Source: Candidatus Omnitrophota bacterium (lineage in GTDB: Bacteria > Omnitrophota > Gorgyraeia > Duberdicusellales > 4484-171). From it: a stretch of 64,000 nt of DNA. This document shows, in pieces, positions 1 through 64,000 of the stretch. How positions within the stretch are numbered: the stretch's first letter is position 1; every line of letters begins with the position of its first letter. Position numbers and translations under genes: made by a program. The stretch lies in the NCBI GenBank assembly GCA_016935525.1, contig JAFGQU010000007.1, positions 9,057-73,056 of the forward strand, read 5' to 3'. The notes beneath the pieces are model-generated. The model was not told the origin of the DNA. It made no database searches and worked only from the letters and a program-made list of their open reading frames with translations.

Positions 1-460
1 GCGGCTTATGGCGCGGCTTATATATGAGAAGAAAGGTAAACTGAATTCGTTTCTCGATATCGGATGCGGGACCGGGATCCTTTCGATTATCGCCGGTAAA
101 CTGGGGGCCCGGAGTATCGCGGCGATCGATATCAACAGAAAAGCCGTCGCGACCGCGAAACGTAATTTTCAACTGAATAAAGTCCACCCCGGGTTGTTGA
201 AGGCAGGGGATATCCGGAATTTCGCGAAAAGAAAACGATTCGATTTTGTCGCCGCGAACATCATTACCGATGACCTTATCCGGATGAAAAAACAGATCGT
301 TTCTTTTGTCTCGCCCGGCGGGATACTCGCGGTATCCGGTATTTCCTGTATCCATCACGACCGGTTTTGTGAGGAGTTCGGTTCAAATAAACTGGTATTA
401 CTTAAAAGTATCCAGGATAAAGAATGGCTGGCGTTTCTCTATAAGAAAAAGAGGATATGA
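1..460 (+). CDS. prmA: ribosomal protein L11 methyltransferase PrmA, C-terminal part (5' end outside window)
   Basis: ORF open to window edge; SAM-MTase motif I LDIGCGTGILSI and PrmA-like C-terminus. Confidence 0.7.
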   Translation, partial: RLMARLIYEKKGKLNSFLDIGCGTGILSIIAGKLGARSIAAIDINRKAVATAKRNFQLNKVHPGLLKAGDIRNFAKRKRFDFVAANIITDDLIRMKKQIVSFVSPGGILAVSGISCIHHDRFCEEFGSNKLVLLKSIQDKEWLAFLYKKKRI

Positions 461-528
461 TATAATGTTGAGCACAAAGAGTGCATAAATGATAAACCCG
501 TCAATCGGCTTATGGTAACGATGCCCGC

Positions 529-600
529 CAGCCTGCCCCACGCTGTGCGGGGCTGACAAGCAGGCGGACGGGCTTCCCCGATAGGAATCGGGGCAGGCGT
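529..600. repeat. structured intergenic repeat family B copy 1 (CAGCCTGCCCCACGCnGTGCGGGGCTGACArGCAGGCGG plus adjacent hairpin)
   Basis: near-identical 39-nt core also at 10219-10257; nested inverted repeats CCTGCC..GGCAGG and CCCCGAT..ATCGGGG. Confidence 0.6.
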
Positions 601-697
601 GACTGATATCCGTAAGACGATATCTAAATTATGTGTATCGTGTGACTATAGAGTGTGCGGTTATTATCGGGGGATAAGATATGAGGAAAGAATTGTG

Positions 698-1462
698 ATG
701 TTTACGGCAAGTGTCCTTAGAAGTTCCGGTGACAATTATATATATGTGGTTTGTACCCAAAAGACCGCCTGCGTCATCGATCCGACCGAAAGCCAGCCGG
801 TCATAGACCTCTTAAACGAAAAGAAACTGGATCTTTCCAAGATACTTATTACCCATCACCACGCCGATCATACCGGAGGCATCCCGGAGCTGAAAGAGAA
901 ATATGATTGCGAGGTGATCTCATCCAACGAAGGGATAGAACAGACCGACCGTATCGTGGAAGATACCGATAAGATCCAGCTTGACGGGATAGAATTCCGG
1001 GTGGTCGCGACCCCCGGGCATACTAAACGGAGTATCTGTTTTTATATACCGCCGCAGGCGGAAAATTCGTTCGGGATGGTCTTTACCGGAGATACGTTAT
1101 TCATCGGCGGGTGCGGCCGGCCGATTGAATGTGATGCGGGCATCTTGTGGAGTTCATTACAAAAAATAGTCGCGTTAGGAGATACTATACTGGTATACTG
1201 CGGCCATGATTATACCGAAGAGAATTACCGGTTCGCGTTGACCGTCGATCCTTCCAACGACGCGTTTAGAAGACGGTTAGAAGAGGTCCAGGTCCTCAGC
1301 CATAAAGGGTTACCTACCGTCGGTAACCCGCTTAAGAATGAAAAACGGACGAACATCTTTTTACGGGCAAACGATCCTTATATAAAAAGATTGCTTAAGT
1401 TGGAAGGGGCCGAGGATGTTATCGTGTTTACCGAATTGAGACGAAGGAAGAATAATTTTTAG
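698..1462 (+). CDS. MBL-fold hydroxyacylglutathione hydrolase-like (glyoxalase II family)
   Basis: THHHADHTGG metal-binding motif; start moved to ATG 698 with AGGAAAG RBS because the 599 start lies inside the upstream repeat. Confidence 0.7.
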   Translation: MFTASVLRSSGDNYIYVVCTQKTACVIDPTESQPVIDLLNEKKLDLSKILITHHHADHTGGIPELKEKYDCEVISSNEGIEQTDRIVEDTDKIQLDGIEFRVVATPGHTKRSICFYIPPQAENSFGMVFTGDTLFIGGCGRPIECDAGILWSSLQKIVALGDTILVYCGHDYTEENYRFALTVDPSNDAFRRRLEEVQVLSHKGLPTVGNPLKNEKRTNIFLRANDPYIKRLLKLEGAEDVIVFTELRRRKNNF

Positions 1463-1466
1463 ACAG

Positions 1467-1541
1467 GTCACATAGACACAAAGTCACAAGGTCACACGTA
1501 AAGAAAGAATACATGTGACGTGTGTCGTGTGACATGTGACC
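1467..1541. repeat. GTCACA/TGTGAC octamer-array inverted repeat element (family A)
   Basis: 3-4 direct GTCACANN octamers, a spacer, then 4 inverted NNTGTGAC octamers; family also at 5088, 18344, 29617, 47057, 55720, 58433. Confidence 0.7.
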
Positions 1542-1554
1542 TATTTTACAAGAT

Positions 1555-2547
1555 ATGCAGATAGGTAATTTGAGACTGACTCTACCCGCTCTTTTGGCCC
1601 CGATGTCGGGGATTACCTGTCTGCCTTACCGCATGCTTAACCGCGCGTTCGGGTGCGAATGCGCGTTCCTGGAAATGATCAACGCCCGGGCGCTCCATTA
1701 TTGTACAAAACGTACTCATCAACTGATGCCCACTCAAAAAGAAGACCGGCCCCTGGGGGTACAGCTGTTAGGGTGTGAACAACGATATGTATGTTATGCG
1801 ATCGAACGGTTACGTGAATACCAGTTCGATATTCTTGATCTTAACGCGGCCTGTCCCCGCAGGAAGATCGTTACTCGTGGAGAAGGCGCGGCATTATTGA
1901 AAGATCCCCAGAGGTTACGGGATCTGCTTAAAGTGATGGTAAATACATCAACCCAGCCGGTGACGGTAAAGATCCGTATCGGTTGGGATGACGCGAAATC
2001 GGCCCGGGATATCGCATTATACGCGCAGGATTCGGGGATTGCCGCACTTTTTGTCCATGGCCGGACTTGTACCCAGAGTTATAGCGGTACGGTAGATTAT
2101 GGTGCGATACGGGAGATCAAAAAGTCTCTTCATATCCCGGTAATCGGTAGCGGCGATATATTTTCCGTACCACAGGCAAAACGGATGATGGATGAGACCG
2201 GTGTCGACGGCGTATTGGTCGCGCGCGGGGCTCTGGGGAATCCCTGGATATTCGCACAGTTACGGGCATTTTTTAAAGGTGGCCTTACCATGGGGTATCC
2301 GGAGATCACTGAAGTCGTCTGTGTCATGAAAGACCATCTGGATGCTTTTATCGCTCTTTACGGTGAACGCCGCGGGATATTGAAATACCGTAAATTTCTT
2401 ATATGGTATACCCGGGGATTTTCCCGGGTAAAACAGATACGGCATCGGGCGCAACAGGTCAAGACCCAGGATGAAACCGTAGCGCTTATCGAAGAGTTCA
2501 AAGGATGCGCCCGGCGTTACCCGTCATGCGTAACGCGTCCTGCGTAA
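1555..2547 (+). CDS. dus: tRNA-dihydrouridine synthase
   Basis: LAPMSGIT...DLNAACP...VKIRIGW...GNPWIF Dus-family motifs. Confidence 0.8.
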   Translation: MQIGNLRLTLPALLAPMSGITCLPYRMLNRAFGCECAFLEMINARALHYCTKRTHQLMPTQKEDRPLGVQLLGCEQRYVCYAIERLREYQFDILDLNAACPRRKIVTRGEGAALLKDPQRLRDLLKVMVNTSTQPVTVKIRIGWDDAKSARDIALYAQDSGIAALFVHGRTCTQSYSGTVDYGAIREIKKSLHIPVIGSGDIFSVPQAKRMMDETGVDGVLVARGALGNPWIFAQLRAFFKGGLTMGYPEITEVVCVMKDHLDAFIALYGERRGILKYRKFLIWYTRGFSRVKQIRHRAQQVKTQDETVALIEEFKGCARRYPSCVTRPA

Positions 2548-2574
2548 CGCGCGAACAGATTGGGAAAAAAAGAT

Positions 2575-2603
2575 TGACATATCGGGTAAAGAACGCACAA
2601 TAA
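2575..2603 (+). promoter_or_regulatory. candidate sigma70-like promoter (TTGACA-N17-ACAATA) upstream of small peptide ORF
   Basis: TTGACA at 2575 with a -10-like AT-rich hexamer at about 17 nt spacing; weak -10. Confidence 0.3.
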
Positions 2604-2622
2604 TACTATAAGGAGAAAGGCT

Positions 2623-2706
2623 ATGAAAGCAAAAAAGATCAACAAATCCACTAGATCCAAGAAAAAACTTTCCCGGTATTGCCGTTCGGGAAGAGTTCTT
2701 TGGTAA
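2623..2706 (+). CDS. 27-aa cationic peptide MKAKKINKSTRSKKKLSRYCRSGRVLW (candidate precursor/leader peptide)
   Basis: AGGAG RBS 7 nt upstream of ATG; followed by an 8-bp hairpin (GCGTATACT..AGTATACG) and then the rSAM-SPASM gene; too short for the ORF track. Confidence 0.4.
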   Translation: MKAKKINKSTRSKKKLSRYCRSGRVLW

Positions 2707-2793
2707 CCCGATTTCAGGTTACCCGCGTATACTTTATTTTTAAGTGAGTATACGTATATTTTCTCAAATTTCGAAATATCCGCTTCAAGTCCG

Positions 2794-4314
2794 ATGAATC
2801 CGCAGATAAACCTTACAGAAAAGGCTGTTCTTCCCGTATATCTTTTTACCCGGTTGGGAAAGTATATCGGTATTTCCACGTCTACCGGAGATTTTTACGA
2901 TCTTACTCCGCAGACCTACGCGGCATTGATGAAATGGAACGAAAAAATAAATTTAAAAGGTCCGGCCGTCACCGCCGATGACATTTCCGAATATGCGCGG
3001 GAATATTCTCTTCCCGAAGATATCTATCGGTTATTTCCCTTACCGCGAAAACAGCGGGCTTTTGAAGATCGCAATGCCCTTTCGGCGATCAGTGATATTA
3101 CTCTCAACTTGACTTCACAATGTTCTTTGCGGTGTGTGTATTGTTGGAACGATCAGGGTAAATATTCCAATACCGAGTTCCAACCCGATAGCGATACCCT
3201 GAAAAAACAGGAAGAGGTGAGTTCGGATATGTCGATAGAAACTGCCTGTCGTTCAGTAGATATGTTAGTAAAGTTATGTAAGGAGGATAAACAGCTGGTA
3301 GTCGATTTTTACGGCGGCGAACCGCTTGAGAATGTAGAGACTTTGGAAGCTACGGTCGATTATTGTCGCGAGAACGAAAAAAAATGGGGGGTGCGGTTTC
3401 ATTTCCTTCTTGCGACCAACGGCACTCTGCTGACGCCTTCGCTTGCAAAAAATCTTATTGATAAAGGAGTGCAGATCGCGGTAAGTGTCGATGGGCCGAA
3501 AGCAGTCCATGATAATAACCGTCCCTATGCCGATGGACGGGGCAGTTTTGAGAAGATCGCCGAGAATCTTAAAGGGATGGACGAGAACGTCAAAAAACGC
3601 CTGGTCGGCAGGACCACGGTCACGCCTTTTTTCAGTGATATGGTCGCTCTTTATAAAAATCTGCGTGATCTGGGATTTGAACGTATTGAGCTTTTTGAAA
3701 GTGAAGACGCCTGTCATAAGATCACTCCGCAAAGAGAGGCGATGTTTTTTAATACCGACAGCCAGTATGAGACGTTATTTAAAGAATACGAACGGTTAGC
3801 GTATCTGTATGTTGACGAGATCGTAAGCGGCCAGCTGGATTACCGTAAAACTTTTTTCAACCGTTTTTTTAAATTAATGCAACGACTTTATTATAACCAT
3901 GAAGTGAGCGGGGGGTGTCCTGCGGCAAAAGGGCAGATAGCCGTTTCCGGTGACGGGAACATCTATCCTTGTACTTCGTTTTTGGGGATCGAACAGTTCT
4001 GTCTGGGAAATGTCCATACCGGTCTCGATGAGCAGAAATACCGGCGGTTCATTGAGATGATAAATAACCGTTTCGATATGTGCAGTACGTGTGAAATATT
4101 CAGCGTGTGCCGGACCACCGGTTCCTGCCTGAACATGAATTACTATTTTAACGGCGATCCCGCCCGGTCTCATGAGCGCAGTTGCGATCTTTTCGCCGAA
4201 AAGCTCAAATTGGCAATAGCGACTCTGGCGATACTTTCCGATAAGATCCCCGATAAGCTTGACGAACTTTTCGGCCATGATCCGGTCGGCCGCCGGGGGA
4301 ACGAACTCTATTGA
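2794..4314 (+). CDS. radical SAM enzyme with C-terminal SPASM twin-cluster domain (peptide-modifying maturase family)
   Basis: CSLRCVYCW (CxxxCxxC) at about residue 110; C-terminal CPAAKG..C and CSTCEIFSVCRTTGSC Cys clusters; about 100 aa N-terminal extension before the rSAM core. Confidence 0.85.
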   Translation: MNPQINLTEKAVLPVYLFTRLGKYIGISTSTGDFYDLTPQTYAALMKWNEKINLKGPAVTADDISEYAREYSLPEDIYRLFPLPRKQRAFEDRNALSAISDITLNLTSQCSLRCVYCWNDQGKYSNTEFQPDSDTLKKQEEVSSDMSIETACRSVDMLVKLCKEDKQLVVDFYGGEPLENVETLEATVDYCRENEKKWGVRFHFLLATNGTLLTPSLAKNLIDKGVQIAVSVDGPKAVHDNNRPYADGRGSFEKIAENLKGMDENVKKRLVGRTTVTPFFSDMVALYKNLRDLGFERIELFESEDACHKITPQREAMFFNTDSQYETLFKEYERLAYLYVDEIVSGQLDYRKTFFNRFFKLMQRLYYNHEVSGGCPAAKGQIAVSGDGNIYPCTSFLGIEQFCLGNVHTGLDEQKYRRFIEMINNRFDMCSTCEIFSVCRTTGSCLNMNYYFNGDPARSHERSCDLFAEKLKLAIATLAILSDKIPDKLDELFGHDPVGRRGNELY

Positions 4315-4448
4315 TTCTGCCTCTTCGATGTGATTCCTGCCTTTTTCTGTGATATAATACTCCAACAACGGTTTGCGCGTTCGCCCGTACTCGCGTTTCC
4401 CGCCATAGGCGGGATTCCCGTTAGAAAAGAACGGGTACACGGGCCAAC

Positions 4449-5087
4449 TTGATAATTCATACGATGATACATGTCGAGTTTTTTGATTTAATAACTATTG
4501 AAATCCCTTATCCGAAAGTATATTCCCGTCTGGGATACGCCAAAGGTACGACTACGCTTACTTCCCGGCAAAAAGCCGATATCGAAAAGAATATAGATGA
4601 AGCGTCCGGCTATATTACGTTGAAAGGGGCCGGATGCCGTCTGGCGATCGAGCGAAAAGAAGAACACAAGGTCGTCCTTTCCGGGGCGATTGAATTTAAC
4701 AGCCAGGCTATCAGCCGGTTTTTACATGATTCTCAGGAAGTGTTGTTTATGGGGGCGACGGCCGGAGCTGATATTATAAATAAAATCAAAGAACAGGCGG
4801 CTCATGATAATGTGACTGCGGCGGTCGTGTTTGATGCTCTGGCAAGCGAGATGGTCGATGAAGCGCTTTCCTGGATCATGGAGTTTTTTGATTACCAGGT
4901 ACGCCGGGAAAACAAACAACTTACCCCTGGCCGCTACTCAGCCGGTTACAATGATTTTTCACTGGACAATCAAAAAATTATGTGTGAAACTTTACAGATG
5001 AGTGAGTTAGGCGTGAAATTGAACGACCATTATATCCTTATTCCGGAAAAATCGGTGACGGCGATTGCGGGAATACAACCAATATAA
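4449..5087 (+). CDS. standalone methionine synthase activation (AdoMet-binding) domain protein
   Basis: TPGRYSAGYNDF...LTE..LIPEKSVTAIAGI resembles the MetH C-terminal reactivation domain; immediately upstream of metH. Confidence 0.65.
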   Translation: MIIHTMIHVEFFDLITIEIPYPKVYSRLGYAKGTTTLTSRQKADIEKNIDEASGYITLKGAGCRLAIERKEEHKVVLSGAIEFNSQAISRFLHDSQEVLFMGATAGADIINKIKEQAAHDNVTAAVVFDALASEMVDEALSWIMEFFDYQVRRENKQLTPGRYSAGYNDFSLDNQKIMCETLQMSELGVKLNDHYILIPEKSVTAIAGIQPI

Positions 5088-5182
5088 GTCACATAGACAC
5101 ACGTCACACGACACACGTTTTTTTCTTTCACTTGTGACTATGTGACTTTGTGACCAGCTTGTCGATAGACAAGCGTGTGACC
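5088..5182. repeat. family A GTCACA/TGTGAC element
   Basis: octamer arrays plus central palindrome CTTGTCGATAGACAAG. Confidence 0.7.
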
Positions 5183-5189
5183 TTTTGAT

Positions 5190-7592
5190 ATGAAGTTAAC
5201 ATCGTTATTGAACACACGTATCGTTATCCTCGACGGCGCGACCGGAACAGAACTCCAGAAGTCGGGTATGCCTCAAGGGGTGGCTCCCGAGAAGTGGGTA
5301 TTAGAAAATCCCCGGATCCTTACCCGGGTGGCCTGCGACTACCGTGATGCCGGTAGTGACATCGTCTATACCTGCACGTTCGGTGCGAACCGTTATAAAC
5401 TCGCCCAGTATAAGATCAGTGATGTGCAAAAGATCAATACCCGGATCGCCCGGATCACCCGCCGGGCTTTAGGAAAAAACACCCTTATTGCCGGGGATAT
5501 CGGCCCGACCGGTAAATTTATCGAACCGTTTGGTCCGGTTCCTTTTGATGAAGCGGTTGCCGCCTTTAAAGAACAGATAAAAGGGCTGGTTGCCGGCGGA
5601 GTAGATCTTTTGGTGATCGAGACCATGATGGATATTCAGGAAGCCCGCGCCGCTCTGATTGCGGCAAGAGAAGTAACCAATATGTTCACCATGGTTACGA
5701 TGACCTATGAACGTGACGGCCGTACGCTCAACGGGACCGATCCGGTTACGGCCCTGGTGACCTTGCAGAGTCTGGGGGCACATGCCGTAGGCTGTAATTG
5801 TTCTACGGGGCCCGGTGATATGGTGCGGTTTATCGCACAGATGAAACCGTACGCGCGCGTACCGCTTCTTGCCAAACCGAACGCGGGAATGCCGCGCCTG
5901 CAAAAAGGAAAAACTGTCTTTGACATGAGCCCGAAAGAATTTTCCGGTTATGCCGGTGAATTTGCAAAGGCCGGTATAAACTTGATGGGAGGATGTTGCG
6001 GGACTTCTCCGGAATATATCCGGGAACTGAAAAAGCAGTTACGTAACAAAAAACCGCAAACCCCGCGCCGGTTTTTTTTAAGCGCATTAAGTTCTTCACG
6101 GACGCACGTGATCATTGAAAAAGATTCCCCGTTGATCATCATCGGTGAATGTATTAATCCTACCGGTAAGAAGTCATTACAGAAAGAGTTACGTGAAAAA
6201 AAGACGGCTCTCCTGCGTCAGTTAGCATCGGAGCAGGTCCGCCACGGCGCGGACATGCTGGATGTAAACGTCGGCGCCTCCGGTGTCGATGAGGCCGAGA
6301 TGTTAAAAGAAGCGATAAAGGTCCTTGCGGTAAATACTACCGTACCGCTTGTCATCGATTCTTCGGATATCCGGGCAATAGCGGATGCTCTTAAACTTTA
6401 TCCGGGCCGGGCGCTTGTAAATTCGATTTCGGGAGAAAAAGCGAAACTGAAAAAGATGTTGCCGCTCATCAAAAAATACGGAGCGATGGCTATCGTTTTG
6501 CCGCTTACCGATAAAGGGGTCCCTCATACTTGTCTTAAACGTAAAAAGGCCGTCAATGAGATCTACCGGAAGGTGAAAAGAGCCGGCCTAGCTAAAGAAG
6601 ATATTGTCGTTGATGCCCTGGCTTTGACCGTATCTTCGGACCGGCAGGCGCCCGGGGAGACGCTTAACACGATCCGATGGTGTCATGATGAATTTGATGC
6701 CGCGACAGTCGTTGGCCTTTCTAATATTTCTTTCGGATTACCGAGAAGGTCTCAACTGAATTCGGCGTTTTTGGCAATGGCTTCTTCCTGCGGGTTGACT
6801 ATGGCGATAGCCAATCCTTTATCGGAAGGGCTGATGCACATGCGGCACTCATCGGATGTGCTTACCGGTAAAGATGATAAAGCCGTCCGGTTTATCCGGT
6901 ATGTTCAGGAGGAATCCGGGGGTACCTCCAGTAAATCTGCTGCGTTACCGGCGAGTCCCCAGGAACGGGTCTATACGGCGATCCTTGAAGGGAACCGCCA
7001 GGAGATAGAGCAGTATATCGGTGAGGCGCTTAAGGGCGGGATTGATGCCGAAAAAATCATGCAAGAGGGGATGGTCACCGCGATCAATACTGTGGGAGAA
7101 TTGTTTGATAAAAAAGAATATTTTCTCCCTCAACTTATTGCTTCGGCAGAAACGATGAAACAGGGGTTCGAGTTTTTGAAACCGCATTTAAAAAATACTC
7201 AAGGCCATCGCGAAAAGAGAAACGTGATCATGCTGGCAACGGTAAAAGGCGATATCCATGATATAGGTAAGAATATCGTCGCGCTTATGCTTGAGAATCA
7301 CGGGTTTCATGTCATAGATCTAGGAAAAGATGTTTCGGTCGAGAAGATCATCAATGAGATCAAAAAACATAAATCGCCGCTTATCGGGCTTTCGGCATTG
7401 ATGACGACGACTATGGTGAATATGCAGGATGTGGTCGATGCCGTACGGAAAGAAAGCTTAGATTGCCGGTTCATTGTAGGGGGGGCCGTGATTACCAAAT
7501 CGTTCGCCCATTCCCTTGGTGCTGAATATGCTGCCGACGGGGTGGCCGCGGTCAGGGTAGCTAAGAGTTTAAGTGCCAGAAAAACAGAATAA
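5190..7592 (+). CDS. metH: B12-dependent methionine synthase (Hcy-binding, pterin-binding and B12-binding domains; no activation domain)
   Basis: N-terminal homocysteine S-methyltransferase domain, pterin-binding region, B12 motif DIHDIGKNIV. Confidence 0.9.
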   Translation: MKLTSLLNTRIVILDGATGTELQKSGMPQGVAPEKWVLENPRILTRVACDYRDAGSDIVYTCTFGANRYKLAQYKISDVQKINTRIARITRRALGKNTLIAGDIGPTGKFIEPFGPVPFDEAVAAFKEQIKGLVAGGVDLLVIETMMDIQEARAALIAAREVTNMFTMVTMTYERDGRTLNGTDPVTALVTLQSLGAHAVGCNCSTGPGDMVRFIAQMKPYARVPLLAKPNAGMPRLQKGKTVFDMSPKEFSGYAGEFAKAGINLMGGCCGTSPEYIRELKKQLRNKKPQTPRRFFLSALSSSRTHVIIEKDSPLIIIGECINPTGKKSLQKELREKKTALLRQLASEQVRHGADMLDVNVGASGVDEAEMLKEAIKVLAVNTTVPLVIDSSDIRAIADALKLYPGRALVNSISGEKAKLKKMLPLIKKYGAMAIVLPLTDKGVPHTCLKRKKAVNEIYRKVKRAGLAKEDIVVDALALTVSSDRQAPGETLNTIRWCHDEFDAATVVGLSNISFGLPRRSQLNSAFLAMASSCGLTMAIANPLSEGLMHMRHSSDVLTGKDDKAVRFIRYVQEESGGTSSKSAALPASPQERVYTAILEGNRQEIEQYIGEALKGGIDAEKIMQEGMVTAINTVGELFDKKEYFLPQLIASAETMKQGFEFLKPHLKNTQGHREKRNVIMLATVKGDIHDIGKNIVALMLENHGFHVIDLGKDVSVEKIINEIKKHKSPLIGLSALMTTTMVNMQDVVDAVRKESLDCRFIVGGAVITKSFAHSLGAEYAADGVAAVRVAKSLSARKTE

Positions 7593-8007
7593 AGGTGGGA
7601 TCGTGAGTAAAAAGATATTAGTCGTTGAAGATGAAGACAGTATCCGTAACGTACTTGAGGTAAGATTGAAAAATTGCGGATTTGAAGTGGTGACTGCGGC
7701 TGACGGAGAAGACGGGTTGAATAAAGCCCGGGCCGAAAAACCGGACCTGATGATCCTTGATCTGGGGCTGCCTAAATTGCCGGGTGAAGAGGTCTGCCGC
7801 CAGTTACGTAATGAAGAAAATAATGTACCGATCATCATGCTTACCGCTAAGACCGAAGATGTCGACCGGGTAGTCGGTAAGGTCCTGGGGGCAAACTATT
7901 ATATGACAAAACCTTTTGAATGGACCGAACTTCTAAAGAAAATATATAAATATTTGGATATGGAAGAACAAGCTGAATCCGGCCCGGCACCTTCACCAGA
8001 GGCTTAA
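7573..8007 (+). CDS. single-domain response regulator (CheY-like receiver)
   Basis: LVVEDEDS...MILDLGLP...TAKTE...KPF receiver motifs. Confidence 0.8.
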   Translation: MPEKQNKGGIVSKKILVVEDEDSIRNVLEVRLKNCGFEVVTAADGEDGLNKARAEKPDLMILDLGLPKLPGEEVCRQLRNEENNVPIIMLTAKTEDVDRVVGKVLGANYYMTKPFEWTELLKKIYKYLDMEEQAESGPAPSPEA

Positions 8008-8012
8008 TCTTT

Positions 8013-9263
8013 ATGAATATGTATCTGGTCGTTATACTTAGTATTCTCATTGTGCATTATGGTCTTGATCTGATCGTCGAGATTTTAAATGTCCGGCATG
8101 TTTGTCTGGATGTCCCCCAGGAATTCAGAGGGTATTATGATGATGAGAAATATCGTCGTTCTCAGAAGTATCTGAAAGATCGTACGGTATTTTCCTTAGT
8201 GAGCAGCGGATTTTTTCTGGCGGTGACCATAGCGTTTATTCTTACAGGAGGATTTAACTGGATTGATCAGTGGGCCCGCGGTTTCGGACAGGGATCGATT
8301 GTGACTGGGCTTATTTTTGCCGCTGCTCTCTTTTTAGGGTTACGTATCCTTCATATTCCGTTTTCTCTCTACAGTACGTTTGTCATTGAAGAAAAATACG
8401 GGTTCAACCGTACGACAGCGAAAACTTTCGTGACCGATTTCATTAAAGATATCCTGCTTACCGCGGTTTTTGGTTCAGCGGTATTCATCGCAGTCGTCTG
8501 GTTCTTTGAAAGCACCGGACGGTGGGGCTGGCTTTATTGCTGGGGGTTTCTGGTCTTGTATGAGTTGTTTTACTATTTTATTTATCCGGTAGCGATATTA
8601 CCTTTATTTAACAAATTCATTCCGCTGGAAGAAGGAGAATTAAAGACTCAGATCGAAGAATACGCTCGTGACCAGCGGTTCGCTTTAGCCGGTATTTTTA
8701 CCATGGATGGGTCGCGCCGTTCGGCAAAAAGCAACGCGTTTTTCACGGGTTTTGGAAAATTCCGACGCATCGCTTTATTCGATACCCTGATCAAACAGCA
8801 TACGACTGAAGAACTTGTCTCGGTGTTAGCCCATGAGATCGGACATTACAAGAAAAAGCATATTTTAAAACACATCGGGCTATCGATTCTTTCGATGGGA
8901 TTGATGCTTTATGTCTTGTCTTTTTTGATAAATAATCCCGGACTTTTTTCCGCTTTCGCTATGGAACAATTTTCGGTGTATGCCAGTTTGTTTTTCTTCG
9001 GATTTTTGTATGCTCCGATCAGTTTTGTCCTGGGGATTATGACGATGGCGATTTCCCGGCGTCACGAATACCAGGCTGACCGATTCGCCGTGATGACCTA
9101 CAAAAAACCTCAGGCGATGATCGATGCGCTAAAAAAACTCACGGTCGATAACCTTTCGAACCTTACTCCGCATCCGGCGAAAGTATTTTTGGAATACAGC
9201 CATCCGCCGGTGCTGAAGAGGATAGAAGCAATAAAAAATATAAATATAGGAGAAATACAGTAG
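8013..9263 (+). CDS. M48 family (Ste24/HtpX-like) zinc metalloprotease, membrane
   Basis: multiple N-terminal TM segments, HEIGHYKKKH zinc motif, downstream EYQADRFA. Confidence 0.8.
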   Translation: MNMYLVVILSILIVHYGLDLIVEILNVRHVCLDVPQEFRGYYDDEKYRRSQKYLKDRTVFSLVSSGFFLAVTIAFILTGGFNWIDQWARGFGQGSIVTGLIFAAALFLGLRILHIPFSLYSTFVIEEKYGFNRTTAKTFVTDFIKDILLTAVFGSAVFIAVVWFFESTGRWGWLYCWGFLVLYELFYYFIYPVAILPLFNKFIPLEEGELKTQIEEYARDQRFALAGIFTMDGSRRSAKSNAFFTGFGKFRRIALFDTLIKQHTTEELVSVLAHEIGHYKKKHILKHIGLSILSMGLMLYVLSFLINNPGLFSAFAMEQFSVYASLFFFGFLYAPISFVLGIMTMAISRRHEYQADRFAVMTYKKPQAMIDALKKLTVDNLSNLTPHPAKVFLEYSHPPVLKRIEAIKNINIGEIQ

Positions 9264-9285
9264 AAATATGCTCAACTTCGTTTTC

Positions 9286-9394
9286 GCGAAATATACTCAC
9301 TACGTTCGTGAAATACAATTGTATTTCGTGAGCGGGAGCGAACGTATTTCGCCCGTCAGGGCATATTTCGTGTAGAGGAGCGAAACGTATTTCG
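9286..9394. promoter_or_regulatory. operator-like cluster: perfect 18-bp palindrome GAAATACAATTGTATTTC (9310-9327) plus about 5 GTATTTCG/CGAAATA half-sites
   Basis: read directly from sequence upstream of gpmA. Confidence 0.5.
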
Positions 9395-9416
9395 ATAAAA
9401 TCAATAGGAGGTCAAG

Positions 9417-10163
9417 ATGTATAAAGTAGTGTTATTACGTCATGGGGAGAGCGTTTGGAATAAAGAGAACCGGTTTACCGGCTGGACTGATGTAGACCTT
9501 TCCGAAAAAGGAGTAACGGAAGCCCATGAAGCCGGGAAATTGCTTAAAAAAGAAGGATATACTTTTGATATCGCTTTTACTTCAGTATTGAAACGGGCGA
9601 TCCGTACGCTTTGGATAGCTCAGGATGAGATGGATCTGATGTGGATCCCGGTATACCGATCCTGGCGTTTGAACGAACGTCATTACGGAGCGTTACAGGG
9701 ATTGAATAAGTCCGAGACGGCCGCCAAGTACGGCGACGATCAGGTCCTGATCTGGCGGCGCAGTTACGATACTCCGCCTCCGGTATTGGAAAAAGATGAC
9801 CGTCGTTATCCCGGCAGTGACCCGAGGTACCGTGACCTTACCGAAAAAGAACTGCCGCTTACCGAATGTCTTAAAGATACTGTCGCGCGGTTTTTGCCTT
9901 ATTGGCACGATACTATCGCTCCGACGATTACCACGGGGAAAAAAGTGATCATTGCCGCTCACGGAAACAGCCTGCGGGCTCTGGTAAAATATCTTGATGA
10001 GGTGAGTGATGAAGAAATCGTCAGTTTGAATATCCCTACCGGTATCCCGCTGGTGTATGAACTTGATGATACCCTTAAGCCGCTGAGGCACTATTATCTC
10101 GGTGATCAAGAGGCGATCGCCAAAGCAATGCAGTCGGTTGCCAATCAGGGGAAAGCGAAGTAA
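9417..10163 (+). CDS. gpmA: 2,3-bisphosphoglycerate-dependent phosphoglycerate mutase
   Basis: [18 protein letters not shown] histidine phosphatase motif. Confidence 0.9.
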
Positions 10164-10218
10164 TGATCGTAACGCGAAACCTGCCCCCCTCTCTACGGCG
10201 TTCGGGAGTCAGCCTGCC

Positions 10219-10257
10219 CCACGCGGTGCGGGGCTGACAGGCAGGCGGAGCGCAAAC
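10219..10257. repeat. family B structured repeat copy 2
   Basis: 37/39 identity with 529-567. Confidence 0.6.
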
Positions 10258-10314
10258 CGCGTCATGCGTACAAAAAAAAGAGCGAAAAAGAGATGATCTT
10301 TTAAAAGAGGGAAA

Positions 10315-10362
10315 AAAACAAAAAAAAGGCGATGTCCGGTTACGAACATCGCCTTTTTTATT
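10315..10362. terminator. bidirectional rho-independent terminator between convergent gpmA and the FtsZ-like gene
   Basis: A-run, stem AGGCGATGT/ACATCGCCT, then T-run. Confidence 0.7.
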
Positions 10363-10368
10363 CTCTCT

Positions 10369-11652
10369 CTATCCTTTTAATTCAGCTAATCTTTTTTCCG
10401 GAAGATTTAACCCGCCGATAATGGTATATACTCTCAGTGAATCACGGTCATCTTCGTACACGCCGCGGTGAATAGTCGCCTTGCCGGTGATTTCCGATAA
10501 CACATCAAACGCATAGTTGATTCGGTCCTGCAGGCCCGATACGTTGGCCATCAGTTTTTTCCCGCCCACGACGATACATCCGGCTACTTTCGCGGTCGAC
10601 AGATCGAACCCGCCGGCAAGTAATGTCTTTTCCAAATTGTTCTTTACGGCCCGGGAGATGGAATAGGTGTCGGTGATCTGTTTTACCTTGGTAATACCCA
10701 TGATCGCGCATCCGCCGGTTTCGATGATACTCTGGTAATCTACGGTGTCAAATGAAGTATATCGGCTTGATTGCGCGCTGAGTTTGTTGAATATATCAAA
10801 CAAACCGGAAACCGTACTGTTGATGGTCGGCCAGAACGATTTCACGGTAAGGCCCGGATACAATTTGTTGATCCTTTCGTTATCGATGATGATCAGCGGA
10901 GAAAGTTTTCCCGCCTCGGCAAGTTTACCGAGATCGTTTGCGATCTTATACGCGTTCTTGGCGACCAGAGGAGAACTGGCTTCCCCGATGGTCGGTAACG
11001 TCATGATCGCCCCTACGCTTTTGTCGGGATTGGCGATTCCATTGTGGCGGGCGTATTTCTTTGCCGTTTCGATCAGTTCCAGCACGCCTCCCGAACCGGT
11101 CCCGCCGCCGGCTCCGAAACATACCATGATATGTTTCACGCCGGACGCGAACAGTTTACGGATGGTGTGCAATATCTCCTGCTGATATTTTTGTGCCGCG
11201 TCTTTTCCACGAGCCATATCTTTTCCCGCGCCCATCTCGCCGATATCCATGAGGAACTTCTGGTTTTTAGGGATCTCTAAAAGATCGAGATCATGATGGG
11301 ACGTATTTACGGCAAGCACTTTACGGTAACCCAGATCATAAAAAGATTTGACCAGTCTTCCGCCGCATTGCCCGGCGCCGATCCAAGCAAATTGAGTCGA
11401 GCCTTGAGTAATATCGATAAGTCCGGCTTCTTCTTTTACCTGCGGTTCGTACTGTTCAAGATCGAGAGTAGGGATCGCGGCTTTTTTTGACGGTTTTTTT
11501 ACGGTTGTTTTTTTTGCCGGAGCTTTCTTTTTTGCTTTCGCTTTTACTTTTTTTACCGGTTTTTTCTTGGCAACTTTCTTCTTAGCGGTTTTCTTTGTCG
11601 CCTTTTTCTTGATAACCTTTTTCTTCGCGGCTTTGCGTTTTGTTTTCGCCAT
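10369..11652 (-). CDS. FtsZ/tubulin-superfamily GTPase with tubulin-type signatures and N-terminal Lys/Ala-rich tail
   Basis: AWIGAGQCGGR (T1 loop), GAGGGTGSGG (T4), IIDNERINKL and TSFDTVDYQSIIETGGCAIMG (T7-like) align to FtsZ; about 60 aa KKxAKK repeat tail at the N-terminus; GGAGG RBS. Confidence 0.8.
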   Translation of the reverse strand: MAKTKRKAAKKKVIKKKATKKTAKKKVAKKKPVKKVKAKAKKKAPAKKTTVKKPSKKAAIPTLDLEQYEPQVKEEAGLIDITQGSTQFAWIGAGQCGGRLVKSFYDLGYRKVLAVNTSHHDLDLLEIPKNQKFLMDIGEMGAGKDMARGKDAAQKYQQEILHTIRKLFASGVKHIMVCFGAGGGTGSGGVLELIETAKKYARHNGIANPDKSVGAIMTLPTIGEASSPLVAKNAYKIANDLGKLAEAGKLSPLIIIDNERINKLYPGLTVKSFWPTINSTVSGLFDIFNKLSAQSSRYTSFDTVDYQSIIETGGCAIMGITKVKQITDTYSISRAVKNNLEKTLLAGGFDLSTAKVAGCIVVGGKKLMANVSGLQDRINYAFDVLSEITGKATIHRGVYEDDRDSLRVYTIIGGLNLPEKRLAELKG

Positions 11653-11978
11653 CGATTGCCTCCTTTTTTTCTTCCTTCCTGTTAAAAGTGCTTATTTACT
11701 AATATAGAGTATTTTATATTTTTATAAGTTTCATTGTCAAGTTCTATTTTTGAACCCTCTGATTACGGGGATTCGGATACATTAAGGGCGGATTCAGAAA
11801 ATCACTGTGTTTTTTTTAAAATCGTTGCAATCAAATCCTTCCCCTCTGTACACGAGAGAGGGGGGAAGAACTCTATTTTCTCCCTTGGTGAACGGGCAAA
11901 TTTACGTATAATAGTAATATACATACCGGAACGACTGCGGTTTTAACGATTTTCTTATTACACAAAGGGAAACACGAT

Positions 11979-13553
11979 ATGAATACACTGCCTTTTAAAT
12001 CGGTCATCTTCGACTTAGACGGAGTCGTGACCCAGACCGCGCTGGTCCATTCCCGGGCCTGGAAAGAGATGTTTGATGGATATCTGCGGGCGCGCCAGGG
12101 CCGTGACGGCGGAGATTTCCGTGAGTTTACCGATCAGGATTATCTTACCTATGTCGACGGGAAACCCCGTTACGAAGGAGTAAAAAGTTTTCTTGAATCA
12201 CGTGATATACATATCCCTTACGGTGCCCCCAAAGATCCTCCCGATAAAGAGACGGTGTGCGGTCTGGGAAATAAAAAGAATGATACGTTTCGCCAGGTCC
12301 TGTCGCGGGAGAAACCGAAGATGTACCCTACTACCGTCGAGCTGATAAAAAAACTTAAAGAGCAGGGGATAAAAATAGGCGTCGCGTCTTCTTCGAAAAA
12401 TTGTCAATTCATCCTTCAGGCCGCCGGTATCGAAGAATTATTTGAAGCCCGGGTAGACGGAGTGGTATCGGTCGAATTAGGATTAAAAGGTAAACCCGAA
12501 GGAGATATTTTTGTCCGGGCTGCGGCTCACCTTGAGACCTTACCGGCAGAATCGGTAGTGGTCGAAGATGCCGAAAGCGGAATCGCCGCCGGAAGAAACG
12601 GCGGGTTTAGGCTTGTCATCGGGATCGCCCGGAACAATAATCAAAAAGAACTGCTTGAAAACGGCGCCGATGTAGTTGTCGACGATCTGGGGGGAATCGA
12701 TATCGAGTGGATCAAAAAATGGTTTATGCGTCCTGCCCGTCCGCTTCTCGGGAGCAGCACCGGGTTAGACCAGGAGATTCCTGATGTGACCGTGCATCCG
12801 GCCCATCTACGAAGCCCGAAAGGGTTTCCGTTCGGTAAAGAACCGGTATTTTTTCTCGATTATGACGGTACGCTTACTCCTATCGTGGAACGTCCGGAAC
12901 TCGCGGTGCTTACGGAGGAGATGCGCGGTATCGTGAAAAGACTTTCGCAAAAATATCAGACCGCGATCGTATCCGGCCGGATGAGAGAAGACGTGGAAAA
13001 ACTGGTCGCAATCGACGGCCTGTTCTATGCCGGCAGTCACGGGTTCGACATCAAAGGGCCTGACGTTTCACTGATCGAGCCTCAAGCCGAAAAGACGCTG
13101 GCGTTAGTCGCCGAGGTGATCAAAAAATTAAAAAAAGAATTAGGCTCAATCGAAAAATTGCTGGTGGAAGAGAAAAAATTCAGTGTCGCGGTACATTATC
13201 GTTGTGTCGACCCTAAAGACCATGCGAAGATCAAACCGGTTATCGATAATATCCTTGCCGGGGAGATCCGCCTGCGGGTGATGGAAGGGAAGATGGTATA
13301 CGAGATCTTACCGGCGATCGACTGGAATAAAGGGAAAGCTATCCGCTGGATAATGAATGCGCTTGGGCTTTCCTGGAATACTTCCCAGGTAGTATATATC
13401 GGGGATGACGTTACCGATGAAGATGCGTTTCGGGTCGTCGCCACGCGTGGGGTCCCGATTCTGGTACATGAAGAAGCCCGGCCGACTGCCGCGGATTTTT
13501 ATTTAAAAGATCCCGGTCAGGTACAGAAGTTTTTCGAAACACTGCTTACATAA
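11979..13553 (+). CDS. fusion of beta-phosphoglucomutase-like HAD domain and trehalose-6-phosphate phosphatase (OtsB-like) domain
   Basis: N-terminal FDLDGVVTQT HAD-IA motifs; C-terminal FFLDYDGTLTP and GDDVTDEDAF HAD-IIB motifs. Confidence 0.75.
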   Translation: MNTLPFKSVIFDLDGVVTQTALVHSRAWKEMFDGYLRARQGRDGGDFREFTDQDYLTYVDGKPRYEGVKSFLESRDIHIPYGAPKDPPDKETVCGLGNKKNDTFRQVLSREKPKMYPTTVELIKKLKEQGIKIGVASSSKNCQFILQAAGIEELFEARVDGVVSVELGLKGKPEGDIFVRAAAHLETLPAESVVVEDAESGIAAGRNGGFRLVIGIARNNNQKELLENGADVVVDDLGGIDIEWIKKWFMRPARPLLGSSTGLDQEIPDVTVHPAHLRSPKGFPFGKEPVFFLDYDGTLTPIVERPELAVLTEEMRGIVKRLSQKYQTAIVSGRMREDVEKLVAIDGLFYAGSHGFDIKGPDVSLIEPQAEKTLALVAEVIKKLKKELGSIEKLLVEEKKFSVAVHYRCVDPKDHAKIKPVIDNILAGEIRLRVMEGKMVYEILPAIDWNKGKAIRWIMNALGLSWNTSQVVYIGDDVTDEDAFRVVATRGVPILVHEEARPTAADFYLKDPGQVQKFFETLLT

Positions 13554-13565
13554 CAGAAGACGGCG

Positions 13566-16019
13566 ATGAAACAAGACGAACAAAAAATAAAAAAGGATAT
13601 GTCTTGGAAACTTGTGTATGACCGTTTTGACCCTCCGAGTGAGAGCCTGAGAGAGGCGTTATGCACGTTAGGGAACGGTTATTTTTCGACCCGCGGCGCT
13701 TTTTCGGCATCAAGCGCATCAAAGATCCATTATCCCGGGACCTATATGCACGGTCTTTATAACCGGTTAAGTACCCATGTTGCCGGAAAAACGATCGTGA
13801 ACGAGGACCTGGTGAATTGTCCCGACTGGTTGTTTCTTACTTTTAAAGTAGGTGAAGGCGAGTGGTTTTCTCTTTCGAAGAGCAAGATCCTTTCTTACCG
13901 GCAGGAATTGGATATGTACCGGGGGACTTTAAAGTGGAATATCCGTTTTAAAAACTGCGAGGGGCAAAAAACGTCTTTACAGATCCAGCGTATCGTCAGT
14001 ATGGATCATCCGCATATAGGAGCAATGCGGTACATTATTACTCCGGAGAATTATAGCGATACCGTTACTATCCGTCGTATGCTTGACGGCCGCGTGCAGA
14101 ATATGGGAGTAGAACGGTACCGGCAGCTTAACTCGAAACATTGGCGATTTTCTTCTTCGGGTACGTTCGGTTCTAACGGGATCTTTCTGGTGATGCGGAC
14201 GACCCAATCTCACATCTCGTTCGCCCAGGCGTCAAAGATCCGTATGTTTACCTATGATAATAAAGAGATCCGTCCGGGTATTAAACGGCTGATGCAGGGT
14301 AAAGAGCGGATCGGCCAGGAATTCAGCATTTTTGCCGCCGAGAACCATTCTTATTCGATCGAAAAGACGGTCGCTATCTATACCTCCCGGGATATGGATA
14401 AAAGACGGATTAAATCCGCGGCAATCGCTGCGGTAAAGAAAGCGGGCCGGTTTGACGAACTCCTGGATGCTCATTGTAACGTATGGGAAGGATTGTGGCA
14501 TAAAACCGATATCGATATCAAAGGTGATACGTGTGCTCAAAAAGCTCTCCGGTTTCATATCTTTCATCTTTTACAGACGGCTTCGCCTCATACGGCCGCG
14601 TTGGATGCCGGCCTTCCGGCCCGGGGTCTGCACGGAGAAGCCTATCGTGGGCATATCTTCTGGGATAGTCTGTTTACTATGCCGTTCTATGATTACCATT
14701 TTCCGGAAATTTCCCGGGGATTTTTGAAGTATCGGTACCGCCGGCTTCATAAAGCCCGTCAATATGCGTTAGAGCACGGGTATCGGGGAGCGATGTTTCC
14801 CTGGCAAAGCGGTTCTTCCGGACGAGAGGAGACTCAAATCGTCCATCTTAACCCGATGTCGGGAGAGTGGGGTCCGGATTATAGTTCCCGGCAACGGCAT
14901 GTGTCTTTTGCGATCGCGTACAATATATACCAATACTGGTTGAGAACGCAAGATGACGGATTTTTGAAAAAATATGGTGCGGAGATCATCTTATCGATCG
15001 CTCAGTTCTGCGCGAGTCTGGCTAAATTCGATCCTCTCGATAAACGGTACCATATTAAAGGGGTTATGGGGCCGGACGAATTTCATGAGAAATATCCCGG
15101 CGCAAAAAAAGGAGGATTAAAAGATAATGCCTATACCAATGTTATGGTGGTCGTTACGCTTTTATATGCCAGGGAGATCCTTGAATCGTTACCTCAGACC
15201 GTGCAGGAGAAACTCAGGCATAAATTAAAGATCGATCAGAAAGAACTCGCCCGGTGGGAAGATGTCACCCGCCGGATGAACATCGTGATGAACCGGGCCC
15301 ATATCATCAGCCAGTTCGACGGATATTTTTCTTTAAAGGAACTCGATTGGTCCGAGTACCGCGCCGAATACGGGGATATCCATCGTCTCGACAGGATCCT
15401 TAAAGCCGAAGGGAAATCCCCGGATGCATATAAACTGTCCAAACAGGCCGACGTGTTGATGATATTTTATCTTTTGTCTTATCACGAAGTGCAGGACCTG
15501 TTCAGCCGTTTAGGGTACCGTTTTGACACGGAAGATATATGTAAGAATTACACTTATTATGAAAAACGTACCTCTCACGGATCGACGTTAAGTAAAGTGA
15601 CTCATTGTTTTCTCGCCCACCTTTTAGGGAAAAAGAAAGAATATTATCAGATGTTTCTTGATGTATTGAATTCCGACCTTAACGATGTGCAGGGCGGCAC
15701 GACTCCCGAGGGGATCCATTGCGGAGTGATGGGCGGTTCGATCGACCTGGTGATGAGAGGGTTTGCGGGAGTATGGATACGCCAGGGGGCTCTTACCGTT
15801 TCCCCCCAACTTCCCGCCCATTGGAAAAAAGTCGCATTTAGATTATGTTATCGCCGGCGGTGGATCCATCTTACGGTGACCCGGGATACACTCAGGTTAT
15901 ATCTTGAGGCCGGCGATAACGAAGACGGAGTTGAAGTGGTTGTGAGAGACGAAAAATACATCCTTAAACCGCGACAGGAATATCTGATACAATATAAAAA
16001 GAAAAGAAAGAAAAAATGA
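13566..16019 (+). CDS. glycoside hydrolase family 65 disaccharide phosphorylase (trehalose, trehalose-6-P or kojibiose phosphorylase-like)
   Basis: 817 aa, GH65 architecture; directly follows the beta-PGM gene. Confidence 0.75.
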   Translation: MKQDEQKIKKDMSWKLVYDRFDPPSESLREALCTLGNGYFSTRGAFSASSASKIHYPGTYMHGLYNRLSTHVAGKTIVNEDLVNCPDWLFLTFKVGEGEWFSLSKSKILSYRQELDMYRGTLKWNIRFKNCEGQKTSLQIQRIVSMDHPHIGAMRYIITPENYSDTVTIRRMLDGRVQNMGVERYRQLNSKHWRFSSSGTFGSNGIFLVMRTTQSHISFAQASKIRMFTYDNKEIRPGIKRLMQGKERIGQEFSIFAAENHSYSIEKTVAIYTSRDMDKRRIKSAAIAAVKKAGRFDELLDAHCNVWEGLWHKTDIDIKGDTCAQKALRFHIFHLLQTASPHTAALDAGLPARGLHGEAYRGHIFWDSLFTMPFYDYHFPEISRGFLKYRYRRLHKARQYALEHGYRGAMFPWQSGSSGREETQIVHLNPMSGEWGPDYSSRQRHVSFAIAYNIYQYWLRTQDDGFLKKYGAEIILSIAQFCASLAKFDPLDKRYHIKGVMGPDEFHEKYPGAKKGGLKDNAYTNVMVVVTLLYAREILESLPQTVQEKLRHKLKIDQKELARWEDVTRRMNIVMNRAHIISQFDGYFSLKELDWSEYRAEYGDIHRLDRILKAEGKSPDAYKLSKQADVLMIFYLLSYHEVQDLFSRLGYRFDTEDICKNYTYYEKRTSHGSTLSKVTHCFLAHLLGKKKEYYQMFLDVLNSDLNDVQGGTTPEGIHCGVMGGSIDLVMRGFAGVWIRQGALTVSPQLPAHWKKVAFRLCYRRRWIHLTVTRDTLRLYLEAGDNEDGVEVVVRDEKYILKPRQEYLIQYKKKRKKK

Positions 16020-16906
16020 AGATAAAGTTACTGCGTGCGGCAATAGTCTTGGTCTTATTGTCCGTTATCTTCTGGATGGTGAAAGATACGCTTTGCGGAT
16101 TCATTTTGACGAGATTTGTGAACCGTACCACGGGGTTGGTGATGGATATCGAAAAAGTAAAAGTGAACCCGTTTAAAGGGTCTTTACGGCTTGAAGGGAT
16201 CAAGCTCTTGAACCCCCAAAACGCGCAAGATACTTTTGTCGCCGATATCCCGCTTATGTATCTTGATTGCGCGCTTGCCGATACGTTAAGAGGGGTCATC
16301 CATTTAGAAGAATTGGAACTTCAGGTGAAAGAAGTATGGGTAGTAAGAGAAAAAACCGGTAACACTACTTTTAAAGTATTCGATACCCTGGCATATGTGA
16401 CCACAGGAGGTAAAGGCCCGCAACCGTATCCTTTGGAGATACCGCTTAAACTTAAGATCGATTCGTTCGATTTTTCATTGAAAAAAGTCGTATATAAAGA
16501 TTACGGTAAAACCAAAGGGGCTCAGACAATTGAGGTCGGATTTGATTATTCTCAGCATCTTGAGAATATAGACAGCATCGAAGGTCTGCTCGCGCCGCTG
16601 GGGATACTGGCCTTTACCAATACGTTAAAAGATATGCCGGATATCAGTTTTAAAAATAAAACCTTACCGGATCGACCGGAAGATCAACCTCCGCTTGAGG
16701 AACCTTCCGGGCCTCAGGAGGGATCGGCATCGGATCCTGCAGCTTCCTCAAGCTTACCGCCCTCACCAGATCCGGTCACCAAAGGGGTCAAGAATGCCGG
16801 TAAAACTATTGCCGATCAGACCAAGAATTCCGTAGAGGGCGAGGTGAAAAGTTTTATCGACAGGACAATCCGTGACGGGATAAGAAGTGTCCTCCCGTTA
16901 CACTAA
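16016..16906 (+). CDS. hypothetical membrane-anchored protein with Pro/Ser-rich C-terminal region
   Basis: N-terminal TM helix; ATGA overlap with the GH65 stop. Confidence 0.5.
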   Translation: MKIKLLRAAIVLVLLSVIFWMVKDTLCGFILTRFVNRTTGLVMDIEKVKVNPFKGSLRLEGIKLLNPQNAQDTFVADIPLMYLDCALADTLRGVIHLEELELQVKEVWVVREKTGNTTFKVFDTLAYVTTGGKGPQPYPLEIPLKLKIDSFDFSLKKVVYKDYGKTKGAQTIEVGFDYSQHLENIDSIEGLLAPLGILAFTNTLKDMPDISFKNKTLPDRPEDQPPLEEPSGPQEGSASDPAASSSLPPSPDPVTKGVKNAGKTIADQTKNSVEGEVKSFIDRTIRDGIRSVLPLH

Positions 16907-16949
16907 TAAGTCGGCCGGAAAAACCGTTTTGAATCTTTTTCCCTGAACA

Positions 16950-17867
16950 ATGTTTGCACTTACCACTGCCTGGAATATTACCGCGACCAGCGATATTACC
17001 CAAAGCTTACAGCAGATAAAAGAGCTGGGGTTTGACTCGATCGAAGCCGGGTATAATCTGGCCGAACCTCAATTAGACCAGGTCGTTGCCGGGTGTGAAA
17101 AGTATCATCTTGACATAGTAAGTGTCCATAATTTCTGTCCGTTACCTCCCCCCCCGACCCATACACGCCATTATTGTGATTATTACCGTCTTTCTTCTTT
17201 GGATAACGAAGAACGGGCGGCTGCTGTCCGATCGACAAAAAAGACTATCGATACGGCAAAACGTATGAAAAGCCCACCGGTGATCATCCATGCCGGGATG
17301 GTCGAAATAGACCATCGTCAGGTCAAACAACTTTTAAGATTGTACCGTCACCGGGTGAGTCAACACGACGAGTATGACCGGCTTAAAAAGGTCATATTAG
17401 AGGAAAGAGCCAAAATCTGTAAGCGATACCTCGATACGTTCCGGGTTTCCTTAAAAGAGATCCTCGATTATGCCGCGGCGAATTCAATAACGATCGCTTT
17501 GGAAAATCGTTACTATCCCCAAGAGATACCCTCGCTTGATGAGTTTGTAGAATTGTTCGATGAATTTGCTCAAAGCCCTCTTAAATACTGGCATGATACC
17601 GGGCACGCGGTCGTCTCCGGCCGGATCGGTATCGTAGAGCCGGAAGAATATTTACGGCGGTTCTCGTCAAGGCTTGCCGGAATGCATTTACATGATGTGA
17701 AAGGGATCGATGACCATTGGGCTCCTTTCTCTCAAGAAGTAGATTTTTCTCAATGGGAACCGTATTTCAAAGATAACACTTTGCCGAAAATAATCGAATC
17801 CCATCCTCAGGCGACTGCCGATGAAGTACGGTTTGCACTTAAGAAATTGAGGGAAATGGAGAGGTAA
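16950..17867 (+). CDS. sugar phosphate isomerase/epimerase (xylose isomerase-like TIM barrel)
   Basis: family-level composition and length; no specific motif checked. Confidence 0.6.
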   Translation: MFALTTAWNITATSDITQSLQQIKELGFDSIEAGYNLAEPQLDQVVAGCEKYHLDIVSVHNFCPLPPPPTHTRHYCDYYRLSSLDNEERAAAVRSTKKTIDTAKRMKSPPVIIHAGMVEIDHRQVKQLLRLYRHRVSQHDEYDRLKKVILEERAKICKRYLDTFRVSLKEILDYAAANSITIALENRYYPQEIPSLDEFVELFDEFAQSPLKYWHDTGHAVVSGRIGIVEPEEYLRRFSSRLAGMHLHDVKGIDDHWAPFSQEVDFSQWEPYFKDNTLPKIIESHPQATADEVRFALKKLREMER

Positions 17868-17880
17868 TGCGTGCAGGGAA

Positions 17881-17920
17881 ATGAGCAATGTTCAATTAGC
17901 AATTAACATTTAGCAATGAG
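17881..17920. repeat. family D repeat (AGCAATGTTCAATTAGCAATTAwCATTTAGCAATGA) copy 1
   Basis: near-identical 40-nt core at 28531-28568. Confidence 0.6.
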
Positions 17921-18053
17921 AAGATCAATAAAAAGGATAATCTCTGATTTAAAGTAATAAATGCTAAATTTGTATTGCTCTGTATTATTCAGAGGATGAG
18001 TTAACTCCCGTGAGTCTTACGACAACGGGGGTAGGCAAAATGGATGTATTCTA

Positions 18054-18284
18054 ACCACAGAGGACACCGAGAACACTGAGGAGAGATGAGGGTTTTAAAT
18101 CTAAAGATATTTGGTTCCTGCCCATCGATACTCGATGGGTGTCTTTGCAAAAACCGCAAAAAACCGGAAAATCGAATTTTCCGGTTTCAGACGTTTTTGC
18201 AAGACACCGCGCTTTTAATTTATTAAAAGCGCGAAACCAAATACTCTGTCTATTATCTCTGTGTAACTCTGTGAGCTCTGTGGT
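18054..18284. mobile_element. 231-bp MITE-like element or structured RNA with conserved inverted termini (copy 1)
   Basis: termini ACCACAGAGGACACCGAGA ... TCTCTGTGTAACTCTGTGAGCTCTGTGGT are inverted repeats; second 231-bp copy at 32693-32923. Confidence 0.5.
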
Positions 18285-18343
18285 GAAGATTCCCTTGATG
18301 TGAATGCATCTTCCGAACCATATAATTGAACATTGAGATGGAA

Positions 18344-18368
18344 CGTGTGACCATGTGACTTTGTGACC
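18344..18368. repeat. family A half-element (3 TGTGAC octamers)
   Basis: GTGTGACCATGTGACTTTGTGACC. Confidence 0.5.
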
Positions 18369-18435
18369 TGCCGAAAGCATACGTATCTCGACATGTGTTG
18401 TATTAGATACGGTTTTTTGAGATAATACCTAATAT

Positions 18436-19617
18436 ATGGATAAAAAAATACTTATTGTTTCTCCGGACGAAAACTTAAGGGAAGTGCTCAATTTCTGTTT
18501 TGACGGATGGGGGTACGAGGTATTTTTACGTAATTGGGTCCATCACGACATTAAAGCGGTCAAAAAGGTCTCTCCCGATGTGATCGTAATGGATGTCTGT
18601 GCGGCAAAAAAAGGGCAACTTGAGATGTGCCGTCTTCTTAAAGACGATTTTACGACCGCGTTTATCCCGGTAATCACTTTGATCAATAAACGGCAGTTAC
18701 GTACGCAACTTTTGACGCTTAAACACGGAGTCGATGATTACCTGATCAAACCTCCCGATCCTCTCGATCTGCGGGTGCGGGTCGAGATGGCGCTGCGTCG
18801 GGCTCAATATAGCTATTATGCCAGTGCGCTTACAGGCCTTCCCGGAGGGAGGATCATCGAGGAGGTAGTCAATGAACGGTTCGCTCATAATCAGCCGTTT
18901 TCGTTCGGATACGTCGATATAGATAATTTTAAGTATTTCAATGATGTGTACGGATACCTGAAAGGTGACCGGGTGATCATGCAGACGGCATACATGTTAT
19001 ATAACGCGCTGAAACAGCATGGGAATAAAGAAGATTTTATCGGGCATATCGGCGGGGACGATTTTGTGTTTATTACTACCCCGGATCGGTACACAAAAGT
19101 ATGTCATGGGTTCATTACTCTTTTTGACCGGGTCATCCCGTTCCATTATTCTTTACGTGACCGCCGGCGCAGTTTTATCATCGCCCGGGACCGTACTCAC
19201 AAGATCAGACGCCAATCGCTTATGAGCGTGTCGGTAGCTGTGGTCAACCGGCTGGTACCGTCGGAGATCACTCACGTGATCCAGATCAATGAACGGGTCG
19301 CCGAGATCAAACATTATCTTAAAGGATTGGAAGGGAGCCATTACATGGCTGACCGTCGCAATACCGATATTCAAAAGACAGTCGCACCGGTCGGATCGGT
19401 CAAAGAACAGATGCCGGTGCTGTATAAACCGTTGGGCCAGATACTGCTTGATAGAGAGATGATTTCTCAGGAACAATTGGATGAGGCGTTACGCCTTCAC
19501 TGGAAACGCGGATTGATCCTGGGCGAAACCCTGAAAGAGCTGGGGTTCTTAAAAGAGAAAGAGTTACAGGAAGCGCTTAAGACCCAACAGTCCGATGTCT
19601 CGCGCCGGCCGGGATAA
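18436..19617 (+). CDS. REC - GGDEF (GGDDF variant) - MshEN-like c-di-GMP-binding domain fusion protein
   Basis: receiver with VIVMDV and IKP; ALTGLPGGR...GHIGGDDFVFI GGDEF core; C-terminal tandem PLGQILLDREMISQEQLDEALRLH and RGLILGETLKELGFLKEKELQEALKTQ MshEN motifs. Confidence 0.7.
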   Translation: MDKKILIVSPDENLREVLNFCFDGWGYEVFLRNWVHHDIKAVKKVSPDVIVMDVCAAKKGQLEMCRLLKDDFTTAFIPVITLINKRQLRTQLLTLKHGVDDYLIKPPDPLDLRVRVEMALRRAQYSYYASALTGLPGGRIIEEVVNERFAHNQPFSFGYVDIDNFKYFNDVYGYLKGDRVIMQTAYMLYNALKQHGNKEDFIGHIGGDDFVFITTPDRYTKVCHGFITLFDRVIPFHYSLRDRRRSFIIARDRTHKIRRQSLMSVSVAVVNRLVPSEITHVIQINERVAEIKHYLKGLEGSHYMADRRNTDIQKTVAPVGSVKEQMPVLYKPLGQILLDREMISQEQLDEALRLHWKRGLILGETLKELGFLKEKELQEALKTQQSDVSRRPG

Positions 19618-19773
19618 GGTATCGCGATACTATGCTACGGGAAAAGATCACTCATCGTCAAAAAAATGTTGCCCGTTTTTTAAGAGAAAAGAAGAACAAT
19701 CTTAAATCTCAGATCGATATGAATAAACAGAAAAACCGCCGTAAAGGCAGAACGAAACAGTAGGAGGAGACGT

Positions 19774-20244
19774 ATGGAACGAGTATACCTTACTCAAGAA
19801 GGACATGACAAGATGATGCAAGAGCTTGAGTATTTAAAAAAGGTGAAAAGAAGGGAGATCTCGAGCGCGATCGGACAAGCCCGGTTGCTGGGAGATCTAA
19901 AGGAAAATGCGGAATACCATGCCGCTAAAGAAGCCGCGTCCCATAACGAAGCGCGTATTCATGAGTTAGAAGATAAACTTTCCCGCGCTGAGATCGTCCA
20001 TGAAAACGCGGTCCCTGATGACCGGGTATGTTTTGGGGTAACCGTGAAACTGAAAGATCTGGAGAGTGAGGAGGAGATCGAATATAATTTGGTAGGGAAT
20101 GAAGAAGCCGATCCTATTGCCGGCAAGATCTCGGTCAGCTCTCCGGTCGGGAAAGCCCTGCTTGGCCATAAGGTGAATGAAATCGTGACAATCGAAGTCC
20201 CGGCCGGAACATTACAATACAAAATCACCGCTATTTCCCGTTGA
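19774..20244 (+). CDS. greA: transcription elongation factor GreA
   Basis: LTQEGHDKMMQELEYLK...EAREHGDLSENAEYHAAKE-like motifs. Confidence 0.85.
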   Translation: MERVYLTQEGHDKMMQELEYLKKVKRREISSAIGQARLLGDLKENAEYHAAKEAASHNEARIHELEDKLSRAEIVHENAVPDDRVCFGVTVKLKDLESEEEIEYNLVGNEEADPIAGKISVSSPVGKALLGHKVNEIVTIEVPAGTLQYKITAISR

Positions 20245-20358
20245 TCCCTTTTATGGGGGCGCGATTTTAGGTTGACAGAAATTAATAGTACGTTATAACG
20301 AAATTATGTGTTCCTGTCTATTTTATCGTGTATAAGATGCTTAGTGAGGAGGTATATC

Positions 20359-20754
20359 ATGCCAGAGTTTAAAGAGCTTTTCCAGAGTGCTGATTGGAAA
20401 TCAGAAAAACATGTCCCGGTGATCGTCGCGCCCAATTCGATTGCCAAAGGCGAAATGTGCGAGGTGACGGTCGGGATAGGCAAAGAAGTCGCGCATCCTA
20501 ATAAGACCGAACATCATATCGCCTGGGCTGAACTCTATTTTCACGCCGAAGGAGATAAGTTTCCTTACCAGATCGGCCGGGCCGAGTTCCGTGCGCACGG
20601 GGCATCAGCTCAAGGAGCCGATACCAGCGGGGTATATACTCACCATGAAGTGATGTTCCGGTTTAAAACCGAGAAATCCGGTATGATTTATGCGTCAAGT
20701 TATTGCAATATTCACGGATTGTGGCAGAGTCAGAAACCGTTAGCGGTTGAATAA
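20359..20754 (+). CDS. superoxide reductase (neelaredoxin/desulfoferrodoxin Fe-binding domain)
   Basis: EKHVPVI...HP..EHHIAW...C.IHGLW ligand pattern; GAGGAGG RBS; start trimmed to ATG 20359. Confidence 0.7.
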   Translation: MPEFKELFQSADWKSEKHVPVIVAPNSIAKGEMCEVTVGIGKEVAHPNKTEHHIAWAELYFHAEGDKFPYQIGRAEFRAHGASAQGADTSGVYTHHEVMFRFKTEKSGMIYASSYCNIHGLWQSQKPLAVE

Positions 20755-20772
20755 CTCCCGGTTACACAATGC

Positions 20773-20852
20773 CAGTCGCTAGTCTATAGTCTCTGGTATT
20801 TTATGAGTGAAAAGACATATACTAGCTACCAGAGACCAGAGACTAGAGACTG
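20773..20852. repeat. long imperfect hairpin, family E (26-nt arms CAGTCGCTAGTCTATAGTCTCTGGTA / TACCAGAGACCAGAGACTAGAGACTG)
   Basis: about 22/26 complementary arms, 28-nt loop, just 3' of the SOR stop; single-arm relative at 60483-60509. Confidence 0.6.
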
Positions 20853-20868
20853 TTAATCCATTAGAAGT

Positions 20869-21618
20869 ATGTTTGTCCGTAAACGAAAAGATACATTAGT
20901 TATCTGTCCGGTATATAACGAAAAGAATACGTTACGTAATTTTTACGAAAATGTGCGCAAATATTATGCCTCAGATGTGTTGTTTATCGATGACGGATCG
21001 ACTGATACGGGGCGTGATTATCTTACCGGGATAAGAGACTCGCATACCTTTCTCCTGCGTCATCATCTGCGTCAGGGATACGGTGCGGCGGTATTATCCG
21101 GATTTGAATTCGCCCTTACATTGAATTACGCCCGAATAGTGACTATCGATGCCGATCTTCAGCATCATCCCCGCCATATCGTACGGTTCCTGCGCGGTCT
21201 CTATGGGAAGGAAGTCGTACTGGGTTCCCGTTATTTACGGGTTTCCGGGGACGTACGGGTTCCCCGTTCTCAAGCTATGCTGAACCGTTATGTCCGCCAG
21301 TTGCTTAAGATGTTGTTTGCTCTTTCGGTAAGCGATCCGTTTTGCGCGTATCGCGGATATCGTTCTTCGTTTTTAAAGAAGGTAACCCTTGCGGAAAAAG
21401 GGTATGGATTGAGCCTGGAGATTATTCTGGAGATATTAAGGCAAGAGGTGGATTTTGAGGAGATCCCGGTTGAGGCGATTTATCCTGCGTTGCCCAGAAA
21501 CTTTTTAGAAAAACCCCAAGACTTGCGCCGCCGGATGGAGTATTACCTTGATATTATCGAAAAAAAGAGGGTCATGACGGCCTTAAAAAGGGTCCCGGTA
21601 CCTCAGAGGAAAAAGTAA
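20869..21618 (+). CDS. family 2 glycosyltransferase (polyprenyl-phosphate sugar transferase-like)
   Basis: CPVYNEK...DDGSTD GT2 motifs. Confidence 0.7.
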   Translation: MFVRKRKDTLVICPVYNEKNTLRNFYENVRKYYASDVLFIDDGSTDTGRDYLTGIRDSHTFLLRHHLRQGYGAAVLSGFEFALTLNYARIVTIDADLQHHPRHIVRFLRGLYGKEVVLGSRYLRVSGDVRVPRSQAMLNRYVRQLLKMLFALSVSDPFCAYRGYRSSFLKKVTLAEKGYGLSLEIILEILRQEVDFEEIPVEAIYPALPRNFLEKPQDLRRRMEYYLDIIEKKRVMTALKRVPVPQRKK

Positions 21619-21619
21619 T

Positions 21620-22807
21620 ATGCCTCGTCAAAACAAAACTACACCGCTAAACCCGAACATCAAACTTTTAGGGATAGTGAGTTTCCTTAACGATTTAAGC
21701 AGTGAAATGATCCTGCCGATATTGCCGTTATTTATCCAATCCCTGGGTGCCAGCACAATGATGGTCGGATTGATCGGGGGAGTACGGGAAAGTATTGCCA
21801 GTATCCTGAAGGTATTCTCGGGATATATTTCCGATCGCAGCGGTAATCGTAAATCTTTGGTATTAGGCGGGTATTTTTCTTCATCGGTTTTTAAATTCGC
21901 CTTAGGGTTGTCAAAGGTATGGCCGCAGGTGTTGATCTTTTCCGGGTTAGAACGTGTCGGCAAAGGACTTCGTACCGCTCCACGGGATGCGATCATCGCC
22001 GAATCTTCAGGGAAAAGTAAGGGCCGGGGATTCGGAGTACACCGGATGTTCGATACCGCCGGTGCCGTGTTAGGATCGACGGTGGTATTGTTTCTGTATT
22101 GGCAGTTGCACCTTAATTTTCGTCATATCATCCTTCTTGCCGCGTTCATATCTTTTCTTTCGCTTATCCCTCTTTATAGGGTCAAGAGCGAAAAAGGTTT
22201 TCCCAAAAAGACTTCGTTCGCGTTCAATATCCGATCGTTGAGTAGACCGTTATGGGCGTTTCTGGTCGTTTCCGGGACGTTTGCTCTGGCTAATTTCAGT
22301 TATATGTTTTTTATCTTACGTCTTAAACAGAGTTTTCCCGGCCACTGGTCGACGGTCGCTCCTTTGATCCTTTATATTTTTTTCAATATTTTTTATGCGG
22401 CAGGTTCGGTCCCGTTCGGAATGCTTTCCGATAAGATCGGACGTAAACGGGTCCTGCTTTTAGGGTATGCTCTTTTCGGAATAATCTGTTTCGGTTTTGC
22501 CATGTATGATTCTCTTATCCTTTCTACCGTGCTGTTTATCCTTTACGGAGTGATGAACGCGATCATCGATGCGAATCAAAGGGCCTATGTGTCCGATCTG
22601 GCTTTATCCGATATCCGGGCAACGGCATTAGGCGCCTTCCATAGTACGACCGGAATATTGGCTCTTCCGGCTTCGCTGTGTGCCGGTTTTTTCTGGCAGC
22701 AGTTTTCCTCGCACATGACGTTTTTGTACGGGGGACTTCTCACGTTATGTTCGTTGGGATTTTTTGTGTTGTTCTGGAAGGTGTTACCGGATAAAAAAGC
22801 CGTATAA
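21620..22807 (+). CDS. MFS transporter
   Basis: about 12 predicted TM segments; GxxSDRxGRK between TM2 and TM3. Confidence 0.75.
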   Translation: MPRQNKTTPLNPNIKLLGIVSFLNDLSSEMILPILPLFIQSLGASTMMVGLIGGVRESIASILKVFSGYISDRSGNRKSLVLGGYFSSSVFKFALGLSKVWPQVLIFSGLERVGKGLRTAPRDAIIAESSGKSKGRGFGVHRMFDTAGAVLGSTVVLFLYWQLHLNFRHIILLAAFISFLSLIPLYRVKSEKGFPKKTSFAFNIRSLSRPLWAFLVVSGTFALANFSYMFFILRLKQSFPGHWSTVAPLILYIFFNIFYAAGSVPFGMLSDKIGRKRVLLLGYALFGIICFGFAMYDSLILSTVLFILYGVMNAIIDANQRAYVSDLALSDIRATALGAFHSTTGILALPASLCAGFFWQQFSSHMTFLYGGLLTLCSLGFFVLFWKVLPDKKAV

Positions 22808-22838
22808 TCCGGTTTTTAATGTCCTGCGATTTTTTCGG

Positions 22839-22866
22839 TTGCAAATGCCCGCCATGTTGTTATAAT
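22839..22866 (+). promoter_or_regulatory. sigma70-type promoter TTGCAA-N16-TATAAT for the gap operon
   Basis: hexamers read directly from sequence. Confidence 0.6.
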
Positions 22867-22874
22867 ACACCTTC

Positions 22875-24103
<1,229 letters not shown>

Positions 24104-24225
24104 TAGGGTATAGGGTGGCGGGTATCGGGTGCCGTAAAGATCATATATTCTTAAATCGCTTTTCTTCACGATACCCTAAACCCGGAACCCTGCACTCTCA
24201 ATATAATAAGTTGAAAGGTTAGAAT

Positions 24226-25413
24226 ATGAATAAGGTCACGGTAAAAGATCTTGATATAAAAAATAAAAAGGTAATCATGCGGGTCGATTATAACGTCCCG
24301 CTTAACGATAGCCTTGTCATTACCGACGATGCCCGGATCCGGGCAAGTATGGAGACGATCCAGTATATCCTTTCCGCCGGCGCGCAAAAAGTCATCCTGA
24401 TGAGCCATCTGGGCCGGCCAAAGGGAAAAGTAGTCGAGACCATGAGGATGAACCCGGTTGCCGTAAGACTTTCCGAGATTTTGGGTGAACCGGTGAAGAA
24501 ACTCGACGATTGTATCGGGGATAAAGCGAAGGAAGAGATCAAAAACGCATCAGAACGGGTTATTCTTCTTGAGAACGTGAGGTTTTACTCCCAGGAAGAA
24601 AAGGGCGATAAAGAGTTCGCAAAGAGCCTTGCCGATTTAGCCGATATATATGTGAATGACGCCTTCGGCACCGCGCATCGTGCCCATGCTTCGACTACGA
24701 TCATCGCTCAGTTTTTACCCTCCGGCGCAGGGTTCCTTATCGAAAAAGAGATCCGGTATCTTTCCCAGGCGCTTAATCCTGAGAAACCGTATATCGTTAT
24801 TCTGGGCGGAGCGAAAGTTTCCGATAAGATCGCGGTGGTGGAAAATCTGATCGAAAAAGCCGACGTCATCCTTATCGGCGGAGCTATGGCGTATACGTTT
24901 CTTAAAAGCCAGGGGCATGATATCGGTTCTTCCCGGGTAGAAGAAGATAAACTTGACCTGGCAAAGTCTATTTTAGAGAAAGCAATTGCGAAAAACGTCA
25001 GGATCGTGTTGCCCGTTGACCATCTTATCGTCGATGCGATCGATCACCCTCACAGTAAGAAAACGACCGCCGACGTGAATATCTCGAAAGGGTGCCTCGG
25101 AGTAGATGTCGGGCCTAAAACGATCGCTCTTTTTAAAGAAGAATTACGCAAAGCGAAAACCGTGCTATGGAACGGGCCGTTAGGCATTTTCGAAACAGCC
25201 GATTACGCGCAAGGGACACAAGAGATCGCTTTGACTCTTGCGGATTTAAAGGGCGCGACGGTCATCGTCGGCGGAGGAGATAGCGCGGCGGCGGCAAGCC
25301 TGTTCGGGGTGAAAGATTCTCTCTCGCACGTTTCTACCGGCGGCGGGGCGTCACTTGAATTTTTAGAAGGGAAAGAGTTGCCGGGAATCGCGGCAATACC
25401 GGATAAAAAGTAA
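24226..25413 (+). CDS. pgk: phosphoglycerate kinase
   Basis: MSHLGRPKG...GGGASLE motifs. Confidence 0.95.
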
Positions 25414-25485
25414 TATGTGTTCTTTTAAAATCCGAAATCCTAAATCCGAAGCACGAAACAAGCACGAATACCCAAAATCCTAATG

Positions 25486-25509
25486 ACCAAAACGGAAATC
25501 CGTTTGGAA
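25486..25509. repeat. family G hairpin motif ACCAAAACGGAAATCCGTTTGGAA
   Basis: related copy at 26402-26425; adjacent TCGAATTT tandem repeats at 25520-25555. Confidence 0.55.
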
Positions 25510-25579
25510 CATTTGAATTTCGAATTTGTTTCGAATTTCGAATTTCGATATTCGGGCTTTTAACCGAAGGAGAAAAGAT

Positions 25580-26356
25580 ATGGCTCGTAAACCTTTTATC
25601 GCAGGAAACTGGAAGATGTATAAGACTACAAACGAAGCGGTAGAGCTGGCCGGCAGTCTGGTAAAAGAAATAGGTAAATTCGTGCATGCCGATATCGCTC
25701 TCTGTCCGACCTATACCGTTCTCAACGATGTATATAAAACGATTGAAAATTCGGTGATTACGTTAGGCGCTCAGAACGTGTACTGGGAATCCGAAGGGGC
25801 TTATACCGGAGAAATATCTCCGATCATGGTAAAAGATACCGGTGCGGAATACGTCATTATCGGGCATTCGGAACGAAGAAAATATTTTTCTGAAACCGAT
25901 TCGACCGTCAACAAAAAGGTAAAAGCCGTACTGGCCATAGGCCTTACTCCGATCATCTGTATCGGCGAGACGTTAGAAGAACGAGAACAGAACAAGACCA
26001 TGGATGTGATCAAAACCCAGCTTGAAGGAGGGTTAGAAGGGTTTGCCGCGTTAGACGTATTGAACAGCGTGATCGCCTATGAACCGATCTGGGCTATCGG
26101 TACCGGGAAGACCGCGACTCCCGAGCAGGCCGAAGAAGTGCATGCGTTTATCCGTACATGGTTAGAAGAAAAATATACCAGTTCGACTTCCGATCAGATA
26201 AGGATCCTTTATGGCGGCAGCGTGAAACCGGAGAATATCCGGGAGTTAATGCAGAAAGAGAATATTGACGGGGCCTTGGTCGGCGGCGCCTCGCTGAAAA
26301 AAGATAGTTTTGTAAGTATTGTCAAAAACGCCGTAAGTGATACAATCAAAACGTAG
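25580..26356 (+). CDS. tpiA: triosephosphate isomerase
   Basis: AGNWKM, GHSERR, AYEPIWAIGTG motifs; start set at the Met of MARKPFIAGNWKM. Confidence 0.9.
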   Translation: MARKPFIAGNWKMYKTTNEAVELAGSLVKEIGKFVHADIALCPTYTVLNDVYKTIENSVITLGAQNVYWESEGAYTGEISPIMVKDTGAEYVIIGHSERRKYFSETDSTVNKKVKAVLAIGLTPIICIGETLEEREQNKTMDVIKTQLEGGLEGFAALDVLNSVIAYEPIWAIGTGKTATPEQAEEVHAFIRTWLEEKYTSSTSDQIRILYGGSVKPENIRELMQKENIDGALVGGASLKKDSFVSIVKNAVSDTIKT

Positions 26357-26401
26357 TACGAAGAGAGAGATACAAGAAATTCCAAATCCCAAGTTCCAAT
26401 A

Positions 26402-26425
26402 ACCAAAACGGATTTCGTTTGGAAT
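26402..26425. repeat. family G hairpin motif ACCAAAACGGATTTCGTTTGGAA
   Basis: see 25486-25509. Confidence 0.55.
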
Positions 26426-26449
26426 TTAATATAAGAATGAAAGAGAAAT

Positions 26450-26734
26450 ATGTATAATCTGGTTTTAAGTTTCCATGTGTTGATAGTTGCGTCATTGGTG
26501 ACGATTATTCTTATCCAGCGCGGACGTTCGGGCGGACTGGTCGAGGCTTTGGGGGGAGTAGAATCTATTTTTGGCACCAAGACCAGCGCTTTTTTAGTAA
26601 AGGTTACCGTTGCTCTGGTTATTTTTTTCTTTCTGACCTCGATCTCGTTAGCCTATCTTTCCAAACAACGCAGTAAATCTTTGATTGAAAGGATGAATGT
26701 ACCCAGTCAATCGCAACAGTCTGAATCCGAATGA
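26450..26734 (+). CDS. secG: preprotein translocase subunit SecG
   Basis: about 90 aa, two TM helices, LLQRGRSGGL motif; sits after tpiA as in many genomes. Confidence 0.75.
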   Translation: MYNLVLSFHVLIVASLVTIILIQRGRSGGLVEALGGVESIFGTKTSAFLVKVTVALVIFFFLTSISLAYLSKQRSKSLIERMNVPSQSQQSESE

Positions 26735-28523
26735 TGCGATGCATAAAGGGCGCAAGGTCTTTTCAGCCCCAACCCGATTCCCGCCGATAGCCTATTCCCT
26801 TTTCACGTGGACACTATTTTTTGGTTTTTGTGCAGGTACGGTCTCCGGTTTCTGCGCGGTATGGGAAGAACCGCTTAAAGAGTATACCTTTATGTGCGGG
26901 ACTTCCGGCGGCCGGCTTATCCTTTCTTCGACGAATGACCCGAAATCGTTTAATCCTATCGTCGCCAAAGAGACTTCTACCACCCAGATCACCGGCCTGC
27001 TGTTTGAAGGGTTAGTTACCCGTGATCCGTTAACTCTGGAGATCCTGCCGCGATTGGCCCAAAAGTGGAAGACCGCCGACGGTAAAGTATGGACGTTTTC
27101 CTTACGCCGGGGCGTGAAATGGTCTGACGGTAAAGAATTCACTGCCGATGACGTGGTGTTTACCTTTAACGACCTTATTTATAATCCGGATATTCCGACC
27201 TCAAGCCGGGATATCTTTACGATCGAAGGAGAAAAAATCGTCGTGGAGAAAGTCGATACCTATACTGTACGGTTTAGACTTCCTTCGGTTTTTGCTCCGT
27301 TTCTCGAATCGCTTGCCCATGAAATATTGCCCGAACATATCTATGGCCCGATGGTCACCTCCGGTACGTTTACCTTTAGTATGGGCTTGGACAGTAACCC
27401 TTCGGGTATCGTGGGCTGCGGTCCGTTCCGTTTAAAAAAATATCTTCCCGGAGAGCGGGTCGTATTAGAACGGAACCCCTTTTACTGGCGCAAAGATTCC
27501 TGCGGGCGGAGCCTGCCTTATCTGGATGAGATCATATTTGTAGTATTGGCTAATCAGGATCGGGCATTGCTTAAATTCATGGAATCAGAAATCGATTACT
27601 ACAGCTTGCGTCCCCAGGATATCGCTATACTGGGGAAGATGAAGACCGAGGGCGATTTTACGATCTATAATACCGGCACCTCGTTCACGTCGGATTTTGT
27701 AGTGTTAAACCAGAATCCCGGTACTCATCCGCATACTCAAAAACCGTTCGTCCTGCCGTATAAGTTGAAATGGTTTCAGAACGTGAATTTCCGCAAAAGC
27801 ATCTCTTACGCGATCAACCGTAAAAAGATCATTGATGTGGTATTCCAGGGGCTGGCCGGTCCGCGTTATTCCTGCGTGAGCCCGGCCAATACGCTTTTTT
27901 ATAATCCGGAGATTACTCAATATCCTTATGATCCTCAGAAGGCCCGGCGCCTGCTCGGTGAGATGGGGTTTGCCGACCGCGATCAAGACGGGATATTAGA
28001 GGACCAAGAAGGACATACATTGGAGATGACTTTTTTCACCAATAACGACAGTACCGAACGTATCCAGATCGCGACCTTGATCAAGAAAGACCTGGAAGAT
28101 ATCGGGATGAGGATATACTTCCTCCCCCTGAATTTTAATAACCTGGTGACTAAACTTATATCCAGTTTTGACTGGGAAATGATCCTTATCGGACTCACCG
28201 GCGGAATCGAACCGCATTTTGGTAAAAACGTCTGGTCATATACCGGCGTGCTCCATATGTGGAACCCGACCAAGACCGCGGTGTATGAATGGGAAAAAGA
28301 GATCGAAGATATATTTAATCAGGGCGTGAGGATATTAGACCACACCCGGCGTAAAAAATTGTATGACCGTTGGCAAAAAATAGTTTCCGAAGAACTCCCG
28401 GTTATGTATACCGTAACCGGAGAATCTATTTTCGCGGTAAAGAACCGGTTGGGGAACGTATATCCTACGGTACTGGGCGGAGCCTTTCCGGAAATAGAAA
28501 GAGTTTTTATAAGGGAAGAGTAG
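26697..28523 (+). CDS. ABC transporter substrate-binding protein, family 5 (oligopeptide/nickel OppA-like)
   Basis: SBP_bac_5-like sequence; true start may be downstream (MHKGRK at about 26739). Confidence 0.75.
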   Translation: MYPVNRNSLNPNDAMHKGRKVFSAPTRFPPIAYSLFTWTLFFGFCAGTVSGFCAVWEEPLKEYTFMCGTSGGRLILSSTNDPKSFNPIVAKETSTTQITGLLFEGLVTRDPLTLEILPRLAQKWKTADGKVWTFSLRRGVKWSDGKEFTADDVVFTFNDLIYNPDIPTSSRDIFTIEGEKIVVEKVDTYTVRFRLPSVFAPFLESLAHEILPEHIYGPMVTSGTFTFSMGLDSNPSGIVGCGPFRLKKYLPGERVVLERNPFYWRKDSCGRSLPYLDEIIFVVLANQDRALLKFMESEIDYYSLRPQDIAILGKMKTEGDFTIYNTGTSFTSDFVVLNQNPGTHPHTQKPFVLPYKLKWFQNVNFRKSISYAINRKKIIDVVFQGLAGPRYSCVSPANTLFYNPEITQYPYDPQKARRLLGEMGFADRDQDGILEDQEGHTLEMTFFTNNDSTERIQIATLIKKDLEDIGMRIYFLPLNFNNLVTKLISSFDWEMILIGLTGGIEPHFGKNVWSYTGVLHMWNPTKTAVYEWEKEIEDIFNQGVRILDHTRRKKLYDRWQKIVSEELPVMYTVTGESIFAVKNRLGNVYPTVLGGAFPEIERVFIREE

Positions 28524-28530
28524 TTGAAAA

Positions 28531-28615
28531 TTAGCAATGTTCAATTAGCAATTATCATTTAGCAATGAAGAGTGGAATAAGGTGTTTTAAATTGCTAATT
28601 GTTAAATGCTAAATG
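28531..28615. repeat. family D repeat copy 2 with extra hairpin TTAGCAATTATCATTTAGCAA/TTGCTAATTGTTAAATGCTAA
   Basis: see 17881-17920. Confidence 0.6.
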
Positions 28616-29613
28616 ATCAATTTGCATTTTTAGGAATTATGGTACGGTTTATCATAAAAAGGCTGTTGATCACCATCCCGCTTTTGTTCGGGATGACTTT
28701 TGTTACGTTTCTTTTTATTCAGCTTGCCCCGGGAGATTTTCTGGATACGTTGCGGATGAATCCTCAGGTATCGCAAGAGGTGATCGACCTTTATAAAGCA
28801 AAGTTCCATTTAGACCAACCGTTGATAATCCAGTATTTCGTATGGTTTAAAAACCTGCTGCGTCTGGATTGGGGATATTCGTTTGCTTACAAAGCTCCGG
28901 TAATGAAAGTTATCGCGTCGCGCGCGTTTAATACGCTTTTGCTTTCACTCGCGGCGATCGTGGTTACCTGGGTCTTGGTGATTCCGCTGGGAGTGATCGC
29001 CTGCCTGCATCGTAACCGTTGGCCGGACCGATTGATCTCGTTTTTATCGTATTTCGGGATCTCTACGCCTACTTTTTTTCTGGCTTTTATACTCCTTTAT
29101 CTGGCGACTTTTACCGGCTGGTTGCCGCTTGGAGGGATGCGTTCGTTACGGTTCGATGAATTGACTCCGGTCGCAAAGTTTTTCGATATTGCCCGGCATC
29201 TGATCATTCCGACGGTCGTATTGTCGGTAGGAAGCATCGCATCTTTACAACGGATAATGCGGGCAAACCTTCTGGAAGTATTGGGGTCCTCCTATATCCT
29301 TGCGGCAAAGTCGCGGGGGATATATCCTAAACGGATCCTTTATATCCATGCGTTAAAAAACGCGCTCAACCCGATGATCACTATCTTCGGGTATCAGTTC
29401 TCATCGCTTTTAAGCGGCGCCGCGCTCACCGAGATCATTTGCGGTTGGCCGGGGTTAGGTTCGGTTTTTTTACAGGCGGTATTTAACCAGGACCTCTATT
29501 TGATCATGGGCGCGGTACTTATCGGCGGATTACTTTTGATCCTCGGGAACCTCGTTGCGGATATCCTTTTAGGCGTATTCGACCCGCGGATCAGGTATGA
29601 GAAGGGATTCTAA
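28606..29613 (+). CDS. ABC transporter permease (OppB/DppB family)
   Basis: binding-protein-dependent transport permease signature region. Confidence 0.8.
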   Translation: MLNDQFAFLGIMVRFIIKRLLITIPLLFGMTFVTFLFIQLAPGDFLDTLRMNPQVSQEVIDLYKAKFHLDQPLIIQYFVWFKNLLRLDWGYSFAYKAPVMKVIASRAFNTLLLSLAAIVVTWVLVIPLGVIACLHRNRWPDRLISFLSYFGISTPTFFLAFILLYLATFTGWLPLGGMRSLRFDELTPVAKFFDIARHLIIPTVVLSVGSIASLQRIMRANLLEVLGSSYILAAKSRGIYPKRILYIHALKNALNPMITIFGYQFSSLLSGAALTEIICGWPGLGSVFLQAVFNQDLYLIMGAVLIGGLLLILGNLVADILLGVFDPRIRYEKGF

Positions 29614-29616
29614 AAG

Positions 29617-29741
29617 GTCACAAAGTCACACGACATAAGGTCACACGTGAAGAAGAAATACGTGTGACGTGTGTTGTGCAACGTGTGACCGCCTGCAACG
29701 CAGGCGTTCGTGTGACTATGTGTCTATGTGACCTTGTGACT
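29617..29741. repeat. family A GTCACA/TGTGAC element, most complete copy
   Basis: direct GTCACANN x3, inverted TGTGAC arrays, central palindrome GCCTGCAACGCAGGC. Confidence 0.7.
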
Positions 29742-29749
29742 TAAATGGT

Positions 29750-30808
29750 ATGATGAAAGAATTCAGGAAAAACAGATTGGCAGTATTATGTTTGTTGGTG
29801 TTACTTTCGTTGTACGGGCTGGCGCTTTTTGCCGACTTTTTTTCTCCTTACGCTTACGATGAAGAAGATGTCGAGCATCTTTGGTCGCCGCCGGCAAAGA
29901 TACACCTTATTGACCGGGAACATAATATCTTTTTAAAACCGTTTATCTACAAAGACTCTTTTACTATCGATGAATATTACCGGCGCATTTACCGCGAAGA
30001 CCGTACTCAGGCGGTCCCTATACGATTTTTTGTGCGGGGTTTTTCTTATAAACTGCTGGGACTGTTCAAAAGCGATATCCATCTTTTCGGAGTCGCAGAC
30101 AGCAGTAAAATATTCATTCTGGGGGCCGATAGTAAAGGGAGAGACCTGTTTACCCGGATCCTGTACGGCGCGCGGATATCGCTGTCTATCGGTTTGATCG
30201 GAGTGCTGATATCGTATGGTATCGGATTGCTTCTCGGCGGGATCGCCGGATATTACGGCGGCCGGGTAGATATGATCCTGATGCGGCTGGTCGAAATGAT
30301 CATGCTTGTCCCGGGATTTTATCTGATGCTGGCTCTCAGGTCTTCGTTCCCGCCGAATTTAAGTTCTACTCAGGTGTATGTGTTACTTATCGTGATCCTT
30401 TCTTTTATCGGGTGGGCATCGATTGCCCGGGTGATCCGGGGGATGGCCTTGTCGTTACGGGAAAACGAATTTGTCTATGCAGCTAAGTCATTGGGGTTAA
30501 GAGATTTACAAATAATAGTCCGCCATATAATCCCTCATACGTTTTCTTATGCGATTGTCACGATCGTGTTGAGTATCCCCGGATATATTCTGGGAGAGGC
30601 GGCGTTAAGTATGATCGGGTTGGGTATTCAGGAACCTCAGGCCAGTTGGGGGAATTTGTTGTCAAGTGCAATGGGAATAGTAAATATCAAACTTTTTCCC
30701 TGGATCCTTACTCCGGGATTGTTTATTATTGCGGCTTCGATGTGCTTTTATGTGTTAGGCGAAACGTTACGCGATATCATCGATCCGAAGAGGAAAATAT
30801 CGTTATGA
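29750..30808 (+). CDS. ABC transporter permease (OppC/DppC family)
   Basis: OppC-type N-terminal extension plus permease core. Confidence 0.8.
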   Translation: MMKEFRKNRLAVLCLLVLLSLYGLALFADFFSPYAYDEEDVEHLWSPPAKIHLIDREHNIFLKPFIYKDSFTIDEYYRRIYREDRTQAVPIRFFVRGFSYKLLGLFKSDIHLFGVADSSKIFILGADSKGRDLFTRILYGARISLSIGLIGVLISYGIGLLLGGIAGYYGGRVDMILMRLVEMIMLVPGFYLMLALRSSFPPNLSSTQVYVLLIVILSFIGWASIARVIRGMALSLRENEFVYAAKSLGLRDLQIIVRHIIPHTFSYAIVTIVLSIPGYILGEAALSMIGLGIQEPQASWGNLLSSAMGIVNIKLFPWILTPGLFIIAASMCFYVLGETLRDIIDPKRKISL

Positions 30809-30832
30809 ATGGAGTGTATGGTTCGCGCGTTC

Positions 30833-30925
30833 GCCCGTACTCCCGTTACTTCACCCGCGGTGAAGTCTCCCGTTTTCTATTTTTTAACGGGCAGAACGGG
30901 CAAACGGGATAACGGGTGAACCCGA
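30833..30925. repeat. family I motif GCGCGTTCGCCCGTACTC followed by AACGGG tandem repeats (x4-5)
   Basis: same 18-mer at 4374-4394. Confidence 0.5.
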
Positions 30926-30932
30926 TTATATA

Positions 30933-31739
30933 TTGAAAAATATGAGTGATATTATTACTTTTAAAAATCTTGGAATACGTTATCGCGATGGGCATAAAGC
31001 TCTTCTGGCTCTGGATAACGTGACTTTTTCCGTCAAAGAAAAAGAGATTTTCGGTATCGTCGGTGAGTCGGGTTCGGGGAAGAGTACTCTTGCGTTTGCT
31101 TTGTTGGGGCTTTTGCCGGAAAATGCCGTAGGTGCCGGGCAGATATTTTTTGAGGAAAAAGATATTTTTTCGTTACCGGAAAGCCGCATGAGGGAGATCC
31201 GCGGGAGGCAATTAGGCGTGATCTTTCAGGAACCGGCGTCATCGTTTAATCCCGTATTAAGTATCGGTTATCAGTTCCGGGAACTGCTTATCCATAAGAT
31301 GCAGGTACAAGATGCCGCGCAACGCCGCGAAATCATGTTGTCCTATCTTAAAGAAGTCGGGCTTAAAGACCCTCTGCGTATTCTGGACAGTTATCCTCAT
31401 CAATTAAGCGGAGGCCAGCTCCAGAGGGTGGCCATTGCCTATGCTCTTTCTTTAAAGCCGAAAGTATTGATTGCCGATGAGCCGACTTCTTCGCTTGATG
31501 TGACCGTAGAGAGCCAGATCATCAACCTGTTTTCTTATCTGCGCGATAAATTCAATGTCACGATTATTTTTATTACCCATAATCTTGACCTGGTGGGTGT
31601 GCTTTGCGACCGGGTCGCGGTGCTTTATAAGGGGCAGTTACGTGAGATCCAGGAGCCGGCCGCGCTTTTCGCTGCCCCGAAAGACCCTTATACCCAAGAA
31701 TTGATACACACGTTTTCTCAATTGACCCAAAATGAGTAA
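30933..31739 (+). CDS. ABC transporter ATP-binding protein (OppD-like)
   Basis: GESGSGKST Walker A, LSGGQLQRV signature. Confidence 0.85.
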   Translation: MKNMSDIITFKNLGIRYRDGHKALLALDNVTFSVKEKEIFGIVGESGSGKSTLAFALLGLLPENAVGAGQIFFEEKDIFSLPESRMREIRGRQLGVIFQEPASSFNPVLSIGYQFRELLIHKMQVQDAAQRREIMLSYLKEVGLKDPLRILDSYPHQLSGGQLQRVAIAYALSLKPKVLIADEPTSSLDVTVESQIINLFSYLRDKFNVTIIFITHNLDLVGVLCDRVAVLYKGQLREIQEPAALFAAPKDPYTQELIHTFSQLTQNE

Positions 31740-32643
31740 GTTGCTGGAAGTAAAAAACCTTAAAAAATATTTTTCTCACCATCATTGCCTGGTGAAAGCG
31801 TTGGATGAAGTATCTCTTGAGATTCCTCACGGAAAAACGACGGCATTGGTAGGCGAATCGGGATGCGGGAAGACCACGTTAGCAAAAACCATTCTCGGCT
31901 TTTACCGGGCTCAAGATGGGAGTGTTTTTCTGGAGGGTAAAAATATCACCGCGTGCCGTCGTCGGTTTCTCGCGCGGAATATCCAGATCGTGTTTCAAAA
32001 CCCTTATGTAAGCGTGGATCCCCGGTACACGGTGTATGCGACTCTTTATGAGGCGCTTACCGTGTTTAAGAAAGTATCTTCTCAAGAGGCAAAACCCGAA
32101 CTTGTAAATCTATTGGCCCAGGTCGATCTGTCGCCGGAAGTGTTTCACCGGTATCCTCATCAACTCAGCGGAGGACAGTTGCAACGGGTATGTATTGCCC
32201 GGAGCCTGATCAACCGGCCCAAGCTTATTATCCTCGATGAACCGACGTCGGCTCTGGATATTACGACTACCCTTAAGATCCTGACGCTCTTAAAACGGCT
32301 GCAGAAAGAGTTGGGGGTGAGTTATCTGTTCATCTCTCATAACCTGAAATTAGTACGGTTCATGAGTGATTATGTGTGGGTGATGTATTACGGGAAGATC
32401 GTCGAGTGGGGCTCTCAAAAAGAGCTCTTTGAGAATCCCCGGCATCCTTATACGCGTGTACTTCTGGATGCTGCCTATCAACGGCTGACCGAGACGGCAT
32501 CAGAGACGCTTGAGACCGACGGTTGTCGTTTTCGCGCCCGGTGCACAAGCCGCGATAAGCGTTGTCAGGCAGAACCCGATTGGCAGGAAATCTCTTCTGA
32601 GCATTTCGTACGTTGTCATCGTAGCGGGGATACGTATGTATAA
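31732..32643 (+). CDS. ABC transporter ATP-binding protein (OppF-like) with Cys-rich C-terminus
   Basis: GESGCGKTT Walker A, LSGGQLQRV; C-terminal C..C..C..C. Confidence 0.85.
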   Translation: MSKLLEVKNLKKYFSHHHCLVKALDEVSLEIPHGKTTALVGESGCGKTTLAKTILGFYRAQDGSVFLEGKNITACRRRFLARNIQIVFQNPYVSVDPRYTVYATLYEALTVFKKVSSQEAKPELVNLLAQVDLSPEVFHRYPHQLSGGQLQRVCIARSLINRPKLIILDEPTSALDITTTLKILTLLKRLQKELGVSYLFISHNLKLVRFMSDYVWVMYYGKIVEWGSQKELFENPRHPYTRVLLDAAYQRLTETASETLETDGCRFRARCTSRDKRCQAEPDWQEISSEHFVRCHRSGDTYV

Positions 32644-32692
32644 CCCGCAAATCTGTATTATTCGGAAGTCATGTTTACAACTAAAACATTTC

Positions 32693-32923
32693 ACCACAGA
32701 GGACACTGAGATTACAGAGAGGAATTGAGAACATGTGCCTCTCTTTAAGAAAATCTGTAATTTTCAAATCGCTCAAAGAGCGTTTTGGTCCGGAACACGC
32801 AGTACGCATAAATAAAATTGAATATTTTATTTTACCGTCTGCGTGCTCCGGATCCTCCTGCGAGCATTATCTCGCAGGGTAATTACAGATTTTTACCTCC
32901 GTGCACTCTGTGCTCTCTGTGGT
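32693..32923. mobile_element. 231-bp MITE-like element copy 2
   Basis: termini ACCACAGAGGACACTGAGA ... TCCGTGCACTCTGTGCTCTCTGTGGT match copy 1; interior diverged. Confidence 0.5.
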
Positions 32924-33065
32924 TAAAAACAGCCTATCTATTAGCCCATCTTCTACCTGGGGCATTAGACGATATGTTATTTTTTCCGTGTTTTTCATTG
33001 CTCAATGAGAATCGTTTACTGATAATTGATCATTTTTGTATAACAGCGGGACGCAGTAAAAAACT

Positions 33066-33094
33066 TTGACAGGCTTTTTCAAGTCTTATATAAT
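33066..33094 (+). promoter_or_regulatory. consensus sigma70 promoter TTGACA-N17-TATAAT for lysS
   Basis: hexamers read directly from sequence. Confidence 0.65.
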
Positions 33095-33143
33095 CTTTAA
33101 AACCTATAAAATATATAAGAGACCTTAGTGAACCATCAAGATC

Positions 33144-34571
33144 ATGGAAAACCGTGAAAAACTAGACAAAATCAAGGCAGAATTCGGTAATCCGTTCGCC
33201 ATCAGAAGCTTTCTTAAACCGGAGGCGATCGGCGATGTGCTTGAACATTTTCAAGTCGATAAAGAGATCAGTGTTGCCGGAAGGATCATTACCAAACGCG
33301 AACATGGTAAATCGAGTTTTGCTCATATCAGTGATGTGAGCGGTAAGATCCAGATATTCGCTCAGTTGAACATGCTGGGGGAAGCCGGATACCGGTTGTT
33401 TAAAGAGTTGGATGTCGGCGATATTATCGGGATAAAAGGGAAATTGTTTATAACCCGTACCGAAGAGAAGACTGTCGCTGTCGGTGAACTTGTCCTGCTC
33501 TCCAAATGCCTGCGTAGTCTTCCGGAGAAATGGCATGGTCTGAAAGATACCGAAACCCGGTATCGTCAGCGTTACCTCGATTTGATTTCTTCGCAAAGCA
33601 CGCGGGACGTGTTTTTGAAACGGATCCGGATCATCGATCATATCCGGGATTTTTTCCGCAAAGAAAGGTATTGTGAAGTAGAGACTCCGATGTTGCAATT
33701 GCTTCCCGGCGGCGCGGCCGGTTCGCCGTTTGCGACTCAATATCACGCCTTAGGCCAGGAAGTATATTTACGTATCGCTCCCGAACTGTATTTAAAACGC
33801 CTGCTGGTCGGCGGGTTTGACCGGGTGTTTGAGATCAACCGTAATTTTCGTAACGAAGGTATTTCGACCCGGCATTCTCCGGAATTTACGATGCTTGAGG
33901 CATACGCGACGTATCAGGATTATCAATATATGATGAAGTTGTGTGAAGATATGATCTCATCTTTAGTGAAAAAAATATACGGAAAATATGAGATCGAATA
34001 TCAGGGCCAGCCTATTGATTTTACTCCGCCCTGGGAGAGGATCTCTTTTATCGGGCTTTTCGAAAAAGAGTTCGCGGTGAGTTCAAAAGATTCGGCCGAG
34101 AGTGTGCTTGAAAAGGTGAAAGCGAAACTGGACCTTTCCGATACGCGGTTGTCCCGTACTCAGGTCCTCAATATTACCGAAGAACTTATAGAAAAGAATT
34201 ATCCTAAAGGTAAACCCGCGTTTGTAATCGATTTCTTTTCCTGGATGTCCCCGCTGGCTAAAACGAAAAGCGATGACCCTTGTGTCGCCGAACGGTTCGA
34301 GTTGTTTGTCGCCGGGCTCGAACTTGCCAACAGTTATTCGGAATTAAACGATCCGATAGAACAGGAAGAGAAATTCCGGGCTCAGTTGAAAATAGAAGAA
34401 GAACTCCCGAAAAAGATCGATAATGATTTTCTCCTTAGTCTTCAATACGGGATGCCTCCGGCGGCCGGTTTAGGTATCGGTATCGACCGGTTGGTGATGA
34501 TCCTGCTTGATCAGCCTTCGATACGGGATGTGATCCTTTTCCCTCTCTTAAAGCCTTTACAGGAACAATGA
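33144..34571 (+). CDS. lysS: lysyl-tRNA synthetase (class II)
   Basis: OB-fold N-terminus, class II motifs (FRNEG...; GLGIGIDRL). Confidence 0.9.
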   Translation: MENREKLDKIKAEFGNPFAIRSFLKPEAIGDVLEHFQVDKEISVAGRIITKREHGKSSFAHISDVSGKIQIFAQLNMLGEAGYRLFKELDVGDIIGIKGKLFITRTEEKTVAVGELVLLSKCLRSLPEKWHGLKDTETRYRQRYLDLISSQSTRDVFLKRIRIIDHIRDFFRKERYCEVETPMLQLLPGGAAGSPFATQYHALGQEVYLRIAPELYLKRLLVGGFDRVFEINRNFRNEGISTRHSPEFTMLEAYATYQDYQYMMKLCEDMISSLVKKIYGKYEIEYQGQPIDFTPPWERISFIGLFEKEFAVSSKDSAESVLEKVKAKLDLSDTRLSRTQVLNITEELIEKNYPKGKPAFVIDFFSWMSPLAKTKSDDPCVAERFELFVAGLELANSYSELNDPIEQEEKFRAQLKIEEELPKKIDNDFLLSLQYGMPPAAGLGIGIDRLVMILLDQPSIRDVILFPLLKPLQEQ

Positions 34572-35722
34572 AGATCACGTGGTTTTTGGCGTGGCGGTAT
34601 CTTTTCCGGCAAAGCGAGCGTCATATCTCCTTTATCAGTATCGCTTCGGTATTAGGGGTGACGTTGGGAGTCGCGACACTGGTAGTCGTGATCTCGGTCA
34701 TGAACGGGTTCGATCAGGATCTGGCCGGTAAATTGTTACAGTTTCATCATCATCTTATCGTCGAGACGAGTTATCCCTCACTTCTCGATGAAGCACAAGA
34801 AAAGATCGAAGCGATACCGGAGGTGACCGGTGCCAGTATTTTTGTCCAGACACAGGTGTTCGGTGAATTCGGCGACTATATCGTACCGCTTCTGGTACGG
34901 GGGATCGATTTTTCCGATGTCCGGGAAAGAGAATTATTGAATTCTTTTATTAAAGAAGAGTTTTCTTCCGAAGGATTCTTTATCGGGGAAGAACTGAAAA
35001 ACAGGTTTGTGGTCGGTAATTCCCTTACTTTTTATCCGTTACGGAAAAAAATAAAGAGCGACGCTATCCCGATCCGGGGGACTTTTTCGGTAGGGATATA
35101 TGATATCGATAATAACTATCTTATCGGGAATATCGCCGAGGTGAAAGCACTGGGGCCTTATTACCTGCAATATCTGGGGGTACGCCTGAAAGACCCCTGG
35201 GAAGCCGAAGAGGTCAAAACACAGATCAATCGGTTGGGATTACCGCTTACGGTCAGTACCTGGATAGATACCAATCGGATGTTGTTCTCAGCCCTTAAAT
35301 TGGAAAAGATCACTATGTTCGTTATTTTAAGCCTGATTATTCTGGTAGCTACGTTCAGTATCTTTTCGCTGCTCATGGTAAAAGTAGTGGAGAAGACTAA
35401 AGAAATCGGCATTTTACGAGCGTTAGGGTTTACTTCCGGGGCTATCCGGAGGATATTTACGTTACAGGGGATAGTGCTGGGAGGAGTGGGGATGGTGAGC
35501 GGCCTGGGTGTGGGCGTAGGATTGTGTATATTGATCCGCGATTCTCACCTCGTGACGATTCCTAAAGAAATATATTTTATCGATTATTTACCGGTACATA
35601 TCGCCTATGGAGATATGATCCTGATCGGGGTGGTATGTATGGCGCTTTCGTTTGCCGCAAGTATTATCCCGGCGTTACGGGCCGGAAGGCTTGCGATTTG
35701 CCGGGCATTACGTTATGAATGA
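34568..35722 (+). CDS. lipoprotein-release/FtsX-like ABC permease (LolC/E family)
   Basis: MacB-like periplasmic domain plus FtsX C-terminal TM bundle. Confidence 0.75.
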   Translation: MKITWFLAWRYLFRQSERHISFISIASVLGVTLGVATLVVVISVMNGFDQDLAGKLLQFHHHLIVETSYPSLLDEAQEKIEAIPEVTGASIFVQTQVFGEFGDYIVPLLVRGIDFSDVRERELLNSFIKEEFSSEGFFIGEELKNRFVVGNSLTFYPLRKKIKSDAIPIRGTFSVGIYDIDNNYLIGNIAEVKALGPYYLQYLGVRLKDPWEAEEVKTQINRLGLPLTVSTWIDTNRMLFSALKLEKITMFVILSLIILVATFSIFSLLMVKVVEKTKEIGILRALGFTSGAIRRIFTLQGIVLGGVGMVSGLGVGVGLCILIRDSHLVTIPKEIYFIDYLPVHIAYGDMILIGVVCMALSFAASIIPALRAGRLAICRALRYE

Positions 35723-36404
35723 TCTGTTTGTCACTCAATCGGTCCGTAAACGGTATGTCAGCGGGAATGATCAGGTCCTCGCGATCGACGGGATCGATCT
35801 GGTGATCACGCAGGGAGAGTACGTGGCCGTTATCGGTCCTTCCGGTTCCGGTAAATCGACTCTGCTCCATATGCTTGGGGGGTTGGATATGCCTTCAGGT
35901 GGGGAGGTTCTTTATCGGGGTAAAGACATATACCGCTTATCCGATAAAGAACTCGCCCGTTGGCGGAACGAGACCGTGGGATTTGTCTTTCAATTCTATC
36001 ATCTTCTCGGGGAATTGACCGTGAGCGAAAACGTCTCATTACCGATGTTTTTACGGAATCGTGACAGAAAAAGCGCTTTAAAAAAAGGAATAGAACTGCT
36101 ACAATACTTAGGGATTCCCGAGAAAAAAGACAGTTTCCCCGCCCAGCTCAGCGGCGGACAGAAACAGAAAGTGGCGTTAGCCCGTGCACTCATAAACGAT
36201 CCCGATATCCTTTTTTGTGACGAACCCACAGGTAATTTAGATAAAGAATCTTCGACGAAAGTGATGTCGCTTTTACAGGAGTGGCATAACGTCAAGCATA
36301 GGACACTGGTGATGGTAACGCATAATGAATCACTTACCTCTGGGGCGGACCGGGTGCTTTATCTGCACGAAGGTAAAATAGAAACTGTAAGCTCAGGAAC
36401 CTAA
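35715..36404 (+). CDS. ABC transporter ATP-binding protein (LolD-like)
   Basis: GPSGSGKST, LSGGQKQKVALARAL; ATGA overlap with the upstream permease. Confidence 0.85.
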   Translation: MNDLFVTQSVRKRYVSGNDQVLAIDGIDLVITQGEYVAVIGPSGSGKSTLLHMLGGLDMPSGGEVLYRGKDIYRLSDKELARWRNETVGFVFQFYHLLGELTVSENVSLPMFLRNRDRKSALKKGIELLQYLGIPEKKDSFPAQLSGGQKQKVALARALINDPDILFCDEPTGNLDKESSTKVMSLLQEWHNVKHRTLVMVTHNESLTSGADRVLYLHEGKIETVSSGT

Positions 36405-36416
36405 AGGGGGATTACA

Positions 36417-37292
36417 ATGAAAGTATATGTGAACGGAAAACTCGTGGAACGCCGGGAAGCCAAAGTGTCGGTATTTGATCATGGTTTCTTATACGGAGAC
36501 GGGGTCTTCGAAGGTATCCGCGCGTATAACTGTCTGGTATTCAAACTGAAAGAACATATCGACCGTCTTTATGAGTCGGCGCACTCGATCATGCTGAATA
36601 CCCCGCTTACGAAAAAGCAGTTAGGTGATGCGATTATAAAGACGCTTAAGGCGAATAAATTAAAAGATGCCTATATCCGGGTCGTACTTTCCCGCGGGGA
36701 AGGAGATCTCGGCCTCGATCCCCGTAAATGTAAAGGGAACGAGACGGTGGTCATTATTACCGATAAGATCGCTCTTTATCCTAAAGAGTTATATGATAAA
36801 GGGATGGAGATCGTCAGCGTCCCGACAGTCAGAAACATCCCCGAGGCACTCAATCCTCAGGTCAAATCGCTGAACTATCTCAACAACATCTTAGCGAAGA
36901 TGGAAGCGATAAATGCGGGATGTCAGGAAGCGTTGATGCTTGATCATCTGGGGTATGTCGCTGAATGTACCGGTGACAATATCTTTGTGGTCAAACACGG
37001 GGAGCTGTATACCCCGCCGCAATGTATGGGGACATTACGGGGGATCACCCGGGACACTCTTTTGGTGCTTGCCCGTACATTGAAAATATCTACACATGAA
37101 CACGTGATCAGCCGTCATGAGCTCTATATCAGTGATGAATGCTTCCTGACCGGTACAGCCGCAGAGATCGTTCCGGTGGTGAAAGTCGACGGAAGAAAGA
37201 TCGGTGACGGTAAACCCGGTAAGCTGACTCAACGGCTTATGCGGGAATTTAAAAAATGCACCCAGAAAGAAGGAACCCGGTATAAATTGTAA
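36417..37292 (+). CDS. class IV aminotransferase (branched-chain amino acid / D-amino acid aminotransferase)
   Basis: FDHGFLYGDGVFEGIRAY motif. Confidence 0.8.
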   Translation: MKVYVNGKLVERREAKVSVFDHGFLYGDGVFEGIRAYNCLVFKLKEHIDRLYESAHSIMLNTPLTKKQLGDAIIKTLKANKLKDAYIRVVLSRGEGDLGLDPRKCKGNETVVIITDKIALYPKELYDKGMEIVSVPTVRNIPEALNPQVKSLNYLNNILAKMEAINAGCQEALMLDHLGYVAECTGDNIFVVKHGELYTPPQCMGTLRGITRDTLLVLARTLKISTHEHVISRHELYISDECFLTGTAAEIVPVVKVDGRKIGDGKPGKLTQRLMREFKKCTQKEGTRYKL

Positions 37293-37304
37293 AGTCATGA
37301 GTCG

Positions 37305-37335
37305 TTCGTCGATAGTCGATAGTATTTAAAGAGGA
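37305..37335. repeat. family F motif TCGATAGTCGATAGTATTTA
   Basis: related copy at 60428-60460. Confidence 0.45.
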
Positions 37336-37380
37336 GACCGAAACGAAATACTAACGACCAACGACTAAATACGAGAGAGT

Positions 37381-37869
37381 ATGAATTGTGATATTTGTCA
37401 TAAAATAGTGGCGACCGTACATCTGACCGAGATCGTCAACGAAAAAGTGGTCGAATTGCATATCTGTCAGAAATGCGCGAAAGTAAAGACCGATGAATTG
37501 AAAAGTCAATTGAGCCTTTCTGACTTTTTAGGCGGGCTTGTCGATAAACCGGATACGAAAAAAACTGTTCCTACCGCGTGCCCTCTCTGCGGATTGACAT
37601 TCAACGAGTTCCGGGAGAAAGGCCGGTTAGGGTGCGGTGAATGTTACGGGGCGTTTAAAGACCAGATCTTGCCGCTGTTTCGTAAGATCCACGGTTCTAC
37701 CCAGCATGTCGGCAAGATCCCCGCGCATGTCGAGAAAAAGATTTTGATCGACCGGGAAAAAGAAGAACTGAAAAACCGGTTGGCCCGGGCGGTGAAACTC
37801 GAGGAGTACGAAGAAGCGGCCCGTATCCGGGATAAATTGAAACATATCCGGCAGAAAAGGAAAAGATAG
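37381..37869 (+). CDS. mcsA: McsA-like activator of protein arginine kinase (zinc fingers plus UVR motif)
   Basis: four CxxC pairs; C-terminal EYEEAARIRDKL UVR motif. Confidence 0.7.
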   Translation: MNCDICHKIVATVHLTEIVNEKVVELHICQKCAKVKTDELKSQLSLSDFLGGLVDKPDTKKTVPTACPLCGLTFNEFREKGRLGCGECYGAFKDQILPLFRKIHGSTQHVGKIPAHVEKKILIDREKEELKNRLARAVKLEEYEEAARIRDKLKHIRQKRKR

Positions 37870-38924
37870 TGTTCGAACATCTCCTGCATAATTCGGAAAG
37901 TTGGCTTAATGCCAAAGGGCCTGACTCCAAAATCGTGATTTCTTCACGCTTGAGGCTTGCCCGTAACCTTAAAGGCAGCGTCTTTTCCAACCGTTGCCGG
38001 TTGCCTCAGAAATATGAAGTGCTGGATGAGGTAAATGCTGCCGCAGGGAAGATCGAACAGTTGCATTCGGCTCATTTCGTAAAGATGGAAGAGATATCTC
38101 AGTTGGACCGCCAGTTTTTGCTGGAGAGGCATCTGATCAGCCAGGAACATACCCTTGCTCCGAAAGGGAAAGGGCTGATCGTGAGCGATGACGAGAAGAT
38201 ATCGATGATGGTAAACGAGGAAGACCATATCCGTCTACAGGTATTGGCTTCGGGATTTGATCTTGACAATATCTGGCAGAAGATAACTGCGCTTGACGAT
38301 GAATTATCCCGCCGTCTCGAATATGCGTTTATGCCGGATCTGGGGTATCTTACCGCCTGTCCTACGAATCTGGGGACGGCGCTGAGAGCGTCGTGCATGT
38401 TGCATCTGCCGGCGTTGGTATTCACTAAAAAGATCAATAAGATCCTTGAACTTTTAACAAAACTTTCGTTTACTGCGCGAGGTTTGTTCGGAGAGGGGAC
38501 GCAGGCGCTGGGGAATTTTTTTCAGGTATCCAATCAGGTCACGTTAGGGCTTTCTGAACCAGAACTTATCGAGAACCTTTCGGGAATAGTGAACCAGGTG
38601 AAAGATCAGGAACAGATCGCTCGTCAAAACCTTTTGAAGAAATATAAATTTACGATAGAAGACAGCGTGTGGCGAGCAGTGGGTATTCTTAAACATGCGC
38701 GGTTAATGGCGACCAAAGAGGCGCTTGCGCATCTTTCCATGTTGTATTTAGGCGTTGATTTAGGTATAATTAAAAAAATCAAGCCGGAAACGATAAATAA
38801 TCTGTTTATTAATATACAACCGGCACATTTACAAAAGATCGAACAGAGAGTTTTACGTGAACAGGAACGGGATTATATCAGAGCGCATCTCATTAGAAAT
38901 AATTTAGGAGGGAAATATGTTTAA
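37869..38924 (+). CDS. mcsB: protein arginine kinase McsB (ATP:guanido phosphotransferase)
   Basis: CPTNLGT phosphagen kinase signature. Confidence 0.8.
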
Positions 38925-41364
38925 TCGATTTACCGAACGAGCACGTAAAGTGCTGGTTTTAGCCAAAGAAGAAGCGAGGCGGTTCAATCATGATTATATC
39001 GGGACCGAACATATCCTGTTGGGCCTGGTGCGGGAAGGAGAAGGAGTCGCCTGCGCGGTGTTGCAGAATTTAGGGGCCGATCTTGACCGGTTGCGTATTG
39101 AGGTCGAGAAATTGATCACTCCCGGCAGTGTGACCGGCGTGGTCGGAGATATTCCTTTTACGCCCCGGGCCAAGAAAGCTCTGGAACTTGCCGCCGAAGA
39201 GGCCCGTACGCTCGGGCATAATTATATCGGGACCGAACATATCCTCCTGGGGCTTATCCGGGAAGGCGAAGGTCTGGCAATGCAGGTCCTTTACAGTCTG
39301 GGAGTGGATTTAGACAAAGTCCGTGAAGAAATAGCATCCCTCTTGGGCGGAACCCATTCGGCTCCCGGCGGCCAGCAGGGCGGGACGGCGCAAAGCGCTT
39401 CGAAGACTCCGGCGCTGGACTCTTTCGGCAGAAATCTGACCAAACTCGCCCGGGAAGGAAAACTTGACCCGGTAATCGGCCGGAGTGTAGAGATCGAACG
39501 GGTGATCCAGATCCTTTCCCGGCGGACTAAAAATAATCCGGTACTTTTAGGAGAAGCCGGGGTAGGAAAGACCGCGATCGTCGAAGGTCTTGCCCAGAGT
39601 ATCGTCAGCGGTAATGTCCCTGAAGTATTACGGAATAAACGGATCATCGGACTTGATCTTGCGCTTATGATCGCCGGGACGAAATACCGCGGACAGTTTG
39701 AAGAACGGATCAAAGCGGTAATGGAAGAGATCAAACGGTCAAAAGAAGTCATTATTTTTATCGATGAATTACATACATTAGTAGGCGCCGGCGCGGCTGA
39801 GGGGGCGATTGACGCGTCCAATATCCTTAAACCTTCGCTTTCCCGCGGAGAGATCCAGTGTATCGGAGCGACGACGCTGGATGAATACCGTAAACATATC
39901 GAAAAAGACGCGGCATTGGAAAGAAGGTTCCAGCCGATCTTTGTAGAACCGAGTACCGTGACCGAAACGGTAGAGATATTGAAAGGGTTACGGGACAAAT
40001 ATGAAGCGCATCACCGGGTAAAATTTACCGATGAAGCGTTGGAAGCCGCGGCGACATTATCCGACCGGTACGTCTCAGGCCGGTTTTTACCGGATAAGGC
40101 TATTGATTTGATCGATGAAGCCGGTGCCCGTTCGCGTCTTGCGGTATTGATTGTCCCGCCGGAAATCCAGGAGCTGGAGAACAAGATAAAGGAGATCATT
40201 AAAGAGAAAGAAGCGTTGATTAAACAACAGGATTTTGAAGCTGCGGCGCGTCTGCGGGACGAAGAAAAAAGCCTGCGGGTGAAACTGGAAAGTCTGCGCC
40301 GGGATTGGGGTAAAAAACGGGACCAGATCGTCCCTAACCTTTCGGTCGATGAAATCGCCAAACTCGTGTCTCAGATCACCGGTATCCCTATTTTCCGGTT
40401 GGAGGAGGCCGAGTCGGATAAATTACTTAAGATGGAAGAAAAGTTAAGCGAGAATGTGATCGGCCAGGAGGAAGCTCTGGCGGCGATTTCCCGAAGCGTC
40501 CGCCGGGCGAGGGCCGGAGTAAAAGAACCGCGCCGGCCTATCGGTTCGTTCATCTTCCTGGGGCCGACCGGTGTAGGAAAGACTTTGCTTGCCCGCGCGC
40601 TTACCGAATTCATGTTCGGCGATGAAGATGCGATGATCCAGCTCGATATGAGTGAATATATGGAAAAATTTAACGTGTCACGTCTGGTCGGCGCTCCTCC
40701 GGGATATGTCGGATACGAGGAAGGCGGACAGCTTACTGAACGGGTCCGTCGTCGTCCTTATTCGGTCATCCTGCTTGATGAGATCGAGAAAGCGCACCCG
40801 GATGTGTTCAATCTGCTGTTACAGATCTTTGAAGAAGGCCGGCTTACCGATAGTTTCGGGAGAAAAGTGGATTTTCGTAATACGATCATTATCATGACTT
40901 CTAACGTCGGCGCCGATATTATTCGTCAAAAAGGGTCGTTAGGGTTCATGGCGGTACAGGAAAATTCGATTAGTTATGATGAGATAAAAAAACATTTGAT
41001 GGAAGAAGTGAAAAAGACGTTTAAACCGGAATTCCTGAACCGGCTGGATGAGATCATTGTGTTTAAACCGCTGAATAAAGAATCATTAGGGAATATTGTC
41101 GATATCGAAATTAATTACGTCAATCAGCGTCTCAAAGACCAGGGGTTCTATGTAGAGTTGACTCCCGATGCGAAAGATTTTTTTACTGAACGGGGATTTG
41201 ATCCGGTGTTCGGGGCAAGGCCTCTTAAACGGGTCATTCAACGGTTTCTGGAAGATCCTCTGGCCGAAGATATTATCCGCGGCCGGTTTTCGGAAGAACT
41301 AAAAAAAGGGGGACAGGTCCGAGTAGTCGCTAAACGCAATAAAGACGAATTAATTTTTGAATGA
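38917..41364 (+). CDS. clpC: ATP-dependent Clp protease ATP-binding subunit ClpC
   Basis: two Clp N repeats, two AAA+ modules ([16 protein letters not shown]), UVR-like linker. Confidence 0.9.
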
Positions 41365-42245
41365 GATTTTTGATATGCGCATTGATTGTGGCAGGAATCA
41401 CCCTCAACGGGTATGGATTTAGTAATACGGTTGAATTTGATTTTAACTCTCCTCATTCTTTCCATATTTTGCTTTCTCAGGTACAATGCGGCCAGTCTAC
41501 TCTTAACGGGGATGTTGCGGTACATGTTACCAAGAAAGAAGATTATCTTATTTATAACATACATATTGACGGCCTGGGATGGGGAGGCTTTGCTTTTAGT
41601 CCGATTGAAGCTAAAATAATCAAGAAGGGTTCGGAATTTATTATTAACTATGCAAAAAGCAAAGATTTCCTGATTCGTGGTAAAATAGATTACGCGAAGA
41701 ATATCGTTGACTTGAACGTGAACGTGCATATGGCGATGACGATGGAAGGATTCCTGGGGGACGTTCAGGGAGATATCTTCATCCAGGGGAGTACGAACAA
41801 CCCGTTGTTACGAGGCAAACTTCTGGTGAAAGACGGTAAACTGGTAAACTTCACGTTTAAAGAAACAGTTCTTTTTTTCAGCGGGACGTATCCTTATCTG
41901 AACGTGAGCGATTCCCAGACGGTGTTACCCGACGGGACGGCGTATATTCTGGAAGGGAGGATAAACATCCGCGATTTCCAGACGATGTACGCTTCATTGC
42001 GTTCCAGTGCCAAAGAGATCATCAGTATCGGGGATTGGAAGATATACCGCGGTATCGACGATGCCGGAATCGGCCGTGACGTCGATTCCCGGTTAGGAGT
42101 CCGGTTAGGCGGTTCATCCGCCCCGAATCAGGCTCAACAGCTCGGGACGGAATTACGGTTCCGTCTTGACGAGAATAAATTTTTAAAATATCGTATTGAA
42201 GAGGATAAATCAATCCTGGGGTTTGAGAGGAAGAGCGAATTTTAG
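41361..42245 (+). CDS. hypothetical secreted protein (signal peptide; possibly TamB/AsmA-like)
   Basis: [19 protein letters not shown] signal peptide; no firm family assignment. Confidence 0.45.
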
Positions 42246-42247
42246 CC

Positions 42248-43012
42248 ATGTATATACTTAAGAATGCCGAACAACTTCTTAAATATTGCGGAAGTGTAGG
42301 TATCTTTATTAAAGATACCGTTTATTTCATGCTGACCCGCCGCCATAATCTGAAGATCGTCCTTAAAGAGATCGTTTCCATAGGGATCGAGAGCTTTTTT
42401 CTGGTCTCGTTGATCTCCTTTTTTGTGGGGATTATCATCGCGTTTCAGACTGCGTCTTTTCTAAAACAGTTTTCTTCCGAAATCTATATTTCTTCTTTGG
42501 TCGGGCTTTCTCTGGTACGGGAATTAGGTCCGGTCCTGGGATCTTTGATCGTTGCCGCCAGGAGTGGCGCGGCGATTACCGCAGGGATCGGGGCGATGAA
42601 GATCTCCGAACAGGTCGATGCGCTGGAAGCGTTCGCGGTAAATCCCATCGATTACCTGGTAGTACCTAAATTCATAAGCCTGCTGTTTTCCATGCCGTTA
42701 CTGGTGATCTACGGGGGATGCCTGGGGATTTTCGGCGGATACGTGGTCGGCGCGGCGAAATTTTCTATACCGTTCAATCTTTATTTCCAGATGACCTTTG
42801 AATCGTTACAGTACAAAGATATTGTCAGCGGTCTGATTAAAAGTGTCTGTTTCGGGTCGATCATTGCGCTTATCTCCGCGTTTGAAGGATTCCGTCCGCA
42901 GTCATCGGCCGACGTATCGAAAGCGGTACAAATGTCGGTAGTACGTTCGTTTTTATTGATCATTATCTGCGATTGTATCCTGACGGCGCTTTTCTATTTT
43001 ATATTAGCATGA
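42248..43012 (+). CDS. mlaE: MlaE-type ABC permease
   Basis: MlaE/Ttg2B-like TM protein preceding an ATPase and an MCE protein. Confidence 0.75.
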   Translation: MYILKNAEQLLKYCGSVGIFIKDTVYFMLTRRHNLKIVLKEIVSIGIESFFLVSLISFFVGIIIAFQTASFLKQFSSEIYISSLVGLSLVRELGPVLGSLIVAARSGAAITAGIGAMKISEQVDALEAFAVNPIDYLVVPKFISLLFSMPLLVIYGGCLGIFGGYVVGAAKFSIPFNLYFQMTFESLQYKDIVSGLIKSVCFGSIIALISAFEGFRPQSSADVSKAVQMSVVRSFLLIIICDCILTALFYFILA

Positions 43013-43776
43013 GTCTCATTGAATTGAAAAATATAAGTAAATCGTTCGAACAGAAAAAAGTATTAGACCGGATCGACTTGTCTATTGAAGCGGGAGAAGC
43101 GTTCCTTATTTTAGGAAGAAGCGGTGCCGGTAAAACCGTGCTTTTGCGGCATTTGATCGGCCTCATCCATCCCGATTCCGGACGGGTATTGATCGACGGG
43201 AAAGACCTCAATCAGCTTGATGAACAGGAACTTGTCCAGACCCGTCTTAAATTCGGAGTCGTTTTTCAGAACAGCGCCCTTTTCGATTCGCTGACTGTCG
43301 GTGAGAATGTCGGGTTCGCGCTTATTCAGCATTCGGCGTTGACGAAAGCCGAGATCTTACCTAAAGTGCATACGGCATTGGAGATGGTCGGCCTGGAAGG
43401 GATAGAGGAACTCTATCCGTATGAATTAAGCGGCGGGATGCGTAAACGGGTCGCGATCGCCCGGGCGATCATTTATCGTCCTAAGATCATTATTTATGAT
43501 GAACCGACGACCGGTATCGACCCTATTTCTGTCGATAAGATCGTCCATCTTATCCAGGACCTGCATCAGCGGCTGTCGATTACGACACTGGTAGTCACTC
43601 ATGACCTCGACGTGGGTTTGAAAATAGCGCAACGAGTTGCGTTTTTATTACAGGGAAAGATCATCTTTGAAGGTAATAAAGATGATCTGCAGAATCCGGA
43701 AAGAATAACCGACCCGCGGGTCGTCCAGTTTATTCAGGGCTCATCAAGCGGCCCGATAAAGGAGATGGAGGTATAA
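43009..43776 (+). CDS. mlaF: MlaF-type ABC ATP-binding protein
   Basis: GRSGAGKT, LSGGMRKRVAIARA. Confidence 0.8.
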   Translation: MSLIELKNISKSFEQKKVLDRIDLSIEAGEAFLILGRSGAGKTVLLRHLIGLIHPDSGRVLIDGKDLNQLDEQELVQTRLKFGVVFQNSALFDSLTVGENVGFALIQHSALTKAEILPKVHTALEMVGLEGIEELYPYELSGGMRKRVAIARAIIYRPKIIIYDEPTTGIDPISVDKIVHLIQDLHQRLSITTLVVTHDLDVGLKIAQRVAFLLQGKIIFEGNKDDLQNPERITDPRVVQFIQGSSSGPIKEMEV

Positions 43777-43778
43777 CA

Positions 43779-44489
43779 ATGAAAAGAAAGATCCTGGATA
43801 TACGGAAATATCTTCTTGAAATAAGAGTAGGCATTTTCCTGGTAGGAGCGGTATTGCTCCTTTTTCTTGCCGGGATTTCCATACAGGAAGTCTCTTTCCT
43901 GCAGGGGACCTATGTTCTGGGAGTAAAATTCGATTTTGCCGAAGGGCTTAAACCGGCATCCCCGGTCCGGTTTGCGGGAGTCGACGTGGGGGAGATTAAA
44001 AATGTCGAAGTCGATACTTCCGATTCTAAACCGATCGTCTATGTGCAGGCTAAGATTAAACAGGGGACAAAAGTTCCCCGCGGTTCCCGCTTCTTTATCA
44101 ATAGTCTCAGCCTTTTCGGAGAAAAGTATCTGGAGATCATTCCGCCTAAAACGATCGAAGAATACTTGAAACCGGGCGAGATGGTCGAAGGGATCTCTTC
44201 GGTCCCTTTATTTACGATTATGTCTTCCTTTCACCAGACCATGGTTAAAGTTGATGAGTTTGTTCAGGATGGGCAAGTAAAAGAGTCTTTTAAAGAAATT
44301 GTGTTAAATCTAAAAAATATTACTGAGCACTTTGAAGAGATCATGAGAGATATTCATCAAGGTGAAGGTACTATAGGAAAATTTCTTTATGACGACTCAC
44401 TCTACATAAAAACTGAAGAGTTAGTTGACGATATCAAAGCCCATCCTTGGAAACTTTTACATAAACCAAAAGAAATAAGATCCCGTTAA
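43779..44489 (+). CDS. mlaD: MlaD-type MCE-domain substrate-binding protein
   Basis: N-terminal TM plus MCE domain. Confidence 0.7.
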   Translation: MKRKILDIRKYLLEIRVGIFLVGAVLLLFLAGISIQEVSFLQGTYVLGVKFDFAEGLKPASPVRFAGVDVGEIKNVEVDTSDSKPIVYVQAKIKQGTKVPRGSRFFINSLSLFGEKYLEIIPPKTIEEYLKPGEMVEGISSVPLFTIMSSFHQTMVKVDEFVQDGQVKESFKEIVLNLKNITEHFEEIMRDIHQGEGTIGKFLYDDSLYIKTEELVDDIKAHPWKLLHKPKEIRSR

Positions 44490-44567
44490 CGGTATCTTTT
44501 GCAGGAAGGCGGGGTAATGGCATCGAGAGATGCGGTTACGTGCCTTTTTGTAAGACAGAAAATATGT

Positions 44568-45932
44568 ATGGGTAAAACACAGACTATATTTGTATGCACT
44601 GAATGCGGATACCAATCGGTAAAGTGGCTGGGGAAATGCCCTCACTGCGCCAGCTGGGAGACATTCGAAGAGCAGACCGAGACCAAACACGTAATGTTGA
44701 GCGATACGGGTATGGTCTCACGAAACCCCAGTACTCCGGTCCCTTTAGCCGAAGTCAGCCGCTATTCGTTAGAACGTATCCCTACGGGACTTGCCGGTTT
44801 TGATACGATCCTCGGCGGAGGGTTAGTGAAAGGCGAGGTCGTACTTATCGGGGGAGAACCGGGAGTAGGGAAATCTACTCTCCTCCTTGAGGTAAGCGCG
44901 AAATTAGCTCAAAAAGGTAAAGTGCTTTATGTGAGTGCGGAGGAGTCGGTCGAACAGGTAGCGTTAAGAGCAAAACGCCTGGGCTTACACGCTGAAAACT
45001 TTTATCTTCTCAACGAAGAAGATATCAGCGCCGTATATGAACATATAAAGAAAGAACGGTTTGAGTTCCTTATCGTCGATTCTATTCAGGTGGTCCATCA
45101 TCCTTCAATCGGTACTCAGAAAGGGAGCGTCCCGCAGATAAAAGGGTGCGCGGATTTCCTGACCCAGATCGCCAAGAATACCGGATTGATGGTATTCATT
45201 GTCGGACATGTCACGAAAGACGGGATGATCGCCGGGCCGAAACTTTTAGAACATATTGTCGATTGCGTGCTTTATTTTGAGAGTGAAGTGATCTCCTATT
45301 ACCGTATTTTACGGACGATAAAGAACCGGTTCGGAGCAACCGGAGAGATCGCCGCATTCCAGATGACCGAAGACGGTTTGAATGAAGTCGAAAGCTTAAG
45401 CGGCATCCTCCTGCCTCACCATCAATCTCCGGTCGCGGGCTCCTCGATCGTCTGTGTGGTCGAAGGAATAAGGCCGTTGGTGCTGGAATTGCAATCTTTG
45501 GTGAGTAAAGCTTCATTCGGAGTGGTCCGTCGGCGTTCGTTAGGGTTCGATTTTAACCGGTTTTCTCTTTTGATCGCGATCATTGAAAAAAGGCTGAAAC
45601 TCACGTGTTCCAGTGACGACGTGTTCCTCAATGTGAGCGGCGGGTTAAGGATCAATGATCCAAGCGCGGATCTGGCGGCGTGTATGGCGATTATTTCCAG
45701 CTATAAAGATAAAGCGATACTTGAAGGAATAGTGTTTCTGGGAGAGGTGGGGCTTGCCGGGGAAATAAGGCCGCTCAATAATATCAATATCCGCCTGAAG
45801 GAGATCGCCCGGTCAGGGTTCAAGAAAGTATTTATTCCGCAAGGTAATCTTAAAGAGGTTGACGTAAAAGTGAGAGAAGTTACAATTAAGGCAGTAAATA
45901 CGTTAAAGGAGACCGTAGAAGAAATATGGTAA
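44568..45932 (+). CDS. radA: DNA repair protein RadA/Sms
   Basis: CTECGYQSVKWLGKCPHCASW zinc finger, GEPGVGKST Walker A, Lon-like C-terminus; ORF-track start 44499 is an alternative. Confidence 0.9.
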   Translation: MGKTQTIFVCTECGYQSVKWLGKCPHCASWETFEEQTETKHVMLSDTGMVSRNPSTPVPLAEVSRYSLERIPTGLAGFDTILGGGLVKGEVVLIGGEPGVGKSTLLLEVSAKLAQKGKVLYVSAEESVEQVALRAKRLGLHAENFYLLNEEDISAVYEHIKKERFEFLIVDSIQVVHHPSIGTQKGSVPQIKGCADFLTQIAKNTGLMVFIVGHVTKDGMIAGPKLLEHIVDCVLYFESEVISYYRILRTIKNRFGATGEIAAFQMTEDGLNEVESLSGILLPHHQSPVAGSSIVCVVEGIRPLVLELQSLVSKASFGVVRRRSLGFDFNRFSLLIAIIEKRLKLTCSSDDVFLNVSGGLRINDPSADLAACMAIISSYKDKAILEGIVFLGEVGLAGEIRPLNNINIRLKEIARSGFKKVFIPQGNLKEVDVKVREVTIKAVNTLKETVEEIW

Positions 45933-45962
45933 AAAGGGGAGTTTTTATTAATATTTTGAGAT

Positions 45963-46072
45963 CCTTGACAATAGGGTTACGTAATCCCATGGTCAAGGAT
46001 TCAATTCGCACCTGTCACTTATGAGCGCTTATGCTCCATAAGTGACGTGCTCATTGAAGGAGGGGTATTTTT
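45963..46072 (+). promoter_or_regulatory. second copy of the structured leader (CCTTGACA..GGTCAAGG palindrome plus hairpin GTCACTTATG..CATAAGTGAC plus GCTCATTGAAGGAGG)
   Basis: compensatory stem changes relative to 23033-23072. Confidence 0.55.
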
Positions 46073-47050
46073 ATGAACAGTCTTAATGTGATCCGGGCGC
46101 TTTTTGTGCTCATATTTGCCGGAGCCGGATATCTTTTGGGAAAAGATCAGGCGTTTATGTTCGCGATGGTCGGTTTGTATGTAGGATTGATCGTGGTGAT
46201 TATTGAGGCCGTTGCTCACCGGTTGTCGTTTAAAGGTTTTCTGGCGGCAATGCTGGGAGCAGTAATCGGATTGGGCGTAGGCGGTGCTTTCGGCGGTATC
46301 CTTGAACTTTTCCGGTTACCGGTGGAGTTCATCCGTTTGAGCAAGTTGATGCTTTCTTTAGGGTTTATCTATTTTGGGGTAGCTTTGGCGCTTAAGATCA
46401 ACGATGAATTTTATCTAATGATCCCGTATGTCCGGTTCAAGAGACAGGAACTGAACGAAGAATCGATCGTAATCGATACTTCAAGCATTATCGACGGCAG
46501 GATCCTCGATATCGTAAAGACCGGATTCATCGATGCCAACCTGATCGTGCCGCGGTTCGTATTGAACGAATTGCAGACCCTTGCCGATTCGACCGAACAT
46601 ATAAAACGGCAAAGAGGCAAGCGCGGCATCGAAATATTACATTCACTCAAAAAAGAACCGGGGATGCAGGTGATCATCGGCGATAAAGATTTTAAAGACA
46701 AAAAAGGGGTCGATGCCAAAATAGTAAAGTTGGCTAAACTTTCGGAAGCGAAAGTGCTGACCACCGATTACAATTTAAACCGTATCGCCCAGTTAGAAGG
46801 CGTGAAAGTATTGAATGTCAACGACCTGACCAACGCCCTGAAACCGATCTGCATGCCGGGTGAGAAATTGAACCTTAAACTTGTGAAAGAAGGAAAAGAA
46901 TCGAATCAGGCCGTAGGCTATTTAGAAGACGGCACCATGGTCGTGGTCGAAAACGCCCGCTGGCTTATCGGTAAAACGGCGGAAGTCGAGGTTACCTCGG
47001 TATTACAATCTCCTTCAGGGAGGATCGTATTCACTAAGTTAACTGGATAA
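46073..47050 (+). CDS. PIN and TRAM domain membrane protein (YacL-like)
   Basis: N-terminal TM helices, PIN core, C-terminal TRAM; position after radA as in Bacillus. Confidence 0.7.
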   Translation: MNSLNVIRALFVLIFAGAGYLLGKDQAFMFAMVGLYVGLIVVIIEAVAHRLSFKGFLAAMLGAVIGLGVGGAFGGILELFRLPVEFIRLSKLMLSLGFIYFGVALALKINDEFYLMIPYVRFKRQELNEESIVIDTSSIIDGRILDIVKTGFIDANLIVPRFVLNELQTLADSTEHIKRQRGKRGIEILHSLKKEPGMQVIIGDKDFKDKKGVDAKIVKLAKLSEAKVLTTDYNLNRIAQLEGVKVLNVNDLTNALKPICMPGEKLNLKLVKEGKESNQAVGYLEDGTMVVVENARWLIGKTAEVEVTSVLQSPSGRIVFTKLTG

Positions 47051-47056
47051 ATAATG

Positions 47057-47136
47057 GTCACACGACACATAGTCACACGTCACACGGGAGGAAAAAACCG
47101 TGACCTGTGACCTTGTGACCTTGTGACTTTGTGACG
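47057..47136. repeat. family A GTCACA/TGTGAC element
   Basis: GTCACACGACACATAGTCACACGTCACACG ... GTGACCTGTGACCTTGTGACCTTGTGACTTTGTGACG. Confidence 0.7.
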
Positions 47137-47140
47137 TTGT

Positions 47141-47812
47141 ATGAAAGTTGGAGCTATACTCGTCTGTGCCGGGAAAGGCAAACGTTTAAAACATAAAAAA
47201 GATAAAGCGTTTGTCCTTTTAGGGAAAAAACCGCTTCTATGGTACAGCCTTAGAACCTTTCTTGCCCTTTCGGCGATACGGGAGATCGTAGTCGTTGTTT
47301 CCAAAGAGTCATTCCCTCAAGCCGCTCAGATTTTGAAAGAGAAGAAAGTCAAGGTAGCCTGCGGCGGCATACGTCGTCAGGATTCGGTATATCAGGGGCT
47401 GGCGAACCTTTCCGGAAGTATCGATACGGTACTTGTCCATGACGGTGCCCGTCCGTTTGTGCATAAAACGCATATCACGGCGCTGATAAAGGCTTTAAAG
47501 AAAAATCCGGCGGTCACCTTAGGGGTACCGGTAAAAGAAGCGTTAAAGAAAGTAAAAAAGGCCACGATCGTATTACCGATAGACCGTCACGGGATCTATA
47601 TGATCCAGACCCCGCAAGGATTTACACGTGATCTCCTGGAAGATTCGTTTAAACGGTTTAAAAAAAGAAACGTATACGATGAGACCGAACTTATCGGGCT
47701 GCTCGGTAAAAAAGTGAAAGTCATACCCGGTGACTATAATAATATCAAGGTTACCTATCGGGAAGACCTCGAAGTAGCCGAGGCGTTTCTCAACCATTTC
47801 AAATGCCGATGA
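47141..47812 (+). CDS. ispD: 2-C-methyl-D-erythritol 4-phosphate cytidylyltransferase
   Basis: AILVCAGKGKR...VLVHDGARPF motifs. Confidence 0.85.
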   Translation: MKVGAILVCAGKGKRLKHKKDKAFVLLGKKPLLWYSLRTFLALSAIREIVVVVSKESFPQAAQILKEKKVKVACGGIRRQDSVYQGLANLSGSIDTVLVHDGARPFVHKTHITALIKALKKNPAVTLGVPVKEALKKVKKATIVLPIDRHGIYMIQTPQGFTRDLLEDSFKRFKKRNVYDETELIGLLGKKVKVIPGDYNNIKVTYREDLEVAEAFLNHFKCR

Positions 47813-48327
47813 GAATAAAGAGAAAAACAGCCGCACAGGGACCGGTACATCTGTTACGTATCGGGTTCGGTTTCGATGTGCACCGGTTCAGCTCCAAAAA
47901 GAAAGATCTTATGTTAGGCGGGATAAAGATCGCAGCCCCCTTCGGGATAGACGCGGTTTCCGACGGCGACGCGGTATTACACGCGGCCTGTGACGCGTTA
48001 TGCGGCGCGGCGGGGCTGGGAGATATCGGCGATATGTTCCCGCCCGGAAGTAAAAGATCGAAAGGGATACGCAGTACAAAGATTTTAGATACAGTACTGA
48101 AAAAAATGAAGAACCGTTATCAACTGCTTAACCTTGATTTGATAATCATTACCGACCGGCCGAAATTAGCCGGCCATAAAAAACGTATGGTCACATCGCT
48201 CAAGAAGCTGTTTAAGACCGGCCAGGTGAACGTGAAAATAAAATCAAAAGAAAAGCTGGATATTTTAGGGGGTACGGATTCTCTTTGTGTCATGGCTCAA
48301 GTATTGATGAAAAAATGTCAGAAATAA
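47803..48327 (+). CDS. ispF: 2-C-methyl-D-erythritol 2,4-cyclodiphosphate synthase
   Basis: RIGFGFDVHRF...GHSDADV-like motifs. Confidence 0.85.
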   Translation: MPMRIKRKTAAQGPVHLLRIGFGFDVHRFSSKKKDLMLGGIKIAAPFGIDAVSDGDAVLHAACDALCGAAGLGDIGDMFPPGSKRSKGIRSTKILDTVLKKMKNRYQLLNLDLIIITDRPKLAGHKKRMVTSLKKLFKTGQVNVKIKSKEKLDILGGTDSLCVMAQVLMKKCQK

Positions 48328-49757
48328 GGATATCTAATACGCTTACCGGGCAAAAGGAACTTTTCGGCCCGCTTACTCCGGGTACAGTGAATATGTATAC
48401 CTGCGGAGTCACCGTCTATGACCATTGCCATGTCGGCCACGCCCGGTCATTATACGTATTCGAAGTCATCCGCCGTTATCTTTCATTTCGCGGGTACAAA
48501 GTAACCCTGGTCCGTAACATTACCGATGTCGACGATAAGATCATCAATCGAGCCAGAGAATGGGCTCAAGAACAGGATATTTCGTTAGAAGAAGCGTTTG
48601 AGAAAGTGAGGACTACCTATATCGACAGTTACTACGAAGATCTGAAATTACTGGGAATCCCCCAGGCCGATGCCGAGCCGAAAGCGACCGAAAACATCGA
48701 AGAGATGCAGCACTATATAGGTAACCTTATCGAAAAAGGGGTTGCCTATGAAAAAGAAGGGAACGTGTATTTTTCGGTACGAACACTGCCTCATTACGGT
48801 GTGCTGTCCGGTAAAAAGATCGACGATCTTCTGGATTCGGTACGGATAGAAAAAGATCCTTATAAGAGAGATCCGCTTGATTTCGCGTTATGGAAAAAAA
48901 CCAAACCGGAGGAACCGGCGTGGGATAGTCCCTGGGGTAAAGGGAGGCCGGGCTGGCATATCGAGTGTTCGGTGATGAGTCAAAGATATCTTCACACCGA
49001 CACATTAGATATTCACGGCGGGGGGGTGGATCTGGTATTTCCTCATCATGAAAACGAATTGGCTCAGAGTGAAGCGCTGACCGGTAAACAGTTTGCGAAA
49101 TACTGGATTCATCACGGGTTACTGACCATCAACGGCCAGAAGATGGCAAAATCACTGGGCAACTTTTTTACGATAAAAGACGTAGTGAAAAAATATCCGG
49201 CAGATATCCTGAAACTTTTTTATCTTGGGGCGCATTATTCCAGTCCTATCGATTTCTCCTGGGAGAAGATGAAAGAGGCAAAAACTGCATACGAACGGAT
49301 CAAAATTCTTCATGATAAGTTACAACAGCAATATGGAAAAATTAATATTACAGAAGAGTTTAGAGGAGGGGCTGGTAATGCAGGTATTTTCAAACAGCAG
49401 TTTATTGAAGCGATGGATGATGATTTCAATATGCCGCGCGGCCTTGCGGTTTTGTTTGATATGGTAACTGCATTCAACAAAACACTTGATAGCGATATCG
49501 AATTAAAAGATTTTATTCTGAAATATGCTTTAGAAATAATGCAGGAAATTGCCCATATATTCTGTCTCGACTTTTTTACCGATAGACCGCTTGAACTGTC
49601 CGAAAAAGAGATCGAAGCGATGATCGAGATGCGCGCGGTCTATAAAAAACAAAAGAATTTCGAAGAAGCCGATAAAGTCCGCGAAGAATTATTAAAACAA
49701 GGTATTATTTTAGAAGACGGTAAAGACGGTAAAACTACCTGGCGCCGAAAACTTTAA
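48315..49757 (+). CDS. cysS: cysteinyl-tRNA synthetase
   Basis: HVGHARS (HIGH) and KMAKS (KMSKS) motifs; start set at MSEIRISNTLTG. Confidence 0.9.
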   Translation: MSEIRISNTLTGQKELFGPLTPGTVNMYTCGVTVYDHCHVGHARSLYVFEVIRRYLSFRGYKVTLVRNITDVDDKIINRAREWAQEQDISLEEAFEKVRTTYIDSYYEDLKLLGIPQADAEPKATENIEEMQHYIGNLIEKGVAYEKEGNVYFSVRTLPHYGVLSGKKIDDLLDSVRIEKDPYKRDPLDFALWKKTKPEEPAWDSPWGKGRPGWHIECSVMSQRYLHTDTLDIHGGGVDLVFPHHENELAQSEALTGKQFAKYWIHHGLLTINGQKMAKSLGNFFTIKDVVKKYPADILKLFYLGAHYSSPIDFSWEKMKEAKTAYERIKILHDKLQQQYGKINITEEFRGGAGNAGIFKQQFIEAMDDDFNMPRGLAVLFDMVTAFNKTLDSDIELKDFILKYALEIMQEIAHIFCLDFFTDRPLELSEKEIEAMIEMRAVYKKQKNFEEADKVREELLKQGIILEDGKDGKTTWRRKL

Positions 49758-49766
49758 TGTTCTTAA

Positions 49767-49797
49767 CCTTCTGGCAACCGCGTAGGTTGCCAGAAGG
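49767..49797. terminator. 13-bp perfect stem hairpin CCTTCTGGCAACC/GGTTGCCAGAAGG after cysS (no T-run)
   Basis: inverted repeat read directly from sequence. Confidence 0.4.
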
Positions 49798-49851
49798 TGT
49801 AATCAGCGTGAATCCGCGTTTAGATCAGCGCGGTTCCGCTTCTATAATGAT

Positions 49852-50487
49852 ATGAAAAGAAAATCATTATTCATCACGCTCGAAGGATTGGAAGGCTGCG
49901 GGAAAAGCAGCGTGATCACGCATCTTGCGGGATATCTGCGTAAAAAGAAACTCGCGGTCGGGGTCTTTCGGGAACCGGGTTCGACTAAAACCGGCGAGAA
50001 GATCAGGCAGATTCTTCTTGGGAAAAAGAACAATGTGTCGCCACATACCGAACTGCTCCTGTATCTTGCCGCGCGTACCCAGCTGATCGAAGAGCAATTG
50101 CAGGACGCGTTTATGCGGTACGATATCGTGTTATGCGACCGGTTTTTCGATTCGACCATCGCTTACCAGGGATATGGGTTAGGATTAGGTAAGACAGTCG
50201 AGGCCGCGGTAAAAAAATTTTCGTTAGGGATCACGCCCGATCTGACTGTTTTTCTTGAGACCGACGTGAAAATCTCGTTAGGCCGGATTAAAAATAAAGA
50301 CCGGATCGAAAGCCGGTCGTTTGAGTTCCATAGCCGTCTTAAACGGGGATTTAAAGAGATTGCCCGTAAAAATCCCCGCCGGGTGAGAGTGATCAAAGCC
50401 GATAAAAGCCTGGAAGCTGTATATCGTGATCTCGAGGAGATGATCGACCAATGGTTACAGAAAAAAGGGGTTACCCCGAAGTCTTAG
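49852..50487 (+). CDS. tmk: thymidylate kinase
   Basis: ITLEGLEGCGKSS P-loop. Confidence 0.9.
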   Translation: MKRKSLFITLEGLEGCGKSSVITHLAGYLRKKKLAVGVFREPGSTKTGEKIRQILLGKKNNVSPHTELLLYLAARTQLIEEQLQDAFMRYDIVLCDRFFDSTIAYQGYGLGLGKTVEAAVKKFSLGITPDLTVFLETDVKISLGRIKNKDRIESRSFEFHSRLKRGFKEIARKNPRRVRVIKADKSLEAVYRDLEEMIDQWLQKKGVTPKS

Positions 50488-51257
50488 ATTATTTTGTCAG
50501 TTTAAAACGTCATGAGCGGATTGCTCCGGCATATTTATTCGTCGGGGAAGGTCTGCTCCCGTTTACTCGAGAGATCGTCCAGTTATGCACCTGTGAGGTG
50601 AGTGATTATCCTTGTAAAAAGTGCCGTCATTGCCAGAGAATAACGCAAGACCTCATACCGGATTATCTGCTCATCGATGAAGAGACGTCGATAAAGATCG
50701 ATCAGATCCGCCAGGCCCAACAGTTTTTGAGCACTAAACCGTCGTTTTTATCGCGTAAAATGCTCCTGATAAATCAGGCGCATATGATGACGGAGGAAGC
50801 CGCGCACGCATTTTTGAAGGCCCTGGAAGAACCGCCTAAAGGAGCCGTTATTATCCTGATCTCTTCCCGGATAGATAAATTATTCCCGACGATCATATCC
50901 CGTACGCGGCGTATCTATTTCCCGCATCACCAGCAAAGGTACGCTTTCAATGACTCTGCGCGTGTGGCCGGTTTTTTCTCTCATCAGGCTCTCACCTTGA
51001 AAGAACGGGCCTCATCCCGACGGGTGTTTGACGACCTGGTAGTATTGTTACGGGACGCGTTGATCTTCCGGATCTTAAAGGATAAAAAGCTGTTGCTGTC
51101 ACCGGATAGTTATGAGATAATTCTACCTCTAAAAACCGCCTCGTCCGGATATATCCGTTGTCTGGAACATATTTTGAAGATATACGATGACTTGGATACG
51201 ATAAATCTAAATTTAGCATCCCAGCTTATCCTGCGGGCAGCCGAGGGTATTCATTAA
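50451..51257 (+). CDS. holB: DNA polymerase III delta' subunit-like
   Basis: AAA+ clamp-loader-like protein between tmk and the PSP1 gene, as in Bacillus. Confidence 0.6.
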   Translation: MVTEKRGYPEVLDYFVSLKRHERIAPAYLFVGEGLLPFTREIVQLCTCEVSDYPCKKCRHCQRITQDLIPDYLLIDEETSIKIDQIRQAQQFLSTKPSFLSRKMLLINQAHMMTEEAAHAFLKALEEPPKGAVIILISSRIDKLFPTIISRTRRIYFPHHQQRYAFNDSARVAGFFSHQALTLKERASSRRVFDDLVVLLRDALIFRILKDKKLLLSPDSYEIILPLKTASSGYIRCLEHILKIYDDLDTINLNLASQLILRAAEGIH

Positions 51258-51269
51258 GAAAGGCGATAT

Positions 51270-52202
51270 ATGTCTGAACACGACGAACAGGAACAATTCC
51301 CCGAGCATCCCGAACAGCCGGCATCACCGGAAATGTATGAAGAATATTCCGATGAAGACGCCCTGTCTCAAGAAGTCCCCGAATCTTCTGAACCGGTCTC
51401 TACTCCACAATCCGCTTCCGGTGGTAAATCCCGAATCGCTCTGGTGCGGTTGAGAGAAGCCGGCAATATCATCGCGTATAGCGGGCCGGATGAGATGAAA
51501 GCCGGAGATAAGGTGATCGTTGAAGCTGACCGAGGCATCGATTATGGCGAGATCCTGGAGATACCGACCGAAGAAGTGATCGCCAGCGGAAAAAAAGTGA
51601 TACGGGTAATGACTTCCGAAGACCTTCGTCAGATCAAAGAGAACAAAAAACAGGCAAAAGACGCGTTACAGATCTGTTCGCGAAAGGTGAGGGAACGTAA
51701 ACTGGACATGAAACTGGTCGAAGCGGAATATTCTTATGATAAGAAGAAGATAATCTTCTATTTTACTGCCGAAGGCAGGGTGGATTTCCGGGAACTGGTC
51801 AAAGATCTGGCTAAAGTATTCAAGATCAGGATCGAGATGCGTCAAATCGGGGTACGCGACGAAGCCCGTCTTTTCGGCGGATTCGGCCCTTGCGGCCAGT
51901 CGTTATGTTGCGTACGGTTTTTAAAAAATTTCGAACCGGTAAGTATCAAGATGGCGAAAGTCCAAAAACTCCCGCTGAACCCTTCGAAAATATCCGGTAT
52001 CTGCGGCAGGCTTATGTGTTGCCTTTTCTATGAATATAAAAGTTATAAAGAATTCTCTAAAGGACTGCCGAAAGAAGGACAATCGCTTCAGACTCCCCGC
52101 GGTAAAGGGAAAGTCATCGGAGTGAATGTCTATAAACGCCAGGTCTATGTGGAATTCGAAGACGGATTTATCGAAAAGGTAAGTTTCCCTTCCAATGAAT
52201 AA
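51270..52202 (+). CDS. ricT: PSP1 domain protein (RicT/YaaT-like) with acidic N-terminal extension
   Basis: CGRLMCCL PSP1 signature. Confidence 0.75.
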   Translation: MSEHDEQEQFPEHPEQPASPEMYEEYSDEDALSQEVPESSEPVSTPQSASGGKSRIALVRLREAGNIIAYSGPDEMKAGDKVIVEADRGIDYGEILEIPTEEVIASGKKVIRVMTSEDLRQIKENKKQAKDALQICSRKVRERKLDMKLVEAEYSYDKKKIIFYFTAEGRVDFRELVKDLAKVFKIRIEMRQIGVRDEARLFGGFGPCGQSLCCVRFLKNFEPVSIKMAKVQKLPLNPSKISGICGRLMCCLFYEYKSYKEFSKGLPKEGQSLQTPRGKGKVIGVNVYKRQVYVEFEDGFIEKVSFPSNE

Positions 52203-53766
52203 GTGCTATATCACTACCCCGATCTATTATGTCAATGCTTCTCCCCATATCGGCCACGCCTATACGACGGTTGCCGCCGATGCCTATTGCCGGTTTAAAA
52301 AACTTACGGGAGTTGATACCTATTTTCTGACCGGTACCGACGAACACGGAGAAAAAATAAAAAAAGCTGCCGAAGCCGCAGGGGAAGAACCTCAAGGCTT
52401 CGTCGATGAGGTCATGCAGAATTTCAAAAAATTATGGCAGGTATTGAATGTCGAGTACAGTGATTTTATCCGTACGACGGATGCGCGGCATATCCGTGTC
52501 GTGCAGAAGGTTATCGCGACGTTGACGGCAAACGGGGATGTATATAAGTCCCGGTACCGGGGCTTCTATTGCCGTCCCTGCGAGGCGTTCTGGACCCAAA
52601 GCCAGGTAAAAGAAGCCGGCGGGTGTCCCGATTGTAAACGGGATGTTGAAGAGATTGTTGAAGAGAATTTCTTTTTCCGCCTTTCGAAATACGAAGGGTG
52701 GCTTAAAACCTATTTGAAGGAAAACCCGGATTTTATCCGGCCGAAGATCCGCTATAACGAAGTGGTGGGATTTCTCCAGCACAATCCTCTTGAAGACCTG
52801 TGTATTTCCCGTCCGAAGGAACGTATCACCTGGGGAATCGAGTTTCCCGGTGAAGCCCACTATGTTGTGTATGTGTGGTTTGACGCGTTGATCAATTATA
52901 TCAGCGCTCTGGGGTACGGCGAAGACCACGCCGCTTTTTCCCGTTGGTGGCCGGCGGAAATCCATTTCATGGCTAAAGATATTATCCGTCATCACGCGGT
53001 ATTCTGGCCGATTATGCTGCGTGCGTTAGGGGTGGAAATGCCCAAGACGGTCTTCGCTCACGGCTGGTGGAAGATAAACGATGAAAAAATGTCTAAATCA
53101 AGAGGAAACATCGTCAACCCGTTTGAATTTATTGAACAGTTCGGAGTCGATTCTTTGCGTTATTTCCTCCTGCGCGAGGTGCCGTTCGGCGCTGACGGGA
53201 ATTTTTCCTGGGACGCGGTTACGACCCGTTTAAACAGCGACCTGGCTAACGATCTGGGGAATCTGGTCTACCGGGTACTTAATATGAGCGAGAAATATTT
53301 TAACGGAAACATACCGGTTCCGTCTCATAAAACGATCCCGGATGTTTTCCATTCCTTTATCGGTGACCGGACATATTTGTTCGCCGAATATGCCAAAGCT
53401 ATGGATGAGGTGAATTTTTCGGGAGCACTCGAGAAAGTATGGAAATTCATCGGGACGATGAACAAATACATCGAAGACACTAAGCCCTGGGAATTAAAAA
53501 AATCTCAAAAAGAGAGCGAATTGCATCATTTTATCTGGTCTTTATTGCAGGGAATAACTATTGTTGCCGCCTATGTGTACCCGGTGATGCCGCAGACGGC
53601 TGAGAGTATTTTTCGGCAACTGGGCGGCCCGGGAAGTATCGAAGGGTTATTGCAGGAGGGGTTAGAAAAGAATACGATATGGACTATAGACGCTGTTTTT
53701 AACATCAAAAAAGAGAATCCGCTTTTTCCGCGAATCGATGTGAAGGACACAGATGATCACAGATGA
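52195..53766 (+). CDS. metG: methionyl-tRNA synthetase
   Basis: PIYYVNASPHIGHAYT (HIGH), KMSKSRGN, zinc knuckles CRPC...CPDC. Confidence 0.9.
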   Translation: MNKCYITTPIYYVNASPHIGHAYTTVAADAYCRFKKLTGVDTYFLTGTDEHGEKIKKAAEAAGEEPQGFVDEVMQNFKKLWQVLNVEYSDFIRTTDARHIRVVQKVIATLTANGDVYKSRYRGFYCRPCEAFWTQSQVKEAGGCPDCKRDVEEIVEENFFFRLSKYEGWLKTYLKENPDFIRPKIRYNEVVGFLQHNPLEDLCISRPKERITWGIEFPGEAHYVVYVWFDALINYISALGYGEDHAAFSRWWPAEIHFMAKDIIRHHAVFWPIMLRALGVEMPKTVFAHGWWKINDEKMSKSRGNIVNPFEFIEQFGVDSLRYFLLREVPFGADGNFSWDAVTTRLNSDLANDLGNLVYRVLNMSEKYFNGNIPVPSHKTIPDVFHSFIGDRTYLFAEYAKAMDEVNFSGALEKVWKFIGTMNKYIEDTKPWELKKSQKESELHHFIWSLLQGITIVAAYVYPVMPQTAESIFRQLGGPGSIEGLLQEGLEKNTIWTIDAVFNIKKENPLFPRIDVKDTDDHR

Positions 53767-53850
53767 CAGGGGAAACGCAGATGATCACAGAAAGATTCCA
53801 GCGATCATCAGTCGATTCCCGTCCGCGATCATCTGCGTAATGCGTAGCGT

Positions 53851-54600
53851 ATGTTGATAGATACCCATTGTCACATCAACTCATTGAATGATGAGGAGCG
53901 TAAAGCTTTTGATGAAAAGGCGTTACCTTCTGAATACCGGTTCATCGATGTCAGTATCGACATCGAATCCAGTAAAAAATCTTTAGATATCGTTCAAAAG
54001 AATCCTCATCTGTATTCGGCAATAGGGTTCCACCCGTTTTCTATCGAATCGTTCGCCGAAGATACTATCTCCCGGTACGAAGAAATCATCGGCAATAACG
54101 ACAAAATAGTCGCGGTGGGGGAGATTGGCCTTGATTTTACCGCTAAATTTTCTACCCATGACCAGGTGCGTATTTTAAAACAGTTTATCGCTTTAGCGCA
54201 AAAATTCTCAAAACCGATAATCGTTCATAACCGGTTCAATGTGCCGATGATTTTCAGCGTCCTGGATGAATATTACGAGGATTATGAAAAGATCGTATTC
54301 CATTGTTTCAGCCAGGACGAGATATTCTTAAAGCGGGTAGTGAATAAGAGAGGGTATGCTTCGTTTTCGTTAAACGTATTACGGAAAAAAAGGGAGATCT
54401 TAAACTCTTTGCGTATGATCCCGCTGGACCGGTTGTTGCTTGAGACGGATTCGCCTTATATGCAGATCCGTAACGAACGGTCATCCCCTTTGGATATCGA
54501 TAAAGTATATGCGTTTGCCGCCGATATCAAACAGATCGACATCGGGCAATTGGCCGAAAAAGTAAGTGAGAATGTGCGGAACGTATTTGGGATTGAGTAG
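53851..54600 (+). CDS. tatD: TatD family deoxyribonuclease
   Basis: LIDTHCHIN motif. Confidence 0.85.
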   Translation: MLIDTHCHINSLNDEERKAFDEKALPSEYRFIDVSIDIESSKKSLDIVQKNPHLYSAIGFHPFSIESFAEDTISRYEEIIGNNDKIVAVGEIGLDFTAKFSTHDQVRILKQFIALAQKFSKPIIVHNRFNVPMIFSVLDEYYEDYEKIVFHCFSQDEIFLKRVVNKRGYASFSLNVLRKKREILNSLRMIPLDRLLLETDSPYMQIRNERSSPLDIDKVYAFAADIKQIDIGQLAEKVSENVRNVFGIE

Positions 54601-54671
54601 GGGCGGCCCTTGCGTCCGCCCGAAATAATAATATAAAATTGATCATCTGTGTAAGCCCGGAGGGCGTGGTT

Positions 54672-55727
54672 ATGGATTCTATCCGGTTCAAAAACGATAG
54701 GTTATGGTACCTCGATCAGACGCAGTTACCGTTAAAAGAGAAATGGTATGTCGCCGATACGGTAGATGAGGTATATGAGGCGATCGTGAGGTTAAAGATA
54801 CGCGGGGCGCCTTTGATCGGCGTGTTTTGCGCCTACGGCGTCTATATCGCGATGAAAAAGACCGCTTCAAACTGCCGCCGTAAAGATGTTTTTTTAAAAC
54901 AGACGTATAAGATAATCGATCACCTCAAAACATCGCGTCCGACGGCGGTAAATCTTTTCTGGGCGTTAGACCGGATAAAGAATGCCGTCGCCCAGAACGG
55001 ACACAGGACTATCGGGGAGATAACCCGCGCGGTACTAAACGAAGCAAAAACGATCCATGCCCAGGACCGGCAGTTGTGTGCCCGTATCGGAGAGTACGGC
55101 ATGCGGGTCATCCGGCGCGGCGATTCTATCCTGACCCATTGTAACGCGGGGTGTCTTGCGACCGCAGGCGAGGGAACGGCGCTTTCGGTCATCTTTGCCG
55201 CCGCGCGTATCTACGGGAAAAAGAATATCCATGTGTTTGTCGATGAGACCAGGCCCCTTCTTCAGGGAGCGCGATTGACCGCCTGGGAATTGACTAAAAA
55301 ACAGATACCGGCAACGTTGATCACCGACAATATGGCCGGATTCCTCATGCAGCAGGGAAAGATCGATAAGATCGTCGTCGGTGCCGACCGGATCGCCGCG
55401 AACGGGGATGTGGCGAATAAGATCGGGACCTACAGTGTTGCGGTCCTTGCCCGGCATCATCGTATCCCGTTCTATGTCGCCGCGCCGTTTTCGACGTTCG
55501 ATCTTAAAAAGAAAACGGGTAAACGTATTCCCATCGAACAGCGGAACTCTCAGGAAGTAACGATGATACTCGGAAAACTTCCCATCGCGCCGAAAACCGT
55601 CCCGGCCTATAATCCCGCCTTTGACGTGACCCCTCACGAATTGATCACCGCGATCATCACCGATCGCGGCATTATCAAGCCGCCGTATAAGCAGAATATA
55701 AAGAAGCGGTTTGATAAGGTCACATAG
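54672..55727 (+). CDS. mtnA: methylthioribose-1-phosphate isomerase / eIF-2B-related family
   Basis: eIF-2B alpha/beta/delta-like fold; GGAGGG RBS before ATG 54672. Confidence 0.7.
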   Translation: MDSIRFKNDRLWYLDQTQLPLKEKWYVADTVDEVYEAIVRLKIRGAPLIGVFCAYGVYIAMKKTASNCRRKDVFLKQTYKIIDHLKTSRPTAVNLFWALDRIKNAVAQNGHRTIGEITRAVLNEAKTIHAQDRQLCARIGEYGMRVIRRGDSILTHCNAGCLATAGEGTALSVIFAAARIYGKKNIHVFVDETRPLLQGARLTAWELTKKQIPATLITDNMAGFLMQQGKIDKIVVGADRIAANGDVANKIGTYSVAVLARHHRIPFYVAAPFSTFDLKKKTGKRIPIEQRNSQEVTMILGKLPIAPKTVPAYNPAFDVTPHELITAIITDRGIIKPPYKQNIKKRFDKVT

Positions 55728-55864
55728 TCACATGTCAGAAAGGCTTAATACGTGTGACATGTGACGTGAAACGTGTGACAAGCCTGCTTGCAGATTTACG
55801 TGTGATTATGTGACCTGCCCGCTCCTGACTTACAGGAGGGCAGTCGGGCGTGTGTCGTGTGACT
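55720..55864. repeat. family A GTCACA/TGTGAC element (longest copy, with internal hairpin CTGCCCGCTCCTG..CAGGAGGGCAG)
   Basis: read directly from sequence. Confidence 0.7.
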
Positions 55865-55882
55865 TAATACGTAGAGGAATAT

Positions 55883-56827
55883 CTAATAAGAAGAGAATTC
55901 TAAATTATCAGGAGCGGGGACGATTAAATGATCCCGGATGAGGTCGTAGTATTTTTTTGTATATTCTGCTTTAAGGGGAGGAGTGATATGGTCGGCAGAA
56001 TCTCCCAGTTCGGCGTTCGGTACTGCGAATACGTGGTCAATGAGCGTGATGCCGGTGGTTTTGAGTATCCCGTTTATCTGCGTAATATAAGAAGAAGATG
56101 CGTGTACTTTCGAGTCCCAGAGCGGGCCGTGCAGATACAGGAGATTTATGCCGTGGGTTTTGCAGAGAATGATGATCTTTTTTAGAAACAACGTTTTATC
56201 CTTTTCTATAGAGCTTACCGGGATACCTTTCGCCTGAGTTAAGAATTGTTTTTTATCTTGCTGCTTTATATAATCGTCTCCTTTCCACCGCTCGTTGTCC
56301 TTTCTCGTTTTGAAAAGACCGAGGAGATCGTCGATGACGTCGCCTCTCGTTGTGTAAAGGGCTTTTATTACGGACAGTTTTTCCCGGGGAGCCAGTTCCA
56401 GCAGACCCTGAATGTCTCCGATAGAATAAAGGTACCCCTGGTATGAAATCTCGCGGCCCATCATATCCAATGTGTTCATGACGATAACGTTTTTAATCTG
56501 AAGATTTTTCTTTATTATTCTTTTCAAAAGATTATATTGCCCGGCAAACCCATAATAGCCGGTGAGCGCCGCGTTCATTGAGTTGGTGCGGGATAGCCGG
56601 GAAAACTCTTCCGCCGATATCGAATTCCCTAAAGAACTGTCGCCGATAAAAACCGTCTGGATGCCGCTGCTTTTGTCGATTTTATCGATTTGATACTGGT
56701 AAAGATATTTAAACGGATATTGTTCGATATTGACGGACAGGATTATCAATCTGACGGCGACACAGAAAAGAAACGCGTACACGCACCAGGCGGCTGTTTT
56801 TGATACGAATTTTTGCAGATCGTTCAT
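55883..56827 (-). CDS. SGNH/DltD/AlgJ-like partner of an MBOAT acyltransferase
   Basis: N-terminal TM helix; VFIGDSSLGNS GDS(L) motif. Confidence 0.55.
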   Translation of the reverse strand: MNDLQKFVSKTAAWCVYAFLFCVAVRLIILSVNIEQYPFKYLYQYQIDKIDKSSGIQTVFIGDSSLGNSISAEEFSRLSRTNSMNAALTGYYGFAGQYNLLKRIIKKNLQIKNVIVMNTLDMMGREISYQGYLYSIGDIQGLLELAPREKLSVIKALYTTRGDVIDDLLGLFKTRKDNERWKGDDYIKQQDKKQFLTQAKGIPVSSIEKDKTLFLKKIIILCKTHGINLLYLHGPLWDSKVHASSSYITQINGILKTTGITLIDHVFAVPNAELGDSADHITPPLKAEYTKKYYDLIRDHLIVPAPDNLEFSSY

Positions 56828-56832
56828 GATAG

Positions 56833-58260
56833 CTAAAACTTGAAATAAATAAATGCCTGCGGTTCAACGGTGAAAAAAACCAGGAGAAAGACCAGGACCG
56901 AATACACCCCGTACCGCAAGGCATAATGAACCCGGGGAGTAAATTCCAAAGCGTGCTGTTTATCCCGTTGTACCCATTCGAAGATGAGCATGAACAATAT
57001 CAAGACGATGAGTTTGCTGGGGAATTCGTGGACGGCATCGAATAACCCTTTTGACGCTATTTTTTTTATAACTACCCACCCCTGATATACGTTTTCCGAA
57101 CGGAAGAATATCCAGCCCAAGACAATAATGAAAAACGTGAATACCATATCGCGCAGTTCGTGCCATGTCGGCACTATCCTGTTTTGGGCTACCGTATCCA
57201 GATTACGGCGATTAGTCCCCAGGAAGATCAACGGTAAAAAACAGAACGCATTAATTAAGCCCCAGACGATAAAAGTCCAGTTCGCACCGTGCCAGAGCGC
57301 GCTTACGAGAAATATAATAAAAATATTGCATATTTTCCGTAGGTATCCTGTGTTACTTCCTCCCAGGGGGATATATACATAATCTCTGAACCAGCTGGTG
57401 AGCGAAATATGCCATCTTCTCCAGAACTCCGCGATATCCCGGGAGAAATAGGGGTAAGCGAAATTCCGCATAAGCGTAAATCCGAACAACCTGGCCGTAC
57501 CGATCGCAATATCCGAGTAACCGGAAAAATCGCCGTAGATCTGGAAAGCGAATAAAATTCCCCCCAGAAGTAATGTGCTGCCCGAATAATCGCCGTAATG
57601 GGCGAAGATGTCGTTGACATAATACGCGCAGGTGTCGGCAACGATCATTTTTTTGAACAGCCCCCACAGTATCTGCCGCATCCCGTCGACGGCTTGAGTG
57701 TAGTCGAACGCGCGTTTTTGGAGGAATTGCGGTAAGAGCTCTTTTGCCCGTTCAATGGGTCCGGCTACGAGTTGGGGGAAAAACGCGACGAACGCGAAAA
57801 ACGCGATAATATCTTTTTGCGGTGTGATCTTCCGGCGGTATACGTCGATAGAATAACTTAACGTCTGAAAAGTGTAGAAACTTATTCCGACCGGGATGAC
57901 GATATCTAACCTTTTAGCCTGGAATTCTGTTCCGAAAAGCCGGAAGACATTGATGAAGTTTTCGATGAAAAAATCATAGTACTTGAATATAAAAAGTATG
58001 CCGATATTTATTGCGATACTGAACAGTAAAAGCGCTTTTCTTCGAGTTTCTTTCTGCGCATACTGCAGATTGATCCCGACCAGATAATCTACTATAGAGC
58101 TGATAAAGATCAGCCCTAAAAACCGCCAGTCCCAAAAACCGTAGAATACATAGCTGGCGGTAAGGAGAAAAAGGTTCTGAATTTTTAAATCTCTTATTGC
58201 CCAGTAAAGGAAGAAGACGATCGGCAGGAATATCGCAAAATCTATGGAATTAAATAGCAT
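56833..58260 (-). CDS. membrane-bound O-acyltransferase (MBOAT; AlgI/DltB/PatA family)
   Basis: 475 aa polytopic protein with the MBOAT conserved His region. Confidence 0.8.
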   Translation of the reverse strand: MLFNSIDFAIFLPIVFFLYWAIRDLKIQNLFLLTASYVFYGFWDWRFLGLIFISSIVDYLVGINLQYAQKETRRKALLLFSIAINIGILFIFKYYDFFIENFINVFRLFGTEFQAKRLDIVIPVGISFYTFQTLSYSIDVYRRKITPQKDIIAFFAFVAFFPQLVAGPIERAKELLPQFLQKRAFDYTQAVDGMRQILWGLFKKMIVADTCAYYVNDIFAHYGDYSGSTLLLGGILFAFQIYGDFSGYSDIAIGTARLFGFTLMRNFAYPYFSRDIAEFWRRWHISLTSWFRDYVYIPLGGSNTGYLRKICNIFIIFLVSALWHGANWTFIVWGLINAFCFLPLIFLGTNRRNLDTVAQNRIVPTWHELRDMVFTFFIIVLGWIFFRSENVYQGWVVIKKIASKGLFDAVHEFPSKLIVLILFMLIFEWVQRDKQHALEFTPRVHYALRYGVYSVLVFLLVFFTVEPQAFIYFKF

Positions 58261-58432
58261 GGGTGATTCTAAATATCGGCATCAAGACTGTTATTTCCGG
58301 AAATGTAGACGTATCCTTATTGATAATGAATTCAGTATGCCATATCTCATATTGGTTTTCAATAAAAAGATTGCACTGTGTAGGCAACATATCTATAATG
58401 TCAGAAATTGCCGAAAATAAAGATGTTTTTCA

Positions 58433-58466
58433 CGTATGACTATGTGGCCTTGTGTCGTGTGACTTT
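58433..58466. repeat. family A half-element
   Basis: CGTATGACTATGTGGCCTTGTGTCGTGTGACTTTG. Confidence 0.5.
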
Positions 58467-58471
58467 GTAGT

Positions 58472-59317
58472 ATGAACGAACTCCAATGGATCGAATATTT
58501 AAAGAAAGCTTCTCCCACACATCGCGATGTGATTGTGGGTATCGGCGATGACTGTGCGATAGTGAAGGGAAAAGGGCGCTACCTTCTTTTTACCAGCGAC
58601 CTTTTTATCGAACATGTCCATTTTACACGTCGGGGAGCTGATTTTAAGCAGTTAGGCAAAAGAGCCGCATCGCGCGCGCTTTCCGATATCGTCGCCTGTG
58701 GGGGAGTCCCGAAATATCTGGGGATTTCCGCCGGAATACCCAAAGGGACCTCGGCTCAACATATGAGGTCTTTATTCACCGGTATAAAAGAATACTGCCG
58801 GAAATATAAAATAGATATTGTCGGAGGAGACACGTCACAGTCATCGGTCTTATTCCTTGATATTTGGGCTGTAGGTGAGACAAAAAAATATGTCCTGCGC
58901 AGTACGGCCGTATCCGGTGACTATATTTTTGTCACGGGCCCATTGGGACGATTAAAGTTCGATCAACCGTGTCAATTACGAGCCAAAGAGATACAGGCGT
59001 TGGTCAAAGCCTATAAGGTGACTTCGATGATCGATATTTCCGACGGGTTCGTCCTTGATCTTTACCGGATCTTACAGGCAAGCAGAAAAGGCGCGTTGCT
59101 GTGGAGTGAGGAGATTCCCCTCACGCGCGGGAAGAAAGACCTCTACCGGGGAGAAGATTACGAACTCCTGTTTACAGTCGATAGACGTGAGAATATCGCT
59201 CAACTTGCAAAAAAGTATTTTCTGGTAGGCCGGATAAAAAATGCCGCCTTCGGGTATAAGATTGCCTCAGGTGGGAAGAACGAGGATGTCAGTGTCAAAG
59301 GATACCTGCACTTTTAA
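58472..59317 (+). CDS. thiL: thiamine-monophosphate kinase
   Basis: VGIGDDCAIV AIRS-like N-terminal motif. Confidence 0.75.
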   Translation: MNELQWIEYLKKASPTHRDVIVGIGDDCAIVKGKGRYLLFTSDLFIEHVHFTRRGADFKQLGKRAASRALSDIVACGGVPKYLGISAGIPKGTSAQHMRSLFTGIKEYCRKYKIDIVGGDTSQSSVLFLDIWAVGETKKYVLRSTAVSGDYIFVTGPLGRLKFDQPCQLRAKEIQALVKAYKVTSMIDISDGFVLDLYRILQASRKGALLWSEEIPLTRGKKDLYRGEDYELLFTVDRRENIAQLAKKYFLVGRIKNAAFGYKIASGGKNEDVSVKGYLHF

Positions 59318-59771
59318 AAAGATAAGCCGTTCGCCGAAAGAGACTTTAAGTGTTGCTCAGGGATTAGGCCGTTCACTTAAAAGAGGTGATGTAGTATTGT
59401 TATGCGGCCCGTTGGGGGCGGGTAAGACCGTGTGTGTGAAAGGAATATTAAAAGGGTTGGGTATCGATAAGGATATCGTCAGGAGCTCTTCGTTTACTTT
59501 AATCCGGGAATACGGGAAAGAGAATAATAAGGTCTTTCATATTGATCTTTACCGTATCGATAAAATAAAAGAACTCGATTTACTGGGATACGAAGAATAT
59601 TTTTATGAGCCCCGCGGCATATCTTTAATAGAATGGGCTGATAAGGTCGAAGAAATGATCACTCGGTACGTGAAAGTAGGAATCGATTATATCGACGATA
59701 AAAGCCGGACGGTCATTATCGATTTTAAAAAGTTACCCCAACGCAAGCGAGATTACGATGAAATTACTTAG
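59286..59771 (+). CDS. tsaE: tRNA threonylcarbamoyladenosine biosynthesis protein TsaE
   Basis: LCGPLGAGKT P-loop; start trimmed to MSVSKDT. Confidence 0.8.
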   Translation: MSVSKDTCTFKKISRSPKETLSVAQGLGRSLKRGDVVLLCGPLGAGKTVCVKGILKGLGIDKDIVRSSSFTLIREYGKENNKVFHIDLYRIDKIKELDLLGYEEYFYEPRGISLIEWADKVEEMITRYVKVGIDYIDDKSRTVIIDFKKLPQRKRDYDEIT

Positions 59772-60426
59772 TATCGAGACTTCGACTCAGATGGTTTCCT
59801 GTGCTCTGGGAGATGAGAAAAAACGCATTTTTCGGTTTTCCCGGAATAAACCGCGCGCGGCATCTACCCTGATCGGTGATATCAAAAGACTGATGGATAC
59901 CCATAGGGCCACCTTTGCCGATATCGATGCGTTTGTCATCGGTTCCGGCCCGGGTTCGTTTACCGGCCTGCGTATCGGGTACAGTCTTGTGAAAGGGTTC
60001 AGTATCGGCGCCAATAAACCGGTAATTGAACTGGGCAGTTTTTTGTCTATCGTAACACAGCTCCAATCCGAGTATACCCGTATCGCGGTAGTGAGTGACG
60101 CCCGGCGCAACCTTTTTTACGGAGCAAGTTACCGTATTGCGAATAATAAGATCGTCCGGGTAAAAAAAGAGGGGCTGTATACGCCGAAAGAATTTATCGC
60201 TCACCATTCGGATTATGTATTTGTGACCTATGACGAACATATAAGACAGTTTTTAAATGAACAGGGCCGTAACCTGTCGGTACACCGGGGGTGTGTGTGG
60301 CCGGACGCGGAAGTATTGATTACCCTTGCCGGGCCGTTATATAATAAGAAAAAGTACGTAAAGTGCGATACACTGAAACCGTTATATCTTTATCCGAAAG
60401 ACTGCCAGGTGAAGCGTATTAAATAG
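59758..60426 (+). CDS. tsaB: tRNA threonylcarbamoyladenosine biosynthesis protein TsaB
   Basis: LSIETST...GPGSFTGLRIG motifs. Confidence 0.8.
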   Translation: MKLLSIETSTQMVSCALGDEKKRIFRFSRNKPRAASTLIGDIKRLMDTHRATFADIDAFVIGSGPGSFTGLRIGYSLVKGFSIGANKPVIELGSFLSIVTQLQSEYTRIAVVSDARRNLFYGASYRIANNKIVRVKKEGLYTPKEFIAHHSDYVFVTYDEHIRQFLNEQGRNLSVHRGCVWPDAEVLITLAGPLYNKKKYVKCDTLKPLYLYPKDCQVKRIK

Positions 60427-60512
60427 TATAGTCGATAGTCGTTGATCGATAGTATTTAGTGAAAAACGAAAACAAAAACTATAGACCAGAGACCAGAGAC
60501 CGGAGACTGAAT

Positions 60513-61616
60513 ATGTATAGACCGTTATGGATCGAAGTTGACCGGAAAGCGTTAAAGAAAAACGTTTTAACGATTAAAAAGATCATCGGGCCGAAAGTGG
60601 GGATCATGGCTACCGTAAAACAGAACGCTTACGGTCACGGGCTCGTTCCTATTGCTCGATGTCTTTCTTCGTTAGGAGTTGTGTATTTTGGAGTAGGTTC
60701 GCTTGAAGAAGCGATCCAGTTACGTCATGCCGGGATAAAAGAGCCGATTTTGATTTTAACCGCATTACTGAAAGAGGGGATCCCCGAACTTTTTCGGTAT
60801 CACGTAACTCCTACAGTTACCAATCTGGACTTCGCAAAATCAGTGAATGAATACGCTATCCGTAAAAACAAGATCCATCCGATCCATTTGAAGATCGATA
60901 CCGGTATGGGCCGTATCGGTTGGTGGTATCAGGGCGCGGTCGCCGCTATCGTTCAGTTAAAAAAACTGACTCATCTGGAATTAGAAGGTATTTTCACGCA
61001 TTATCCGGCCGCCGGTACCGACGACCGGTTTACCCGCCTCCAGATCGGCCGGTTCAATGAGCTGCTTGATGAATTGTCACAGCGTAAGATCGATTTCCGT
61101 TATATCCATACGGCAAACAGCATGGCGCTTTGGAAATACCGTCACGCCCGGTTTAACCTGGTGAGGCCGGGTTTGATCCTTTACGGAATAAAACCGGACG
61201 AAAAGATGGATATCCCTCTTTCGCCGATTCTTTCTTTGAAATCGCAAGTAGTGTTTTTAAAGAAAGTGCCTCGTGGCCGAAGTATCGGTTACGGCCGTAC
61301 GTTCGTCACTAAATCCCCGACTCAGATCGCAACGGTCGCGATAGGATATGCCGACGGATATCCCTGGCGTCTTTCCAATAAAGGGCAAGTCCTTATCCGT
61401 CGTAGGCTTTGCCCGATACGGGGCCGAGTCTGTATGGACCATATTATGGTCGAAACAGGTAATATTACCGGAGTACATTTAGGATGCCCGGTTACTCTTA
61501 TCGGCAAAAACTCCTCTCACCGTATCGGTGCCGAAGATATTGCTCACTGGGCCGGTACGATTCCCTATGAGATCGTGACTCGCCTTTCGTCTAAAATCCC
61601 CCGGATCTATACATAA
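60513..61616 (+). CDS. alr: alanine racemase
   Basis: AVVKANAYGHG-like PLP-Lys region (ATVKQNAYGHG); start at MYRPLWIEVD. Confidence 0.85.
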   Translation: MYRPLWIEVDRKALKKNVLTIKKIIGPKVGIMATVKQNAYGHGLVPIARCLSSLGVVYFGVGSLEEAIQLRHAGIKEPILILTALLKEGIPELFRYHVTPTVTNLDFAKSVNEYAIRKNKIHPIHLKIDTGMGRIGWWYQGAVAAIVQLKKLTHLELEGIFTHYPAAGTDDRFTRLQIGRFNELLDELSQRKIDFRYIHTANSMALWKYRHARFNLVRPGLILYGIKPDEKMDIPLSPILSLKSQVVFLKKVPRGRSIGYGRTFVTKSPTQIATVAIGYADGYPWRLSNKGQVLIRRRLCPIRGRVCMDHIMVETGNITGVHLGCPVTLIGKNSSHRIGAEDIAHWAGTIPYEIVTRLSSKIPRIYT

Positions 61617-61774
61617 TCCTGAAAAATCTAATTCATAACATATTGCATTACAATTAGTTATATAATTTTACGCCAAATCTTGAAATTGTTTTCGAAATAT
61701 GGTATAGAAAAGGTGTAGCAAAATCTTGTTTTTAAAGAACTCTTGAAAATATGTTTTGAAAAAGGCAAACTAAG

Positions 61775-61994
61775 GGAAACCTTAGGGCGTCCGAAGATTC
61801 GGAATTCAACGTTGTGTTGATTTTGGGTCTCTTCGGACCCAGGAACCGTCCAGAACCGAATTTATTCTGGTTTTGCGGCTGGTTCTGGGCAAAGCTTAAG
61901 AGCCTAACGCCTTAAAAATTAAGGCAATGGTCGTCAGCTGCCAAAATGTAAGAAGAAGCAGGGATACCATAGCGTAAGGCTATGGTTTTTTTTT
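61775..61994 (+). ncRNA. candidate structured small RNA ending in a rho-independent terminator
   Basis: UUCG-type hairpin GGGTCTCTTCGGACCC, hairpin CCAGAACC..GGTTCTGG, terminator CCATAGCGTAAGGCTATGG followed by T9; no ORF. Confidence 0.35.
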
Positions 61995-62025
61995 GTGTAA
62001 TGAGGATTATAAGTAAAGGGGGTGT

Positions 62026-62415
62026 TTGATGAGAAAGGTAACGTTATTTTTAGGCATACTTTTGTTACTTTCTCCTTTATCGCTCTGCGCTCAACAACAG
62101 ATGGTTGTTCCTGAGCAGCAGATGCAAAAACCGATGTATGAAGGAGGACCGGTAAGTAAGTTTGCCGACAGTGTGGCCGAGGTCGCTTTTTGTTGGGTTA
62201 ACGTTCCGCTCTCCATTGCCTATCATGCCGAAAAGATCGATCCGCTAAGCAGTGCTATAATCGGCAGCGCATCCGGTACGGCATTAGGGATAAGAGATGG
62301 GATAGAAGGCACACTTGGTGCTACATTCTGTATTGCCCCGCCGTATAAGAAACAGAAAACGGTAGTATCCCTTTTGAAAAAGTGGGACCGTGAGATACAA
62401 GAACGGTACTGGTAG
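62026..62415 (+). CDS. small secreted hypothetical protein
   Basis: signal peptide MMRKVTLFLGILLLLSPLSLCAQ; RBS GGGGG. Confidence 0.5.
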   Translation: MMRKVTLFLGILLLLSPLSLCAQQQMVVPEQQMQKPMYEGGPVSKFADSVAEVAFCWVNVPLSIAYHAEKIDPLSSAIIGSASGTALGIRDGIEGTLGATFCIAPPYKKQKTVVSLLKKWDREIQERYW

Positions 62416-62499
62416 ATAATCTTTTAAGAAGAGAGTATTATAAAAGATCCCTTGTCTTTTACAGGACAAGGGATCTTTTATTTTTGTACAAAAGAGGCT

Positions 62500-63588
62500 C
62501 TAACGGATCAGATTCAATCCGCTCAATCCCACGATCAGAAAAAATAATCCGGCCATCCAGGGAGCCAGAAACGGAAAGACCAATCCGGCTTTTCCAAAAG
62601 CGATGCTGGTGGAAAAAACCACATAATAAATAAATCCGACGATAAAACCGATGCCTAACGAAGAAAGTCCGGCTTTACGTTTTTTTATTTCTAACGCAAA
62701 CGGGAGCACTCCGATGATCAAAAAGATATGGGAAAAAGGATCGGCAAGTTTACGGTGAAATTCGATCACAAGGTTGTCTCCTAACTGCTGCATCTGCATC
62801 CTTTTAAGCCTGGCAATCTCCCGATGCAGGTTTTTAAGGGTCGTGAACCCTTCAAAAATAGATTTTTTGATGACCAGGTTTTCCGGCTGTTCATCGAGAT
62901 CGATTATTTTTTCTTTCCAGTAAAACGGCGTTTCGACAAAAGCGCCTTCGGCATCGACGTTGTAACTGACCACGTCGCTGGCAATCCATACTCCTTTGAT
63001 AAAAGTGATCCTCCGGGCAACCATTTTTTCAGCGATCGATCCATTCGGCGATTCTTTAAAGATGATCACATCCAAAAGCGATTTATCTTGAGGGATAAAC
63101 CGGGAAATGAAGTAAAGCAGGTTTTTATCGCGAAAGGCTATATTGCGTTGTTCTTTGTAGGAAGGATTTTTTTGAGTTAAATATTCCAGTTTGATGTCTT
63201 CGGCCTGTCGTTGCGTATCGAGGAGCAGATTTTCCTGCAGGTAGAGCGCGCCACTGGAGACCAGAAAGGCAAAAGCGATGATCGGTAATGCCATTTTCAG
63301 GATACTGATCCCCATCGTACGCATCCCCAGGATCTCGTTGTGACGGTTGAGTTCCGTAAAAGTATAGAGTGTGCTGATCAGAAGTGAAAAAGGGCTGACC
63401 CGCAGAAAAATAAGCGGTAAGGTCAATACATAGTACCGTAACAATATTTCCCATCTGATCCCGGCCCGCAGGAAATCGCTTAGGTTAGAGAATAAATCGA
63501 TGACCACATAGAGGCCCATGAATGCCGCAAGGATCAACAGGTACCCTTTTACCACTTTACTGAGGATATATTTATCGACGATGTACAT
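62500..63588 (-). CDS. LPS export permease, LptF/LptG (YjgP/YjgQ) family
   Basis: MYIVDKYILSKVVKGYLLIL N-terminus typical of this family. Confidence 0.8.
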   Translation of the reverse strand: MYIVDKYILSKVVKGYLLILAAFMGLYVVIDLFSNLSDFLRAGIRWEILLRYYVLTLPLIFLRVSPFSLLISTLYTFTELNRHNEILGMRTMGISILKMALPIIAFAFLVSSGALYLQENLLLDTQRQAEDIKLEYLTQKNPSYKEQRNIAFRDKNLLYFISRFIPQDKSLLDVIIFKESPNGSIAEKMVARRITFIKGVWIASDVVSYNVDAEGAFVETPFYWKEKIIDLDEQPENLVIKKSIFEGFTTLKNLHREIARLKRMQMQQLGDNLVIEFHRKLADPFSHIFLIIGVLPFALEIKKRKAGLSSLGIGFIVGFIYYVVFSTSIAFGKAGLVFPFLAPWMAGLFFLIVGLSGLNLIR

Positions 63589-64000
63589 TTTTGATCAGAT
63601 AGAGACCGACCATGACAAAAATAATATTAGGAAGCCACATCCCTACGATCGGCGTGAGCATCTTTGCTTCTACCAGAGTTTCTCCCAGGAGCAAGAACAA
63701 ATAATAGATACCGGCAGTAAAAAAAGCGATCCCGAAGTTGATCGATTTTTCGCGGTGACGGACAATAGTCGCGATCCCGAATCCCAGGATCACAAAAGTC
63801 AAGGGAGAAAAGGCGAATCCGATACGTTTATGTATTTCCTGGATCAATTCGTAAGGGACGACATCGGTATCCCGGAATGTTTTTATCCGGGCTTTGAGTT
63901 CTCTGATGGTCATGTCGGAAGTCTTTTTTTCGATTTTTTTGTTTTCTTCTTCATCCAGCGGGATGTCCATGAAAAAGACTTTGAAATTCAACCGGTAAAA
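63572..64000 (-). CDS. second LptF/LptG family permease, C-terminal part (gene continues beyond window end)
   Basis: C-terminal TM region of a YjgP/YjgQ protein; overlaps the downstream paralog. Confidence 0.65.
   Translation of the reverse strand, partial: FYRLNFKVFFMDIPLDEEENKKIEKKTSDMTIRELKARIKTFRDTDVVPYELIQEIHKRIGFAFSPLTFVILGFGIATIVRHREKSINFGIAFFTAGIYYLFLLLGETLVEAKMLTPIVGMWLPNIIFVMVGLYLIKNVHRR

Follow-up and report, generated by a model that had tools for sequence, protein, structure and literature searches.

A short open reading frame (ORF) of 27 codons lies directly upstream of a radical SAM/SPASM gene in the window, i.e. the whole 64,000-nucleotide stretch of Candidatus Omnitrophota DNA analysed here. 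The question is whether this ORF is a gene, whether its peptide is the substrate of the neighbouring enzyme and, if so, what modification is made. A sequence-only reading of the locus had proposed a RiPP-like arrangement, in which a 27-codon ORF with a TTGACA element and a ribosome binding site is followed about 90 bp downstream by a 506-aa radical-SAM protein with a CxxxCxxC motif and a SPASM region. All of these parts were recovered: the ORF and its signals are present at 2574-2706, the enzyme ORF starts 87 nt 3' of the peptide stop, and the enzyme carries the motif as C110/C114/C117 together with Pfam matches to both domains (Table 1). Sequence comparison points to a conserved, so far unnamed peptide-modification pair of Omnitrophota and other uncultured bacteria, the product of which is most likely a sulfur-bridged cyclic peptide.

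Table 1. Features of the peptide-enzyme locus, in window coordinates.
Feature	Position	Strand	Remark
Sigma-70-like promoter candidate, TTGACA + 16 nt + CACAAT	2574-2601	+	10/12 consensus matches
Shine-Dalgarno AAGGAG	2610-2615	+	7 nt before peptide ATG
Precursor peptide gene (predicted)	2623-2706	+	27 aa, MKAKKINKSTRSKKKLSRYCRSGRVLW
Putative leader recognition motif K-I-N-K (hydrophobic-Asn-Lys/Arg)	2635-2646	+	Asn 13 residues N-terminal of Cys
Core Y19-C20-R-S-G-R24-V25-L26-W27	2677-2703	+	family-invariant C-x3-R-V-L-W at C-terminus
Two hairpins between peptide and enzyme genes	2702-2755	+	7 bp + 10 bp
Radical SAM/SPASM peptide maturase (predicted)	2794-4314	+	506 aa, acidic, pI 5.3
RRE-like peptide-binding domain (predicted)	2833-3033	+	about residues 14-80
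CX3CX2C radical-SAM cluster motif, C110/C114/C117	3121-3144	+	unchanged in 28/28 sequences
SPASM domain, seven invariant Cys	3916-4185	+	from alignment columns and CteB alignment

The 27-codon ORF is taken as a real gene because 94 distinct homologues of it were found in public genomes and metagenomes, each ending in the tail C-x3-R-V-L-W-stop, because the invariant core residues are encoded by 4-6 synonymous codons each, including both the Ser and both the Arg codon families, and because an SD-like motif (mostly GGAGG, AGGAGG or AAGGAG) stands 3-18 nt before the start in 101/101 peptide genes examined, duplicates counted. Most copies have only 26-28 codons. Across 74 distinct C-terminal segments the residues C, R(+4), V, L and W of the core never change, position +3 counted from the Cys is restricted to the small residues G, A and S, and position -1 is Y or F, with Tyr19 replaced by Phe in 14 of the 74. 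A second conserved region was found N-terminal of the core in the same segments, where 64 segments have V, I or L at position -14, 63 have N at -13 and 64 have K or R at -12. There are two peptide clades, both with C-x3-RVLW-COOH. Clade B peptides have two Cys and the leader motif LLNR in identical register, and the peptide of this locus has a single Cys; it is strongly basic (pI 11.6), with 11 Lys+Arg and no acidic residues. The homologues thus compared show the 27-aa polycationic peptide to be a conserved gene under protein-level selection.

This peptide is nearly missing from public annotation, and a concrete functional micro-gene has in this way been largely overlooked. Only 26 clusters of a 5.8-billion-cluster protein database match it, each unnamed or labelled hypothetical. 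Pfam and NCBIfam searches with five variants and E up to 10 gave nothing meaningful, ribosomal protein models included; the noise consisted of weak low-complexity H1-like matches and zf-CDGSH at E 0.04. The core loosely recalls ribosomal protein L36 (C-R-x-C...G-R-V), a resemblance without a profile match in support. In the literature, the string GRVLW was found only in unrelated papers, and no paper was found joining Elusimicrobia, radical SAM, SPASM and precursor peptide. Searches for Omnitrophota and ranthipeptides returned biosynthetic gene cluster surveys by title, of which the Cariaco Basin one does not contain this peptide.

The hexamers TTGACA (2574-2579) and CACAAT (2596-2601), located 3' of the dusB stop codon (2547), form the top-scoring promoter site within 2300-5300, as a consensus match only. 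Of the 8-bp hairpin previously described after the small ORF, the hairpin itself was confirmed and the length was not: positions 2702-2708 pair with 2717-2723 over 7 bp, spanning the peptide stop codon, and further downstream 2725-2734 pair with 2746-2755 to form a second, 10-bp hairpin. The region has z-scores of -2.6 to -3.5 relative to shuffled sequences, and the two hairpins could possibly act as an attenuator. Elsewhere, a stem-loop with z < -2 was found in 16/49 loci (76 nt counted from the last peptide codon), those of clade B and the Elusimicrobia loci being strong and terminator-like. Neither the intergenic distance nor the hairpins are conserved between loci.

An ORF directly 5' of the enzyme gene with stem-loops after its stop codon, some of them strong and terminator-like, is also what a cis-acting uORF would look like, controlling the radical-SAM gene by ribosome arrest or attenuation instead of serving as substrate, and arrest peptides too can be conserved in amino acid sequence. 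We consider this extremely unlikely. Six loci have the two genes in convergent orientation, with the peptide gene on the opposite strand and downstream of the enzyme gene; this arrangement rules out control in cis, so that the peptide has to work in trans. The variation of hairpins and spacing, the peptide's own strong SD, which fits a highly expressed product, and the predicted RRE peptide-binding domain of the enzyme likewise argue against regulation in cis. A search of the whole window against Rfam was negative at 2550-2800, which excludes a known riboswitch or sRNA at this locus; its sole match was a c-di-GMP-I riboswitch at 61754-61945.

Linkage of the two genes was evaluated in both directions. 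The peptide gene adjoins the enzyme gene in 38/39 orthologous clade A loci (>=56% identity), in 10/10 evaluable distant loci (35-41% identity) and in 4/4 intermediate relatives looked up; at one orthologous locus, L018, it is absent within 6 kb. Conversely, the enzyme was present at 52/52 metagenome loci retrieved by the peptide DNA pattern alone. The pair, which the sequence-only reading had suggested looking for in related genomes, thus occurs there, recurring in 94 distinct loci altogether, far beyond chance. Over the loci compared, the peptide gene is shown to be obligately linked to a CteB-like, RRE-bearing radical SAM/SPASM enzyme. No further neighbour is conserved, the next commonest family being found in 15/103 loci. 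Next to the closest outgroup radical-SAM genes (30-33% identity) there are Cys-rich ORFs, as thioether peptides predict. Hosts of the cassette are Omnitrophota, Elusimicrobiota and other uncultured lineages, and since it is confined to a limited set of genomes, any cellular role would be accessory. The composition profile is without a GC anomaly marking an island, and the peptide DNA pattern was not found in viral contigs.

The flanking genes encode a gloB-like hydrolase, dusB, a TM0269-like MetH partner, metH, an M48 peptidase and gpmA; sulfatase, pqq and mft genes are absent among them, as had been noted from the sequence. Two neighbours were considered as further cassette members and rejected. 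The 212-aa ORF at 4449-5087 is not conserved beside the cassette in other loci; it resembles Thermotoga TM0269 (PDB 1J6R, E 5e-8), has weak similarity to the activation domain of MetH, and precedes a MetH lacking this domain. The M48 peptidase (8013-9263), considered as leader protease, showed no conservation with the cassette. The cassette encodes neither protease nor exporter.

The missing protease and exporter would be expected if the peptide were a small basic protein in its own right (a binder of nucleic acid or the ribosome, for instance), co-inherited but unmodified, while the enzyme acts on another protein or a small molecule. Its extremely basic composition agrees with such a role, as do the N-terminal extensions, which are Lys/Ala/Val-rich, variable in length and give weak histone-H1-like matches (E 0.3). 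This explanation appears very unlikely to us, given the strict two-way linkage, the lack of any other conserved neighbour as substrate, the lack of a significant Pfam or NCBIfam match for the peptide, and an enzyme whose RRE and three-Cys auxiliary cluster I suit a Cys-containing peptide substrate.

The N-terminal part of the enzyme was inspected in an AF2 model, in which strands 15-20, 23-28 and 34-37 are followed by helices 39-55, 61-70 and 75-78, with pLDDT 89-97 over residues 11-80. An RRE is defined as a winged helix of three beta-strands plus three helices (PMC6231123). The room left for an RRE-like domain in the sequence-only reading is accordingly filled by three strands and then three helices (pLDDT >90), and a profile alignment, beginning at CteB residue 6, matches this domain to the RRE of CteB. 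No Pfam PqqD match was found for it at the sequence level. Model and profile alignment together support an RRE-type fold for the N-terminal ~100 residues.

The Radical_SAM domain (Pfam PF04055) covers residues 105-278 (E 1.2e-12) and the SPASM match (PF13186) residues 375-434, with 22.5 bits against a cut-off of 21.5. The nearest solved structure is CteB, a SCIFF thioether synthase, with a profile E of 7e-67 over residues 6-467 at ~25% identity; Foldseek gave TM 0.72 (query) and 0.82 (target) over 476 columns. From the ligand assignment published for CteB (PMC10177961), C375, C393 and C445 align with C344/C362/C413 of auxiliary cluster I, which has three ligands, and C430, C433, C439 and C464 with C400/C403/C409/C432 of auxiliary cluster II. 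The seven SPASM Cys are the CteB pattern, in contrast to the 8 Cys of anaerobic sulfatase maturases (anSME), where auxiliary cluster I is fully ligated. Clade A enzymes have an additional near-invariant Cys307 inside an ESEDACH insertion that CteB lacks; this Cys could serve as a fourth auxiliary cluster I ligand or in catalysis.

The best NCBIfam scores of the enzyme were obtained for PapB (229 bits), QhpD (208), the nif11-type family (186) and the SCIFF maturase (180). All the top matches are thioether-forming maturases or close relatives, and since these four are peptide or protein maturases, a peptide substrate is favoured, in line with the earlier suggestion of a peptide or protein maturase; anSME scores far lower. 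The enzyme falls under the curated cut-off of every NCBIfam family, so transfer of a named function is not licensed. It reaches 229.4 bits against 340 for PapB (NF047865), with C-x3-R instead of C-x3-D/E and no acidic residue in the peptide; 207.7 against 453 for QhpD (TIGR03906), with qhp genes absent nearby; 180.4 against 425 for the SCIFF maturase ScfB (TIGR03974), with a precursor that is not of the six-Cys-in-forty-five type; and 76.6 against 349 for the anaerobic sulfatase maturase (TIGR03942), with no sulfatase gene nearby. The KxxxW streptide family (StrB/SuiB) does not fit either, as Gly stands four positions before Trp (...S-G-R-V-L-W), and neither MftC nor PqqE is among the best 25 NCBIfam matches. 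PADLOC gave just weak generic radical-SAM similarity to pVip (36 bits), so the cassette is not a known defence system. The general features of radical SAM/SPASM RiPP maturases are all present: CX3CX2C, the SPASM Cys, an RRE fold and a co-encoded conserved precursor. The sequence-only reading had named three outcomes as speaking against a RiPP-like pair (a small ORF not conserved beside orthologous enzymes, a different N-terminal fold, and a clade with a non-peptide substrate); the results were favourable to the pair on all three.

Taken together, we think it probable that the two genes make up a self-contained RiPP cassette of SCIFF-like type, whose enzyme forms a thioether between the invariant Cys and a residue of the RVLW tail. 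We infer the thioether chemistry of the core from enzyme homology only, and a ranthipeptide-type bond (Cys S to a non-alpha carbon) is what the closest relatives and an auxiliary cluster I with three Cys suggest. In the proposed mechanism the RRE would bind the leader via the hydrophobic-Asn-Lys motif 13 residues ahead of the Cys; the motif, hydrophobic-Asn-Lys/Arg in the family, is the presumed RRE ligand. The Cys20 thiolate would then occupy the open iron site of auxiliary cluster I, as evidenced for the substrate Cys/SeCys of PapB and Tte1186 (PMC10177961). The radical-SAM cluster would cleave SAM, and the 5'-deoxyadenosyl radical would take a side-chain hydrogen from one of R24-V25-L26-W27. 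Arg24 would be the preferred acceptor because the C-x3-R spacing equals the C-x3-D of PapB. The carbon radical would finally combine with sulfur, closing a single thioether macrocycle at the C-terminal end of the Lys-rich peptide and lowering its mass by 2 Da. The acidic enzyme (pI 5.3) and the basic peptide (pI 11.6) were counted in favour of the pairing. Counted against the thioether were the lack of the Asp/Glu/Thr acceptors of characterised relatives in the core and the presence of Arg...Trp and Arg-Tyr pairs, which other radical-SAM enzymes join via C-C bonds.

The last two observations lead to the same pair with another chemistry: a C-C cyclophane cross-link of Arg24-Trp27 (R-x-x-W) or Arg18/Arg21-Tyr19, or else epimerisation or C-terminal Trp processing, with the Cys as auxiliary-cluster anchor or later metal/redox ligand. 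Arg24 and Trp27 are invariant, a Tyr/Phe lies between Arg residues, and all the usual thioether acceptors are missing. Lys-Trp (StrB), Arg-Tyr (RrrB) and Trp-Arg (WprB) bonds are known products of radical SAM/SPASM enzymes (PMC11851443), and in the CteB crystal auxiliary cluster I bound a leader Cys, not the cross-linking Cys (PMC6231123), both of which favour this chemistry. We nevertheless judge it unlikely, as the cyclophane families score far below the thioether ones (YhhB 89, DynA 84 and FxsB 66 bits versus 229 for PapB), the Foldseek match to SuiB is poor (TM 0.48), and Tyr19 gives way to Phe whereas the Cys never varies.

Returning to the thioether-forming cassette, the core is unchanged although the enzymes have diverged to 36% identity, which indicates a conserved molecular target, a question also raised by SCIFF peptides. 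Because protease and exporter are missing and the core is invariant across phyla, a product with a fixed cellular or signalling target, SCIFF-like, is more likely than a diversifying bacteriocin. A more far-reaching proposal, which we hold to be rather improbable, is that the tail receives an undescribed radical-SAM cross-link (e.g. Cys-Trp or Cys-Arg) and that the peptide is a conserved intracellular effector or a CTQ-, PQQ- or mycofactocin-like redox cofactor in Omnitrophota, Elusimicrobiota and other uncultured anaerobes, not an antibiotic, being perhaps tailored further in some lineages by a B12-dependent radical-SAM enzyme encoded immediately downstream. The pair constitutes a new and clearly delimited family of precursor and maturase, from phyla that have hardly any cultured members and no characterised natural products. 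Any bond formed in this core would have to be of another kind than the Cys-Asp, Cys-Glu and Cys-Thr links known from the closest characterised enzymes, and either a new thioether acceptor or a new cross-link is expected. That any cross-link chemistry would be unusual had been anticipated from the single Cys and the C-terminal Trp, and the missing Asp/Glu/Thr acceptors bear this out.

Among known systems, PqqA/PqqE and MftA/MftC also combine a tiny precursor, having an invariant C-terminal core and an aromatic residue in the last position or close to it, with a SPASM radical-SAM enzyme, and a core conserved across phyla is expected for such cofactor systems. Unlike there, pqqB, pqqC, pqqD, pqqF, mftB, mftD, mftE and mftF are absent here, and the RRE forms part of the enzyme instead of having its own gene. 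The cyclophane synthases StrB/SuiB, RrrB and WprB are likewise RRE-rSAM-SPASM enzymes, with short peptides as substrates and Trp/Tyr plus a basic residue in the substrate core, but their sequence and structure similarity to this enzyme is weak, the K-x3-W and W-P-R motifs are missing from the peptide, and an shp/rgg quorum-sensing context is not found.

QhpD, the second NCBIfam match, takes part in quinohemoprotein amine dehydrogenase maturation. Its substrate QhpC contains Cys thioethers plus a Cys-Trp-derived cofactor (CTQ), and the peptide described here has an invariant Cys and Trp as well; it differs in being a 27-aa peptide and not an enzyme subunit of ~80-110 aa, and qhpA, qhpB, qhpC and qhpG are missing nearby. 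PapB, the top NCBIfam model, links Cys of PapA (freyrasin, a ranthipeptide) to the residue four positions on (C-x3-D). The spacing is shared by the invariant C-x3-R, with its small residue at +3, but +4 is Arg and not Asp/Glu, and there is one motif in place of six repeats. Acceptors in the characterised relatives are Asp/Glu for PapB and QhpD and Thr for CteB.

The SCIFF systems (ScfA/ScfB; CteA/CteB of Clostridium thermocellum; Tte1186a/Tte1186) likewise consist of two genes, a short, highly conserved precursor and an RRE-rSAM-SPASM enzyme, likewise without dedicated protease or exporter, and CteB and this enzyme agree in their seven SPASM Cys and in an auxiliary cluster I with three ligands. 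SCIFF precursors have six Cys and are acidic or neutral, whereas the present peptides have one Cys (two in clade B), are polycationic and end in RVLW without a Thr acceptor. SCIFF is found in Clostridia; the cassette described here belongs to Omnitrophota, Elusimicrobiota and other uncultured lineages.

All elements named by the sequence-only reading, i.e. a 27-codon ORF with a promoter-like TTGACA and a ribosome-binding site, and a 506-aa radical-SAM/SPASM enzyme downstream, are present in the window, and 87 nt separate the peptide stop codon from the enzyme ORF. The hairpin described after the small ORF also exists, with 7 bp rather than 8, and is followed by a second one of 10 bp that had gone unmentioned. 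The GC content of this two-gene cassette is the same as that of its flanks. The peptide has a pI of 11.6, with 11 Lys or Arg among 27 residues and no acidic residue, and the enzyme has a pI of 5.3.

Features of the cassette, of its relatives and of other genes in the window (L numbers: fetched loci around enzyme relatives or metagenome loci, own coordinates)
Feature	Position	Strand	Remarks
Sigma-70-like promoter candidate	2574-2601	+	TTGACA-16 nt-CACAAT; 10/12 positions match, best in region
Shine-Dalgarno AAGGAG	2610-2615	+	7 nt 5' of ATG
Peptide ORF, 27 codons	2623-2706	+	encodes MKAKKINKSTRSKKKLSRYCRSGRVLW
Hairpin 1, 7 bp	2702-2723		across stop codon
Hairpin 2, 10 bp	2725-2755		after hairpin 1; z-score for the two -2.6
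Enzyme ORF, 506 aa	2794-4314	+	Pfam Radical_SAM + SPASM; C110-x3-C114-x2-C117
Acidic insertion	3148-3231		residues 119-146, directly after CX3CX2C; poorly modelled, pLDDT below 50; absent from CteB
ESEDACH insertion with extra Cys307	3697-3717		residues 302-308; conserved in clade A, not clade B; absent from CteB
Conserved C-terminal tail DPVGRRGNxLY	4267-4311		residues 492-506; absent from CteB
ORF upstream of MetH	4449-5087		207-212 aa
MetH	5190-7592		800 aa, without C-terminal reactivation domain
Tubulin/FtsZ-superfamily protein	10369-11652	-	427 aa; Pfam Tubulin + TubZ-like_C
c-di-GMP-I riboswitch aptamer (Rfam RF01051)	61754-61945	+	37.5 bits vs gathering score 35
B12-binding radical-SAM gene	L012:7515-9074 (example)		clade A: L002, L007, L012, L014, L016, L019, L020, L038, L085, L093, L098, L119, L130; clade B: L048, L050
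Isoprenoid/quinone-type neighbours	L005:2019-4940; L137:2989-4467; L048:5718-9308; L039/L139		L039/L139: UbiA gene overlaps rSAM stop
Clade A and clade B cassettes, ~3 kb apart	L005:343-6819		one Omnitrophota contig; ...SRYCRSGRVLW and ...AAFCRCGRVLW
Cys-rich outgroup ORFs	L054:4795-4980; L055:5443-5622		~60 aa; 380-560 nt upstream of outgroup rSAM

Eighty loci around enzyme relatives were fetched, using one genome per species. A small ORF ending in [KQ]LSR[YF]CRSGRVLW-stop adjoins the enzyme gene in 38 of the 39 orthologous loci (at least 56% identity to the window enzyme, the window counted; clade A), and the proposed partner is thus kept beside orthologous radical-SAM genes. It lies directly upstream on the same strand in 33 loci and directly downstream, tail to tail, in 5. 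The sole exception is L018 (enzyme 5959-7503, 61% identity), where no RVLW-type peptide ORF was found within 6 kb on either side; this enzyme is possibly an orphan, or its peptide gene is located elsewhere in the genome. In a second clade (clade B, enzyme 35-41% identity), the peptide M[IV]RLLNRRKNRRxYRAAFCRCGRVLW-stop occurs in 10/10 loci with upstream DNA available. Among four relatives looked up at 43-49%, both at 48-49% have MLRRINVSGLRRKRLSRFCRSGRVLW-like peptides and both at 43-44% have clade B peptides.

The reverse search used a degenerate DNA pattern for R-Y-C-R-S-G-R-V-L-W-stop against a metagenome collection, blind to the enzyme. This gave 52 loci, ~40 of them previously unknown, and in every one a radical-SAM homologue adjoins the peptide (51 downstream on the same strand, 1 convergent), so that the pairing expected in related genomes was seen from both directions. 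After duplicate removal, 94 distinct peptide genes remained. The pattern had no match in the viral collection. The small ORF cannot be purely a regulatory upstream ORF, because peptide and enzyme genes are convergent in six loci.

In a set of 74 distinct C-terminal segments, there is no variation in the Cys, Arg at +4, Val at +5, Leu at +6, Trp at +7 or the stop; position +3 is restricted to Gly, Ala or Ser and position -1 to Tyr or Phe, and a hydrophobic-Asn-Lys/Arg motif is located at -14 to -12 from the Cys. The invariant residues use 4-6 synonymous codons each, including TCN and AGC for Ser, CGN and AGR for Arg, and CTN and TTR for Leu, so what is selected is the protein and not an RNA structure. 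A Shine-Dalgarno-like motif precedes the start by 3-18 nt in all 101 peptide copies examined. Most copies have just 26-28 codons, and the N-terminus carries 0 to 26 extra Lys/Ala/Val-rich residues. In a common 36-aa form the KK[VI]NK leader motif is doubled (MKAKKVNKKAKAKKVNKTTKAKKKLSRYCRSGRVLW; L009, L014, L016, L020, L022, L032 and many metagenome loci). In a few variants (L008, L019) the N-terminus is extended by long Lys/Ala/Val/Pro-rich stretches that resemble histone H1 tails. A stem-loop with z < -2 follows the peptide stop in 16 of 49 loci, about a third, and those of clade B and Elusimicrobia are strong and resemble terminators; this agrees with RiPP operons usually yielding more precursor transcript than enzyme transcript.

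A protein identical to the window enzyme occurs in a Candidatus Omnitrophica MAG, where its annotation is just 'radical SAM protein'. Profiling against NCBIfam SPASM subfamilies, the check proposed earlier, placed thioether and peptide maturases first: PapB 229 bits (cut-off 340), QhpD 208 (453), nif11-type maturase 186 (519) and SCIFF maturase 180 (425), all four below their cut-offs; the enzyme reaches the curated cut-off of no family. The ranking is the same in clade B and the outgroups, and anSME and the cyclophane-forming families score below 90 bits. A profile of 28 family members matched CteB, the SCIFF thioether synthase (PDB 5WGG, E 7e-67), over residues 6-467, the CteB N-terminal domain included. 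In an AlphaFold2 model (mean pLDDT 85.6, pTM 0.87), the N-terminus consists of strands 15-20, 23-28 and 34-37 and, after them, helices 39-55, 61-70 and 75-78. The modelled N-terminal extension, suspected of being RRE-like, therefore has the winged-helix topology, with three strands and three helices, by which the RRE, a leader-peptide-binding domain, is defined (PMC6231123). CteB was also the top Foldseek match (TM 0.72 by query, 0.82 by target, 475 columns). Given the linkage, the RRE and the convergent arrangements, the peptide is very likely the substrate of the enzyme.

By alignment, the seven invariant SPASM cysteines pair one-to-one with CteB ligands, C375, C393 and C445 with auxiliary cluster I (CteB C344, C362, C413) and C430, C433, C439 and C464 with auxiliary cluster II. 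CteB auxiliary cluster I has just three protein ligands, and selenium spectroscopy on PapB and Tte1186 places the substrate Cys/SeCys on an iron of that cluster before thioether formation (PMC10177961). Judging from its closest relatives, from a cluster I with three ligands and from a Cys that never varies, the enzyme would join this Cys by one thioether to a residue of the invariant RVLW tail. Arg24 is the first candidate acceptor, as C-x3-R, with its small residue at +3, echoes C-x3-D of PapB; Val25, Leu26 and Trp27 are further possibilities. A C-C link of the cyclophane type is the chief alternative, since the core holds residue pairs of types joined in known radical-SAM bonds, i.e. Arg-Trp (WprB), Arg-Tyr (RrrB) and Lys-Trp (StrB) (PMC11851443), but the cyclophane families are much remoter from this enzyme than the thioether maturases. 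The nearest outgroup genes, at 30-33% identity (L054, a Krumholzibacteriota MAG; L055, an unclassified bacterial MAG), have upstream ORFs with five spaced Cys (e.g. MQKKNINRCKNATQGDNCKSVVAKNSCTNADSRAGCQSGVQIKNIRKNCGSGVQRNYGK), which resemble a further, unnamed family of multi-thioether precursors.

All-against-all ORF clustering of 103 loci gave no further conserved partner, nor any recurrent protease, transporter or immunity gene; the unit is therefore two genes, placed in many differing contexts. Enzyme relatives at 55-77% identity comprise about 110 cluster representatives from Omnitrophota and Elusimicrobia samples, and remoter ones (36-51%) were found in MAGs that bear labels such as Patescibacteria and Myxococcales. 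The cassette is patchily distributed and was probably spread by horizontal transfer. Cassettes of both clades share one contig (L005), and two MAGs carry two same-clade cassettes each (JBAYMG01: L012, L037; CAZDNS01: L041, L044), so the clades appear to be non-redundant paralogous systems. The next commonest neighbour, in 15 loci, is a B12-binding radical-SAM gene (519-537 aa); in 15 of about 92 loci it directly follows the SPASM gene in the same orientation, overlapping the SPASM stop by 11 nt in L048. Its orthologues are 72-87% identical, though the SPASM genes of the same loci fall to ~37%; its best NCBIfam match is BchE (190 bits, below cut-off), and tblastn found no match in the window. 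Its product may act on the same peptide as an optional tailoring enzyme. Genes for a polyprenyl synthase, a UbiA prenyltransferase, a peptidase-U32-family protein and more radical-SAM or B12-rSAM proteins come after the cassette in several loci, which may reflect a functional link (e.g. prenylation or a quinone pathway) or mere neighbourhood.

Elsewhere in the window, the ORF at 4449-5087 was rejected as a cassette member. It has no Pfam match above cut-off but matches Thermotoga TM0269 (PDB 1J6R, E 5e-8); the window protein is a stand-alone reactivation protein of this type and pairs with the truncated MetH downstream, methionine synthase being split. The tubulin-like protein is far under the FtsZ cut-off (50 bits vs 295) and, judged by sequence, is a divergent cytoskeletal GTPase of the Omnitrophota genome. 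The riboswitch match spans 192 nt, against 87 positions in the model, and thus contains a large insertion.

No Pfam or NCBIfam model matched the peptide. In a protein database of 5.8 billion clusters it hits just 26, each either unnamed or labelled hypothetical, and full-text literature searches returned no paper that describes the motif, or a system like this from these phyla. The cassette is a new precursor/maturase family inside the well-known rSAM-SPASM RiPP class, and the composition of the core demands chemistry unlike that of characterised relatives. We favour a product with a fixed cellular or signalling target, because a basic peptide with a variable N-terminus, a core unchanged while the enzyme diverges to 36% identity, and a cassette without exporter, protease or immunity gene are nearer in profile to SCIFF and peptide-derived cofactors than to diversifying bacteriocins, which match it more poorly.

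Follow-up and report, generated by a model that had tools for sequence, protein, structure and literature searches.

A chromosomal TubZ-like GTPase with a lysine-rich N-terminal tail in Omnitrophota, a candidate DNA-tethered filament

Among the described members of the FtsZ/tubulin superfamily, the systems closest to the gene reported herein are the TubZ proteins of plasmids and phages (pBtoxis TubZ, pXO1 RepX, and phage c-st TubZ), which act within type III partition systems that divide the work between a motor, TubZ, and a DNA adaptor, TubR. Also related are CetZ, an archaeal cell-shape tubulin homolog that is not known to have a polybasic N-terminal tail, and FtsZ, the division protein of bacteria and archaea, which is typically associated with the dcw genes and ends in a linker and a peptide that binds FtsA, ZipA, or SepF. 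The aspartates of the T7 loop complete the active site of the neighboring subunit. Planctomycetota, including Phycisphaerae, have been reported to have no ftsZ at all (PMC12673574; PMC12283558), and Phycisphaerae mostly lack FtsA as well (PMC12673574). Further, four of the five Omnitrophica genomes in Supplementary Data 2 of Pende et al. (2021) are without FtsZ, three of those four keeping FtsA, and in the same study two cultured Sedimentisphaerales, Limihaloglobus and Sedimentisphaera, had no FtsZ-like protein.

The gene described here lies in a 64-kb window (the whole stretch of DNA that was analyzed), and its product is 100% identical to P0001, the hypothetical protein JXD21_02550 of a Candidatus Omnitrophica bacterium MAG. 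The features of the locus are as follows.

11740->11711, minus strand: predicted sigma-70-like promoter, TTGACA-18 nt-TAAAAT, 11/12 consensus matches
11659..11663, minus strand: Shine-Dalgarno sequence GGAGG, 6 nt before the ATG, read from the sequence
10369..11652, minus strand: complete CDS with an ATG start, 427 codons and a stop, TubZ-like FtsZ/tubulin-superfamily GTPase
11473..11652, minus strand: polybasic tail at the N-terminus, aa 1-60, with 30 Lys, 12 Ala, and a net charge of +31 (from composition)
11443..11475, minus strand: IPTLDLEQYEP, an acidic short linear motif, aa 60-70 (from family conservation)
10858..11388, minus strand: nucleotide-binding GTPase domain, aa 89-265, matched by Pfam Tubulin PF00091 at 48.6 bits (cut-off 33)
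11359..11379, minus strand: T1 loop GAGQCGG, aa 92-98
11089..11109, minus strand: T4 signature GGGTGSG, aa 182-188
10393..10782, minus strand: activation domain at the C-terminus, aa 291-420, matched by Pfam TubZ-like_C PF22453 at 29.6 bits (cut-off 26)
10735..10752, minus strand: T7 loop FDTVDY with putative catalytic D302 and D305 (from alignment with E. coli FtsZ)
10359->10322, minus strand: predicted intrinsic terminator hairpin, 17-bp stem with A and T runs on either side

The gene is flanked on one side by a convergent gpmA-like gene (His_Phos_1) and on the other by a divergent operon for a HAD/trehalose-phosphatase and GH65, with an M48 peptidase gene also among its neighbors. Its own predicted promoter, a consensus match some 60 nt ahead of the ATG, and the 17-bp-stem terminator, at which the convergent gpmA-like gene could also end, bear out an earlier note made on this DNA, which had described a single gene between a terminator and a divergent sugar operon. 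The GGAGG ribosome-binding site and the Lys/Ala tail of about 60 residues that it had reported were likewise recovered, and its placement of the gene outside any division cluster agrees with the absence of dcw genes among the 20 window ORFs scanned. Within the 64 kb, tblastn returned no second tubulin/FtsZ homolog, canonical ftsZ included, and there is no tRNA. Membership in a defense system was ruled out, as no PADLOC anti-phage defense model matched at E <= 0.01. Nor is the tail an artefact of a wrong start codon: the ribosome-binding site and promoter fit the annotated ATG, a downstream start at the next methionine (M125) would lose the T1 loop, and homologs with unrelated DNA sequences have basic tails too.

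In alignment and in the predicted model, the GTPase fold is complete and all GTP-binding and hydrolysis motifs are present, including the T7 aspartates. T1 to T7 align with those of both FtsZ and TubZ, and in a 122-sequence MAFFT alignment, where T7 reads SFDTVDY, D302 and D305 share columns with D209 and D212 of E. coli FtsZ, so that the catalytic pair whose retention the earlier note had wanted checked is in place. Both aspartates are invariant among the A/C-type family members (85/85), and GGGTG[SG]G is retained in 82/85 of them, from which we infer that the protein is probably an active GTPase. The other motifs cited previously (GAGQCGG, GGGTGSG, and IIDNERI, the last at aa 255) were all found as well. 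The T1 and T4 residues had been called tubulin-type, and although they are present, they are not specific to tubulins: a GxGQxG T1 is common to the whole TubZ-like clade, to a plasmid TubZ (GLGQYGG), and to CetZ (GFGQAGG), and GGGTGSG also occurs in one canonical FtsZ (P0350). As a sign of affinity to eukaryotic tubulin they were therefore discarded, tubulins being structurally more distant than TubZ/CetZ-like proteins.

The AF2 model of the protein (pLDDT 82.5, pTM 0.84, with a pLDDT of 85-96 over the GTPase domain) has TubZ as its best structural match, the query-normalized Foldseek TM-scores being 0.77 for TubZ, 0.69-0.72 for CetZ, and 0.63-0.68 for FtsZ. The best PDB sequence matches are TubZ/RepX (2.5e-10, or 8.5e-11 with the family profile) and CetZ1 (2.4e-10). 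Membership in the FtsZ/tubulin superfamily is supported by a PF00091 score above cut-off, by the aligned T1-T7 motifs, and by the fold seen in the model and structure search, while the TubZ-like_C score and the structural match to TubZ point to a TubZ-type fold and C-terminal domain. Eukaryote-type tubulins and BtubAB are not the closest relatives in fold or sequence, and no Tubulin_C domain was recognized; FtsZl-1/Tubulin_2 (PF13809) scored 23.5 bits, below its gathering threshold of 27, and PhuZ, the nucleus-forming phage tubulin, is not the closest relative in fold. The proposal that this is a distinct cytoskeletal paralog, possibly DNA-binding, is upheld as to class by the HMMs, tree, and fold, and its DNA-binding part is a plausible hypothesis. 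The partners of a plasmid system were not recognized nearby: the 326-bp upstream region holds no plausible tubR-like ORF and the 78 family loci no conserved small neighbor, and no direct-repeat family resembling the iterated repeats of tubC was found in 11640-11990. In both plasmid TubZ loci, L165 and L166, the tubR position is occupied by a small gene.

Its sequence places the gene in an undescribed chromosomal TubZ-like family of Omnitrophota and Phycisphaerae MAGs. The best 120 homologs, at 63-74% identity, come from Omnitrophota and Planctomycetota MAGs, identity over the core is 69-75%, and all 78 loci in species-representative genomes (78/78) belong to MAGs of these groups; the family is known from MAGs throughout, and its taxonomic labels and copy numbers may include binning errors. 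Family-wide features are a variable basic tail, IPTLDLEQYEP, and the lack of any extension beyond the core at the C-terminus. Since GQCG, GGGTGSG, and the basic tail are common to the whole family, they are typical of it rather than unique to the window gene, as one half of the earlier note's refuting scenario had it; the other half, a position inside bacterial FtsZ, did not hold. Core length differs by phylum among the named sequences (336 versus 342-344 aa), which fits vertical descent within each phylum, and several MAGs carry 2-3 copies. The neighbors are housekeeping genes (e.g., MetH, GpmA, AccD, PheT, and ThyX), and the GC content of the loci is host-like. Beyond local synteny, no conserved neighbor that would point to a process emerged from the 78 loci (the best being accD, 14/78), and apparent neighbor clusters in 61, 54, 44, and 29 loci were discarded as antisense shadow ORFs within the family gene. 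Nor do dcw genes ever adjoin the family gene, in the window or in the 78 loci. In the NJ tree, the family forms a clade with 87% bootstrap and very short branches, suggesting long-term purifying selection in cells. Existing annotations read "hypothetical" or, generically, "FtsZ/tubulin family protein", with a JGI label of "cell division GTPase FtsZ" on several members, and we found no description of the family among open-access papers and bioRxiv.

The nearest outgroup of the family is a large clade of phage tubulins, at roughly 40-50% identity, with more than 541 relatives on IMG/VR phage contigs of up to 241 kb. These relatives adjoin portal, terminase, or head-protease genes, as well as lysis-like, packaging, and small membrane-protein genes, but not partition genes. 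In the same direction, the top structural match in BFVD is to a Caudovirales protein (A0A6J5RW92, TM 0.85), and there is a weak match to phrog_17961 ("unknown function"). By sequence, then, the family and the tubulins of portal/terminase-linked phages appear to share a common ancestry, and transfer may have run in either direction. Carriage of the tight family itself on plasmids or phages was ruled out: known plasmids and phages gave no relative above 28% identity, the IMG/VR contigs held no member of the tight family, and searches for portal and terminase genes returned 0 matches in 1.16 Mb of family flanks and 0 in the window.

The tail is encoded by imperfect tandem repeats and ranges in length from 4 to 353 aa across the family, with a composition (K 23.5%, A 14.4%, T 13.4%, R 10.9%, S 10.2%) that recalls the K/A/T/R/S/P makeup of histone H1. 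Hydrophobic residues account for 6.5% of the family tails, and S/TPK[KRA] motifs occur 71 times across 29 proteins, while matches to H1-like models are weak (E = 0.12 for NF038053 and E = 0.11 for DUF6465). The core that follows is neutral to basic (pI 9.2 in the window protein, 7.8 as the family mean). RNA, polyphosphate, and acidic membranes would be equally possible ligands of a polybasic disordered region. To our knowledge, no tubulin-fold GTPase fused to a Lys/Ala-rich, H1-like tail has been described before. Between tail and core lies IPTLDLEQYEP, which is predicted to be disordered (pLDDT < 50 in the AF2 model) and is strongly conserved among 40 sequences, with P61, L63, L65, and E66 invariant and T62, Y68, E69, and P70 at >=90%; the phage tubulin clade lacks it.

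Nearly a third of the family loci (23/78, ~30%) carry a second, tandem paralog, whose long form adds an NtrC/ZraR-type lid and a Fis-type HTH. The A member of these pairs keeps all catalytic motifs, whereas, among the 12 B members, T4 is degenerate in 8 and T7 bears a non-conservative substitution in 4 (the catalytic position holds Lys or His, or the first Asp is replaced by Ser). The HTH partner accompanies short tails: it is found in 8/9 loci where the tail is < 30 aa and in 4/40 where it is >= 30 aa (Fisher p = 9e-6, with phylogenetic non-independence ignored). This complementarity of tail and HTH partner would most simply reflect a shared DNA-binding role.

We consider the chances about even that the gene encodes a chromosomal, stand-alone TubZ-like GTPase of an undescribed branch, whose filament is tied to DNA by its Lys-rich tail. 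By analogy with TubZ, FtsZ, and CetZ, the protein would most likely assemble head-to-tail into polar, GTP-dependent, and GTP-hydrolyzing filaments. Its 60-residue Lys/Ala tail would act as a polycationic link from the filament to a polyanion, with nucleoid DNA as the likeliest candidate, as suggested by its composition and by comparative genomics. Specifically, a DNA tether is suggested by the net charge of +31 over 60 aa, by the H1-like composition, low hydrophobic content, and recurrent S/TPK[KRA] motifs of the tails, by the neutral-to-basic core, by the HTH-bearing paralog and its complementarity with the tail, and by the lack of TubR/tubC upstream. One chain would thereby unite the motor and the DNA adaptor of a type III partition system, and the role of the filament would be to move, position, or compact the DNA of the chromosome. 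The acidic IPTLDLEQYEP might dock on a neighboring subunit or partner, or might mask the basic tail.

Other readings bear on division or on mobile elements. That the protein is an atypical primary FtsZ, as the earlier note had also entertained, would make it a fast-evolving ortholog that moved out of the dcw cluster. The JGI labels point this way, as does an alignment along the length of FtsZ that the note had likewise claimed (the ftsZ equivalog model TIGR00065 covers aa 85-416 with its positions 17-325, out of 353). Yet the TIGR00065 score is 50.4 bits against a cut-off of 295.2, and FtsZ_C (PF12327), which the canonical FtsZ retrieved for comparison carry, had no match at E <= 1. The C-terminal linker and FtsA/ZipA/SepF-binding peptide are absent, as previously noted, the protein ending with its core as the other family cores do, about 10 residues past the last secondary-structure element (the last helix of the model comprises residues 365-372 of 373). 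Further, the NJ tree, a distance method only, separates the protein from bacterial FtsZ and FtsZ_C-bearing sequences with 100% bootstrap, identity to the phage clade is 50% and to FtsZ 22%, TubZ, CetZ, and archaeal FtsZ are all closer than bacterial FtsZ in sequence and structure, and the family evolves slowly rather than fast, on which grounds a primary FtsZ was rejected as extremely improbable. A cytokinetic filament that replaces FtsZ in FtsZ-less PVC lineages, anchored to the membrane of the division site by the basic tail or by the acidic peptide via an adaptor such as FtsA, would accord with the reported absence of ftsZ from Planctomycetota and from four of five Omnitrophica genomes, and the 63-74% identity across phyla and the strong predicted promoter and ribosome-binding site fit a core cellular role. 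The IPT-L of the acidic motif may also resemble the FtsZ C-terminal peptide, D-I-P-x-F-L-R. We nonetheless hold such a replacement to be unlikely: the family gene never adjoins dcw genes in the window or the 78 loci, it is patchy within its own orders (Limihaloglobus and Sedimentisphaera having no FtsZ-like protein in the survey cited above), and several MAGs have 2-3 copies as well as tandem paralogs. Moreover, the tail, at 6.5% hydrophobic residues, has no amphipathic or hydrophobic membrane-targeting features, the partner paralog has a DNA-binding HTH, and Phycisphaerae keep the motif while mostly lacking FtsA.

The phage relatives raise another prospect, namely that the gene belongs to a mobile element residing in the chromosome, as a prophage or plasmid TubZ-type partition gene or a phage positioning gene, and serves that element rather than the cell. 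Its nearest relatives (~40-50% identity) do sit beside portal, terminase, and head-protease genes on IMG/VR contigs, the Caudovirales (TM 0.85) and phrog_17961 matches agree with this, and the distribution is patchy, with several copies in some MAGs. Set against these points are the lack of portal and terminase genes in the 1.16 Mb of flanks and in the window, the lack of tight-family members on IMG/VR contigs, the housekeeping neighbors and host-like GC, the absence of an integrase-adjacent context, of tRNA in the window, and of TubR/tubC, and a clade with 87% bootstrap and very short branches, which together make a mobile-element gene quite improbable. A cytomotive or scaffolding filament whose cargo is not DNA is likewise unlikely. 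Here, the tail would serve bundling or spacing control, RNA or polyphosphate binding, or regulation by phosphorylation, in keeping with a hypervariable length (4-353 aa) at conserved composition, as in entropic linkers, with Ser/Thr and S/TPK motifs as possible kinase sites, and with an acidic motif beside a basic tail that suggests intramolecular or inter-filament electrostatics. However, a core that is not acidic (pI 7.8-9.2) implies weak tail-core attraction, and the complementarity between tail and HTH partner most simply argues for DNA.

Whichever reading holds, a chromosomal tubulin-superfamily GTPase with 63-74% identity across two phyla is present in uncultured members of lineages reported to be FtsZ-less. 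COG/eggNOG-based surveys may have scored the family as FtsZ, and stricter surveys may have dropped it, either of which would distort published presence/absence maps. If true, the DNA-tethered reading would give the first case of a TubZ-like motor whose DNA tether, a polycation, is part of the protein itself and takes the place of the TubR adaptor. The family may also exemplify the exchange of cytoskeletal genes between phages and cells. A broader proposal, which we regard as unlikely, casts this phage-tubulin-related family, adopted by the cell for its own machinery, as the tubulin-superfamily cytoskeleton that has been missing from "FtsZ-less" PVC bacteria. In uncultured Phycisphaerae and Omnitrophota, it would then drive chromosome segregation and/or division, either as a homopolymer that carries its own DNA tether or as an A/B heterodimer, comparable to alpha/beta-tubulin, with the HTH on the non-catalytic B.

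Set beside known systems, the protein has the superfamily fold, GTPase motifs, and T7 Asp-x-x-Asp of FtsZ but falls below its equivalog cut-off and lacks FtsZ_C, the C-terminal linker and peptide, and the dcw context. Its identity to CetZ is about 21%. With the phage tubulin clade (IMG/VR contigs L085-L164), it shares a GxGQxG T1, an equal core length, and a T7 of FDxxDY, although the phage proteins carry neither the polybasic tail nor IPTLDLEQYEP and the window family is cellular. The tail resembles histone H1-like, Hc1-Hc2, and HU-CTD-type tails in its Lys, Ala, Pro, Ser, and Thr, S/TPK-type motifs, high positive charge, and low-complexity repeats, whereas its matches to the H1-like models (NF038053 and DUF6465) are weak and composition-driven. 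In related loci only, the A/B tandem paralogs with asymmetric catalytic motifs provide, in bacteria, a counterpart of the catalytic asymmetry seen in tubulin heterodimers (alpha/beta-tubulin and BtubA/B), and the T7 substitutions of the B members presumably recall Lys254 of beta-tubulin versus Glu254 of alpha-tubulin. Among characterized systems, the closest comparison is with TubZ, from which the window protein differs in its identity (~24%), in being encoded on a chromosome rather than on a plasmid or phage, in having a polybasic N-terminal tail and an acidic motif instead of a long C-terminal tail contacting TubR-DNA, and in belonging to an extremely conserved family, where the two plasmid TubZ sequences sit on long branches of the NJ tree. 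The two nevertheless share the TubZ-like_C domain, the "LP..E" of T5, and the "DN" of T6, and, by analogy, the same mechanism would be expected of both, that of a polar, GTP-driven filament that moves DNA.

The window protein is a TubZ-like cytomotive GTPase, a class assignment that is secure, and its gene carries its own signals:

10369..11652, minus strand: CDS of the TubZ-like GTPase, 427 aa (ORF reading)
11650-11652, minus strand: ATG start codon, with GGAGG 6 nt upstream
11740->11711, minus strand: sigma-70-like promoter TTGACA-18-TAAAAT, 11/12 consensus matches
10359->10322, minus strand: terminator with a 17-bp stem, beyond the stop codon

The earlier note described the ORF, its Lys/Ala tail, GGAGG ribosome-binding site, terminator, divergent sugar operon and lack of dcw neighbours correctly, the strand being minus. 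The protein begins MAKTKRKAAKKKVIKKK..., and residues 1-60 contain 30 Lys and 12 Ala, with a net charge of +31 by composition count. The annotated ATG is the sole sensible start; a later one was rejected because the next Met (M125) would remove the T1 loop and because basic tails also occur in homologs with different DNA. One flank holds a convergent gpmA-like gene, with M48 peptidase, response regulator and MetH-like genes upstream of it, and the other a divergent HAD/trehalose-phosphatase and GH65 operon; the GC content of the gene (0.49-0.51) is in line with that of its surroundings. The scan of 20 window ORFs turned up no dcw gene, and queries with the protein's own core and with canonical FtsZ recovered no second tubulin/FtsZ gene in the whole 64 kb.

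Other elements of the window were also recorded. The divergent pair (11979-16019, plus strand) encodes a 524-aa protein in which a beta-phosphoglucomutase-like HAD is fused to a trehalose-phosphatase and, after it, an 817-aa GH65 phosphorylase; it has the look of a compact operon for a disaccharide phosphorylase. A c-di-GMP-I riboswitch aptamer at 61754-61945 (plus strand) scores 37.5 bits, barely above the Rfam gathering score of 35, and 18436-19617 codes for a response regulator with a GGDEF domain. At 37381-41364 (plus strand), this Omnitrophota MAG has an operon of McsA-like (UVR motif), McsB-like (ATP:guanido phosphotransferase) and ClpC-like genes, a protein-arginine-kinase quality-control module best known from Firmicutes.

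The earlier note had offered two readings, a very atypical primary FtsZ or a distinct cytoskeletal paralog, and the former is ruled out. The protein reaches 50.4 bits against the NCBIfam ftsZ equivalog (cut-off, 295.2), and a Pfam scan detected no FtsZ_C domain. As had been claimed, it lacks the C-terminal linker and binding peptide that, with FtsZ_C, characterize FtsZ, ending where its globular core ends. In a neighbour-joining tree (122 sequences, 365 trimmed columns, 100 bootstraps) that sets the family beside its phage and plasmid relatives, canonical FtsZ and an E. coli FtsZ sequence checked against a database FtsZ (46% identity), the TubZ-like group as a whole splits from FtsZ at 100% bootstrap, and identity to FtsZ is 22% over the trimmed columns. 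The paralog reading, by comparison, holds as to class: Pfam Tubulin (48.6 bits) and TubZ-like_C (29.6 bits) both exceed their cut-offs, and the best sequence matches among solved structures are pXO1 TubZ/RepX (2.5e-10, or 8.5e-11 with the family profile) and CetZ1 (2.4e-10), followed by archaeal FtsZ (5e-8) and bacterial FtsZ (1e-6 and weaker). The tubulin-type residues reported in T1 and T4 are present but not diagnostic, as GxGQxG is common to the whole TubZ-like clade, an Alicyclobacillus plasmid TubZ and CetZ, and GGGTGSG is found in a canonical FtsZ as well.

Every nucleotide-contact loop aligns with those of FtsZ and TubZ, and the T7 catalytic Asp residues, which the earlier note had wished to see checked, are kept: D302 and D305 of SFDTVDY occupy the columns of E. 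coli FtsZ D209 and D212. Both are invariant in 85 A/C-type family sequences, 82 of which have GGGTG[SG]G at T4. Given what is established for the superfamily, the aligned loops and invariant T7 Asp residues predict head-to-tail polymerisation.

The protein is identical (100%) to hypothetical protein JXD21_02550 of a Candidatus Omnitrophica MAG, and its best 120 homologs all exceed 616 bits at 63-74% identity, the named ones coming from Omnitrophota or Planctomycetota MAGs (Phycisphaerae, Sedimentisphaerales, Anaerohalosphaeraceae). A scan of species-representative genomes yielded 99 relatives in 78 loci, all in MAGs of these groups except for one labelled Aegiribacteria and several labelled "uncultured Pirellulales"; none of these carriers is a cultured isolate. 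No gene neighbour is conserved across the 78 loci, the best case being accD (14/78). The core (69-75% identity, 110 invariant columns) runs from T1 to the C terminus over 336 aa in named Omnitrophota and 342-344 aa in named Planctomycetota, and members from the two phyla form separate clusters, which favours inheritance inside each phylum over continual exchange. Some MAGs hold two or three copies on separate contigs (L031 and L058 in VRUL01; L035, L057 and L063 in CAZLWL01; L044 and L062 in JAOUFU01; L056 and L083 in CAYVIT01; L066 and L082 in DSDH01), which indicates paralog expansion or, possibly, the binning of related strains.

In every member, a variable basic tail leads into an acidic peptide and then into the core, which forms the C-terminal end. 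The tail is thus typical of the family, as the earlier note had allowed for an ordinary lineage-specific FtsZ, but the family itself lies outside FtsZ. Tails span 4-353 aa (median, 51) and are rich in K (23.5%), A (14.4%), T (13.4%), R (10.9%) and S (10.2%). The DNA encoding the window protein's tail (11473-11652, minus strand) consists of imperfect tandem repeats with periods of 11-29 nt, which would account for such length variation and fits expansion and contraction by slippage. The near-invariant peptide, (W/L)-x-(I/L)-P-T-L-D-L-E-Q-Y-E-P, has a pLDDT below 50 in the structure model, which gives it the character of a disordered short linear motif. Unlike FtsZ, TubZ and tubulin, which are acidic, the core here is neutral to basic (family mean pI, 7.8; window protein, 9.2).

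Some form of tandem paralog lies downstream of the family (A-type) gene in 23 of the 78 loci, including the following B-type genes directly downstream:

L031:11248-13044, B-type paralog
L016:10562-12508, B-type paralog
L064:8263-10137, B-type paralog
L053:3803-5347, B-type paralog
L017:8077-9849, B-type paralog
L049:6708-8288, B-type paralog

The long B form (514-654 aa) combines an acidic N terminus and a tubulin fold with a C-terminal extension made of an NtrC/ZraR-type AAA+ lid and a Fis-type HTH (AAA_lid_14, E = 1e-12 to 1e-20; HTH_8 above cut-off in 2/6 proteins; ZraR, 1ojl, E = 1.4e-16, with the alignment reaching into the ZraR HTH). Among 12 B-type sequences, T4 is degenerate in 8, one of which also has His at the second T7 Asp; of the 4 with intact T4, 2 have Lys for the second T7 Asp, 1 has Ser for the first, and 1 has a conservative Asp-to-Glu change, compared with T7 alterations in 0/85 A/C-type sequences. 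Tail length and B partner are complementary: where both could be judged, a B partner accompanies 8 of 9 A-types whose tail is shorter than 30 aa, versus 4 of 40 with longer tails (>= 30 aa; Fisher p = 9e-6, uncorrected for phylogeny). The window gene is a solitary, long-tailed A-type.

Searched exhaustively, 1.84 billion representative proteins gave 1132 matching clusters at E <= 1e-3, of which 227 reach E <= 1e-30, with identity declining smoothly from 73% to 30% and the tail and acidic peptide limited to members above ~55%. The tight family has no match on IMG/VR viral contigs; a profile of the divergent members finds > 541 relatives there, some on contigs of 120-241 kb. These contigs appear to be truly viral: in L108 the tubulin gene adjoins a portal gene (E = 3.6e-29) and terminase-like genes, L099 encodes a head maturation protease (E = 6e-24), and two further members have T4-type portal genes at 2-3 kb. 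TerL and portal queries match 61-62 of 80 viral loci and have zero matches in 1.16 Mb of family flanks or in the window. Over trimmed columns, the family averages 50% identity with the phage clade and 24% with plasmid TubZ. The family and its nearest representatives form a clade (87% bootstrap), but the backbone of the phage-containing clade is weak (0-56% bootstrap) and neither tells "nested in" from "sister to" the phage lineages nor gives the direction of transfer. Known plasmids and cultured phages offer only relatives of 23-28% identity (Firmicutes TubZ/RepX, Bacillus phage G), the top fold match in BFVD, at TM 0.85 and 28% identity, is a protein labelled "FtsZ" from an uncultured member of the Caudovirales, and no PADLOC model matches the protein. 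The large phage clade itself (L085-L164, L168 and L169, on contigs from IMG/VR and phage contigs binned into MAGs, the longest 241 kb) is distinct from PhuZ and apparently undescribed, with a weak match to phrog_17961 ("unknown function"); its gene sits between small membrane-protein genes and the terminase-portal module, with no TubR-like gene evident beside it.

The main rival explanation is that the family performs cytokinesis in hosts lacking FtsZ. Planctomycetota are reported to lack ftsZ without exception (PMC12283558, PMC12673574), and Supplementary Data 2 of Pende et al. 2021 (PMC8178401; column order verified as FtsZ, SepF, FtsA) shows FtsZ absent from 4/5 Omnitrophica genomes, 3 of which keep FtsA. 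OLB16 has two "FtsZ" entries there; KXK40362.1 is adjacent in accession to its FtsA, and the other, KXK35036.1, may belong to the window protein's family. Henriques et al. 2025 found dcw genes conserved in Omnitrophota by eggNOG/COG assignment, a method under which the family may pass for FtsZ, since members carry the JGI label "cell division GTPase FtsZ". Against a role in cytokinesis, however, the family is patchy, with no FtsZ-like match in cultured Sedimentisphaerales in the survey by Pende et al.; some MAGs carry several copies, the gene is never linked to dcw, and DNA-binding modules are associated with it.

We found no description of the family in the searchable literature, including the most recent superfamily survey (Santana-Molina et al. 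2023) and jumbo-phage tubulin reviews, and databases call it "hypothetical" or "FtsZ/tubulin family". Its N-terminal polycationic tail, acidic linear motif and extreme conservation are unusual in a TubZ-like GTPase, as are its location on the chromosomes of PVC lineages known for the absence of FtsZ, its closest kinship with phage tubulins, and its optional, HTH-bearing and catalytically degenerate partner. The fold with its full catalytic motif set, the polycationic tail with an acidic motif modelled as disordered, and the chromosomal, stand-alone context are established for the window protein. As a reasoned hypothesis for function, we propose a GTP-driven, DNA-tethered filament: subunits would polymerise head-to-tail, with the T7 loop of one activating GTP hydrolysis in the next, and the polar filament would hold DNA directly through its N-terminal tails and act on the nucleoid in segregation, positioning or compaction. 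DNA is the probable ligand because the family's alternative appended module is a DNA-binding HTH, because that module substitutes for the tail, and because the tail is H1-like in composition with few hydrophobic residues; these are its strongest comparative support.

Alpha/beta-tubulin has a catalytic asymmetry between its subunits, which the A/B pairs resemble. As to type III partition, a small gene occupies the tubR position beside each of the two plasmid TubZ genes compared, whereas the window locus has neither a TubR gene nor tubC repeats; the motor and adaptor of that system would here be merged in one protein.

Follow-up and report, generated by a model that had tools for sequence, protein, structure and literature searches.

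A conserved Omnitrophota protein joining a degenerate receiver, a GGDDF-type GGDEF domain and an MshEN_N-like tail

REC-GGDEF cyclases and MshEN receptors of c-di-GMP are both known. The gene studied here lies in a 64-kb stretch of Omnitrophota DNA (the whole stretch that was analysed, hereafter the window) and encodes a variant of them, in which a GGDDF cyclase-type domain and a tail of the MshEN_N half only are found in one chain. Is such a protein an enzyme, a receptor or both, and could the tail read the product of the cyclase to which it is attached? Genome surveys score GGDEF proteins as “active” or “degenerate” by the GG(D/E)EF motif. In the clade to which this GGDDF domain belongs, every alignable substrate-binding residue is conserved, and if the proteins of this clade are enzymes, the c-di-GMP inventories of many uncultured phyla have been miscounted. 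A cyclase fused to a receptor of the MshEN type would, moreover, be a simple case in which a tethered receptor of high affinity, and not an I-site, senses the product. For the Omnitrophota, which are uncultured and poorly understood, the protein represents a strongly conserved regulator, whose expression and assay need no culture of the organism.

The architecture was proposed in an earlier note made from the sequence letters, and profile matches show it to be correct: receiver, GGDDF-type GGDEF domain and MshEN_N-like tail are parts of one protein (Table 1). The coordinates of the open reading frame were exact in that note, and all the peptides quoted in it were located where expected.

Table 1. 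Features of the gene and its protein (coordinates are positions in the window)
Feature	Residues	Coordinates	Strand	Basis or remark
Whole gene, REC-like / GGDDF / MshEN_N protein	393 aa	18436..19617	+	ORF list; full-length Omnitrophota homologs, 62-85% identity
Degenerate REC domain	1-125	18436..18810	+	Pfam Response_reg 33.7 bits, cutoff 30.2
GGDDF-type GGDEF domain, SALTGLPGG to the clade-typical end ...GSHYMADRR	130-308	18823..19359	+	Pfam, TIGR00254, Foldseek
NKED at the inhibitory RxxD I-site position, Arg missing		19024..19035	+	Spacing to GGDDF and PleD R359-D362
GGDDF active-site motif	206-210	19051..19065	+	Family-invariant; [GA]GDDF in about 95% of 150 clade representatives
Variable linker, probably flexible	309-331	19360..19428	+	Conserved column: Y330 only
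MshEN_N motif I, PLGQILLDREMISQEQLDEALRLH	332-355	19429..19500	+	NF053729 match; aligns to MshE 9-32
Spacer WKRGL, five residues	356-360	19501..19515	+	Between motifs I and II; W356 invariant
MshEN_N motif II, ILGETLKELGFLKEKELQEALKTQ	361-384	19516..19587	+	Aligns to MshE 38-61

The arrangement, called unusual in that note, is not a singular oddity. More than 120 full-length clusters at the identities given in Table 1, with about 50 GTDB species representatives, have the same architecture, and on this ground a one-off gene fusion or an assembly artefact was rejected. The mean column identity across sampled family members is about 65%. The GGDDF body in turn defines a wider clade of at least 711 representatives (sequence clusters), and the clade residue counts given below refer to 150 representatives. 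The majority of the clade consists of REC-GGDDF proteins of about 310 aa and of TM-HAMP-GGDDF proteins, which have no further output domain, while elsewhere the body is fused to EAL, HD-GYP or HAMP modules, the fusions with EAL and HD-GYP being many. In deeper relatives the same GGDDF body is followed by a full-length MshEN (full Pfam MshEN domain), and the tail-bearing proteins are near-monophyletic in a tree made from the cyclase body alone. For example, metagenome proteins of about 480 aa (P0125, P0129 and P0134) show the same module order, 36-43% identity to the window protein and, in motif I, the PLG...H/Q-W variant; the tree places them in this near-monophyletic subclade as well, and at least one comes from Omnitrophota. 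They differ from the window protein in keeping the MshEN_C half (PF05157, 46-73 bits) and usually in having the first-position Arg of motif II and the turn Gly, and some of them have a canonical DD receiver pocket. Among the papers searched, none described the GGDEF-MshEN architecture, and Supplementary Table 4 of Wang et al. 2016 does not include it either; the long form is very probably listed in domain-architecture databases, since the gene catalogue carries its three Pfam domains as precomputed annotations. The protein is neither a one-off fusion nor a decayed one, but a member of an Omnitrophota family that is strongly conserved.

The best explanation of its function, which we hold tentatively and at a little less than an even chance, is a predicted cyclase that works independently of phosphorylation and whose tethered putative receptor feeds the product level back on the enzyme. 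The GGDDF domain would most likely still condense two GTP to c-di-GMP. Judging from motif and fold, the C-terminal 53-residue MshEN_N bundle, which a flexible tether of about 23 residues joins to the rest of the chain (pLDDT below 50 at residues 312-315 and 322-329), most likely binds one c-di-GMP. The receptor might then report the local product level to the cyclase, most probably as a product inhibition that caps c-di-GMP. As the enzyme has no RxxD I-site, a tethered receptor is the most economical mechanism of product sensing, and the self-sensing switch suggested in the earlier note is compatible with all the evidence, including this absence. The I-site column is Arg in just 6 of the 150 clade representatives, and since every clade member, with or without a tail, lacks the site, the tail is not demonstrably a replacement for it. 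Readers of the c-di-GMP made by the protein would be PilZ-type receptors, for example the STAS-PilZ proteins whose genes often adjoin those of the family, and a riboswitch like the c-di-GMP-I candidate present in the same window.

The tail could also be an output and not a feedback device. In this unlikely alternative, the cyclase is active and the c-di-GMP-loaded tail recruits or regulates a partner, for example a STAS-PilZ protein or a pilus/secretion ATPase, as a covalent version of local c-di-GMP signalling. A precedent exists in E. coli, where DgcJ pairs physically with the MshEN-containing effector NfrB and locally made c-di-GMP is delivered (PMC8669469). The fusion resembles this pair of a cyclase and an MshEN-type receptor brought into one chain, and would be the covalent counterpart to such “local signalling” pairs. 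However, DgcJ and NfrB are two proteins and the MshEN domain of the latter controls a glycosyltransferase, whereas the window protein is a single chain with no further output domain. The family-invariant REC surface (FCFDGWGYEV, PPDPLDLR) suggests conserved partners, but MshEN_N on its own is not known for ligand-dependent recruitment of partners. STAS-PilZ genes recur beside the gene in several arrangements, sometimes overlapping it, and small PilZ genes are nearby in 5 loci, these being the only recurring neighbours across loci; yet in only 8 of about 55 loci (about 15%) is there a STAS-PilZ gene at a distance of about 3 kb or less, and none is present in the 64-kb window. A conserved operon revealing the output was rejected, as the surrounding genes vary and are mostly housekeeping ones, both in the window and in loci L001, L084 and L086. 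Housekeeping genes are the neighbours of the gene in the window. Our own HMM and phmmer searches of the window, directed at c-di-GMP genes other than EAL and HD-GYP, found none besides this gene, and no EAL or HD-GYP domain appears in the Pfam annotation of about 38 of the about 60 window ORFs.

Both the feedback reading and its variant as an output depend on a tail that binds c-di-GMP. The tail passes the threshold of the NCBIfam model NF053729 (“c-di-GMP_motif, MshE-related”) with 51.0 bits (cutoff 38; E=9e-14), over residues 332-384 and 53 of 53 profile positions, and all 30 sampled family members (30 of 30) match this model. The earlier assignment to the MshE type stands on this profile. 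It finds no counterpart in Pfam, where PF05157 (MshEN) gives no match in the protein even at E<=10, because PF05157 describes the MshEN_C half and the protein does not have it: the tail is MshEN_N only, and the protein ends 9 residues past motif II. An MshEN_N-only category is recognised in Supplementary Table 4 of PMC5013675, and the 24+5+24 spacing of the two motifs and the spacer is that of MshEN (PMC5013675).

Comparisons with known structures agree. Searched by itself against the PDB, the tail matches Vibrio cholerae MshE (5HTL; E=4e-6) and Thermus thermophilus PilF (E=6e-10), the family tail profile matched only MshEN-type chains there, and hhalign gives 97.7% probability for the alignment of the tail with MshE residues 8-61. 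A tail-only AF2 model is a four-helix bundle (pLDDT 88), for which MshE and PilF GSPII-B are the best fold matches in the PDB; it superposes on c-di-GMP-bound GSPII-B with an rmsd of 0.7 Å over 56 residues at 41% identity, and over the motif region MshE and GSPII-B are each 41% identical to the tail. Together with PilF GSPII-C, these domains share with the tail two 24-residue motifs that are five residues apart, the four-helix bundle, the LG pairs and the Leu clusters. The differences are that the window tail has the MshEN_N half only, is C-terminal to a cyclase and not N-terminal to a secretion or pilus ATPase, has in its family an invariant His-Trp in place of Gln32 and the first spacer residue, and misses the turn Gly of motif I.

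Of the two 24-residue C-terminal motifs described earlier, both exist, but the second string began 3 residues too early, so that the MshE Arg38 position is occupied by Ile361 and not by Arg358. P332, G334, L348, L352 and H355 are family-invariant in motif I. In motif II G363 is invariant, and L362, G370, L377, L381 and Q384 are at least 90% conserved. Both LG pairs (L333-G334 and L362-G363, which correspond to L10-G11 and L39-G40 of MshE) and all six ligand-facing Leu (in MshE, the Leu clusters L25, L29, L54 and L58 are among the counterparts) are invariant or at least 90% conserved. Motif II retains Gln384 and Gly370 at the Q61 and G47 positions. Motif I has the family-invariant His355 at the Gln32 position and Glu341, which varies within the family, at the position of the turn Gly (G18). 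The first residues are Pro332 in motif I and Ile361 in motif II, where the consensus is R/K/L (PMC11731258); Pro332 is outside the extended consensus (PMC11731258) and inside the relaxed search pattern (PMC5013675). The idea that the missing Arg (KPLG, LILG) marks a dead site was rejected, because PilF GSPII-B binds c-di-GMP at 6 nM with Lys and Leu (Leu196) replacing two Arg, and GSPII-C binds with Pro (Pro335) at a first motif position (PMC11731258). Pro and Ile for Arg, the latter hydrophobic like Leu196 of GSPII-B, have precedents in proven c-di-GMP binders, whereas neither the His that stands for Gln32 nor the loss of the turn Gly has one.

These two substitutions are a caveat on binding, and they favour a reading that we find unlikely, namely that an active cyclase carries a non-binding tail, whose bundle is structural or serves dimerisation or docking as in PilF GSPII-A or Xanthomonas XpsE, which have the fold and do not bind. 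Gln32 contacts the ligand backbone, and His at this place is shared with the non-binder GSPII-A (H33); the turn Gly of motif I has been lost in the Omnitrophota family, and the MshEN_C half is absent. In GSPII-A an ideal consensus was insufficient in the full-length domain, Ser at the Arg38 position abolished binding, and small deviations are known to abolish binding (PMC12002112). However, the known non-binders are without a critical Gly (G11V and G40L in XpsE, PMC5013675; A41 in GSPII-A, PMC12002112), and the variants G11L and G40I bind c-di-GMP poorly, if at all (PMC5013675), while G334 and G363 are invariant among all sampled family members. The six ligand-facing Leu are all retained, and hydrophobic residues or Pro replace Arg in proven binders as well. 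Isolated MshEN_N(1-62) binds c-di-GMP with a KD of 0.35 µM, as well as the full domain does (PMC5013675).

The other half of the preferred feedback reading is an active cyclase. The earlier proposal of a GGDEF domain is borne out by Pfam GGDEF, which matches residues 131-214 with 48.6 bits (cutoff 23.8), and by TIGR00254 (50.9 bits, cutoff 37.4), both matches being confined to the first half (profile positions 5-88 of 161). Foldseek shows a complete fold, with 175-190 columns aligned to isolated GGDEF domains at probability 1.0 and target-normalised TM of 0.56-0.73, and the AF2 model has pLDDT of 80-93 across the domain. A HMMER alignment equates D161, K166, N169 and D178 with D327, K332, N335 and D344 of PleD, and these four residues, D208, D209 and K296 are each kept in 141-147 of the 150 clade representatives. 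The GTP-binding residues, on which the earlier assignment depended, are present. The second half of the domain gives no sequence alignment to canonical GGDEF domains. When PleD K442 and R446 were mapped by aligning canonical GGEEF domains with the clade HMM, the alignment ended after the GGDDF strand; K296 (147 of 150) is a positional candidate for K442, and a clear Arg equivalent of R446 was not found.

PleD, WspR and Leptospira DgcR are the best sequence and fold matches and likewise have a receiver followed by a GGDEF domain, PleD with the same GTP-binding residues. In contrast to these three, the window protein lacks the acidic pair and the Thr/Ser of the receiver as well as the RxxD I-site, has GGDDF and not GG(D/E)EF, has a second half of the domain that cannot be aligned, and carries the MshEN_N tail in addition. 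The NCBIfam equivalog scores are far under cutoff (81 against 474 for PleD, 65 against 500 for DgcR).

The motif departs from the signature [G/A/S]G[D/E]E[F/Y] by an Asp at the fourth position, where Glu is the proposed catalytic base (PMC8835794), and this replacement is a caveat on the cyclase reading. It also speaks for an improbable alternative, in which the GGDDF domain binds GTP or c-di-GMP without making it and the protein is a receptor or integrator acting through protein-protein contacts. Fusions with EAL or HD-GYP are frequent in the clade, and one member has a canonical GGEEF domain with an RxxD site besides its GGDDF domain, a pattern typical of regulatory GGDEF-like domains. Such domains in EAL or HD-GYP hybrids are often regulatory GTP sensors and not enzymes. 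Pseudomonas aeruginosa PA3258, a GGDDF-EAL protein, shows no cyclase phenotype (PMC8835794). Against this, most clade members have no other output domain, and across the clade there is hardly any variation in the metal- and base-binding residues or in the two Asp of the motif, which is beyond the expectation for a mere binding module. The “degenerate receptor-only protein” of the earlier note is the less likely option, since the GGDDF clade keeps D161, K166, N169, D178 and K296.

That GGDDF can catalyse is indicated by GSU1937 of Geobacter sulfurreducens, which is active in vivo, though this activity, the only one on record for GGDDF, is weak and comes from an artificial fusion (PMC8835794). 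This TM-HAMP Hypr protein resembles the window protein in having GGDDF and no phosphodiesterase domain, and differs in its input domain and in having no MshEN tail. Similarly built TM-HAMP-GGDDF proteins (L059 and L060) belong to the clade of the window protein, while GSU1937 itself is at most a putative member; no Geobacter-named protein was among the top 120 matches to the Hypr-like TM-HAMP-GGDDF relative. GSU1937 synthesises cGAMP and carries the Hypr Ser as its base-selecting residue, whereas the window protein has Asp178. It is very improbable that the GGDDF clade makes another cyclic or linear dinucleotide whose synthesis c-di-GMP cross-regulates through the MshEN_N tail: the C-terminal half of the domain has diverged beyond alignment with canonical GGDEF, the base-selecting position is Ser or Asn in L060 and L059, a resemblance to the Hypr GGDEF cGAMP synthases, and one member combines GGDDF with GGEEF, but the guanine-selecting Asp at the PleD D344 position is found here and in 141 of 150 representatives, and the genomic partners PilZ, EAL and HD-GYP are all c-di-GMP-specific modules.

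The cyclase of the preferred reading would work independently of phosphorylation. Pfam Response_reg passes only marginally, over residues 5-116, and Pfam fails to detect a receiver in several family members; the (beta/alpha)5 fold resembles the receivers of PhoB and PleD. In the family alignment, D53 (18592-18594) does not vary and K105 is conserved to at least 90%, and both are retained here. The acidic DD pair is missing, with S9-P10 (18460-18465) in its place (S-S/P in the family), and Ile83 occupies the place of the conserved Thr/Ser; across the wider clade these three columns have D in 104, D in 111 and T/S in 123 of 150 representatives. The modified acidic pocket reported before (SPDE for DDE) is real, and the Ile83 substitution comes in addition. 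No sampled family member departs from S9, D53 or the PPDPLDLR block. A receiver without the Mg-binding acidic pair and the Thr/Ser switch probably no longer acts by phosphorylation, and may be a module for dimerisation or partner binding.

On a wider scale, the family might be the core c-di-GMP source of the Omnitrophota, working as a self-limiting homeostat in which a GGDDF cyclase independent of phosphorylation has, as its product sensor in place of the I-site, a cis-tethered, Arg-free MshEN_N of possibly very high affinity, and the GGDDF clade might be a distinct, catalytically competent class of GGDEF enzymes that present motif rules wrongly score as degenerate. We consider this extended view possible but doubtful.

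Upstream of the gene is a 568-bp spacer. A regulatory RNA in it was rejected, because there is no Rfam match and relatives conserve no more than about 23 nt of it. The same spacer contains a 109-aa ORF on the minus strand (18051-18380), which is probably spurious.

The ORF at 18436–19617 (+) encodes 393 residues, in whose translation the peptides quoted by the earlier note were found where expected, and its proposal of a receiver, a GGDEF domain and an MshE-like tail in one protein was borne out by profile searches, this three-module make-up being well above chance. The match to NF053729 spans 53 of 53 profile positions, but Pfam MshEN (PF05157) gives no match to the tail, because it models the C-terminal MshEN half that is missing here. 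The second tandem motif read earlier is present with wrong boundaries; the correct motif is ILGETLKELGFLKEKELQEALKTQ, and as it begins after WKRGL, Ile361 falls at the position of MshE Arg38. The full-length AlphaFold2 model is of moderate confidence (pLDDT 73.6) and carries no information about inter-domain contacts.

Features of the window protein, of the window and of loci with relatives (L numbers) in other genomes
Feature	Location	Strand	Score or remark
Response_reg (Pfam)	residues 5–116		33.7 bits (cutoff 30.2)
GGDEF (Pfam)	residues 131–214		48.6 bits (cutoff 23.8)
NF053729 (NCBIfam), cyclic di-GMP-binding domain, MshE-related	residues 332–384		51.0 bits (cutoff 38), E=9e-14
Spacer WKRGL	precedes motif II (residues 361–384)		
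STAS-PilZ gene	L002 11230–11952 (L002/L003); L004 2640–3359; L021 7107–7823		directly downstream of family gene
STAS-PilZ gene	L009, L018, L022, L032		within ~3 kb
STAS-PilZ gene	L085 9439–10191		overlaps 3' end of long-form gene
c-di-GMP-I riboswitch candidate (RF01051)	window 61754–61945	+	37.5 bits (gathering score 35)

A homolog search with the window protein gave more than 120 clusters at 62–85% identity across the full length, the named ones almost all from Candidatus Omnitrophota, and about 50 full-length loci were found among GTDB species representatives, again Omnitrophota, although some of the records bear the labels Planctomycetia or Patescibacteria; a one-off protein is thus ruled out. 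The MAG records titled “uncultured Planctomycetia/Planctomycetales” or “Patescibacteria group” (L019, L021, L023–L025, L027, L030, L033 and L043 from GTDB, and L009) encode proteins 60–79% identical to the Omnitrophota family, and their titles probably give the wrong taxon to what are Omnitrophota bins. In an alignment of 30 family members the mean column identity is 65%; S9, D53 and the block PPDPLDLR are invariant in the receiver, D161, D163, K166, N169, D178, G206, G207, D208 and D209 in the cyclase domain, and P332, G334, L337, L348, L352, H355, W356 and G363 in the tail, where L333, L377, L381 and Q384 are at least 90% conserved, while linker residues 309–331 are variable. All 30 members match NF053729. 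This family-wide conservation indicates that the odd features are under purifying selection. Public annotation names this short form, with its MshEN_N-only tail, “diguanylate cyclase” or “response regulator” only.

When 1.84 billion representatives were searched exhaustively for the wider clade sharing the GGDDF body, 711 proteins matched at E≤1e-30; residues were counted in the best 150 of them, aligned to the family HMM. The clade receiver is canonical, with Asp in the acidic-pair columns (104 and 111 of 150), the acceptor Asp (131 of 150), Thr/Ser (123 of 150) and Lys (137 of 150). The Omnitrophota family retains D53 and K105, with S9 and S/P10 replacing the acidic pair and I83 replacing Thr/Ser, and the modified acidic pocket suspected earlier is confirmed as S9-P10. 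In established receiver chemistry, phosphotransfer relies on the Mg-binding acidic pair and the switch residue; with these lost, ordinary phosphotransfer would be unlikely, and no histidine kinase is present among the annotated neighbours. FCFDGWGYEV and the alpha4-beta5-alpha5 region are extremely conserved, as a surface for dimerisation or partner contact might be. Elsewhere in the window, the gene of a stand-alone canonical single-domain receiver (7573–8007, +; Pfam Response_reg, 97.7 bits) starts within the end of a methionine-synthase-like gene (5190–7592), with no kinase nearby.

We tentatively prefer a receiver-dimerised cyclase with a c-di-GMP-binding tail that alters its output. The protein would dimerise through its non-phosphorylated receiver and make c-di-GMP, the tethered MshEN_N bundle would bind this product, and its occupancy would change the cyclase output, most simply as product inhibition replacing the I-site. 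In the HMMER alignment, NKED occupies the place of PleD R359-xx-D362, leaving the window protein without an I-site, and the I-site Arg column holds Arg in only 6 of the 150 clade representatives. The tail might instead act as an output or adaptor, with which a partner-contacting receiver could also agree; we consider this rather unlikely.

The tail alone matches PDB sequences of Thermus thermophilus PilF (E=6e-10) and Vibrio cholerae MshE (5HTL, residues 6–61; E=4e-6), and its profile finds MshEN-type chains only (PilF, 2.7e-15; MshE, 4.8e-8), with an hhalign probability of 97.7% and 41% identity to MshE residues 8–61. The tail-only AlphaFold2 model is a four-helix bundle (pLDDT 88.3), whose best PDB fold matches are MshE with c-di-GMP (query TM 0.80) and PilF GSPII-B; on c-di-GMP-bound GSPII-B it superposes at 0.7 A rmsd over 56 residues (41% identity). 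MshEN binding depends on Leu clusters and the Gly backbone amides of LG pairs; MshE G11L and G40I bind poorly, if at all, while changing Arg9 or Gln32 shifts affinity less than five-fold, and isolated MshEN_N(1–62) binds c-di-GMP with a KD of 0.35 uM (PMC5013675). The ligand-contacting Leu and Gly residues are all conserved in the tail, which deviates by Pro332 for Arg9, Ile/Val/Leu361 for Arg38 and His355 for Gln32, and lacks the turn Gly in motif I. Proven binders offer precedents for two of these deviations: PilF GSPII-B, whose Arg positions hold Lys167 and Leu196, has an affinity of 6 nM, and GSPII-C is a binder although one of its first motif residues is Pro335; hydrophobic replacement of Arg was proposed to predict very high affinity (PMC11731258). 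The non-binder GSPII-A shares His at the Gln32 position with the tail, and its binding is abolished by small deviations and helix capping (PMC12002112). On sequence and model, the tail is likely to bind c-di-GMP, and a tail that no longer binds ligand, as the GSPII-A likeness would allow, appears unlikely.

Of the GTP-binding residues of the GGDEF-like region, whose lack the earlier note set as a refuting condition, the N-terminal GTP/Mg ligands are retained: D161, K166, N169 and D178 align with PleD D327, K332, N335 and D344. Among the best 150 clade proteins, about 95% carry [GA]GDDF, and D161 (147), K166 (146), N169 (147), D178 (141), D208 (147), D209 (146) and K296 (147) are nearly fixed. 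The Pfam GGDEF model aligns in its first half alone, and the alignment of canonical GGEEF domains to the clade HMM stops after the GGDDF strand; the AlphaFold2 model has the full GGDEF topology (pLDDT 80–93), and Foldseek aligns 175–190 columns with isolated GGDEF domains, PleD, DgcR and WspR ranking top. One caution for GGDDF is that the Glu normally at the fourth position is described as the catalytic base acting across the dimer (PMC8835794). In the single direct precedent for a catalytic GGDDF found by literature search, Geobacter GSU1937, a TM-HAMP protein contributing to in vivo cGAMP levels, the GGDDF domain in a fusion makes cGAMP and c-di-GMP, and GADDF mutation abolishes activity (PMC8835794); the likeness is one of motif and implies no clade placement of GSU1937. 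A non-catalytic GGDDF sensor would be consistent with PA3258 of P. aeruginosa (GGDDF-EAL), for which a cyclase phenotype is absent (PMC8835794), and we regard it as improbable, since both motif Asp and the metal and base ligands are nearly invariant in proteins that for the most part have no further output domain, a pattern favouring catalysis. A clade product other than c-di-GMP is very improbable, as the window protein carries Asp178 at the base-selecting position, which sets it apart from the Hypr type and should make it favour GTP.

The commonest clade form is REC-GGDDF of about 310 aa, with a conserved end “...GS.Y..DRR”; further architectures are TM-HAMP-GGDDF, EAL-...-GGDDF, REC-GGDDF-REC-HD-GYP, REC-GGDDF-GGEEF and REC-GGDDF-HATPase_c_2, and 8 of 10 long members sampled are REC-GGDDF-EAL. 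Such partners place the GGDDF module firmly within c-di-GMP signalling. Single chains join it to a canonical GGEEF domain bearing an RxxD site (relative P0150), to an RsbW-like HATPase_c_2 domain (P0139) and to REC-HD-GYP (P0164), and EAL partners are frequent (for example, P0145). The tandem of GGDDF and GGEEF hints that the two domain types are non-redundant.

The tail is present in about 19 of the 150 clade representatives, and in 11 representatives of about 480 aa the same motifs continue into an MshEN_C subdomain; six scanned long forms score 46–73 bits with PF05157, giving REC-GGDDF-MshEN, and at least one is from Omnitrophota. Unlike the short form, the long form usually has Arg first in motif II and the turn Gly, while both share the “PLG...H/Q-W” variant. 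In a neighbour-joining tree of the cyclase body only, the clade uniting the tail-bearing proteins has 19 leaves, 17 of which bear the tail. The likeliest history on these sequences would be that a GGDDF response regulator fused once, in an ancestor, with MshEN, and that the main Omnitrophota lineage later lost MshEN_C and the receiver phosphorylation pocket. At L086 (12340–17443), terminase large subunit and portal protein domains adjoin a long-form gene, which suggests a prophage or phage-derived region.

The combination of GGDEF and MshEN is missing from the architecture table of Wang et al. 2016 (PMC5013675), and our literature search found no paper naming it; precomputed Pfam annotations already show the long form, which domain databases therefore surely list. 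The parts are all of known kinds, and the idea of joining enzyme and receptor is no novelty in c-di-GMP signalling. The closest functional analogue, DgcJ-NfrB, is a non-covalent pair, whereas the window protein is a single chain (PMC8669469). For c-di-GMP specialists, both the receptor on its tether and the conserved clade of GGDDF proteins would be worth testing.

The window neighbours are housekeeping genes (trehalose metabolism, TIM-barrel enzyme, greA, superoxide reductase, GT2 glycosyltransferase, glycolysis, Opp transporter), and the search of the 64 kb yielded no further GGDEF, MshEN-tail or PilZ gene. Among about 55 loci, a STAS-PilZ gene (240–250 aa), which the window lacks, is alone in recurring next to the family gene; small stand-alone PilZ genes recur at five loci. 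A single-copy gene would lie within 6 kb by chance in about 0.7% of genomes of 1.5–2 Mb. The eight STAS-PilZ occurrences in several arrangements therefore point to a functional link with PilZ-type c-di-GMP receptors, even though many of the eight loci are related to one another. The candidate riboswitch, barely over threshold and with an insertion of 119 nt in place of the 19 nt expected by the model, lies upstream of a secreted-looking ORF (62026–62415, +; 129 aa) whose N-terminus has a signal-like hydrophobic segment. A genuine riboswitch here would mean that the organism uses c-di-GMP.

The 568-bp spacer upstream of the window gene, which has no Rfam match and is not conserved in relatives, holds an imperfect inverted repeat (18138–18233). 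Copies of a 41-nt sequence (17879–17919 and 28528–28568; 95% identical) lie just 3' of two unrelated stop codons. The sole minus-strand gene amid a long plus-strand run (10369–11652; 427 aa) carries Tubulin/FtsZ GTPase (48.6 bits) and TubZ-like C-terminal (29.6 bits) Pfam domains. A trio at 37381–41364 (+) encodes a UVR-motif protein, an ATP:guanido phosphotransferase (McsB-like arginine kinase) and a ClpC-type AAA+ chaperone, resembling the McsA-McsB-ClpC arrangement for protein quality control, which is familiar chiefly from Firmicutes.
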